Positions 1 through 64,000 of a stretch of DNA of 64,000 nucleotides are shown here, piece after piece. Under the pieces are notes generated by a model that was not told the DNA's origin, did no database searches, and saw only the letters and a program-made list of their open reading frames with translations. The DNA is taken from assembly GCF_964213995.1 (NCBI RefSeq), contig NW_027590121.1, positions 1,054,001 to 1,118,000 of the forward strand. Reading direction: 5' to 3'. Source of the stretch: Mustelus asterias. Its lineage: Eukaryota. A program made the position numbers and the translations under genes. The stretch's first letter is position 1. Every line of letters starts with the position of its first letter.

Positions 1-12164: not shown

Positions 12165-13615
12165 ACACTTAGAAACGAGAGGCAAGTGTAGGCCATTCGG
12201 TCCTTTTAACCTGCTCCGCCATTCATTTTGATCATAGTTGATTATCAAATTCAAAATCCTGATCCTACCCTCCATCTATATCCCTTGATCCCTTTAGCCT
12301 AAAGAGCGACATCTAGTTTCTTCATAAAATCACACAACGTTTTGGCCTCAACTACTTTCCTGTGGTAGTGAATTCCATACATTCACCACTCTCTGGGTGA
12401 AGAAATCTCTGCTCACCTCAGTCCCAAAAGGTTTAACCCTTACCCTCAAACTGCGACACTTAGTTCTGGACTCCCCCATCATCGGGAAAATTCTTTCAGA
12501 ATCTATTCTGTCTAATCCTAGAGAGGGAGCACAGCAAAGGTTTAACAGGCTGATTCCTGGGATGGCAGGTTTATCATATGAAGAGAGACTAAATCCGTTA
12601 GGATTGTATTCATAGAATCATTGAAATCATAGAAACCCTACAGTGCAGAAGGAGGCCATTCGGCCCATCGAGTCTGCACCGACCACAATCCCACGCAGGC
12701 CCTACCCCCACATATTTTACCCGCTATTCCCTCTAACCTACGCATCCCAGGACTCTAAGGGGCAATTTCTTTTTAACCTGGCCAATCAACCTAACCCGCA
12801 CATCTTTGGACTTTTCACTGGAGTTTAGAAGAGTTGGAGGGGATCTCATATAAACTTATAAAATTCTAACAGGATTAGGCAGGGTAGATTCAGGAAGTAT
12901 GCTCCCAGTGATGGGGGAGTCCAGAAATAGGGGTCATAGTTTGAGGAAAAAGGGTAAGCCTGTTAGAACTGAGGTGGGAAGAAATGTCTTCACTCAGAAA
13001 GTGGTGAATGTATAGAATTCACTACCACAGAATGTATTTGAGGCCAAAACGTTTTCTGATTTCAAGAAGAAATTAGATATAGCTCTTGGGACTAAAGGGA
13101 TCAAAGCGTACGAGAGGAAGGGGGAATCAGCATATTAAGTTTGATGATCAACCATGATCAAAATGAATGGCGGAGCAGGCTCGATGGGCCGAATAGCTTA
13201 TTCCTGCTTCTAGCTTCTATGCGTCTATGTAATCCTCTTAGAATTGTATCAGTTTCAATGAGATCTCCTCTCACTCTTTCGAACTCCAATGAACATGATC
13301 CTAACTGATTTATTCTCTTCTGAAATGACAAACCTAACATCCCAAGCAACAGCCTGGTAAACCTTCTCTGCACTCCCTCTATAGCAAGGACGTCCTTTCC
13401 AGTATAAGGACGTCAACGCTACACACAATACTCCAGGTGTGGCCCCAACAATGTCCGATAGAATTGCAGCAAAACATCCCTATTCTTATACTCAAATGCT
13501 CTTGCTATGAAGGCTAGCATATCATTTTTCTTCTTTACTGCCTGCTGTAACTGCACGTTTACTTTCAGCGACTGACGCACGAGGACACCAGGCTCTCGCT
13601 GAGTATCCATCTCGC
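12165..13615. mobile_element. Nest of CR1 fragments (minus 12165-12518, plus 12519-13225, minus 13226-13615) with a SINE fragment inserted at about 12613-12812
   Basis: CR1 C-terminal motifs on both strands. The SINE tail matches 30955-31288 in reverse. Confidence 0.75.
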
Positions 13616-13619
13616 TCAT

Positions 13620-13799
13620 GCTTTATCACTTTGGAGGGATTACAAACTGCAAGCCCTAATGTTGAGAACAAAGTTTAGTAAAACTACCAAGATTACCGAG
13701 TTAACGATTAGCAAAGTCCTGATCTCCGACACAGCTGTGTATTTCAGCACCATGAGTCCCCACACTGCTCCAGAGATGTCGCGGGTCCCTGTCAAAATC
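13620..13799 (+). pseudogene. TCR V segment 3' remnant with RSS
   Basis: Reads ...ITELTISKVLISDTAVYFSTMSP, then CACACTG (13761-13767), a 23-nt spacer and GTCAAAATC. The 5' half is replaced by CR1. Confidence 0.7.
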
Positions 13800-14304
13800 C
13801 CACAGCGACAATTCCAGTAACTACGCAGCAGAGGGTGCTCTCACACTGGTGAAGAGCAGCAATAATTCACTCAGCGGCGTGAGAGCCAGAGAGATATTTC
13901 TCAACCTGCAAATAATACAAAGCACAACAATAGATCGCGAGATCCACTCGTAGAACTATATTACTTTACGATTTAAATTCGCAACATATTAAAAGTAGAC
14001 TCCACAAGTACATCTGTGGAGCCTTAATTGGTTAGATGTTAATTGTCCTTGTTCCTTTCAATTTATTTTCCCACTTTGTTCCTTCCCACCTCCAGTTTCC
14101 ACTTTTCACCTGTAATTGCTTTACTTTCTTCCAGTATTTAGTTTAACATTTCGAAACCTAATTTTCTGCTCGGCATCTTAAATCAGTCCGGCAAAACTCC
14201 ACTGAGCCACAAAAGGAAACTGTCAGGCGAGGCCAATGAATAATCAAAGATTCTCCCCCCTTCTGTCCATCGCCATCGGAACACTTCTCCGAATAGGCAC
14301 CTGT

Positions 14305-14555
14305 GGGCGGCCCGGTGGCACTGCTGCCTCACAGCGCCAGAGCCTCTGGTTACTGCCTGTGTGGAGTTTGCACGTTCTCGTCTGGGTGCTCCGGTTTCCT
14401 CCTACAGTTCAAAGTTAGGATGATTGGCCATGCTAAATAGCCCCTTAGTGTTAGGAGGACTTGTAGGATAAATAGATGGGGTTATGGGGAAATGGTCTCA
14501 GTGGGATTGCGGAGGGTGCAGACTTGATGGGCCAAATAGCCTCTTCTGCACTGTG
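14305..14555 (+). mobile_element. tRNA-derived HE1/V-SINE-type SINE, degenerate
   Basis: Contains gtgtggagtttgcacgttctc and ttggccatgctaaatagcccc, plus a CR1-like tail. Confidence 0.75.
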
Positions 14556-15614
14556 TGCACTGATAATTTAAATGCTTGAACCCAATTTGCTTCAATGTTT
14601 TGAAGAAGATAAAGTGGTCAATAATCATTACAAAACATCCGCATGTAGAAAGATTGGAGCCTGATATTGGTCAGAGGCCAGAGCGAGTGAGAGAAGGTGT
14701 GTCTGATGTGGGAAAGGATGTGAAAATATGAATGTAAACCCAACATTGAGAGCTGCTTTCTGAATTATTACACTGCAGTCATTTCAAGTATTTTCATTTC
14801 TTTTATGAATGGAAGTGACACTGAAAGGTTTTCCTCGCCGGCTGGTATTGAATTGTCAGTCATGAGGATAAGCTTTACATATCCTCTGGGGACTGTAAAT
14901 CGGCTGCCTGAACTTCGCTCTCGTGTTTTGAACACATGATTGCTGAGTTACTGGAAGCGCTGACATTATTATCTCTGAAACAAATCGCAAACTCCGATGG
15001 TCGTGGCACATTGAATATACGATAAGTAACCCGATTGAAGTTAATAATTTTAAACAGAAATGCCATTGAGAGAAATCCTGCGGACAATAGTGGAAATGTT
15101 TATACTTCAAGATCGTTCCATTGAATGTACAGTGACAGCCAGTACCTTTTCTCCAAAGCGGCAGGTATACTTTTTAAGCATATCGTCACAAACACATGTT
15201 CCTTCATTTGAACTATAGTGGGAAGGATTCCATAACTGGTTATCCGACCGCTGAACGGCGGCATAACCGCTCCTTCCTTCACCAACAGATCCTCGCTTTA
15301 GCCTTGAATTGGGAGTTTCTCTTCAAACGGCAGGGACGCTGGCAATGTGGTGAGTCAATCAGCCACTCCGACATAAAATGCAATAATTGTTCAATAATTG
15401 CCTCAGTGCTTCATGGGGAAAATCTCGCAGTCATGGCTGAGCCACTCCCCCGATGGTAAGGCTTAAACGGACTGATCCTGAATGAACCAAATCCTGGAGC
15501 AAGCCTGAGTTTGACGGCCACAATGATCAGAATCGGGTTTAAATGTCACCATCTGCTGTGTAAAACTGAAATATTCCTCCCATAAGGCACTGACTGTGAC
15601 CCGGCTCTGAGCGT

Positions 15615-15740
15615 TTCCAATCATTGGCAGTCAGCCAATGGCAGCCAGCTCACCAGCCTGCCTATTCTCAATGTCACTGGGAACATCAGGAAGTGAAGTG
15701 AAAACATCCTGAGACCCACAGCAGATTACTGAGGGCGGGG
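15615..15740 (+). promoter_or_regulatory. Candidate promoter of V segment 15798
   Basis: Two CCAAT boxes, an ETS-type CAGGAAGTGAAGTGAAA and a GC box GAGGGCGGGG lie 60-180 bp upstream of the ATG. Confidence 0.5.
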
Positions 15741-15797
15741 TTTAGAACGGGTGTCTTCAAAATCCCCAACTCCTCTTCGACAGAGCGGACAGAGACA

Positions 15798-16260
15798 ATG
15801 CGGCTGCTCAGCATCTGGGTTGTGTGGGCAATATTTCTGACAGGTAAATGTGGACCAAACACATTTCAACTTTTTTGTTACATTTTTGAAACATGGTGTA
15901 AAACGAAATTTTCAACAGTCGCCGGTCAGATCTTTTTATATTTGTTTTTTCAGATCTGATTCATGGAGATTCTGTCACTCAGTCGCCGTCCTCAGATGTT
16001 AGGACAGAAGGAGAAGCGGTGACTTTAAATTGTAAATATGATACTGAAGCGAACAACTACGATCTATCCTGGTACCGGCAGCACCCGGACTCACAGCCTC
16101 AGTTTATACTTTCGAAATACTCTCGCGGCGCTGAAGACAAAGCCGATTTTGCCAAAATCCGTTTCTCTGTTGAGCTCCAGACGGAGAATAAATTCAGCAG
16201 TTTAACCATCTCGGGTCTGAAGCTGGCTGACGCCGCCGTATATTACTGCGCTTTCAGACT
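15798..16260 (+). CDS. Intact TCR alpha/delta-type V segment (leader exon 15798-15843, V exon 15954-16260)
   Basis: MRLLSIWVVWAIFLT|DLIHGDSVTQSPSSDVRTEGEAVTLNC...WYRQ...DAAVYYCAFRL with a GT-AG phase-1 intron. Confidence 0.95.
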
Positions 16261-16299
16261 CACAGTGACAGAAAACAAGCTCAGCCCTGTACAAAAACT
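16261..16299 (+). other. 23-RSS (recombination signal sequence)
   Basis: CACAGTG + 23 nt + ACAAAAACT. Confidence 0.97.
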
Positions 16300-17829
16300 G
16301 CCTATTAATACAGAATACAGCTCCTGTCTGTTGTGGCTTGTGTAAAATCGCGGTAGATGTAGCCACAATGTACAGCAAAAGGAAACCAAGCCAACCTCGA
16401 ATGAAACTGTTCCCAGGAGCAACGACACAAACAAACTGCCGATTTCAATCCGACAAACAGATCAGCACAGAGTCATATTTGAAGATACCCGTTCTAATCC
16501 CCGCCTTTAATAATTTGTTCTCTACCCTGGGGATGTTCATGCCTCACTTCCCTATGTGACTCTGGTTCTGTGAGACCACTTGGTGGCGATCTGGTGCTGA
16601 CATGGAAAGAAAAGCGTCCGAACCTGGCTACAGTCAGTGTCTTGATAGGGGAACGGCCGCACTTTCAGAGACTGGGGGAGATGGAAGAGGTGGGCGGGGA
16701 ATGTAATCCTGGTCTGTATATTATCATCAGAAAAATCTGGATTGTTAGTGCTGACAGAAACCACACCAGCCTCCAGGAAACATTCTGAAGCTCAGTGGGC
16801 ACGAGGGAAAATTTACTTGGGGTTGGTTTAAAGATCACAGTCACCACTTTGCGAAATCTGTTCAATGTGAATAAGTTTTCTCTGATTCGGAACGTACTCT
16901 GTTTAAATAAACTGTGAGCAGGCCGCGGTCAAAGGCTCCAGGAAACTGGGAGGGGATATGAAGAGAGGGTTGTTCAATGTTACAGTCACGGAAATGTTTG
17001 TGGCTCAAAACTGGGTAGGAGCGCTGTTGGACATTTTTCATTAAGCGTGTGCGAAGTCTGTATGATTTAATTTCATTACGCAACATTACACGAATCTCGA
17101 TGTAACATCATTTCAAATGCTTTCAGGAATATCAGAAATGCTGTACTTTTGGACGCAATGTCAGGAAATAAATGTTTGTACACATTCGCAACTCGTTCAG
17201 TCCACAACAATATTTAATGGATTTATAGATGCAGACTAACATATGTAATCGCCATCTGAAACATGTCTAATGGTATTGCGTGCTCGAAGACATAGACACA
17301 AGTAAAACTGTAAGTGAACTAGAGGAAATGGCGCACAATTTCCATAAGTATTTTTTTAAAATTGTTCTTCATGATAAAGAATTAGGAAAAACTTCTCGGG
17401 CAGATGAGGCAATCGTGGATCAGTGCGGACCTGCTGGGCCTACTGTAGATGAACGAGATTTCAGCGCCAGAATGTTTCACACATAGAAAAAAGAGGGATC
17501 AAGTATAACTAACAGGTCATTTTTCAATCTGTTTCCTTGAAGGATGTTTGATTTTGTTTAAAAGATGACTATGGTCAATCTCAATGAAGCACCATGGGAT
17601 GTCTATTACCCAGTGATTCGATTCCTTTTGTTGGTCAGTCATGTTCAATTTTGAAATTCTGGATTAGTTGAGACACCAGGTTGAAAGCAACGGTTGTTTT
17701 ATTATATTGAGTTATATTGAACTCAATCCACCTAACTCTCAGTCTAACCCTGAGAACCTGCAGCAACCGACCTGAGTTGAACAATGCAGACAGACCAACT
17801 GCACATTCCAGAATTAAGACATATATATG

Positions 17830-19905
17830 AAATAAATGGATTAATACCAAGTATCGAAAGAAGATTATTGTCACATACATTAACATACAGTGAAAATATT
17901 GTTTCTTGCGCGTTATAGAGACAAAAAGTACCTTCCTAGAGAAGGAAAAGAGATGGTGCAGAATGTAGTGTTACAGTCATAGCTAGGATGTAGAGAATGA
18001 TCAACTTAATGCAAGGCAAGTCCATTCAAAAGTCTGATAGCAGCAGGGAAGAAGCTGTTCTTGAGTCGTATGGTACACCACCTCAGAGTTTTGTAGAAGG
18101 TGGAAGAGAGAATGTCCGGGCTCCGTGGTGTTCTTAGTGATGCTGGCTGCTTTGCTGAGGCTACGGAAAATGTAGACAGAGTCAATGGATGGGAAACTGG
18201 TTTGCGTGCTGGATTGAACTACATTAACGACCTTTTGTAGTTACTTGCGGTCTTGGGCAGAGCAGGAGCCATACCAAGCTGTGCTACAACCAGAAAGAAT
18301 GCTTTCTATGGTGCATCTGTTAACGTTGGTGAGAGTCGTAGCTGACAGGCCAAATTTCCTTAGTCTTCTGAGAAAGTAGAGGCGTTGCTGGGCTCTCTTA
18401 ACTATAGTGTCGGCATGGGGGGCCCAGGACAGGTTGTTGGTGATCTGGACACATAAAAACTTGAATCTCTACCCTTTCTACTTCGTCCCCGTTGATGTAG
18501 ACAGGGGCATGTTTTCCTTTACGCTCCCTGAAGTCGATGACAATCTCCTTCGTTTTGTTGACATTGAGGGAGAGATTATTGTTGCCGCATCAGTTCACCA
18601 GATTCTCTATCTCAGTAGACTGGGGCGATACTCATTGGAATTCAGAAGAATGAGGGGAGATCTTATAGAAACATATAAGATTATGAAGAGAATAGACAAA
18701 ATAGAAGCAGGGAAGTTGTTTCCACTGGCGGGTGAAACTAGAACTGGGGGGAATATCTTCAAAATAAGCGGAAGCAGATTTAGGACTGAGTTGAGGAGGA
18801 ACCTCTTCACATAAAGGGTTGTGAATCTGTGGCATTCCCTACCCAGTGAAGCATTTGAGGCTACCTCATTGAATGTTTTTAAGGCAAGGATAGATACATT
18901 TTTGAACAGTAAAGGAATTAAGGGTTATGGTGAGAGGGCGGGTAAGTGGAGCTGAGTCCACAAAAAGATCAGCCATGATCTTATTGAATGGCGGAGCAGG
19001 CTCGAGGGGCCTGATGTCCTACTCCTGCTCCTAGTTCTTATGTTCTTATTCTTATGTTCTTATTCCTGAACTCTGTCTCATCATTGTTTGAGATCCGACC
19101 CGCGACGGTGGAGTCGGCAGCAAACTTGAAAATTGTATAGAAGGGGAATTTGGCCACACAGTCATAGGTATATACGGAGTTATAGTAGGGGGCTGAGAAC
19201 ACAGCGCTGTGGAACACCTGTGTTGAGGGTGATCGGGGAGGAGGTGTTGTTGCCTATTCTTACTGATTGTGATCTATGAGTTAGGAAGTTCAGGATCCAA
19301 TCGCAGAGAGAGGTGTCAAGGCCCAGGCCACGGAGTTTGGAGGTGATTTTCGTGGGAACGATGGTGTTGAAGGCTGAGCTGTGGTCAATAAATCGGAGTG
19401 TATCATAGGTGTCCTTGTTATCTAGGTGTTCCAGAGTTGAGTGCGGGGCCAGGCAGATGGCGTCTGCTGTGGACCTGTTGCGGCGAAAGGCAAACTGTAG
19501 TGGATCCAGGTAGTCCACGAGGCTGGAATTGGTTCATGCCATGACTAACCTTTCGAAGTACTTCATAATGATGGATGTCAGAGCCACCGGCCGATAGTCA
19601 TTAAGACACACTGCTTGTTTTTTCTTAGGTACCGAGATGATGGTCGTTATCTTGAAGCAGATAGGGACCTCAGATTACTGGAAAGAGAGGTTGAAGATGT
19701 CTGTGAATACCTCCGTCAGCTGATCCGCGCAGGATCTGTGTGCTCGTCCGGGTACCCCAGTCGCTTTCCAAGGGTTGACCTTCGAGAAGGCTGCTCTGAC
19801 ATCTGCAATGGTGACCCCAGGTACAGGTTCATCGAGAGCTTCCAGGGTAGAGGGCATGCTCTTGCTGACCTCTTGCTCAAAACGGGCGTAGAATGCATTG
19901 AGCTC
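17830..19905 (-). mobile_element. Rex1/Babar-type LINE RT fragment, split by a plus-strand CR1 3' end (about 18612-19062)
   Basis: ORF 19180-19518 [18 protein letters not shown]...[12 protein letters not shown]...[14 protein letters not shown] is Rex1-like. The CR1 insert ends in (TTCTTAT)n. Confidence 0.8.
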
Positions 19906-19949
19906 ATCAGTGCGTTGGAGCCGACGATTTTACATGCCTTCTACTTGTA

Positions 19950-20410
19950 TCCTGCAGCGAGTAACTCACCTGATTCCCCAAAATCTATCCACCATCTGCA
20001 AGGCACAATTCAAGAGTGTGAGTGAATACTCCCCACTTACGTGGATGATGCAGGAGCTCACCAAAGGCACCTTGGGCAGCAGTTTCTAAATCCAAGACCG
20101 CTATCACCTGGAAGTTCTCTTCCAAGCCAATCACCATCCTGACTTGGAAATATATCGCTGTTCCTTTTCGGTCTCTGGGACAAGGTCCTGGAATAACTAA
20201 CCACCTTCCCCACCCCCCCCCCCCACCTCCCCCCCCCCCCCCACCCCACCCACCGGACCCCACCCCCTGCAACAGCACAATGGATATGCCTACACTCATA
20301 GACTTCAGCGGTTCATGAAGGCAACTCACCACCACCTTCTCAAGGGAAATTACTGATGGGTAATAATTGCCGGTCGAGCCAGTGACACCCACATCTCGTT
20401 AATGAATAAA
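19950..20410 (+). mobile_element. Ancient LINE 3' fragment (CR1/L2 group); related copies at about 23905-24700 (-), 38150-38400 and 54230-54330
   Basis: Shared sequence ttggaaatatatcgctgttcctt...ggcagctcaccaccacc. Confidence 0.55.
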
Positions 20411-20663
20411 AAGAAAGATCCAGCCAGCTGCCAGAACGGACAATCATGGGGTCCCCTGAACAGGTGAATGGTGACGAAATGAATGTCCGCTTACATAGTC
20501 AACCCTTTTGAAAATATTTTTCCAGCGAGCATGCTGTGCTGATGGATTCTCTGCAGTTTGTGCTCAGGTTCTCAAACCAAATCCTATGTGAAACAATCCC
20601 GCCGGCTGCACCGGAAAGAAATGAGCAAAAACTGTGAATTAGGCAATAGGAAACAACATCATA

Positions 20664-20738
20664 GGGCTCTTTCGGGATTTCTCGCACACTTGACCTCAGA
20701 CATCCAAAGCGAGAATCATATCCCAAGACCAACGAGCC
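20664..20738 (-). pseudogene. Intron-containing tRNA-Pro(TGG) pseudogene with T-arm deletion
   Basis: 5' exon GGCTCGTTGGTCTTGGGATATGATTCTCGCTTTGGA, then a 16-nt insert TGTCTGAGGTCAAGTG, then TGCGAG. Flanks are paralogous to 1850-2290. Confidence 0.8.
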
Positions 20739-21407
20739 TACACTTTGGGTCCTTTCATCGACATAAAATTCATTTGTTTGTATCCAAAGCAGCTTAGATA
20801 CCTCTGGTAAAAGCCGACATTGTTGAAAAAGCTCAGCACGTCCGCATTTCTGGACTGAAAGCTCCAGGAAAACATCCGCCCAATATTGCTAACTCGACTG
20901 TTTGGCACTGGGCGCTTTTGTGAATAAAGTACACATATTACCCGCTGCAGGACACAAACAATGCCGAGTGCCAAGTTCAATGAATGTGAATATTTTCAGC
21001 ATTCCAACAGCTTTGACAACTCATAACATATCTCGTGAAGCAACATACGTTTACTATCAGTGCTAATATGCTATTTCTGTTTCGACATTTGTCCTTTGAA
21101 TTACATTTTTTTCATTTGGTTCATTGGCCATGCTAAATTGACCCTAGTGTCAGGGGTATTAGCGCGGTATGGTTACGGGAATACTGGGTGGGATTGTGAC
21201 CGGTACAGACTCGATAGGCCGAATATCCTCCTTCTGTACTGTTGGGATTCTATGATTCTGTGAGTCTGTGAATATGGTTGCTAGTCGCTGTTGCGAGTCT
21301 GGAATTCGGACCGACACTTCCCTCTGCTGGCGGCGGCGTGGCACTACAAAGTGCAGCATTCTACCACCTGTGATTCTTCAGGACTCAACTTTGTGTTCAA
21401 ACATTTG

Positions 21408-22230
21408 GATACAAAGCTGGGCTGAAAAATGGCAGATGGAGTTTAACCCTGATAAATGTGAGGTGATTCATTTTGGTAGGACAAATTTAAATGTGGATTA
21501 CAGGGTCAAAGGTAGGGTTCTGAAGACTGTGGAGGAACAGAGAGATCTTGTGGTCCATATCCACAGATCATTGAAGGTTGCCATTCAAGTGGATAGAGCT
21601 ATGAAAAAGGCCTATAGTGTGTTAGCTTTTATTAACAGGGGGTTGGGGTTTAAGAGCCGTGGGGTTATGCTGCAACTGTACAGGACCTTGGTGAGACCAC
21701 ATTTGGAATATTGAGTGCAGTTCTGGTCACCTCACTATAAGAAGGATGTGGAAGCGCTGGAAGGAGTGCAAAGGAGATTTACCAAGATGCTGCCTGGTTT
21801 GGAGGGTATGTCTTATGAGGAAAGGTTGAGGGAGCTGGGGCTGTTCTCTCTGGAGCGGAGGAGGTTGAGGGGAGACTTAATAGAGGTTTATAAAATGATG
21901 AAGGGGATAGATAGAGTGAACGTTCAAAGAGTATTTCCTCGGGTGGATGGAGCTATTACAAGGGGGCATAACTATAGGGTTCATGGTGGAGATATAGGAA
22001 GGATGTCCGAGGAGGTTCTTTACTCAGAGAGTGGATGGGGTGTGGAATGGACTGCCTGCAGTGATTGTGGAGTCAGACACTTGAGGAACATTGAAGCGGT
22101 TATTGGATAGGCACATGGAGCACACCAGGATGGTAGGGAGTGGGATAGCTTGATCTTGGTTTCACATCAAGCTCGGCACAACATCGAGAGCCGAAGGGCC
22201 TGTACTGTGCTGTACTGTTCTATGTTCTAT
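21408..22230 (+). mobile_element. 5'-truncated CR1 of the same young family as the full-length copy at 57153-61753
   Basis: Near-identical to 60932-61753 by eye, with a stop and a small deletion; (GTTCTAT)n tail. Confidence 0.92.
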
Positions 22231-22521
22231 AAACCCTGAATCCACTCAACAGCAAAATCTGAGCGTGCAATTAAAAAGCATTTGCCGACAAGACGGCGCC
22301 AAATTCAAACCCCAGCGTCACAACTTAAACCTGTATGGATGGTAGGCTCGTGAGGTCACGATGGACTCCTCCCCCCCGCTCCCCCCCCCCCCCCCCCCCA
22401 CCCCGCCCTCTCTCTCTTTCACACACACACTCACTGCAATCAGCTGAACCAAGCCCGGGTTCTCTCTTTCTCAATCTCTGACTCATTCCGTTCCGATTCA
22501 CTGAGAGGGATCCAATCAGAC

Positions 22522-23048
22522 ATGTTTCTGCTCATACTGGCGACGCTCTTGCACAGTAAGTACTGGAAAACGTTCACCAAGCCAGATAAACAGATTGATG
22601 GCAACTTAATTAACAATCTGAAATATCCATGTGATGCGTAGAATAGGTTCCTCAAACTATCGCAGATACAAACACATTTACATTAACTCTTGACATTTAA
22701 TTCCTCTATCTTCACAGGCGGACGTGGCGCCGATCCAGTAACTCAGTCACCAGTGACAATAACCGCATCAGAAGGAGGTTCGGTACAGTTAGATTGTAAC
22801 TATACAGACAAGGGTATGTACAGCATGCAATGCTATCAGCAGAAACCGGCACAACCACCGACATGAATTATTTCTAAAATATTAGCAATGAAGGATGATG
22901 AAGTTTCAGGACGACATCTGGCGGCTGCTGATAAGTCTAAGCAGAATGGTTACCTCAATATAAGCGCCCTCAGTGTGGAGGACGGGGCGGTCTATTACTG
23001 CGCAGTGAGGCACAGCGTTAGATTACAGCTAAACACCGTTCAAAAACC
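22522..23048 (+). pseudogene. TCR V pseudogene (leader 22522-22555, V exon 22718-23010, RSS 23011-23048)
   Basis: DPVTQSPVTITASEGGSVQLDC...; conserved Trp changed to Cys (CYQQKP); in-frame TGA at 22864; EDGAVYYCAVR; CACAGCG + 22 + TCAAAAACC. Confidence 0.92.
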
Positions 23049-23379
23049 TCAGCGAGTATTTACAGCTCCACTAAGTTTCCTTCTGCGCGAATGCAGTCAG
23101 GTCTATTTACCGGGTATTTTGTCCTGATTGAGATCGGCAGTGGAGCGGTTTGGGAAAACTAGATGCTAATCTCCATGCCGCGATTTATGTCGCAAACAGA
23201 AACAATGAGTATCTCGCTACCAGCTGAGGGATGCACTTAGAAGTGGAGTTAATATGGCAGAAATTTGCAGGCTGTTCTTTCTGAATTGTTAGCTCAAATA
23301 AGCCCACGGACACCTGTAAAAAAATGCAGAACGGATAAAAATCTACTGTCGTATTTGGGAACCTGTCTCGGGGCAGGGA

Positions 23380-23790
23380 ATTCATATGGTGTTCGTGGAA
23401 GTGGAAATGACTAGGGTTGGGAAGCATTTTCCGATCAGGGCCATTGTGATCTCCTGGATTCGTTTCGATCGCCTCAGGGGGTCGGAGAGGAATTTCCCAG
23501 ATTTTTTTTCCCCATATTGGCCCTGGGGTTTTTCACTCTGGGTTTTCGCCTCTCCCTGGAGATCACATGGTCTGGAATGGGGGGGTGGGGGTGAGTTAAT
23601 AGGTTGTAATGAACAAAGCATCGTAGCTGTGAGGGACAGCTCGGTGGATAGGATATTGGTATGTAGATAGGCTGGAAAATTGGGCGGGGATCCTGGATTC
23701 AGGATTCAATCCTGGACCGGGGAGCGGCGCGGGCTTGGAGGGCCGAAGGGCCTGTTCCTGTGCTGTATTGTTCTTTGTTCTTTGTTCTTT
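23380..23790 (+). mobile_element. CR1-type LINE 3' UTR fragment
   Basis: Ends ggagggccgaagggcctgttcctgtgctgtat(TGTTCTT)n. Confidence 0.7.
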
Positions 23791-24963
23791 GTATTTAACA
23801 AATGAGATGTCGAATAGCCGCCACAGAGACTCACCCAGCAACACGACTGTTATTATAACTCTGGGACACAGAAACTCACCCAACAACACGAAGATAGTCG
23901 AGTGTATTGTGTGGTGGTGAGCTGCCTTCCTGAAGCTCTGCGGTCCCTGAGGTGCAGGTACACCCACTGTGCTGTTAGTGAGGGAGTTCCAGGGTTTGAC
24001 CCAGTGACGGTGAAGGAACAGCGATATATTTCCAAGAAAGGATGTGGAATAACTTGGAAGGGAACGTCTAGGTGGTGATGTTCCCATGTGCCTGCTGCCC
24101 CTGTCCTCCTAAATGGCAGTGGTCGTGTGTTTGGATTGTGCTGCCTGAAAAAGGTTTGCTGAGTTGCTGCAGTGTTTCTTGTAGATGGTGCACACGGCTG
24201 CCACTGTTCGTCGGTGGTGGCAGGAATGGATGTTTACGGAATGGTGAGCAATCAAGCGGACTGCTTTGTCCAGTATCGTGTCGAGTTTATTGAGTTATTG
24301 GAGCGACACTGATCCACGTAAGTAGGGAGCATTCCATTTACACTCCTGACTTGTACTTTGTAGATGGTGGATAGGCTTTGGGGAGTCACAAGACGAGTTA
24401 CTCATCGCAGGATTCCTAACCTTTGACCTGCTCTGGTAGCCACGGTCCTGGGTCCAGTTCAGTTTTCAGTCAACTCCCAGGATGTTGATGGGGTGGGGTG
24501 TGGAGAGGGGGGGCGTGGGGGTGGGGGGGCGGGTGTGGATTCAGCGATGGCAATGCCATTGAATGTCAAGGAAAGTTGGTTAGATCCTCTCTTTTTAGAG
24601 ATGGTCAATGCCTGGAACTTGTGGGACGTGAATGTTGTTTGCACTTATCAGGCCAAACCTAAGTACTGTTCAGGTCTTGCTGCATTTGGGCATAGACCAA
24701 ATGTCTGATTCGAGACAGTGGAATGTCATCCTTAAATTGAAGAATTTGAATGATTTCCTCACCAGAAAGCCCACTCTCACTGAGTGACTGTTTCTTCAAT
24801 CGGATAGGTTATGCCCTGACTGTCAATATGTCTGAGCAAAGTCGCTGTCAGGAATTGCAAAGCCCAGGGCAACCTCATGCTTCATTTCCTGCTCTCGTTC
24901 TGACATGTCTTGCCGGCAGTCTGCTATTTGTTTGATCGCTGCAGCAACTGTAAACAGGTGTGA

Positions 24964-25400
24964 GGTTTTTCTACAATGACTGCCGTTTTTCCTCTCAGTG
25001 TGGGCATTAATGCACAGCAGGATCCACGCTCTCCGTGTCTTCAGTAACCAACTGACCCAATTTACCCGCAGTGGAAAGTTTCAACTCGAATCAGTCATTT
25101 TCTCTTTGCCATCCGAGAATCTGCTTATTATCCACTTACGTCCCTGATCGGGTTTTTTGTCTGTACCAATACATTCCATAAATACTGGACATGCCATAGC
25201 TGCAGTTTATCTGTGCCGAATCCCCGCTCTGGACTGTTTTCGCTGTGTGAGTTTGTGAAACTTGGTCCGAGTGACATCGACCTATGAAAACATTCAGACA
25301 ATGAAGCAAAATTAGTATAAATATACAGATTCACAAGTTATAGAATAAGTATCCTGCACTTAAAAGTTAGCATCACCAGAATGACAAGGAATAGATTCAT
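24964..25400 (-). pseudogene. TCR V pseudogene (leader about 25363-25400, V exon 25003-25281, RSS 24964-25002)
   Basis: MNLFLVILVMLT leader with a mutated donor; GRCHSDQVSQTHTAKTVQSGDSAQINCSYGMSSIYGMYWYRQK then a frameshift; CACACTG + 23 + AGAAAAACC. Confidence 0.85.
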
Positions 25401-27291
25401 TTGCACCGTGTGATACAAAAGCATTGTCAATAGGAATACGGGGCACAGCTCACAGCAGAAGGGCACGAAGTGAATCAACATCTTCAATATTCCGCTAATG
25501 TAAGATGCAACAGATAAAGTTCCAGACACTCGGTTTCTCTGCAGTTTGATGGGCTGGAATCAGTTTCTGCTCGTCCGGTGTAAGGATGTGGGTTGTTGAT
25601 CCGCTGCTGCTTCTCTTTCGGGTCACGTGTGAACAGGCCAATTGTCTATAAACCAGGACGCTACTTTACTGCAGTAACTGTAAATTATAAAAGTGGTTAA
25701 GGATTAACTGTTCACCAATGAAGGCATTGATTTCAAACTGAGTTTTGCCCTCATTTTAAAGTTATATATGATAAATGCATAATCAATGATATGTTGGAAA
25801 TATTTTACTTGATTTACTTTTGCAAATTTAATTGATTCTCCTTGGTTTCAACAGTGCCATTTCCTCAAATCTCCGAGTCCCTCCCCATTTCATTTCTATT
25901 TGTGTAACTTGGACAGCAGCTGTTCAAGTCAGCAGCTCAGCGCCACATTCTCAAGAGCAAATAGGGATCCCCTTTTTCCCACAATCAATAACAATATCCC
26001 CACTTTAAGTCTCTAACGGACCAATATTACTCCTGATCACCTTCTTTCCCTTTATGTAACTAATATTTCCTTATTGATCTCGATCTGCTTTGCAAGTTTC
26101 ATTTCATAATCCATTTTACTAGCTCTTCTATGTTGCTTCATAGACCTTTGCAGGTCTTTGGGCTTTTCGGAGGTGGTTGAATTATCGCTCTTGCTTTGTT
26201 AGTGCGGGAGCGCATATTTGTGACATTAACTGGAAATTTCGATGTGCAATTTTGTACCGAATCCGCTGTATCTCGGCAGCAATTTGGGGCTTAAGGCACA
26301 GAAATAGCGGTAGCGGATATGAGAGCTTTTTATATCATTAATTCTTTAATGTCTGCTGCTTTACTAAGTATAGAAGCGTATTGCTGTGTAAAGCCGGGGT
26401 TCTGCTTTGCTGTCCCTCCCCAGAGCTGAAAGACAGACTGTAGAAATGCCCATGTTCTACTTGTACCGAACACATAAGGACTTGGTTTGTTTACAGGATG
26501 GAATTTGTGGTAAAATGATCCCCTCTTCAACCATCATTTTCGGCACCGACTCCTCTATTGAACTGGGTAATGAATATTCATCACTACATCAGCACTTGTT
26601 AAATAAAAATGTTTGGGATACGGCAGCCGGGTTAGGCCGGGGCACTAAGGAGAGTTCATTTTACTGGGAAACATCTACTTAATCCGAAGTGATATAATAA
26701 TTAGTGGTCTGCGATACTTCCACAGTCTGTTCCCTATATCTTCGCAATATGTGAAATTCTCTGTCAGGGTAGAAATATAAATCCCCTCTCCATTGGACTG
26801 CGGATCCAAACAATGACAAACATAAAAAATTGGCAGCAATCTCTCCAATAAAACAGGACAGGTGAGAAGGGTCAGTGTGAGAACAGCACAGGACAGTCTG
26901 GGCAGTGTTTTCACAGGTAGGATTTAACTACAAGGAACTGAACTCAGTAACAAAGCAACATTGAAAAATTACATAACGTTGCCTCTCTGTAGCAAGTGTC
27001 GTTAATCTTCATTCCATTCTGCCGACCAATAGTTTCGTACCAACTTTGTTAGAGTCAGTAAATTATTCAATCCTAAACGAAATCTTCATCAGGCGCCTCA
27101 CAAAAATCTTGCGTTGATTTTCCCGCTTATATATCTTTGAGATCCAGCTGCCTACACTCAGAAATCTTATTCTCTGATGAGCGGGATATGGCATTAATGT
27201 TTGCGTTCCCCTATATAAACACGTAGCCCTGGTTAAGAAACATCAGAGTGGTGAGGGGCAACTCCCAGAGCTCCATCCGTGTGATATGCTG

Positions 27292-27306
27292 CAGGAAGTG
27301 ACATCA
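27292..27306 (+). promoter_or_regulatory. ETS site fused to a CRE-like TCR V-promoter decamer (AGTGACATCA)
   Basis: CAGGAAGTGACATCA about 100 bp upstream of the leader ATG at 27403. Confidence 0.6.
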
Positions 27307-27402
27307 GAAATGTGGCTGCTCTGAGTCTGTGTTGTCCTGCAGCAGATGACATTTGCTCTTTTACAGTTATCTGTTCTGCACCTTTCTGGGACAGCAGCAG
27401 CA

Positions 27403-28410
27403 ATGCAGATCCACGTTCTCGTTGTGCTCTGGGCAGCTTTCTGTGTCGGTGAGAAATTTAAAACTTTTAAATGAAGATTAATTTCAGAGAATTAGATTTT
27501 AAAAGTAAATAGTCTATTTATCACTTGTATCGAAACTTGGTCAGACCACATGAGGAGTGTTAGGAAATAATGCCAGGGCACAGGAGAAAATGAGGAAAAA
27601 TCTGTAAGAAGGTGATACCGCAATTGGCATGAGCTAACTATCAGCAATAATTGTGCTGGCTGAGATTATTTGATCTCGCAAAGCGAGGTTGGAGGGACAG
27701 CCTGACAGAGGTCTTCAAATGTGATTGAAAGGTGGTTAATAGGTTAGTGCTGCAGAGTTCTTTTCACTTCTGGATCATTGATTATGATAAATGCAACGGT
27801 TCAAAGAGATGCAAAAGGGCATTGTGGACAGGCCTCCATACCCAGCGTGTGTTTATATTCTGTACATCACTACCACAAGGGAAGCTAAATAAAGAGATGA
27901 TGCAGAAAGAAATGGATGGAAATTCTGAGAGATTGAGACGAAGTGAGGCGAATTACGCTCTCTAGGATTTAAAACAGACAGATCAATTTTGTAGAAAGTT
28001 TATTTTTCTAAGGTCTGTACTCCAACTTTTTGTATGTGATATTAACCACTAATTGTCACATTTCAGTTCAGTTGATTATTTGCACTTTTTTAACTGTGTG
28101 TTCCAGATCAGAGCGATGGAGATTCTGTTACTCAGCGGGAATCCTCACTCACACCGCCAGAGGGAAAATATGTCACTTTAAGCTGCATCTTTACCGACGA
28201 TGCTGATTATTTATTCTGGTACCGTCAGTACCCAGGCAGACAGCCCGAGTTTGCCGTCCGCCGGGACCCGAGCGACAGTTATGAATTCAAGGCCGATTTC
28301 GCTCGGACACGGTTTTCGGATAGAGTCCAGCAGTCAGACAAGTTGTACCGATTGACAATCTCGGAGCTGCGGCTGTCTGACACCGCGGTCTATTACTGTG
28401 CACAGAGTCT
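27403..28410 (+). CDS. Intact TCR alpha/delta-type V segment (leader 27403-27448, V exon 28107-28410); not in the ORF track
   Basis: MQIHVLVVLWAAFCV|DQSDGDSVTQRESSLTPPEGKYVTLSCIFTDDADYLFWYRQYPGRQPEFAVRRDPSDSYEFKADFARTRFSDRVQQSDKLYRLTISELRLSDTAVYYCAQS, with no stops. Confidence 0.95.
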
Positions 28411-28449
28411 CACAGTGATGAGAACGAGTGAAATTCTCGTACAAAAACT
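28411..28449 (+). other. 23-RSS
   Basis: CACAGTG + 23 nt + ACAAAAACT. Confidence 0.97.
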
Positions 28450-29414
28450 GCCGCAGGTTTCTGGGTCACAGCTGCTGTCTGCTGAGGACTGTTTACAACA
28501 GCCAGTCACACACTGACACTGGAAAATATTCCTGTGCACAAAGACCCAGAGAACAATCAGCAGAAACAGCATCAGAAACGGTACAAACCGAACATTCTTT
28601 CTGCCTGATTATTGCATTCACGTCGTGGCTGCAAAACTGGCTGCCCACCATTGACAACACAAACTCCAGTTGGTTCCCTGAAACTAGCTCTGTCGATGCA
28701 GTGAAATAGGGGAAACGGAAAGTAAGATAACACTGTTTAAAATATCAGTCTGCAATGGAGACAGGCTTACGCCAGGTCAAAATGTTGATAATTAAATGAA
28801 ACGTGTTAATTGTCCCTCACTGTTACAGAGATGTGGAAATTTTAACCGAACGGACCGCTACAATATCAGTAGGTTCTGAGCGTTGCTGCCACCTTGTGGG
28901 AGAGTTCACAATTTCTACCTGTAATGTTCAGTTCCATTCAGAGCATGATTGTTCAGGAATTATTTTTACAAGAAATTCAAAAGCTTACACCAAAATATCT
29001 TGTCAGTAAATATTGCGTTGTTCGGTGTAAATGCTGTACTGAACTTTACTCTATGCTCTATATTTCCTATTGTAACCTTAAACCATGTTTCCTGTATTCA
29101 TTTATGAGACAATCTCCTTGTTTCGATTACAGCAGGATGGTTAACAACTGTCCAGACCGTATTTCTTCTCACAGGGCACAAACTAGTGTCTCAACTAATA
29201 CTACACTGATCCCACATATCTGTTCATATTTCACTGGATCCAGTGCCTGTTTACATGATACTGGCGCTGTCTCCTTCCTTCAACTTTATTTGCCGTGTAA
29301 TCCATTAGAGACGTTGTCGGTTGTTACTGGTCTTAGACCGTGCTCATGTTTATATCGCAAATTTTACAAACTTGTCTAAATTCTCTAAGACATTTTGAAT
29401 TAGATTTGAATTCA

Positions 29415-30200
29415 GATTATGACCTGAATGGCTGTAAATTGGGACAGGGGAGTGTGCAGCGGGACCTGGGTGTCCTTGTGCACCAGTCACTGAAGGTAAG
29501 TATGCAGGTGCATCAGGCAGAAAAGAAGGCAATTGGTATGTTGGCCTTCATTGCGAGAGGTTTCGAGTACAGGAGCGGGGATATGTTGTTGCAACTATAC
29601 AGGGCCTTGGTGAGGCCACGGTTAGAGTATTGTGTGCAGTTTTGGTCTCCCTTTCTGAGGAAGGATGTTCTTGCTCTCGAGGGAGTGCAACAAAAGTTTA
29701 CCAGGCTGATTCCGGGGATGGTGGGACTGATGTAAGAGGAGAGATTGACGACGTCAGGATTGTTTTCACTGGAGTTCAGACGAAAGCAGGGGGGCGGGGG
29801 GTGGTTCTCAAAGAGACTTATAAAATTCTAACAGGTCTAAACAGGGTAGATGCAGAGAGGATTTTCCCGATGGTGTGGAAATCCAAAACCAGAGGTCACA
29901 GTCCGAGGATTCAGGGTAGACCATTTAAGACGGAGATGAGGAGAGATTTCTTCACCCAAAGAGTGGTGAGCCTGTGGAATTCATTACCACAGGAAGTAGC
30001 TGATGCCAAAACATTGAATGCATTCAAGAGGCGGCTGGATAAAGCACTTGGGGCGAATGGGATCAAAGGTTATGGGGAGAAAGCAGGACTGGGCGATTGA
30101 GTTGGATGATCAGCCATGATCGTGATGAATGGCGGAGCAGGCTCGAAGGGCCCAATGGCCTCCTCCTGCTCCTATCTTCTACGTTTCTAGGTTTCTATGA
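29415..30200 (+). mobile_element. CR1 LINE 3' fragment
   Basis: QRDLGVLV, LVRPRLEYCVQFWSP and FFTQRVVSLWNSLP motifs; CR1 tail. Confidence 0.9.
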
Positions 30201-30379
30201 ATTGTGCCCAAAATATATTTGATATAAATGGAATAAATGGAACCTTCCCCAAATCTGTTACTCTCGGCTTGTAACTTATTGACATTTATTTGAAACCAAC
30301 ACATTCTGCTGATACGTTTAGAAAGAACAGAATTCCCTCCATTTTGCCCTATCCCAATCACCCTGTCACATTGCGGCAG

Positions 30380-30834
30380 TGTTTTTCCACCTAGCTCCCT
30401 CTGGTTCTTGTCACTCTGTCTCTCAGTCCGCAGTAATACACCGCGCTGTCAGACAACCGCAGCTCAGGGATGGTGAAAATCCCCTCACTTTTTGAACTGT
30501 CGAGGAATGCAGAAAATCGAGGCCCCACACCCTCTGGTCTGAAAATATCGTAAGAAGTCTCACAACACCAGGTTAAAGTCCAACAGGTTTATTTGGGAGC
30601 AGACACCATAAGCTTTCGGAGCGTGCTGCTCCTTCGTCAGATGGAGTGGAAAATATCCCCAGCAGAAGGAATATAGATCAAGAATCTGGGAGCTTTGTCC
30701 CGATCCTGACGGTACAGGTGTAATAATTAGAAAGCAGCAGTGGTGGAATAGCTGAAATTGATTATCACAGAGTCGCCTTCGAACTGTGTCGCTGTAACCC
30801 GGCTCCTGTGAGACCGAGTCTGCAGCATGAACAC
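30380..30834 (-). pseudogene. TCR V pseudogene disrupted by a Penelope pLTR insertion
   Basis: GVHAADSVSQEP...FTIPELRLSDSAVYYCGLR with a frameshift and a stop; heptamer CAGAGTG + 23 + GGAAAAACA. Confidence 0.88.
30550..30648 (-). mobile_element. 99-bp Penelope pLTR insertion with 9-bp TSD and intact hammerhead core
   Basis: GAAAATATC at 30541-30549 and 30649-30657. Minus strand reads ccat-CTGACGA-aGGAGCagcacGCTCC-GAAA-gc-TT-atgg. Confidence 0.85.
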
Positions 30835-30954
30835 CTGCAGAAATGAAGAAATAGAGAACATTTTGTTGCCATTTTATTGCAGCCAAGATTATCAAGTTAA
30901 CAGAATATATTGCAAATGCAGGAAACACATGGTTAAAAGTAAAAATACTCTGTG

Positions 30955-31288
30955 AGCGGCATGGTAGCACAGTGGTTAGCACTGCTGCTTCACAGCTCCA
31001 GGGTCCCGGGTTCGATTCCCGGCTCGGGTCACTGTCTGTGTGGAGTTTGCATATTCTCCTCATGTCTGCGTGGGTTTCCTCCGGGTGCTCTGGTTTCCTC
31101 CCACAGTCCAAAGATGTGCGGGTTAGGTTGATTGGCCAGGTTAAAAAAAATTGCCCCTTAGAGTCCTGGGATGCGTGGATTAGTGGGTAAAATATGTGGG
31201 GGTAGGGCCTGGGTGGGATTGTGGTCGGTGCAGACTCGATGGGCCGAATGGCCTCCTTCTGCACTGTAGGGTTTCTATGATTCTTTCT
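30955..31288 (+). mobile_element. Full-length HE1/V-SINE-type SINE
   Basis: tRNA-like head with A box (gtagcacagtgg) and B box (gttcgattcc), central V-domain (tgggtttcctccgggtgctctggtttcctcccacagtccaaagatgtgc) and CR1-derived tail. Confidence 0.9.
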
Positions 31289-31576
31289 ATGAGTAACGTT
31301 AACAAGTTGAAAACTGAGTAACTTGGGAGTTAACAAGTTAGGAGGCCAGTAGCTGTGAGGAATGAATAAAGGGTATCACCCAAAATGCTCACAGAGCTGA
31401 TGCTGGATCTGAACTCAGTGAGTTAAAGCTCAATAGTTTTAGGTAAGAGTTGAGAAGATGAGCAGTGACATTCGGCCTGGCAACCTGATTGGTCTATTCC
31501 TGACAGAGCGACAAGTGACAACCAATCGGTTCATTGCTCCATTGTCCCACATTTCATCCAATCAACTCGCAGTTTG

Positions 31577-31584
31577 TGACGTCA
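31577..31584. promoter_or_regulatory. Perfect CRE (TGACGTCA) with nearby CCAAT boxes upstream of the minus-strand V at 30834
   Basis: Motif is seen directly; assignment to a V promoter is inferred. Confidence 0.4.
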
Positions 31585-32091
31585 GTGAGCTGGGTAGATG
31601 AAAGACCAGCAGTGGCCACTTTGCCTTGCAAAAATGCTCCTACTATCTACCTGTCTATCTCCCACCATCTTCATGCACTACCCGAAGTCCCATTTTACTC
31701 TTAAAATCCACAAATGTATCATCATCAGTTCGAAATAAACCCAAAGACTGCACAATCACTGCTCTGTGGTGTAGAGAATGATAAGAGTTGCTTTAAACTC
31801 AATATGGCTTCATTAACAGGGTCAATATTTAAGTTGGAGGTGATGGGTAATTGTTAAAATGGTTCTATTATCATGGCCGGAGTTTCTCATTAAGAGAGCT
31901 GCTCGCTGAAAATGAAAAATAAAATACTTACCGCTGATAGAAACAGGACTTTGATGTATAACGACACATTGTGCAGCACAGAACGTAAAAATTCTGGCAA
32001 ATTGGTCTTTATATGATTTGGGTCATACTATAAAACCCTAATCCAGTTGACAGATCTGATTCAGTGAGAGGAGGCGAGAGTGCCCTTGCTG

Positions 32092-32561
32092 TTTTTTTGT
32101 GCGGGCTGACTCTGTAACAGTGCGGGGCTCAGCGCACAGTAATACACAGCAGAGTCAGACACACGGACCCCGGTGATATTTAACGGAACTGTTTTCTTGT
32201 CTTGGTCCAAATCAGCAGAATACCGGTCCGGGAAATCGGGAGACTTATCCCCCTGCCGCTTCCCGTAACTCTTCAGTAAATATCTCGGAGCTTCACCAGG
32301 ATTCTGGATGTACCAGAAGAGAGTTGGCATTACTTTTTTTGTAGTGTAGTTGCAGTTCAATATTCCCTCCTGTCCTTCCTGAACCGTGAATTCAGGCGCT
32401 GCTGGGAAGCTGAATCTTGGCCATTGGTTCCTGTAACAACATATAGAATGTGTGAGAAATCTGTGAGTGAATATAACCCGTGAAACACACACTGAGGATT
32501 TGAGCTCAGACTAACCGGGCAATGTGACCATTATTATCAGTAAAGCACACAGGGAACACAT
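32092..32561 (-). pseudogene. TCR V pseudogene (leader 32516-32561, V exon 32125-32430)
   Basis: MCSLCALLIIMVTLP|GTNGQDSASQ, then a frameshift into APEFTVQEGQEGILNCNY...WYIQ...DSAVYYCALSP. RSS is defective: CGCACTG + 17 + ACAAAAAAA. Confidence 0.9.
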
Positions 32562-33466
32562 GGTTCCTGATTGGCAGTAAACAGCGACACTGCTTAACAT
32601 TTGTCGCTGTTTCCAGTCTTATATCACAGAGCGAACTCAGATCAGAGACAGCTTCAATTATAGGAAAGGGGGGGGGGCGTTTCTTAGTGCTACGATTGGC
32701 TAGTCTCCCTGAGGATCACCTTTGGACCTGGTAGCTTTGGACCAATCACTCTTAGTTGAGGAGGAAGTACAGCTGGCGATCTCCAATCAAATTGTAGCCC
32801 CGGCTGCGTGTGTCTTTCTCACTCTCACCTTCTCTGTCACAATATCAGTCATTCTTTCTCCGTTTAACTCGCTTGCCTTCGAACTCAATGTCAATGTATT
32901 TTTTTAGGTAGATCTTTCCCCCTAATTAAGGTGAAAATTGAAGCAGATAATTTGAAATCCCTCTGATGCACAGTTTTTGAGTGCCGCCCAGTGCATGAGG
33001 ATAATTAATAGATACCGTTTTAAGAACACTGGGGAAAAGTAATCACCCAGCTCCACATTGAGATGAGCTTCCACTGGGAAGGCATGGATTTCAGTCAGTC
33101 AATATTTTTAACCCAGCAACTTCAACATGTGGCAACTCTGAGTCTGCCTTTGATATTTGATCACTTCTGAAATGTGTGATCTGTCAGACAGTCAACTGAT
33201 TAGGAACATTCAAAATACAGCTTGATGACGTTTTTCACTTGGGAGATTTGCAGATTTGTGTGAATGTGATATGGGAACGATTGGACTTGATCTGGTAGTA
33301 ATATGAGTAAAAATGTCAAACTTCCCAACAGTGACAATCATTGACCTCAGTGAGCGAAAACCCTCAGACGGGACTGTATTGTCACCTTCTCTATGGTTGC
33401 ATGCTCTCTGAATTTTCAACCCCATGTGTTGCCCTGACAATGAATCATTGATTTTCGACCTGTGCC

Positions 33467-33642
33467 AGTTTTTGTATGAGGCCCGCGGGATCCTCATTCA
33501 CTGTGGGCCTCAGTGCACAGTAATACACGGCGCTGTCTGTCATCTTCTATCCTTTCACTGACAAGTGAAAAGTGCTTTATTTCAGGTTGTGATTCCCGCT
33601 GAGGTGTTCAAAGCCGGGAGCCGTATCGGTAAACCCATAACT
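33467..33642 (-). pseudogene. TCR V 3' remnant with a perfect 23-RSS
   Basis: SYGFTDTAPGFEHLSGNHNLK*STFHLSVKG*KMTDSAVYYCALR, then CACAGTG (33499-33505) + 23 + ACAAAAACT. Confidence 0.88.
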
Positions 33643-34780
33643 CCCAAACCAGATCCTTGCGGTACACCACTAATAACTGAACTCCAGGATGAACATTTCC
33701 CATCAACCACCACCCTCTGTCTTCTTACAGCTAGCCAATTTCTGATCCAAACCGCTAAGTCACCCTCAGTCCCATGCGTCCGTATTTTCTGCAATAGCTT
33801 ACCGTGGGGTACCTTATCAAACGCTTTACTGAAATCCATATACACCACATCAACTGCTTTACCCTCATCCACCTCTTTGGTCACCTCCTCAAAGAACTCA
33901 GTAAGGTTTGTGAGGCACGACCTACCCTTCCCAAAATCGTGCTGACTATCCCTAATCAAATTATTAATTTCCAGATGATTATTAATCCTATCTCTTATAA
34001 TCCTTTCCAAAACTTTGCCCACAACAGAAGTAAGGCTCACTGGTCTATAATTACCAGGGTTGTCTCTACTCCCCTTCTTGAACAAGGGGACAACATTTGC
34101 TATCCTCCAGTCTTCTGGCACTATTCCTGGAGACAATGACGACATAAAGATCAAAGCCAACGGCTCTGTAATCTCCTCCCTAGCCTCCCAGAGAATCCTA
34201 GGATAAATCCCATTCGGCCCAGGGGACTTATCTATTTTCACACTTTCCAGAATTGCTAACGCCTCCTCCTTATGAACCTCAACCCCGTCTAGTCAAATAG
34301 CCTGTATCTCAGTATTCTCCTCGACAACATTGTCTTTTTCCTGTGTGAATACTGACGGAAAATATTCATTTAGCGCCCCCCCTATCTCTTCGGAATTCCC
34401 ACTACTGTCCTTGACTGGCCCTAATCTTATCCTAGTCATTCTTTTATTCCTGATATACCCATAGAAAACTTTAGGGTTTTCCTTGATCCTACCTGCCAAA
34501 GACTTATCATGTCCCCTCCTGACTCTTCTTAGCTCTCTCTTTAGGTCCTTCCTGGCTAACTTGTAACTCTCAAGCGCCCTAACTGAGCCTTCACGTCTCA
34601 TCTTTACATAAGTCTCCTTCTTCCTCTTCACAAGAGATTCAACTTTTTTTAGTAAACCACGGTTCCCTCGCTCGACCACTTCCTCCCTGCCTGACAGGTA
34701 CATACTATCAAGGACACGCAGTAGCTGTTCCTTGAACATTTCAATTGTGCCCGTCCCCTGCAGTTTCCTTCCCCATCATA
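33643..34780 (-). mobile_element. Internal CR1 ORF2 fragment lacking a 3' tail, fused to the V remnant
   Basis: ORFs 33582-34241 and 34293-34739 match CR1 ORF2 (KSPGP, NYRPVSLTS, GVPQGS). Confidence 0.92.
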
Positions 34781-36436
34781 TGGTCCAATCCAGCTCCTGT
34801 TCCCTATTCTCTGTTGTTCTTCTGTCCAGTTCATTGTTCTGAGAAAAGAATCAACTGAATGAAGAATTCCAGAAGAAGAGATAAATATCTCATAATGTAA
34901 CTAGTACATAATAAGGAATAGCGTGATTTCGGAGAGCTGCTTGTTCATCTAGAATACTAGACAGCAGCATATCCACAATGCTATTGCTCCCGTAATCGTT
35001 GCAGCAAACATACAAACTTGGTGAGGCAGCTCCATCCGGTGGCAATCTGAGGTAAATGACCATTTCCTGGAAAATCACAGAATTCATAAATTACTGAAGG
35101 CTGTTCGTTTAATATTATTATGTCACATTATTCCTGAAAGTATTATTACTATTGCAATGCAGTGAACATATCCACCAGAGCTAATTCTACCTTAATTTGA
35201 AATCCCGGTGAACAGTGATAGGGCTAGTAGATGAGGGGAGGAATAGTCCCTCTTCGTATGAAAAAATATTTCGGTTACTATTGCTCACAAACTCAAAGTA
35301 TCCAGAAAACAACGGGACCCGCAAATCTTGTCACTCCACTATGACGGTCAAAGTGACAACTCTTTCTGGCAGAGACCCATAAGACCCCGTGTCTTCTGTA
35401 TAAATAATGTTTCTAACAACATTACAGCGGCAACACTGGAGATCAATTTCCATAGTGTGTAAAGTGCTTTCAAATGTCCAGGGTGCTGGACCAGTAGAAA
35501 CTCTTCTTTCTCTTGTCGAGTAATAGTTCGTTCCAGGGGTTAAATTTATTGTCCGGCTGTTTCCACCGGGCCCAGTAATGTTTTTTTTAAATTTCCGTTT
35601 TTTAAATTTCGATCCAGCTTTTCCATGATTGGGTTGATGAGCAGTCACCACTTTCAGGAATTCCAAGTATTAGGTATCCAGTCTGTTCCGAGATTCTTTC
35701 CTCTCCACAGGAGTGCTTCAGGAAAAACAACCTGAATAGATACTTGGGTGACGTTGATGGAAAGTGACCGAAGCACTGAACGGCTGCTTGCTATCTATCT
35801 CTCAGTTCTGATCCTGGTCACCTCGATTAAAGGTTTACACTAATCTACCTTCATGTGTAAATATAAACTATATATTGATTGTTAAAGCGGTGCAATATCC
35901 AAAATTAGCAGTACAAGCGCTAATCTACAAACGCCGCTCCCCAGGTGAGGTTCAGTTGTTAGCTCTATCGTCTCTGGAGCAGATGTTTTCAGAATTCCAC
36001 TCTCTCTACAGAGACTCTCCTTACAGGACCCATTCAGATGCGGCAGTGCAGCCCAAGGGGAATGGTGAATTGTCCGGGGTGCCGAATGAGATGTTAAATG
36101 GACGGCACCGACTCCCCTCTCAGAGGGAGGTGATAGTTCAAAAGGACACGATTGTGAAGAAGAGCAGTTGAATTGCTCGAGTCAATTACTACCCAAAATA
36201 AACGTTCTGAAACAAGCGATCCATTAAAATGTTGCTGTTTGAAGGATCAACCGGGGATCAAATTGGCTGCCGTCTCTTCTCTACTCATTGTAACAGTGAC
36301 GGTGAACACTCTGTGGTACATCAAGGAAGGCGCCATATAGATAGTTCATTCTTATTCACTCAACGACCCAAGTTTACATGCTGAGTGATATTCTAAGAGT
36401 ATTTCGACAGCTTCAGCGCAGCTCTGCGTCTATGTG

Positions 36437-37191
36437 GGTCTCAGTGCACAGGAATACACCCTGGAGTCTGTCAGCTCAGTTTTAGATATCTTCATTGTGC
36501 TCTTCACAAAATCAAACTCCGCAGAGAAACGGTCCCCTCGGAATCTCTCTGTGCTCCCGCTGTATGTATATCTCTGCAGCAGAAACTCCATCGACCCGCC
36601 GGGATGCTGACGGTACCACAATATGTTAGGATAGTCGCTGGTTGTAGCTGTAAAGTTACAGAACAACTGAACATCCTTCCCTGTACTCACTGTGACGGCA
36701 GCCGGTGTCTGTGTAACAGAGTCTCCTCGACAATGTCCTGCAAGTGTCCAGAGGGACATCAAACCAACAATATCAATTAACTACGTTTGGCTTTTTGACC
36801 CGAATTAAAGCCCGGTAAATAAATAGATGCCGCTAAAGTGAAAGATATTTTCCACAGCTCAGGATCTGTCACTGGAAGGCGTTTGGATCGAATATGCAAA
36901 CTTTTCATGAACGCACATTTGGCGCCGTCTATCGAGATCAGTTCCCCAAACGCATTTCCTGCTATTTGAAGGGAAAACTGAAAACTGCCCCCAGTTTTAA
37001 ATTCCAGTGTTTGTCACAGGCTGCGTGGAGACAATGTGGGTAGGATTAATTTACGGTTCTCTGATCAATCCATTGTTAGCTATGTATTAATGTAATGTGT
37101 TAAAGATGTCAAACAAGTTTGTGCAACTTGGGAACTTACCGATTAACAGAGCTGTCGCTGTGAGGACTGAACACAAAGTGACAGGAGGCAT
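36437..37191 (-). CDS. TCR alpha/delta-type V segment with open frame (leader 37140-37191, V exon 36437-36737) and non-canonical RSS
   Basis: MPPVTLCSVLTATALLI|GHCRGDSVTQTPAAVTVSTGKDVQLFC...WYRQ...DSRVYSCALR; RSS CACATAG + 23 + CGAAATACT. Confidence 0.85.
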
Positions 37192-37597
37192 TTTCCAGAC
37201 ACCTCCCGGCACAGTTAACAGCAATGAGCTGAAGCTGAAGTTGTTTCACTCAAGTCTTTAGCTGAGTAACACGCACGACACTGCTGATTGGTTCATTGCC
37301 GGCTGAGTCATCAGTTGACATTCAATCATCTTAAAGCGTCTTCTCTTCAATCAAATATATCAAATTCCTTGGATATTTAATTCCTACCATCGGAATGGGG
37401 CGAAAAGAACAAAGGGTTTCTGTTCAAATCTAAGCTGAGTATTTTCTGAGGAAATACTCCAAGGTCGGTCCTTTCACAGGTTCAATCTGTCAGGGGGAGA
37501 CAGAGAAAGAAAACAGTGAAAGTTGTTCTGGTCCTAAAGCCGGATTCCCCAATTGGGGGAGCTGCTCTCTGACTACATTACATTCCGCTTTCGGTCC

Positions 37598-37860
37598 GGG
37601 GCGGTACGGTAGCACAGTGATTAGCACCGCTGCTACACAGCAGCCGGGACCGAGATCGATTCTCAGCTGCGGTCACAGTGTGTGTGGAGTTTGCACATTC
37701 TCCATGTGTCTGGGTGGATTTTCTCCAGTGCTCGCTTTTCCCCCCACATTCTGAAAGACGTGCTGTTAGCGGCATTGACCCGAACAGGCACCGGACTGTG
37801 GCGATTAGGGTAATTTCGCAGTTACTTCATAAGCCTTACTTGTGACTTTAAAAAAAAACT
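37598..37860 (+). mobile_element. tRNA-derived SINE (V-SINE-type head, different tail)
   Basis: ggggcggtacggtagcacagtgattagcac...gtgtggagtttgcacattctcc; A-rich end. Confidence 0.75.
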
Positions 37861-38688
37861 TACAACAATGAATGGAATAGAAGCACCAAATGTTTTTAAT
37901 GAATTATATAGCGGGGGTTGTATGTGGAGGCGACTGTTTAATGGATTTGAGCTGAATGGGAGTGAGGAGACACGCATTGACTCAGTGATCTTGGATTAGT
38001 TGATCATCAGAAATATTCGCAACACACATACAATAAAAATAACGTTTTCCCTGTAATTTATTGCTTAACCGTCAGAAACACAGGCGTCCATCGTCACCGA
38101 TTTCCGAATTTAATATCATTAAATAAACAGGTTGAACCTTTATTGACAGCACCTCCCAAACCCGCAATCACTTCCACCAGATGATGCATGGGAACATCAG
38201 CACCGATATGTTCCCCTTCAAGCAATGCGATATCCTAACATATTGTGTTCATTTCACTGAAGCTCAAAATCATGGAAACCCCTCCCTGACAGTACTGCGA
38301 GTGTCGCCACATTACGTGGAATGCGAAAGGCAGCTCACCAAGATCTTTCCATGGACAATTAGTGGTAGGTAATAAATACTGGTCTTGATAGCAACGTTCA
38401 CTTTTATTAAATGTTTTAAAAACACTCAATCTGTAACCAATCCCGAGCATCAAACCAACAACTGAACAAATCTCCTCCTGCCGCCTGGTGGCGAATGCTT
38501 GTAAAGTTTCTGAAACTAATTCAGAATCGGTGGATGACTCGGGCTAATTTTCACCAAGCAAAGACAAAGGAAGCTAAAATCGTGAACTAACACAAACAAA
38601 TAACAGATTGTACGAATCAATGTTATTCACAATTGATCTGTTCTACAACAGACGTCAGCTGCAAGAGTTTCTATTGCACAAAGAGGCG

Positions 38689-39311
38689 AGATTTTCTTTC
38701 CGAGATTTAACTGTTTTTATCACTATAAGTCTCACGGAGCAGTAACAGCTCAGAGATTGTTCAAGTGAAATTTCTTGTCAAGATGTTGAGTTGTTCCAAA
38801 AATGGTCTTTGGCTTGAATGCTGAACCGCTCGGGTGTTTTATCAGAATAAACTCTGGCTGTATTTCAGAGTCTTGCCAATAGCAGTCTAATGCTTAACAG
38901 TCGCTCCATGTATTGTTAGAGATTCATTTTAAAGTAACCGCGTCTCCTTCCGTCTTAACTGCTGAGGGTAGCAGCTGGTGGCAACCTCCACGAATTAGAT
39001 CTAAAGGACATGTCACCATGGTGAAAGATAAAACAAGCGGGAGTTTAAAACTCAGATTCAAAACACTTTGGAAATATTAGCCATGATGTGGAGTTGCCGG
39101 CGTTGTACTGGGATATATCTGGACTTTACCCTGATGTTGTGAGACTACTTACTGGAAATATTAGCAACATCTTTACCCCGCAAATACCGTCATTATTTCC
39201 ATTCTACAAACAATAGTGTGCCGCTTAGTGCAACCAAGGGGGAGAATAGATTTTTAGCCGGGAGAAAGTACTCACTGAGATGTCATAGGAAAAGCAAGAG
39301 GTGGTCACAAA
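38689..39311 (-). pseudogene. Highly decayed TCR V pseudogene of the same family as the V at 15798
   Basis: DLIRGGCHQLLPSAVKTEGDAVTLK*... ending TISEL / YCSVRL; TATAGTG + 23 + AGAAAATCT; leader-like exon with GTGAGT donor near 39276. Confidence 0.75.
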
Positions 39312-40689
39312 TGTCTCCGCCCTTGTCTGTAACTGCAGACCATGAACTCCTCTGTCACAGCAAATACAGATCCCCACCCACAGCACTGCTGACCCAACCG
39401 TTGGCAATGATGGAAGCGGAACAACAAGGTCTCCACGAGCAGAGATCAGGGCAGGCGGGTCAAAGGGAAACTGTGTGAGACTCGATAACTAGCGCTCTTG
39501 TCCAACACAGTGTCAGTCTGTGATAAATTATTACACTTCTCTCACTTTCTAGCTCTGTGATCCCTTCATTCTTTCTGTGAAATAAATTCCTCAACAAGAC
39601 AAATTCCAGCCACTGTGACCCGCTACAGAAATTACACATTTCCTTCAATCACAACCCGATCCAACTCACCGAATGGCGCCTACAACAATATCAGATGCTG
39701 CAGTCTTAAATCATATCCTGCAATTTTAATCCAAATTGAATTGTTGAGACTTACACCGAGAGATGGGTTTAAAGTATGAAAAATAATTATCGGATAATAT
39801 CGAGACATCCATCTTATATATCCTGGAAAGTGTGAAATGTGTGAAATAAGTTTCCTGTTGGAATGGAAGAGGAGTAGACATTGAGATAGTTTAAGGAGGT
39901 GTCTGGAGGAACGTTGGGAAAGGAAGTTACTACATTTCCGGATTATTCATACAAAATTTGTCGCATGACCTCCCTCATTCCCAGTGGTCACATGAACCGG
40001 AATACAGCAGGAGAGGCTAAATAGTGTCTAAAACGTCAAAGCACAATTCTGGAATTGTTCAAATGGACTGGCTGCAGCTTTGAAGACAGAAATAGAGCGA
40101 ACATTTTAAATGATTATGCTTATCAGAACTGGGGAAAATGTTGTTGATGCAACAGGTTTTAAGCATTTGGAGTGGCAGCTAAAGACGAGAGGGCAGAATG
40201 AAAAAGGGGCAGGTCAGTAATTCAGTGGAAGACAGGTAGCCCTAAATGATGAAGCCGATGATGGCCCAAGGGGAAGATGTGGTACTGGGACAGGTGGACA
40301 AACAATTAGTAATTGTGGCAGCGTTTTACTTATGAAAAACAGAACCATCACCCCAAGGTGCCGTCTAAAATACAAAGAGAAAACAATGTAAACTGTTGTA
40401 CGGTGGAGAATCAGTAAGTGTTGAAAGCAATCTTGATTCCGGGAGGTGAACAAATCTGTTTTTTTTTTGTAAATGCTGCCGCCACCAGAGAGTAGTGAGA
40501 GGTTGCTTGGGTTTAATGTTGGGACGAGTTTCAGACTCACAACAGTGTTCAGTTCTTTGTTATATTAAAACAAATGAAACGAGCAGCTGTGGAAACACAC
40601 TATTATTGACAGAAATAGGATGTTTATATTTAACGTAATGTATTCTTGTGCGTGGTTAATGTTGCGATTGATGTTACAAATATTCGACA

Positions 40690-41350
40690 TTATGGCCGCG
40701 ATTCTCCCATTGCGGCCCGCCACTTTTCTGGCGGGTCGGGCTGGGAGATGCGCGTGTCGGCCATAGCGTGGGCTATGGGGAGAGAGCGGGTAAATGGAGT
40801 TGAAATCAACCATGATTGAATGGTGGAGTGGACTCGATGGGCCGAATGGCCTTACTTCCGCTCCTATGTCTTATAATCTTATAATCTTATAATTTAGTGG
40901 GTTCCCCAGCAGTTCTTTTCGACCCGCGCGCATCTCCAAGCCAGAGAAAAATGGCGCCGCCGGGAACCCGCTGAAAATCGGCGGGCCGTTGTTTAGCATG
41001 AGTTTATATACTTCTGCATGCTATTATCGGAGTCCACATGGCAATCTCCGCACACGTCTGCGTCTCCCAATTCTTTGGCATGATGTAATTTTGGCACGAA
41101 TCAGAATAGGTATTTAAAAGTTGCAACCTGGCGTGGCAGCCTTGAACTGGCGTGAGGAGGTAAGTGCTGCTAACAGGGCACGAGGGGGGTTGCAGGCACG
41201 CCCTGGAGATGTCTGGTGGCCTTCCTCCTGCTGCCTTTAGGTTTTGGCCCATTGACGAGTGACATCTGTGGGAGGCGTGGGGGGGGGGGGCTTCCATTTC
41301 CTCACAGATCGCTGGGTGATGTTCCATCAGGGAGTCCCGCTCCCCACCGC
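40690..41350. mobile_element. GC/CpG-rich repeat (putative non-autonomous DNA transposon) with a CR1 tail inserted at about 40764-40893
   Basis: Abrupt shift in composition; begins ggccgcgattctccc; embedded (TCTTATA)n tail. Confidence 0.4.
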
Positions 41351-41354
41351 CCCA

Positions 41355-41720
41355 ATCTACAAAGATATAAAATGAAAAAGTGTGGCTAAAGTAAACATTG
41401 GTCCTTTAGAGGACGAGAAGGGGGATGTAATAACTGGAAATGAGAAAATGTCTGTGGCATTGAACAGGTATTTTGTGTCGGTCTTCACAGTGGAAGACAC
41501 AAATAACATGCCAAAAATCGATGACAGGAAGGCTATGGAAGGTGAGAACCTAGAAACTATCAATCTCACGAAAGGGGTAGTGGTGGGCAGTTTAATGGGG
41601 CGAAAGGTAGACAAGTCTCCTGGTCCTGGTGGAATGCATCCCAGTGTACTAAAAGAGCTGGTGGGAGAAATAGCAAATGCACCAGTGGTAATTTACCAAA
41701 ATTCACTGGACTCTGGGGTT
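41355..41720 (+). mobile_element. CR1 ORF2 internal fragment
   Basis: LNRYFVSVFT and VDKSPGPGGMHP motifs. Confidence 0.85.
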
Positions 41721-42199
41721 CAGAGTTAAAGATTTCAGAGAAAAGGGAGTTGAAAGCAGGTCCCATGGACAAGATGAACAATCAGAGGGTTTGATGGGAA
41801 ATAGGAGAGAGACTGGAGAAAGATGTGAGTTCAGAGCTTGGACACAGAGGAGCTTTACAGACAGTCTGGCCCAGTGGGTGAGTGGAAGGGAAGGAAGCAG
41901 CTGATCAGATTGTCTCAATCTTAGTGACAGAAACTCATCAGCTCCTCACACTTTGTTGTTGGAGGTGAGGTTGGAGGAGACAAGAGAAAGGGAGAGTCCT
42001 TCAAAAGGAACTAACTTGTGTTAGAGATATTAGAAAGGCTCGACACAGCATGTTTAAATCAAAGACAACATATTTGATTTTTGTCCAGAATATTAGTCTC
42101 TATAACTGAACTGAAGTTTATTAACATCAGCAGAAACAGACCCTAATGGACATAGCTCAGTTCTCAATCTGATTGACAACACAATCCAATCTCTGGAGT

Positions 42200-43066
42200 T
42201 GACTGTGAATTTGCTGGTGTCTCAGCAGATTGGATGACTGAGTAAATCCCATCGCACACACAGAACACGTAAATGGTCTCTTCCCAGTGTGAACTCACTG
42301 GTGTGTCAGCAGGTTGGATGACCGAGTGAATCTCTTCCCACAATCATTGCAGGTGAACAGCCTCTCCCCAGTGTGAACTCGCTGGTGTCTGAGCAGTGCT
42401 GATGATTGAGTGAATCTCTTCCCACACCGAGAGCAGGTGAATGGTCTATCTCCCGTGTGAGTGCGCTGGTGAACGGTGAGATGAGATGATCGCCTGAACC
42501 CAGTTCCGCAGTGAGAGCACCTGAACGGTCTCTCGTCAGTGTGAACTTGTTGATGATACATAAGTTCCTGAGAGGTTTTATAACTCTTCCCACAGTCCAG
42601 ACATTTAAACGGTCTCTCGTCAGTGTGACTTCTTTGATGTGTTGTCAGGTTGGATAAATTAATGAATCCTTTCCCACACTCGGAGCAGGTGAATGGTCTC
42701 TGCCTAGTGTGAATTCGCTGGTGTGTTAACAGCGTGGGTGACTGAGTGAATCCCATCCCACACACACAGCAAGTGAATGGCCTCTGCCCAGTGTGTGTGC
42801 TGGTGTGTCAGCAGGGTGGATGACTTAGTGAATCCTTTCCCGCAGTCCGAGCAGGTGAACGGCCTCTCCCCGGTGTGACCACGCCGATGAGTTTCCAGCT
42901 GGGATGGATAATTGAATCCCTTCCCACAGTCCTCACATTTCCACAGCTTGTCCCCATCATAACAGCATTTATGTTTTGACAGGGCAGATGATCGATTGAA
43001 TCCCTGTCCACACACAGAACACGAGTAGGGTTTCTCTCCGCTGTGAACGGTGCTTTTTTCTTCCAT
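42200..43066 (-). pseudogene. C2H2 zinc-finger array gene, disrupted
   Basis: Tandem CxxC...HxxxH fingers with TGERPF linkers; frameshift in a CA run near 42790; CGA-to-TGA-type stop at 42295. Confidence 0.9.
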
Positions 43067-43429
43067 GTTTAAAATATGACAATATTCAGGTTACGATAAA
43101 TTAGCCGACAGTATCATTCCCTAATGTGATGTTTGGTTTCAGTTTCCCAACTGCAAATCGTCCCCTTCTAAAACCCTGTGAAATTGATTTAAAACAGAAA
43201 AAAGGGAGTGAGAGAGAACCCACAAAAGCACAAAGACAGGTTGTGAAATTGAGCTGAATGAATCTGGTCATTTGTGGGGCCGGCACTGGGAAAAAGTGAC
43301 CATGAAAACTGCTGGATTCAATTGATTCACTCATGTCCTTCAGGGAAAGAAACCTGCCAACTTGTCTGGACTCTGCACCCAGGTCCTATCCCCGGAGCCC
43401 CACATATCCTGTTACTTCCCCGAACCTAC

Positions 43430-43620
43430 ACATCTTGGGGCACTAAGGGGCAATTTAGCATGGCCAATCCACCTAGCCTGCACGTCATTGGACTGTGAGA
43501 GGAAACAGGAGCACCCAGATGAAAACCCACGCAGACACGGGGAGACACAGTCACCCGAGGCTGGAGTTGAACCTGGGTCACTGGAGCTGTGAGGCAGCAG
43601 TGCTAACCACTGTGCTACCC
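43430..43620 (-). mobile_element. HE1/V-SINE-type SINE
   Basis: Reverse complement of the 30955-type head and V domain. Confidence 0.8.
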
Positions 43621-43827
43621 TTTTTCAAAGAACTGGAACAATTTTGTGAAATGTCTGGGACTATTTTATTTTGTTAAAGACACAGTATGAATACAAATTA
43701 TCTTCGCTGCCCTGATTTTGTTGTTCTGCTCATCAGTAAGAAATTGGAAGTGAAAGAGTGAAGCACTTTGATGGACAAGTTGTTCAAATTCTGTCACTGG
43801 GAAGAATTTCAAAACATTGCCCCTAAC

Positions 43828-43852
43828 AAACATGGCGGCTACGCATGCGCCC
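43828..43852. promoter_or_regulatory. YY1 plus NRF1-like housekeeping promoter motifs upstream of the ZNF gene
   Basis: AAACATGGCGGC followed by ACGCATGCGC. Confidence 0.55.
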
Positions 43853-44490
43853 TACTGTTCCACCTCTTTCTCCAATTCCTCTCCGATCCCCCATCCGCCA
43901 AGGAACAGCAGCCGGGCAGAGCGGGCAAGAGGTGACACCCAGGGGGAGCAGCAGCCGAGAGGGTTACAGCGAACCCTGGTGGACTGGAGGGGAAACAGCA
44001 GTAGCACAGTCTCTGCCCAAAGGCTTTCGCTGTTCAGCTGCTCAAAGACTCTGAGAACCTCTTCAAATGTAAACTTCAGCTTCTCACATTCACCTATCCA
44101 TCCCTTCCTCCATCCATCTCGCCCTCCCTCCATCCATCCCTCTCCCTCCATCCACCCCTTCTTCCATCCATCTCACCATCCCTCCCTCTCTCCATCCATC
44201 CTTCCTGATAACAAGAACCATTCACTCTGCACAGCAGTTTCATCCTCATTCCTCCAGTCTGTATTCCAGCCTTCATCACATTCACTCTGCTCCCAGATAT
44301 TTTAGACCAATAGATATTACAACTCAAACTTCACAATCTCTACAATTTAATATTTGTTTGGTAACCTTATAGACAGCAGAGAAATCATCAATTCCAAAGC
44401 AACCCGATCTGGAGGATATATTTATACATTTTCTCATTTCACAATAAAACCCACGCACTGAGTTTCAAATTTGCTTCTGTCATTATTTTA

Positions 44491-45743
44491 GTGATGATGT
44501 GGAGATGCCGGCGTTGGACTGGGGTGAACACAGTGAGAAGTCTAACAACACCAGGTTAAAGTCCAACAGGATTATTTGGTAGCAAAAGCCACTAGCTTTC
44601 GGAGCGCTGCTCCTTCGTCAGGTAAGTGGGAGTTCTGTTCACAAACAGAGCATATAAAGACACAACTCAATTTACAGAATAATGGTTGGAATGCGAGTCT
44701 TTACAACTAATCAAGTCTTAAAGGTACAGACAATATGAGTGGAGAGAGGGTTAAGCACAGGTTAAAGAGATGTGTATTGTCTCCAGCCAGGACAGTTTGT
44801 GAGATTTTGCAAGCCCAGGCAAGTTGTGGGGGTTACAGAGAGTGTGACATGAACCCAAGATGCCGGTTGAGGCCGTCCTCATGTGTGCGGAACCTGGCTA
44901 TCAGTCTCTGCTCAGCGACGCTGCACTATCGTGTGTCTTGAAGGCCGCCTTGGAGAACGCTTACCCGAACATCAGAGGCCGAATGCCCGTGACCACTGAA
45001 GTGTTCCCCAACAGGAAGAGAACACTCTTGCCTGGTGATTGTCGAGCGGTGTTCATTCATCCGTTGTCACAGTGTCTGCATGGTTTCCCCGATGTACCAT
45101 GCCTCGGGACATCCTTTCCTGCAGCGTATCAGGTAGACAACATTGGCCGAGTTGCAAGTGTATGTACTGTGCACCTGGTGGATGGTGTTCTCACGTGAGA
45201 TGATGGCATCCGTGTCGATGATCTGGCATGTCGTGCAGAGGTTGCTGTGGCAGGGTTGTTTGGTGTCGTGGTCAGTGTTCTCCTGAAGGCTGGGTAGTTT
45301 GCTGCAGACAATCGTCTGTTTGAGATTGTGCGGTTGTTTGAAGGCAAGAAGTGGGGGTGTGGGGACGGCCTAGGTGAGATGTTCGTCTTCATCAATGACA
45401 TGTTGAAGGCTCCGGAGACGATGTCGTAGCTTCTCCGCTCTGGGGAAGTACTGGACGACGAAGGGTATTCTGTCCACCGTGTCCCGTGTTTGTCTTCTGA
45501 GGAGGTCGGTGCGGTTTTTCACTGTGGCGCGCCGGAACTGTCGATCGATGAGTCGAGCGCCATATCCTGTTCTTATGAACAGGATTATGTAAATTATTTT
45601 GTAAATTGAGTTTGTGTCTTTATATGCCCTGTTTGTGAACAGAACTCCCACTTTCCTGATGAAGGGGCAGCGCTCCGAAAGCTAGTAGTTTGTGCTACTA
45701 AATAAACCTGTTGGACTTTAACCTGGTGTTGTGAGACTTCTCA
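44491..45743 (-). mobile_element. Penelope-like retroelement, 5'-truncated, with GIY-YIG remnant, inverted pLTR and 10-bp TSD
   Basis: Minus strand encodes TCNSANVVYLIRCRKGCPEAWYIGET (GIY-YIG). 44540-44675 is inverted at 45597-45743. TSD CATTATTTTA at 44481-44490 and 45744-45753. Confidence 0.92.
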
Positions 45744-46106
45744 CATTATTTTAATGCCCAGCAGATTATTTGGACTGAAATTGGTCTCAGTGTGTCTCTG
45801 TGTTGTGAGTGTGTGTGTATTTGTGGAAGTCAGAGTGTTTTTTTGTCTGCATGTCTGTGTGTGCGAGTTTGCCTGTGTCTGTCTGAGAGTGTATGTCTGT
45901 GAATGTGTTTGTCTTCGAACTCGCCTGTTGCTATTTCTGAGGTTAGTTTCAACTCTCTAAATAGATTCGTCTGCGTTAATATAAAAAAATAGGAACAAGA
46001 AAAATATAGCAGCACAATCCTCCTACGTTTCTATGTTTGAAAATGACCCTTCAGTAGCCTGAGGGTTCAGTGATCTCCCAGGTAGAAGCCATTTACCTCA
46101 CTTCGC

Positions 46107-46120
46107 CACTAGAGGGAGCT
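46107..46120 (+). promoter_or_regulatory. CTCF-like motif
   Basis: CCACTAGAGGGAGC; paralogous CCACAAGAGGGAGC on the minus strand near 51882-51895. Confidence 0.55.
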
Positions 46121-47169
46121 CCCTCACTGTGATTGTGTGGAATGAAGGAGTCTTGTGTTATTGTCAGTATTTTCATGTTTAAAAGATGTTTTTGTTAAAA
46201 GCTCATTGTCCGTCCAGTGACTCTGTTTATCCACATTTCTAAAACAAAAAGGTAAAGGTTACGGTCAATTGAGCCAGGGTTTTATTCTGGGACCTTCCTG
46301 CCCAGAAGTAACATCAGCTGGGATTGTAACTTAGCAGCAGAAACCCATCTTCTGTTCTATTCCCCCAATTCCCACAAAATAGTTTTTAGATTTGGGTGAG
46401 TTTGTATAAAATTGACAACGGTGGAGATTCAAGACACTTAACAAGTGAATAAAGGCAAAAGATTCCACAGATTCTGCACAAACAAAATAAACTTTACTAT
46501 ACACAGTGAGAAAGGGAAAACAAGTTACAATATGTGGAAGGTAAAACATTCAAGGACTTTAGAGAGGAAAGGGAGATGGGATGGTAGTTTACAAGGGCAT
46601 GTGTCAAAGATATTTTATTGAGAAGTGGGTGATGATATCGGATTTGAAGGAGAGGAAGATATTGACAATATCAGCTGATGTGGAGAAGTTGTGCTGTCAG
46701 TAGCTCAGTGGGAATAGGATTGAGGGATCAAGAGATGGGTCTCATGGGCAAGATGAGCTCTAAGAGGACATGAGGGGAGGCAGGAGAGAAACTGCAGAAA
46801 GATGAGAGTTCAGAGCTCAGACAAAGGGGAGCGTTAGAGGAGGTTTGTTCCAGTGGGTTAGGGGAAGGAGGGAAGCAGTAGAGGGAGCTGATTGGATTGT
46901 CTCAAACTTAGTGACAAAGAAGATTGTGAGTTTTATTCCCAATGAGCACTTGTGGGGAGGTGAAGATGGGAGAGGGACAAAGGGAGAGCAACTCAAAAGG
47001 AATTCAGTTGTGCTGATGATATTAAAAAGATTCACAGCACTGAACACAAAGATAATTTATTTGACTTTTATTCAGAATATTAAACAGTATAACTGGCTGG
47101 AGTTCATTAACATCAACAAAAACAAACGCAATGAACATATTACAGTCCTGGATAGGATTAACAGCAGAT

Positions 47170-48057
47170 TCCAATCACCATGGTTACTAGTGAATTCTTT
47201 CGTGTCTCAGCAGGTAGGATGACTGAGTGAATCTCTTCCCACTCTCAGAGCAGCTGAATGGTCTCTCCCCAGTGTGAGCTCGCTTGTGTCTCAGCAGGCT
47301 GGAGGACTGAATGAATCCCTTCCCACATTCAGAGCAGGTGAATGGCCTTTCCCCAGTGTGGGTGCGCTGGTGTAGAATGAGGTCATATGATCGCCTGAAC
47401 CCAGTCCCGCAGTGAGAGCACCTGAATGGTCTCTCATCAGTGTGAACACGTTGATGGGAAGTCAGTTCATCAGAACTTTTAGAGCACTTCTCAGTCAGAG
47501 CATTTAATAGGTCTCTCCCCAGTGTGAATACGCTGGTGTGTCATTAGTTGGGATGACCGAGTGAATCCCTTTCCACACTCGAAGCAGGTGAATGGCCTCT
47601 CCCCAGTGTGAATTCGCTGGTGTACAGTGAGGTTATGTGAATGCTTGAACCCAATCCCACAGTGAGAGCACCTGAACAGTCTCTCATCAGTATGAACACG
47701 TTGATGGGACATCAGTTCCCAATAACTTTTGAAGCACTTCCCACAGTCTAAGCATTTAAAAGGTCTCTCCCCAGTGTGAACTCGTTGATGAGCAAGTAGA
47801 TTGGATGACTGAGTGAATCCCTTCCCACACTCAGAGCAGGTGAATGGCCTCTCCCCAGTGTGACTGCGCCGATGAATTTCCAGCTGGGATGGGTAATTAA
47901 ATTCCTTCCCACAGTTCACACATTTCCACAGTTTTTCCAAGGAGTGATTGCACTTACGTTTTGACAGGCCAGAGGATCGGCTGAAGCCTCGTCCACACAC
48001 AGAACCTGTGTACGGTTTCTCCCCACTGGGAATAGTGCTTTTTCCTTCCATGTTCAA
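47170..48057 (-). pseudogene. C2H2 zinc-finger array gene, disrupted
   Basis: The 188-aa ORF ends mid-finger (CSD*) at 47491 through a small deletion. Fingers continue in another frame to about 47170. Confidence 0.9.
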
Positions 48058-48404
48058 AATCCACTGATATTCAGTTATGATAAATTAGACGACTCTGGCA
48101 GTTCCTGATATGATATTTACTTTCAGTTTCCTGACTGCAAATCGTCCCCTTCTAGTCCCTGTGAAACTGATTTAAAACAGAAAAAAGGGGATTGAGAGTG
48201 AACCCATAGAGACAGGTGATGAATAGAATCCAAACCGAAGCAACAATAAATAAAACACGCAGGAGGCCAGGAACTGAGTATCGTCGAGATATTCAGCAGA
48301 CTAGGCAGCCTGTGAGAGTTACAAACAGAATTGAGGGCTCCGGTTGCTGACTTGCCCTCAGTCTATAATGAAACATCTAGAGTCACGCACTGACTAATGG
48401 CGGT

Positions 48405-48426
48405 CGCATTTCCCACAATGCTCTGC
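48405..48426. promoter_or_regulatory. ZNF143/SBS-like motif upstream of the ZNF gene
   Basis: GCATTTCCCACAATGCTCTGCG, preceded by ATGGCGG. Confidence 0.55.
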
Positions 48427-48474
48427 GCCCCAGAAACCCCTCTATTCAAAAGTTGCTCACCGTAAATCACTAAT

Positions 48475-49270
48475 CATAGAATCCTTACAGTGCAGAAAGA
48501 GGCCATTTTACCCATCGAGTCTGTACTGACTCTGAGAGCATCTTTCCCAGGCTCACCCCCTATCCCAGTAACCCCACGCACTTACTCTGCTATTCCCCAT
48601 CCTGACCTTTTTCTTCACCCTGCCTGCAACCGCAACAATATATTCTGTACCCGACTCTGTTCCTTTCCCCCTGTGTACTTTACCAAGTTATGACTTTTTT
48701 CTGTATAACACGCAAGAAATAATTTTCACTGTATCCCAGAACACGCAACAATAATAAATCAAATTAGACCCTACACATCTTGGGACACTAAGGGACAAAT
48801 TTAACATGGTCAATTCACCGAACCTGCACATCTTTGGGCAGTGAGAGGAAACCAGAGCACCCAGAGGAAATGCACACAGACAGGGGGAGATTGTGCAAAC
48901 TCCACACCTGAGGTGAAGATGTTGGACTGGGGTGGGCACAGTAAGAAGTCTCACAACATCAGGTTATTTGGAACCACGAGCTTTTGGAGAGCTGATGAAG
49001 GAGCAACTTTGACAAACGGTCATCTGGACTCAAAATGTCAGTTCTTTACTCTCTTTACAGATGCTGCCAGACCTGCTGAGATTTTCCAGCATTTTCTCTT
49101 TTGGTTTCAGATTCCAGCATCCGCAGTAATTTGCATTGATTCCAAATGAATTTATTGGAATTTAACCTGATATTGTGAGACTTCTTACTGTGTAAACTCC
49201 ACACAGTCACACACCCACGGCTGGAGTCGAACCCTGGCGTTGTGAGGCAGCAGTGCTAACCACTGTGCCA
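48475..49270 (-). mobile_element. HE1-type SINE interrupted by nested repeats, including a Penelope pLTR fragment (about 48910-49195)
   Basis: SINE tail at 48475, V domain at 48790-48905, head at 49205-49270; pLTR signature aagaagtctcacaaca. Confidence 0.65.
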
Positions 49271-51508
49271 CAGTGATGGGAGTTTGCCGCAAATTTCGGG
49301 TGATAACAATGGGCTGGATGTTGCTCAGAATGTGGAGCACTGCAGCAAAGTACACAGAGACAGAGACAGAGCAGCAGACTGGACTGAGAAATGGAGTCTG
49401 CAGACTGGAACTGGCAGCATGAGGAGAGGTTATTTAGTCTAACACTCACAGCAATCTACAACCCACCCCCATTACCGAGACAGTGAGACAGAGATTACAA
49501 ACACTCACCAACACAGCTCCACTGAAACGTCCCAGGAAAAAGGGGGAATCTGTGGCAGTTCCTGTCCTGATATAACCCCAGGACTGTCACTCAAACCCCC
49601 AACCCGGCCCAGTTCACAGCTCAGCCTCTCAGCTTGCAGCTTCCTGCACCTCGAGCCAACCTTGAACAGGTGTGGGAGGGTCTGTGGAACCACAGAATGG
49701 GGGGAGGGGTGACCTCCTGCTGTGTCCCAAATAGTTTGTCCTTCCCCTCCCCCTTGGCGCTCTAAGCTCTCAATGTGGACAGATTGCTGGACTTTGCTGA
49801 GCCTCACTGAGCTGCGCCTGTCCCTTATCCTGGGTCACCCCCTCTCCCTGGGTTTAGTGTGTGTGAAATCGCTGCTTGTTTCCCTGCTGAACCTTCAGTT
49901 AAACACAAACAGAAAATGCTGGAGAACCTCAGCATTTCTGGCAGCACCTATGACCATCCAGACTGGAAACATTAATTCTGTTCTCTCTCCACAGATGCAG
50001 TCAGATCCGCTGAGATTTCCAGCATTTCCTGTTTCAGATTCCAGCATCCGCAGTATTTTTGCTTTTATCTTCATTTAAACAAGCATTCTTTGATGGCCTT
50101 TACCCCCATTGCTCCTTTCCAGAGCTTCCCACCTTCTGCTATTGTCCCTGACTCCCACATTAACTCTGTCATTCCTCCCCTTTACCCCGCTCACCCTGTC
50201 TGAAGTCAGGCTCAGAGTTTTAGCGCCATCTCCCCCTCCCCCAGCCTCCACATCCCAACACCCGGAATCTCTAACCCAGCGGTTCCAGTTTGTCTGGTTT
50301 GAGTTCAGATTTGCCGCAGCACCGACAGGATTTCACTTCAAACCAGCCGGAACTGACTGCTCACAAATCCCTAAATGTTTCTCCAGCAGCCCTGGCTTGT
50401 TAACGTTGTTTAAAGTCAGTTTCAGTTACTCTCTTCAGTTTAAAAAACTTCTCCATTTAATTTAAGATATTACTCGCACCAGACACAAATATAAAACAGT
50501 GAACATTATCCCCCCACCCTGACCCGAGCTGGAGTGTCCCGAGGAAGAGACATCTGTTCCGGGTGTAACAATTCTTACACATTCTCTGTGACATAAAGCA
50601 GGAAACGCTGGAAATACTCAACAAGTCAGGCAGCCTCTGTGGAGAGAGAAACAGACTGAATGTGACCTGTCATCGGAACTGGGAAGTATATTATTTCCCG
50701 CAACTAAAAGAGACACTTTACAGCCTTCAGAACAACACTGAGTCCAACAATTTTACACCACAATCTCTGCCCCCATTGTGTTCTGTGTTTCGTTGTTGCT
50801 TCTTTCACCTCATTTCCCTCTTGTTTTCTTTACTTTGCATTCAGACTATTGCTAACCGGCTATTCACACCTCATCCAGAACATCTTTTGTGTCTTTACTT
50901 GTCCCATTAACACTCGCTTTGGTCTTGGGCTGTGAATCATTTTATCAGTTTGCAGATTTTTCATTTTGTTCTTCTCCACCTCCCTCTCTCCTTTCTTCAC
51001 GGGTCTGGCTTTCCCTGTGTGGCTCCGGAGAACGAGCAGGATTTGAGACGTCTGAAAGAGAGAGAATGAGATTTTTTTCTCTCTCAGAGGGTCTTTGGTC
51101 TGTGGAATTCTCTTTCCCAGAGAGCAGTGGAGACAGAGTCATTGAATATTTTTAAGGTTGATCCATTGGATTCTTGAGAGGAAAGTGGAGTTTTGGCCAC
51201 AGTCAGATCAGCCGGGATCTTATCTGGAGCAGAGCAGCCCAAAGGTCTACTGCTGCTCTTGATTCATATGGATGTTTAACTGTGTGTTTTACTCTGTTTC
51301 TGCCTCCACACAAACTGCCGGGCCTGTTGACTCTTTGTGGCGTTGACTGTTTTATTTCAGATTTTAACACTCTAACCTCACGGTAAGCTATTGCAGAAGA
51401 TACGGAGGCATGGGATTGAGGGTGATTTAGCGGTTTGGATCAGGAATTGGCTCGCTGTAAGAAGATTTTAAACTCTCTGGGAACTGTGCCCAGGGACACA
51501 CACACACA

Positions 51509-51836
51509 CAATTAATCCAGTTCTCCTGGATTACTGCTCTGTAACATATCACTGTGTAATCCAACAATTAATCCAGTTCCCTGGATTACTGCTCTGTAAC
51601 ATATCACTGTGTAATCCAACAATTAATCCAGTTCTCCTGGATTACTGCTCTGTAACATATCACTGTGTAATCCAACAATTAATCCAGTTCCCTGGATTAC
51701 TGCTCTGTTACATATCACTGTGAAATCCAACAATTAATCCCGTTCTCCTGGATTTCTGCTCTGTAACATATCACTGTGAAATCCAACAATTAATCTAGTT
51801 CCCTGGATTTCTGCTCTGTTACATATCACTGTGTAA
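51509..51836. repeat. Minisatellite of six units alternating 56 and 55 bp
   Basis: Unit starts at 51509, 51565, 51620, 51676, 51731 and 51787; consensus caattaatccagttc(t)cctggattactgctctgtaacatatcactgtgtaatccaa. Confidence 0.95.
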
Positions 51837-52488
51837 TGGAACCCGCTCCTGCTGCAGTGAACATACAAACACAGCGAGGGAGCTCCCTCTTGTGGCGATG
51901 TGAGGTAAATGGCCTCTGCCTGGGAAATCACTGAATTCTCAGATTCCTGAAGGATCTTGTTGGAGGATTGTGCTGCTGTATTTTTCTTATTCCTATTATT
52001 TTTATTTGAATATATTTTAATGCAGACGAATCTATTCTCATAACTGATATCAATCTCGGAAACAGATACAGACAAACTCATAGACACACAAATACTCAGA
52101 AAAATGCAGACACATACATATGATTCCAAGAATAAATTAGATATAGCTCTTGGGGCTAAAGGTATGGGAGGAAGGGGGATCAGAATATTGAATTCGATGA
52201 TCAGCCATGACCAAAATGAATGGCGGAGCAGGCTCGAAGGGCCGAATGGCCTACTCCTGCTTCTAGTTTCTATATTTCTATAATCTCACACAAACTCACA
52301 CACGCACTCACAGACATACATACACACGCTCAGATACACACTATCTCAGACACACTCACAAACACAGAGACAGACTGAGACCATGAAGGGTTGATGTCAG
52401 TCTCACTCCAAATAATCTGCTGGGCAAATTAAAATAACTGCAGCAAATCTGAAATTCAGTGTGTGAGTTTTATTGTGAAATGAGATAA

Positions 52489-52673
52489 GACCATAAGACC
52501 ATAAGACATAGGAGCGGAAGTAAGGCCATTCGGCCCATCGAGTCCACTCCACCATTCAATCATGGTTGATTTCAACTCCATTTACCCGCGCTCTCCCCAT
52601 AGCCCTTAATTCCTCGAGAAATCAAGAATTTATCAATTTCTGTCTTGAAGACGCTCAACGTCTCGGCCTCCAC
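52489..52673 (-). mobile_element. Short CR1 3' insertion with AGATAA TSD
   Basis: (TCTTATG)n-type tail; AGATAA at 52483 and 52674. Confidence 0.75.
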
Positions 52674-55370
52674 AGATAATGTATAAATATATCCCCATAG
52701 CTCAGGGCGGGAGTGGAATTGATGATTTGTCTGCTGTCTGAACAAATATTAAATTGGAGAGATTATAAAGTTTGAAATGTAATATCTAATGGTGTAAAGT
52801 ATCTGGGAGCAGAGTGGATGTGATAAAGGCTGGAATACAGACTGGGGCAATGAGGGTGAAACTGCTGTGCAGAGTGAATGGTTCTTGTTGTCGGGAGGGA
52901 TGGGAGGAGGGAGAGAGAGAGGAAGGGGGGATGACCTTCCAGAATGTATTTTCCCGCCTTGAGATCCGGGAAGTTTTCAGCATTAAAACAGAACATGCAG
53001 AAAATAAGAATCCACACTTTTCCAAGTACCAGTTGATTGTGCCCCAGATTATTGGTTTCATTTTTCTCCACCGCTGATGTTGAGATGATTGTTCTGTAAT
53101 TTTTTGAAAAGGGATGTTACGTTTACAATCGCTCAGCCTTTTGGCACCACAACTCTATGAGAAGGATTGGAAGATTGTGGCCAGAGCCTCCACAAACTCC
53201 ATGTGAAGGACACTATGTGTCAGAGTACAGCAGTCCCTCAATGTCAGACTGCAGTGTCAGCCTAGATAATGTGCTCAGCTTGATGAGTATTTCCTGTTGT
53301 TATTGATGTGGATCATTCATAAACAATGGACTCTGATGATGTCATCCAGTCCTGCTGTGATTATGTCATAGAGACTATTACATCACAGCGGAACCTTCGT
53401 GGTGAAAACAGTTTTGTTCCAGACGGCAGCAAGTCCATTACTGATAGATCAGCAACTAGAATTACTGGGTCACAGAGCACAATATTAGGATGCATGGTCA
53501 AAACCTTGTTTGGAGAGACAGACCTTAACAAACACCTTTAATCTGGACAGTTAGGGAGGGAGTTTCAGAATCTCATATCCAGGCCTTGTTACATTCACTC
53601 AAAATATTTTACAGAAATTGATAAGTTGTAATGATCAGGAAGGTTTGAAAAGTATTAATCTCTTCTCTTTGGAACAATGTTGACCCTGTTTCTGTCTCAA
53701 TCTGTTTCTCTTTGTCTCAGTTTACGAACTTCCATCCCATTCACTCTCACAGTCTCTTTTCCCCATTTACTTTGCTCCCTCTATTCACTTGCTCTCTGTC
53801 TGTAATAATCACAGTGGCTGCTGGTGATTCTCTGACTATAATCAGATAAGAAATTAATCCGAAGTGTGCAGTCCCACCCAGCTGGACAACAATGGAGAGG
53901 CACTGGAGGAAGATGGTTTGGTCAATGGTGTCAATAACTGCAGACTGGCTGAGAAGGACAGTGACAGATAACTTACCTCAGTCATATTCACACAGTAATT
54001 TGAGACTGGTAAGAGCTGGTTGAATACTGTGCAAAAGACAAATGTAATCAGAGGGATTCACACAGGGAATTTCAGGACATATGGGCAGAGATTTGGGAGA
54101 CGACAGGGATTTTGGAAGTTGTAATGAGAGATGGGCAGGAGGGGAACAAAGACACTGGGGTCAAGGATGGGCTCGTGGGAGGAAGGGAAGCAACAGAGGC
54201 AGCTTTTTTTATTTCATCTATGGGACATGGATGTTGTTGCATGGCCAGCATTTATTGCAAGTTGCCCTTGAGAAGGTGGTGGTGAGCTGCCTTCATGAAC
54301 AACTGAGTGGCTTGCTTGGCCATTTTAGAGTCAACCACATTGCTGTGGCTCTGGAGTCCCATGTAGGCCAGACCAGGCAAGGACGGCAGATTTCCTTCCC
54401 TAAAGGACATCATTAAACCAGATGGGTTTTTACGACAATTGTTTCACGGTCATCAGTAAATTCTTAATTCCAGATATTTTTTATTGAATTCAGATTTCAC
54501 CATCTGGCGTGGTGGGATTGAAACCTGGTACCCAGAACATTAGCTGAGTTTCTGGATTAACCGTCTAGTGTTAATACCACTAGGCCATCACCTCCCCTCA
54601 ATCTTAGTGACTGAAGTCGGGAATGGGTTAATGAACTTTGTCACACTTAAGCATTAAAACCCAAACTCTGTGATTTTGTTGAGAAGACTGCAGAGTTCAT
54701 GTTTTCGTCAGAGTTCGGTGTTTTTCATGTCTGTACCAGATAAGAGGAACAGCTATTCTTGTTATTAAGAAATGCGATTAACCCAGCTCGAAATAAGCTA
54801 AACAGTCTCCATTTTTATGTACCTTTGTTTAACACGATGGAGTTGACATGTATGCCGTCTGTCTTTGAATCACCATAGATTCATATATATATTCATCATA
54901 CGTTATTCATCTTATCCTGATATAAAGTATTATACAAACTTGTATGTAGATTAGTTAACTTGTTTGTGCAAAACCTGTGATGTTGTTTCAAGGATATAAA
55001 TGTCGAACAATCGTGGCCTTGGAGATCGAACAAACTACGCAGAGGAAGATACTGCTAATACAACAAGAATCTCACCATGAACAATGACAGACATCTTAGA
55101 GAATTGCAATGTAATGAGGGCGGGGCCCGGGACATATATAAATTCTGTTCTTACTTGTGTTCGATGAGAAGGCTGGGGGTACACTGTTAGGAACCTCACT
55201 TCTCCCACAATTGTGAAAATAAACACTGCATTTTGAACCACTAATAGTGTCAGAGGTTTTTTACCTACAACAGTGACAAAGAAGCTCCATGCGCTCCTCA
55301 CACTTGTTGTTGGAGGTGAGGATGGAGAAGACAAAGGAGAGGGAGAGCCCTTCAAAAGGATCCAAAGTGA

Positions 55371-56918
55371 ACATAGAACATAGAAAAGCTACAGCACAAA
55401 CAGGCCCTTCGGCCCACAAGTTGTGCCGAACAATTTCCTTACCTTCTAGGCTCATCTATAACCCTCCATCTTACTAACCTCCATGAACCTATCCAAAAGT
55501 TTCTTAAAAGACTCAATTGAATCCGCTTCCACCACCACTACCGGCAGCCGATTCCACGCACCCGCCACCCTCTGAGCGAAACACTTACCCTGAACATCTC
55601 CTCTGTACCTACTCCCCAGCACCCTAAACCTGTGGCCTCTCGTGACAACCATTTCAGCCCTGGGTAAAAGCATCTGAGAATCCATTCTATCAATACCCCT
55701 CAACATCTTATACACCTCTATCAGGTCACCTCTCATCCTTCGCCTCTCCAAGGAGAAAAGACCTAGCTCTCTCAACCTATCCTCAAAAGGCATACCACTT
55801 AATCCTGGCAACATCCTCGTAAATCTCCTCTGCACCCGTTCTATGGCTTCCACATCCTTTCTGTAATGAGGCGACCAGAACTGGGCACAGTACTCCAGTT
55901 GGGGTCTGACCAGGATCCTATACAGCTGCAGCATTATCTCCCGATTTCTAAACTCAATTCCTCTATTGATGAAGGCCAGTATTCCATACGCCTTCTTAAC
56001 CACAGCCTCTACCTGTGACGCTGCTTTGAGCCCGGACCCCAAGATCCCTCTGTTCTTCCAGACTGCCAAGCGTCTTACCCTTAATATTATATTCTTCCAT
56101 CCTATTCGACCGACCAAAATGACCCACCACTCACTTATCTGGGTTGAAGTCCATCTGCCATTTCTCTGCCCAGTCTTGCATCTTATCTATGTCTCGTTGC
56201 AACTGTTGACATCCCTCTACACTATCCATAACACCTCCAACCTTTGTGTCATCAGCAAACTTGCCAACCCATTCTTCCACTTCCTCATCCAGGTCATTTA
56301 TAAAAATCACAAAGAGCAAGGGTCCCAGAACAGATCCCTGGGGCACCCCACTGGTGACCGACCTCCACTCTGAAAAAGATCCATCTAGAACCACCCTTTG
56401 CCTTCTGTGAGCAAGCCAGTTCTGAATACACAAAGCAACATCACCTTGTATCCCTTGCCCCTTCACTTTCTCCATAAGCCTTGCATGGGGCACCTTATCA
56501 AACACCTTACTGAAATCCATATAAACCACATTTACCGCTCTTCCGCCGTCTAAGTGTCTAGTCACATCTTCAAAAAACTCAATCAGACTCGTAAGGAATG
56601 ATCTGCCTCGGACAAAGCCGTGCTGGCTACTTCTGATCATACTATTCCTTTCCAAATGTTCATAAATCCTGCCTCTCAGGATCTTCTCCATCAACTTACC
56701 TACCACTGAGGTTAGACTCACCGGTCTATAATTTCCTGGGCAATTTCTTCTCCCTTTCTTGAATAACGGAACCACATCCGCCATCCTCCAATCCTCCGGA
56801 ACCTCTCCCGTCTCCATTGATGACGCAAAGATCATCGCCAGAGGATCAACAATCTCTTCCTCACCTCCCACAGTAACCTGGGGTACATCCCATCCGGTCC
56901 CGGCGATTTATCTAACTT
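55371..56918 (-). mobile_element. 5'-truncated CR1 LINE with 6-bp TSD
   Basis: RT ORFs 56131-56871 and 55452-56117; (GTTCTAT)n tail; AAGTGA at 55365-55370 and 56919-56924. Confidence 0.93.
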
Positions 56919-57148
56919 AAGTGAGTTGGAGACATTAAATAGATGCAACACAGTGTGTTCAATATAAAAATAGTAATATGAAACTGATTTATTTGACCTT
57001 TATCCACAATATTAGCCCAAACAACTGGCTGGAATTTATTGACATCATCCAATCGACCCCAACGAACATAATCCTGGATGTCATTGACAGCAAAATTCAA
57101 TCATTGTCGTTGTTTGTGAGCTTGTTGGTGTCTCATCAGTACAGAAAA

Positions 57149-57575
57149 ATCCACTGGAGCAAGCTGAGAGGGGTGATTGAAGGCAGCAGTGCTGGTGAGA
57201 GATTAATTGGATTAATTGAATTGTTTATTTATTTAATTAGTCAGCTAGTGTGTGTATTTTTTTTGGCCTTTACTTTAACAGCAGTTTTTCAAGTTTAAAG
57301 TGAAAACTAGAAGTGGGCAGCAAAGGAGTCTGGGAAGGGTTTTTATTTTAACTTTAAAAGTCAGTTACCTGGGAGGTTCCCCCTCATTGATCCACTGGAG
57401 CAAGCTGAGAGGGGTGATTGAAGGCAGCAGTGCTGGTGAGAGATTAATTGAATTGTTTATTTATTTAATTAGTCAGCTAGTGTGTGTATTTTTTTGGCCT
57501 TTACTTTAACAGCAGTTTTTCAAGTTTAAAGTGAAAACTAGAAGTGGGCAGCAAAGGAGTCTGGTAAGGGTTTTT
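57149..57575 (+). repeat. Two-copy direct repeat (period 241 bp) in the CR1 5' UTR
   Basis: atccactggagcaagctgagagggg at 57149 and 57390. Confidence 0.92.
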
Positions 57576-57639
57576 TAAGCGCGTGAAGTATAAAAGGTAG
57601 GCTGCAGTATACAGCGGGCAGCGTCGGGAGCGGGCAGTG

Positions 57640-57792
57640 GAGTGTGTGGGAAGCAGAGTGTGAGCTATAAGACTTTGGCTCACAGGGCTTGAGTGTGTGG
57701 GAAGCAGAGTGTGAGCTATAAGACTTTGGCTCACAGGGCTTGAGTGTGTGGGAAGCAGAGTGTGAGCTATAAGACTTTGGCTCACAGGGCTT
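57640..57792 (+). repeat. Three exact 51-bp tandem repeats in the CR1 5' UTR
   Basis: gagtgtgtgggaagcagagtgtgagctataagactttggctcacagggctt at 57640, 57691 and 57742. Confidence 0.97.
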
Positions 57793-57870
57793 AGGCTGAA
57801 AGGGCGAGCAGGGGTGAGTTGAATTCATTTTTGCACTTTCTACCTGGTACTGGCAAGGTATCTAGAGGGG

Positions 57871-58797
57871 ATGGGTGTGCAGGCAGTGCAATGTTCCTCT
57901 TGCACTATGTTTGAGGTGAGGGACGACGACAGTGTCCCTACTGATTACACCTGTGGGAAGTGCACCCATCTGCAGCTCCTCCAAAACCATGTTAGGGAAC
58001 TGGAGCTGGAGTTGGAGGAACTTAGGATCATCAGGGACGCAGAGATGGCCATAGACACAAGCTTTAGGAATACAGTTACTCCGAGGATTGAAAACAGATG
58101 GGTGACGGTGAGAGGGGCTGGGAGGAAGCAGTCCGTGCAGGGATCCCCGGTGGTCGTTCCCCTTAGCAACAAGTATTCCGCTTTGGATACGGTTGAGGGG
58201 GATGACATACCAGTGGGGAGCCGCAGTGAGAGGATCTCCAGCACTGTGTCCGTCTCTGTGGCTCGGGAGGGAAAGGGGGAGAGCGGGAGGGCGATAGTTA
58301 TTGGGGACTCGTTAGTTAGAGGGATAGATAGGAGGTTCTGTGGCAGCAAAAGAGACTCATGGATGGTATGTTGCCAACCGGATGCCAAGGTCCGTGATGT
58401 CTCAGACCGTGTTTTCCAGATTCTGAAGGGGGAGGGGAAACAGTCACAAGTCGTGGTGCACATTGGTACCAATGACATAGGTAAGAGAAGGGACGGGGAT
58501 TTAAAGCAGGAATTTCTGGAGCTGGGCTGGAAGCTGAGAGCCAAGACGAAACATGTGGTCATCTCTGGTACGTTGCCGGTACCACGTGATAGCGAGTTGA
58601 GGAACAGGGAGAGAGTGCAGTTAAATATGTGGTTGCAGGGATGGTGTAGGAGGGAGGGTTTCAGATACGTGGATAATTGGAACACGTTCTGGGGAAGGTG
58701 GGACCTGTACAAACAGGACGGGGTGCACCTGAACCAGAGGGGCACCAATATCCTCGGAGGGAAATTTGTTACGGCTCTTCAGGGGGGTTTAAACTAA
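57871..58797 (+). CDS. CR1 ORF1: zinc finger, coiled coil and SGNH esterase
   Basis: CSSC...CGKC motif, LELELEELR heptads, IGDS, HIGTND and DGVH motifs. Confidence 0.93.
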   Translation: MGVQAVQCSSCTMFEVRDDDSVPTDYTCGKCTHLQLLQNHVRELELELEELRIIRDAEMAIDTSFRNTVTPRIENRWVTVRGAGRKQSVQGSPVVVPLSNKYSALDTVEGDDIPVGSRSERISSTVSVSVAREGKGESGRAIVIGDSLVRGIDRRFCGSKRDSWMVCCQPDAKVRDVSDRVFQILKGEGKQSQVVVHIGTNDIGKRRDGDLKQEFLELGWKLRAKTKHVVISGTLPVPRDSELRNRERVQLNMWLQGWCRREGFRYVDNWNTFWGRWDLYKQDGVHLNQRGTNILGGKFVTALQGGLN

Positions 58798-61679
58798 TTT
58801 GTCAGGGGAGTGGGAAAGGGAGTTGTAGTCCAGAAGTCAGTGAGGGTGGTGAGGTATTGGGGAAGGTATCAGGGTCAAGGGTGGGTACTGGTAGACAGGA
58901 AGGTGGGTTGAAGTGTGTCTACTTCAATGCAAGGAGCATCCGGAACAAGGTAGATGAACTTGGGGCGTGGATTGGTACTTGGGACTACGATGTTGTGGCC
59001 ATTACGGAGACGTGGGTAGAACAAGGACAGGAATGGTTGTTGGACGTTCCGGGGTATAGATGTTTCACTAAGTGTAGGGAAGCTGGTAAAAGAGGTGGAG
59101 GAGTGGCATTGTTAATCAAGGATAGTTTAACGGCTGCGGAAAGGCACTTTGTGGGGGATCTGCACACTGAGGTAATATGGGCTGAAGTTAGAAATAGGAA
59201 AGGAGCGGTCACGTTGCTAGGAGTTTACTATAGGCCCCCAAATAGTAATAGAGATGTGGAGGAAGAAATTGCTAAGCAGATTATGGATATGTGTGGGGGT
59301 CACAGGGTAGTTGTCATGGGGGACTTTAACTTTCCAAATATTGATTGGAACCTTTGTCGGTCAAATAGTTTGGATGGGGCAGTTTTTGTGCAGTGTGTGC
59401 GGGAGGGTTTCCTGACACAATATGTGGATGGGCCGACTAGAGGTGAGGCCACATTGGATTTGGTACTGGGAAATGAACCGGGCCAAGTGTTAGATTTGGT
59501 TGTGGGAGAGCACTTTGGAGATAGTGACCACAATTCGGTGTCTTTTGTTATTGCAATGGAGAGGGATAGGGCCGTACGGCAGGGCAAGGTTTACAATTGG
59601 GGGAGGGGTAATTATGATGCGATTAGGCAAGAATTAGGGGGCATAAGTTGGGAACAGAAACTGTCAGAGAAAGGAACTAATGAAAAGTGGAACTTTTTCA
59701 AGGAACAAATACTGGATGTCCTTGATAGGTATGTTCCTGTCAGGCAGGGAGGAAATGGCCGAGTGAGGGAACCATGGTTCACGAAAGAGGTGGAATGTCT
59801 TGTGAAAAGGAAGAGGGAAGCTTATGTAGGGATGAGGAAACAAGGTTCAGATGGCTCGATTGAGGGTTACAAGTTAGCAAGGAATGAGCTGAAAAAGGGG
59901 CTTAGGAGAGCTAGGAGGGGACATGAGAAGTCCTTGGCGGGTCGGATCAAGGAAAACCCCAAGGCTTTTTACTCTTATGTGAGGAATAAAAGAATGACCA
60001 GGGTGAGGTTAGGGCCGGTCAAGGACAGTAGTGGGAACTTGTGTATGGAGTCAGTAGAGATAGGCGAGGTGATGAATGAATACTTTTCTTCAGTGTTCAC
60101 CAAGGAGAGGGGCCATGTTTTTGAGGAAGAGAAGGTGTTACAGGCTAATAGGCTGGAGGAAATAGATGTTCGGAGGGAGGATGTCTTGGCAGTTTTGAAT
60201 AAACTGAAGGTCGATAAGTCCCCTGGGCCTGATGAAATGTATCCTAGGATTCTGTGGGAGGCAAGGGATGAGATTGCAGAGCCTTTGGCTTTGATCTTTG
60301 GGTCCTCGCTGTCCACGGGGATGGTGCCAGAGGACTGGAGAGTGGCAAATGTTGTTCCTCTGTTTAAGAAAGGGAATAGAAATGACCCTGGTAATTATAG
60401 ACCGGTTAGTCTTACTTCGGTGGTTGGTAAATTGATGGAAAGGGTCCTTAGGGATGGGATTTACGACCATTTAGAAAGATGCGGATTAATCCGAGATAGT
60501 CAGCACGGATTCGTGAAGGGCAAGTCGTGCCTCACAAATTTGATAGAATTTTTTGAGGAGGTAACTAAGTGTGTTGATGAAGGTAGGGCAGTTGATGTCA
60601 TATACATGGATTTTAGTAAGGCGTTTGATAAGGTCCCCCATGGTCGGCTTATGATGAAAGTGAGGAGGTGTGGGATAGAGGGAAAGTTGGCCGATTGGAT
60701 AGGTAACTGGCTGTCTGACCGAAGACAGAGGGTGGTGGTCGATGGAAAATTTTCGGATTGGAGGCAGGTTGCTAGCGGTGTGCCGCAGGGATCAGTGCTT
60801 GGTCCTCTGCTCTTTGTGATTTTTATCAATGACTTAGAGGAGGGGGCTGAAGGGTGGATCAGTAAATTTGCTGATGACACCAAGATTGGTGGAGTAGTGG
60901 ATGAGGTGGAGGGCTGTTGTAGGTTGCATAGGATGCAAAGCTGGGCTGAAAAATGGCAAATGGAGTTTAACCCTGATAAATGTGAGGTGATTCATTTTGG
61001 TAGGACAAATTTAAATGTGGATTACAGGGTCAAAGGTAGGGTTCTGAAGACTGTGGAGGAACAGAGAGATCTTGGGGTCCATATCCACAGATCTCTAAAG
61101 GTTGCCAGTCAAGTGGATAGAGCTGTGAAGAAGGCCTATAGTGTGTTAGCTTTTATTAACAGGGGGTTGGAGTTTAAGAGCCGTGGGGTTATGCTGCAAC
61201 TGTCCAGGACCTTGGTGAGACCACATTTGGAATATTGTGTGCAGTTCTGGTCACCTCACCATAAGAAGGATGTGGAAGCACTGGAAAGAGTGCAGAGGAG
61301 ATTTACCAGGATGCTGCCTGGTTTGGAGGGTAGGTCATATGAGGAAAGGTTGAGGGAGCTAGGGCTGTTCTCTCTGGAGCGGAGGAGGCTGAGGGGAGAC
61401 TTAATAGAGGTTTATAAAATGATGAAGGGGATAGATAGAGTGAACGTTCAAAGACTATTTCCTCGGGTGGATGGAGCTATTACAAGGGGGCATAACTATA
61501 GGGTTCGTGGTGGGAGATACAGGACGGATATCAGAGGTAGGTTCTTTACGCAGAGAGTGGTTGGGGTGTGGAATGGACTGCCTGCAGTGATAGTGGAGTC
61601 AGACACTTTAGAAACATTTAAGCGGTTATTGGATAGGCACATGGAGCACACCAGGATGATAGGGAGTGGGATAGCTTGA
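58677..61679 (+). CDS. CR1 ORF2: APE endonuclease and reverse transcriptase (open frame, no upstream AUG)
   Basis: FNARS, ITETW, GDFN and SDH endonuclease motifs; QGSVLGP and FADD RT motifs; first in-frame ATG only at 59283. Confidence 0.95.
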   Translation: MEHVLGKVGPVQTGRGAPEPEGHQYPRREICYGSSGGFKLICQGSGKGSCSPEVSEGGEVLGKVSGSRVGTGRQEGGLKCVYFNARSIRNKVDELGAWIGTWDYDVVAITETWVEQGQEWLLDVPGYRCFTKCREAGKRGGGVALLIKDSLTAAERHFVGDLHTEVIWAEVRNRKGAVTLLGVYYRPPNSNRDVEEEIAKQIMDMCGGHRVVVMGDFNFPNIDWNLCRSNSLDGAVFVQCVREGFLTQYVDGPTRGEATLDLVLGNEPGQVLDLVVGEHFGDSDHNSVSFVIAMERDRAVRQGKVYNWGRGNYDAIRQELGGISWEQKLSEKGTNEKWNFFKEQILDVLDRYVPVRQGGNGRVREPWFTKEVECLVKRKREAYVGMRKQGSDGSIEGYKLARNELKKGLRRARRGHEKSLAGRIKENPKAFYSYVRNKRMTRVRLGPVKDSSGNLCMESVEIGEVMNEYFSSVFTKERGHVFEEEKVLQANRLEEIDVRREDVLAVLNKLKVDKSPGPDEMYPRILWEARDEIAEPLALIFGSSLSTGMVPEDWRVANVVPLFKKGNRNDPGNYRPVSLTSVVGKLMERVLRDGIYDHLERCGLIRDSQHGFVKGKSCLTNLIEFFEEVTKCVDEGRAVDVIYMDFSKAFDKVPHGRLMMKVRRCGIEGKLADWIGNWLSDRRQRVVVDGKFSDWRQVASGVPQGSVLGPLLFVIFINDLEEGAEGWISKFADDTKIGGVVDEVEGCCRLHRMQSWAEKWQMEFNPDKCEVIHFGRTNLNVDYRVKGRVLKTVEEQRDLGVHIHRSLKVASQVDRAVKKAYSVLAFINRGLEFKSRGVMLQLSRTLVRPHLEYCVQFWSPHHKKDVEALERVQRRFTRMLPGLEGRSYEERLRELGLFSLERRRLRGDLIEVYKMMKGIDRVNVQRLFPRVDGAITRGHNYRVRGGRYRTDIRGRFFTQRVVGVWNGLPAVIVESDTLETFKRLLDRHMEHTRMIGSGIA

Positions 61680-61753
61680 TCTTGGTTTCAGATAAAGCTC
61701 GGCACAACATCGTGGGCCGAAGGGCCTGTTCTGTGCTGTACTGTTCTATGTTC

Positions 61754-62758
61754 AAATCCCTTCCCACATTCAGCACATGTGAATGGCCTCTCCCCAGTGT
61801 GAACTCGCTGGTGTGTCAGCAGGTTCGATGACTGAGTGAAACCCTTCCCACACACAGAGCAGGTGAACGGTCTCTCCCCAGTGTGAACTCGCTGGTGCAT
61901 CAGAAGTTTGGATGAGGAAGGGAATCCCTTCCCACACTCAGAGCAGATGAATGGTCTCCCCCCAGTTTGAACACACTGGTGTGTCAGAAGGACGGATGAC
62001 TGAGTAAATCCCTTGCTACACTCAGGGCAGGTGAACAGCCTCTCCCCGGTGTGAATTTGCTGGTGTACAGTGAGATGAGATGATCGCTTGAATGCAGACC
62101 CACAGTGAGAGCATCTGAACGGTCTCTCATCAGTGTGAACAGGTTGATGCTGCATCAAGTCCTGGGAACTTTTAAAGTGTTTTCCACAGTCTGGACATGT
62201 AAAAGGTCTCTCATCAGTGTGAACTCGCTGGTGTGTCAGCAGTTTGTATTGCTGAGTAAATCCTTTCCCACACATGGAACAGGTGAATGGCCTCTCATTG
62301 CTGTGAACACGTTGATGGCCCATCAGTTCCCCAGAACATTTGTAACACTTCCCACAGTCTGAGCATTTAAATGGTCTCTCCTCAGTGTGAACTCGCTGGT
62401 GATTCAACAGGGTGGATGACTGAATGAATCCCTTCCCACACACAGAACAGGTGAACGGCCTTTCCCCAGTGTGAAGTCGCTGATGTGTCAGAAGGTAGGA
62501 TTGACGAGTGAATCCCTTCCCACATTTGAAGCAGGTGAACGGTTTCTCCCCAGTGTGACTGAGCCAATGACCTTCCAGGCCAGACGGGGATTTGAATCCC
62601 TTCCCACAATCCCTGCATTTCCACGGTTTCTTCCTGGATTGACTGCATTTGTGTTTCAACAGGTCAGATGATTGGCTGAAGCCTCGTCCACACACAGAAC
62701 ACGTGTATGGATTTTCCCCACTGTGAACGGTGCTTGTTCCTTCCATGTTCAAAATCAA
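61754..62758 (-). pseudogene. C2H2 zinc-finger array gene (about 12 fingers), truncated in its last finger by the CR1
   Basis: ORF 61688-62758 reads CAECGKGF straight into the CR1 tail. The missing LMRHQQAHK* lies at about 57100-57145. Confidence 0.9.
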
Positions 62759-63544
62759 ATGATATTCAGGTTACGATAAATTGGAAAACTCTACCAGGTT
62801 GTGATGTGATGTTTCGTTTCAATTTCCCGACTGCAAATCCTGCTCTTCTAAAACCCTGTATAACTGTTTCAAAACAGAAAAAAAGGGAGTGAGAGAGAAC
62901 TCATAAAAACACAGGCAGTTTGTGAAATTGAACTGAATTAATCTGGTCATTTGTACGTCCGTCACTGGGAAAAAGTGACAATGAAAACTGCTGGATTGTT
63001 GTAGAAATGCAACTTATTCACTGATATCCTTCGGAGAAGGGAACCTGCCACACGGTCTGGGTCTACAGAAGACTGTCTCCACTAATTTCAAAACTGTTCC
63101 TGAACACCAAGGTCTGGGTCATTTGTGTACATTAGGAAGAGCAGGGTGTTAACACCAGCTCCTGAGAACTCCCAAACATCCATTAACCAATATTTCATGA
63201 GTTTCCTGTCCCGTGGACAATTTTATGTCAATGTTGTTATTGTCCCTTTCATTCCACGAGTCATAACTTTGTTCCTAAGTCTGTTGTGCAGCAATTTATC
63301 TAATGCCTTTTGGAAGTCCATGTTCACCATATTAATAGCATTATCCTCAACACTGGTGTCTTAACCTCATCAAAAAACAGGTTAAGCAGGTTAGTTCCCT
63401 TCACAAATCCATGCTGGCTTTCCTTATTAACCCACATTTACTCAGGTGACTATTAAATTTGTCCTCAATTATTGTTTCAGGAATTTTCCCTTTCGCCAAG
63501 ATTAAACTGACTATAGTTTCTGGGATTATCTTCACACCAGTTAT

Positions 63545-63690
63545 TGGCCACCCACCTAATCTGCACATCTTTAGACTGTGGGAGGAAATATGGGGGAGGA
63601 CATGCAAACTCCACACAATCACCCGAGGCTGGAATCGAACCTGGGTCTCTGGCGTTGTGTTGCAGTAATGCTTAACCACTGTGCCACCCC
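63545..63690 (-). mobile_element. SINE fragment within a CR1 RT remnant (about 63180-63540)
   Basis: SINE head ggcacagtggttaagcat...gttcgattcc; DFQKA-like CR1 remnant. Confidence 0.65.
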
Positions 63691-64000
63691 AGAAATCTGA
63701 AATCTTTCCCAACAGACAGAGAAGCCAAACCTTTGACCTTTCACATTCAAAAGCTGATGATATTCAGATTCTAAAGAACGGGATGGCTGCAAGATGTGAT
63801 GTGATCTTCGGTTTGAATTTTCCAATTGTCGTATTCTGTAAATCAAGATTACAAAACAAAAATCACTGTTAATCCAGGACAGAAATTTAGAAGAGATAAA
63901 TATTTCTCTTGGGTTGAGTTTTCTGTGTGTAAATCCTCCCCTTCTAACTCCCTGTAAAAGGAGTTTCCAAAGTCCATCCCTGTCAGTCCAGGAGAGAAAT

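Follow-up and report, generated by a model that had tools for sequence, protein, structure and literature searches.

A conserved slippery heptamer at the ORF1-ORF2 junction points to programmed -1 frameshifting in esterase-ORF1 CR1 LINEs

In retroviruses (gag-pol) and coronaviruses (ORF1a/1b), an upstream ORF is fused to a polymerase ORF lying in the -1 frame by ribosomal slippage on a heptamer of the form X_XXY_YYZ, set in the register of the upstream ORF. Among non-LTR elements of the APE type, Dictyostelium TRE5-A and TRE3-A require a -1 frameshift for ORF2 according to the legend of a review (PMC5911963); LINEs as a class thus offer a precedent for -1 frameshifting, although these elements belong to a different clade and carry a different ORF1 from the element described here. 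For human L1 and silkworm SART1, the bicistronic LINEs that have been studied, reviews describe termination and reinitiation (PMC2881922, PMC5972666): their ORF2 has its own AUG, depends on translation of ORF1 and yields a separate protein. CR1, a LINE of major importance in birds, reptiles and sharks that makes up 11.8% of chicken chromosomes (PMC11835228), includes elements whose ORF1 encodes an esterase (PMC3905857). The accounts of vertebrate CR1 that we consulted describe two ORFs without a mechanism for their expression, and we found no report in the literature of -1 frameshifting in CR1.

The sequence analysed here (the window) is a 64,000-nt stretch from Mustelus asterias. It contains a full-length, plus-strand LINE (57149..61753, limits set by alignment to sister copies) that we take to be of the CR1 type chiefly from its architecture, besides a pairwise match to a bird protein and an ORF1 tree. 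The 5' UTR (57149..57870) includes a duplication of about 200 nt and a 51-nt unit repeated three times in tandem (about 57640-57792), with sister copies differing by one or two units. ORF1 (57871..58797) encodes 308 amino acids ending in Gly-Leu-Asn; it comprises a CX2CX16CX2C motif and the motifs GDS, GTND and DGVH, read from the translation, of an SGNH esterase that Pfam also identifies (PF13472, E 5e-12). ORF2 carries an APE-type endonuclease domain (58920..59531; PF03372, E 5e-23) and a reverse transcriptase (RT) domain (60372..61079; PF00078, E 2e-31), and matches a stork protein with an RT-domain annotation at 44% identity (922 aligned residues). The short 3' UTR (61680..61753) ends in a short tandem repeat with no poly(A). 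CR1 elements end in short tandem repeats in place of poly(A), so that the window element resembles vertebrate esterase-ORF1 CR1 LINEs in its 3' end as well as in its SGNH esterase ORF1 and APE-RT ORF2. The RT of the window copy has a private in-frame deletion of 12 nt after about position 60928; these 12 nt are present in all six sister copies. The family is very young: of 1121 candidates, the 40 with the best scores show 100% identity across the junction (58600-59100), so that at least 40 copies share the arrangement in the window, which is not peculiar to one copy. A second near-match in the window, at 35832, was discarded, since its flanks show homology to neither ORF1 nor the endonuclease.

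A first-pass annotation had proposed that TTTAAAC at 58788..58794 lies in the X XXY YYZ register of ORF1, that ORF2 is the -1 frame, that ORF2 has no AUG before 59283 and that a G-rich stretch lies 10 nt downstream. Each of these statements proved exact. ORF1 ends GGT TTA AAC TAA, so that U_UUA_AAC forms its last two codons and directly adjoins the stop (58795..58797). The -1 frame is open from 58677 to 61679 and reads F-K-L-I from 58788; its first in-frame ATG, at 59283, is codon 166 and falls inside the endonuclease domain, 119 codons beyond the Asn of FNARS (codon 47) in the first endonuclease motif. The heptamer and the endonuclease are joined by an AUG-less linker of 126 nt (58788..58913), and the G-rich element, a candidate stimulator, occupies 58805..58820. 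Of the 1271 codon positions of the element, 8 carry a canonical in-register heptamer, and TTTAAAC occupies the last possible position in ORF1, which argues that the junction heptamer is more than a chance occurrence. An overlapping second heptamer, G_GGU_UUA, lies one codon upstream (58785..58791) and is found in 16 of 134 copies, from families W, C and D.

Conservation was assessed in these 134 copies, which represent seven families of the same genome (W, the window family, and A to F) whose ORF1 C-terminal parts are 37-73% identical between families; as the families share ancestry, copy and family counts are not independent. In this check, which the first-pass annotation had proposed, heptamer and frame are both kept: TTTAAAC is present in 121 of 134 copies and in all seven families, the stop adjoins it in 126 copies, and ORF2 remains in the -1 frame. 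The modal base is common to all seven families at each of the nine positions of TTTAAAC plus TA, versus 5 of 30 positions upstream. In a synonymous test using one real copy per family, the terminal Leu is TTA and the terminal Asn AAC in 7/7, whereas only 5 of 29 other invariant ORF1 residues keep a single codon (1/6 for other Leu, 0/2 for other Asn); TTA accounts for 16% of Leu codons and AAC for 38% of Asn codons. The base preceding TTA is T in every family, though the residue concerned varies (G, S, D or A). Altogether, nucleotide conservation at the heptamer exceeds what coding would demand.

More distant relatives produced a telling variation. Before metagenome contigs were scanned, we predicted that relatives whose ORF1 ends in Gly-Asn would carry G_GGA_AAC. 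Relatives of this kind, about 30% identical in ORF1, have this heptamer in three of the four loci that include the junction, either directly ahead of the stop (L171 and L172) or one codon earlier (L174); the fourth (L175) lacks a canonical heptamer and is one change away from G_GGA_AAU. The two loci long enough to show it (L171 and L175) have ORF2 in the -1 frame. U_UUA_AAC and G_GGA_AAC are both ranked among the most shift-prone heptamers (PMC5009743). The XXX triplet covaries between two canonical slippery forms, so that the slippery pattern, rather than the amino acid, is what is conserved. Locus L061, with a 1290-codon open frame over its esterase match, was considered as a natural fusion and rejected: it has a frameshift within ORF1 and its junction is ordinary. 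At the protein level, Leu-Asn closes 34 of 46 near ORF1 homologs, some of them from named sharks, rays and skates; of 80 distant ORF1 proteins with a normal tail, 54, with turtles, lizards, sturgeon and eel among their sources, have Asn as the last residue and 26 do not. Of 15 proteins inspected from stork and turtle gene models, four contain S-F-K-L, as read in the -1 frame. The amniote evidence consists of protein sequences; scans of viral contigs and GTDB gave nothing usable as amniote-type DNA (one weak 19-residue match in GTDB).

A stop closes the -1 frame no more than six codons upstream of the heptamer in 111 of 134 copies, and one codon upstream in 28 of 30 copies of family F (whose search query contained the last two ORF1 residues); ORF2 can thus be entered only around the heptamer. 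The window family keeps this frame open for 37 codons upstream and has TTG, CTG and GTG codons there. Modal distances from heptamer to endonuclease (126/129, 141, 147, 150, 177 and 360 nt) are all multiples of three. All eight assessable elements have no linker stop in the -1 frame, versus 1-12 and 4-18 in the other two frames, these counts coming from chosen representative copies and the frame being kept in only 64 of 102 individual copies. No AUG precedes the endonuclease in the window family. An in-frame Met does so in three of the eight assessable elements: at codon 4 in family D, where it creates UAAUG in 3/4 copies, at codon 75 in family F and at codon 64 in L171.

The first-pass annotation had also suggested a G-quadruplex as a possible stimulator, and here part of the proposal stood. 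A run of at least four Gs begins 8-12 nt past the heptamer in every family; the offset is 7-13 nt in 122 of 134 copies, and such a run is present in all three metagenome loci tested. A single G-run is thus kept at a fixed distance; a conserved quadruplex was not confirmed by folding predictions. The described case of quadruplex-stimulated frameshifting involves a stable three-tier structure whose loops are short and which lies 6-8 nt downstream (PMC3919603), whereas in the first 70 nt downstream no quadruplex is predicted in families W and F and only two-tier forms in families A to E. The G4Hunter score at the junction is 1.52, and four regions elsewhere in the element score higher. A quadruplex was therefore rejected as the general stimulator, and its involvement at all must be regarded as weakly supported by these predictions. 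Folding of sequences up- and downstream revealed no conserved hairpin near the junction (over the first 70 nt downstream, minimum free energy z scores lie between -1.2 and +1.0); a value of -2.1, in family F over 120 nt, was a single case among 28 folds. No long-range partner site for the G-run was common to all families. Unlike retroviruses and coronaviruses, CR1 is a non-LTR element in which no conserved pseudoknot or stem-loop was found. An analogy, and no more than that, is offered by the protein-stimulated nsp2 frameshift signal of PRRSV (PMC4937337): its slippery site is followed by no evident structure but, at a distance of about 10 nt, by a short conserved single-stranded motif, which is C-rich where that of CR1 is G-rich.

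What the sequences show directly is an in-register heptamer adjoining the ORF1 stop, the -1 frame of ORF2, a pattern that is conserved and, for most lineages, no usable AUG. With the heptamer at the end of ORF1 kept across distant lineages, we consider it very probable that, in esterase-ORF1 CR1 LINEs, programmed -1 frameshifting on the heptamer yields the endonuclease-RT as an ORF1-ORF2 fusion. This reading, already put forward in the first-pass annotation, gains support from conservation in seven families, from the AUG-less window family and from the heptamer switch. Most ribosomes would terminate and release the ORF1 protein (308 amino acids in the window copy). In a minority, tRNA-Leu and tRNA-Asn on UUA-AAC would slip back by one base and reading would resume from the Leu codon at 58794-58796, yielding a fusion of about 1270 amino acids with zinc finger, esterase, flexible linker, endonuclease and RT. 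Pfam identifies no protease domain in the window element, and the fusion would therefore be likely to remain uncleaved. Frameshifting would set a ratio like that of gag to gag-pol and link the enzyme to the ORF1 protein. The pause would probably come from the stop adjoining the slip site together with the G-run 8-12 nt downstream, which by analogy is more likely bound by a protein, as is the C-rich motif of PRRSV, or else forms only a weak two-tier quadruplex.

An improbable alternative is that a separate ORF2 protein arises by termination-reinitiation at or just past the ORF1 stop, either AUG-independent as reported for L1 or UAAUG-coupled as in SART1. Family D, with its UAAUG in the ORF2 frame, fits such a mechanism, but the 3/134 copies concerned are the only ones with an AUG overlapping or adjoining the ORF1 stop. 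The calicivirus version is described as tolerating loss of the AUG. The codon at the restart position varies by family (ATT, GAA, GTA, GTT, ATG or AAT), which speaks against reinitiation. Families W, A, B and C have a UGGGA core 17 nt past the heptamer, whereas a TURBS needs UGGGA upstream of the stop, where its position varies by family; with no fixed upstream position across families, a TURBS was ruled out. Reinitiation also leaves unexplained the three fixed synonymous positions upstream of the stop and the switch to G_GGA_AAC.

Less probable still is that the heptamer is a by-product of a required C-terminal Leu-Asn, translation of ORF2 starting at a codon other than AUG within the ORF1 overlap or the linker, or using an internal or spliced transcript. 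Leu-Asn is indeed the commonest ORF1 end, and the upstream TTG, CTG and GTG codons of the window family could serve; yet most families have a closed -1 frame upstream, and Gly replaces Leu exactly as the slippery pattern predicts. Nor did four public runs, examined as contigs (which drop rare variants) with runs of small share left out, show any splice joint or indel at the junction: none of their 19 listed variant sites falls within 58788-58808, and one contig of 1757 nt, from a run tentatively taken as RNA, covers 57775-59520 without a gap. A frame change in the RNA itself, by editing or by polymerase slippage in T/A or G runs, is the least credible reading: the length of the downstream G-run often differs between genomic copies, but that run lies past the ORF1 stop, so that an indel in it cannot join the frames, the three-T and three-A runs are short, and no heptamer indel is listed in the contigs, though these drop rare variants.

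If programmed frameshifting is indeed at work, ORF2 of esterase-ORF1 CR1 begins at the heptamer, annotation from the first ATG cuts off the endonuclease motifs, and criteria for an intact copy must include the junction. The active enzyme would be an esterase-endonuclease-RT fusion, and vertebrate genomes would harbour a widespread, conserved -1 frameshift with an unusual stimulator. CR1, mostly AUG-less and provided with a slippery site, would then differ from L1 and SART1, the studied LINE cases, which point to reinitiation. More tentatively, an ancient CR1 branch spanning sharks, amniotes and distant relatives might make this gag-pol-like fusion under stimulation by a protein bound to the G-run about 10 nt downstream rather than by folded RNA, possibly a host G-tract binder or the ORF1 protein itself in a feedback.

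The LINE that contains the heptamer stretch is full-length, lies on the plus strand (about 57149-61753) and has sharks, rays and skates as the sources of its named close protein homologs. It is putatively assigned to CR1 from its architecture, a 3' end made of repeats and a bird protein with which it shares 44% identity. ORF1 (ATG at 57871, stop at 58795-58797) encodes 308 amino acids with a CX2CX16CX2C motif and an SGNH esterase; ORF2, encoding the APE endonuclease and reverse transcriptase (RT), is in the -1 frame relative to ORF1. As the first-pass annotation had stated, the sequence TTTAAAC at 58788-58794 comprises the last two ORF1 codons and the preceding base, and the first in-frame ATG of ORF2 occurs only at 59283. 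This ATG is codon 166, and the Asn of the FNARS motif is codon 47. Three ATGs between the ORF1 stop and position 59000 are all out of the ORF2 frame. Canonical in-register heptamers occupy 8 of the 1271 codon positions of the element. In contigs from four public runs, 19 variant sites are listed in 58700-58900, none of which falls in 58788-58808, and no joint is seen at the junction.

The 5' UTR (57149-57792), with a duplication of approximately 200 nt and 51-nt tandem units that differ in number among sister copies, resembles modular LINE promoters in its layout. The RT region carries an in-frame deletion of 12 nt (about 60928) that is private to this copy, being absent in 6/6 sister copies; the window copy may be impaired. 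Since its 3' end abuts a C2H2 zinc-finger array in the opposite orientation (61754-62770, minus strand), the element was probably inserted in the terminal exon of a ZNF gene; inspection by eye shows no evident target-site duplication. The window also has numerous LINE fragments that are truncated at the 5' end and differ in age (such as 55452-56907 and 33597-34781, minus strand; 5894-7135 and 21409-22150, plus strand), none of which reaches the ORF1/ORF2 junction.

Of 1121 candidates in the 3.7-Gb genome, the 40 that scored best are completely identical to the window sequence over 501 nt, indicating that the junction is the family state. Further copies were gathered with the Pfam esterase model, so that selection was independent of the motif: 110 of 150 matches were used, plus 30 of 150 for the distant family F, whose query covered the last two ORF1 residues. 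After removal of five loci ending before the junction, one ending just past the stop and one duplicate, 134 copies remained, including the window copy, in seven families (W, the window family, 2; A, 47; B, 34; C, 15; D, 4; E, 1; F, 31). Between families, identity is 69-83% for DNA in alignable parts and 37-73% for the ORF1 C-terminal protein. Conservation of the heptamer, a check proposed in the first-pass annotation, held: TTTAAAC is found in 121 of these copies, across all seven families, and a stop follows directly in 126; copies lacking it have single changes or indels nearby. When one real copy per family is compared, the terminal Leu and Asn codons are TTA and AAC in 7/7, while a single codon is kept by 5 of the 29 other invariant ORF1 residues. 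The base preceding the Leu codon is T in all seven families, though four different residues occur there.

The -1 frame is shut six codons or fewer upstream of the heptamer in 111/134 copies, and one codon upstream in 28/30 copies of family F; the window family is an exception, with 37 open codons. Modal spacings from heptamer to endonuclease (126/129, 141, 147, 150, 177 and 360 nt) are all multiples of 3, though linker sequence diverges; the frame is intact in 64 of the 102 individual copies. In chosen representative copies (8/8 assessable; family E and metagenome locus L172 were not), the -1 frame of the linker is free of stops, which number 1-12 and 4-18 in the two remaining frames. In family F (L141-L170) the linker spans 120 codons, and the post-stop G-run is unstable, with lengths of 6 to more than 20 G that often put individual copies out of frame. 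The first ORF2-frame Met lies within the endonuclease in five of eight (W, A, B, C and metagenome locus L175) and ahead of it in three (D, F and metagenome locus L171). Reinitiation after the ORF1 stop finds its best support in family D, where a UAAUG overlaps the slippery site in 3/4 copies (L041, L080, L100); this lineage may use both frameshifting and reinitiation.

Distant relatives provided a further comparison. Of 150 ORF1 representatives, 106 carry the DxxH motif; a tail 22-32 residues long is present in 80, which end in Leu-Asn (39), Gly-Asn (9), Glu-Asn (3), Ser-Asn (2), Lys-Asn (1) or otherwise (26). A prediction set down before the scan was that ORF1s ending in Gly-Asn should read G_GGA_AAC. 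Metagenomes were scanned for a pattern based on the GDS motif, which lies far upstream of the junction; this gave five loci (about 30% ORF1 identity to the shark families), one of which stops short of the junction. L171 and L172 have G_GGA_AAC followed by TAG, and L174 has it one codon ahead of TAG; L175 has a non-canonical site, one change from a canonical heptamer. The -1 frame runs on into endonuclease and RT in L171 and L175, the L172 and L174 sequences stopping a few codons past the junction. The XXX-AAA-C pattern is kept while the terminal residue changes, which reinitiation does not predict. Nor does constraint on the ORF1 protein predict it. Other ORF1 groups (P0135, P0165, P0139, P0172 and relatives) end in Glu-Asn, Tyr-Leu-Asn, Ser-Leu-Asn or Lys-Asn, protein sequences that suggest further slippery variants, such as A_AAA_AAC.

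Of 46 ORF1 proteins from close homologs, 34 end in Leu-Asn, one in Ile-Asn and 11 elsewhere, the last apparently truncated or frameshifted. Leu-Asn ends also occur in lizard, turtle, sturgeon and eel proteins, and S-F-K-L, the expected -1 reading, in 4 of 15 gene models inspected (three stork, one turtle). These proteins suggest that a slippery junction may exist in other vertebrates. An ORF1 of this type on a 4-kb contig, labelled Pseudomonas aeruginosa SGNH hydrolase in NCBI (P0007), is likely contamination.

Downstream of the heptamer, neither a conserved hairpin nor a long-range duplex was found. The G-quadruplex stimulator that the first-pass annotation had proposed was not upheld, no stable quadruplex being conserved; quadruplex-stimulated shifting requires a stable structure, has its optimum at 6-8 nt and went up to about 7% (PMC3919603). 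A run of at least four G starts 8-12 nt past the heptamer in 7/7 family representatives and 3/3 metagenome loci, as compared to 0.5-8.5% of background positions, and at comparable distance in 122/134 copies. The run could be due in part to linker Gly codons. By analogy, its layout recalls the PRRSV frameshift signal, in which a C-rich motif some 10 nt downstream is the binding site of a protein complex (PMC4937337). The stop adjoining the heptamer may add a pause.

Programmed -1 frameshifting is very probably the route to ORF2. A full-text literature search returned no paper on CR1 frameshifting, an earlier suggestion of which the primary CR1 papers of 1997-2003 or Repbase notes may hold; nor is it described in term-matched passages of PMC11835228, PMC2881922, PMC1925062, PMC5972666, PMC5006619, PMC6609765, PMC3905857 and PMC3708506. 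The first 300,000 characters of PMC5009743 put LINE ORF2 expression down to unusual initiation and do not include CR1. Dictyostelium TRE5-A and TRE3-A require a -1 frameshift (PMC5911963). The junction would represent an established mechanism acting in a host family where we found no report of it.
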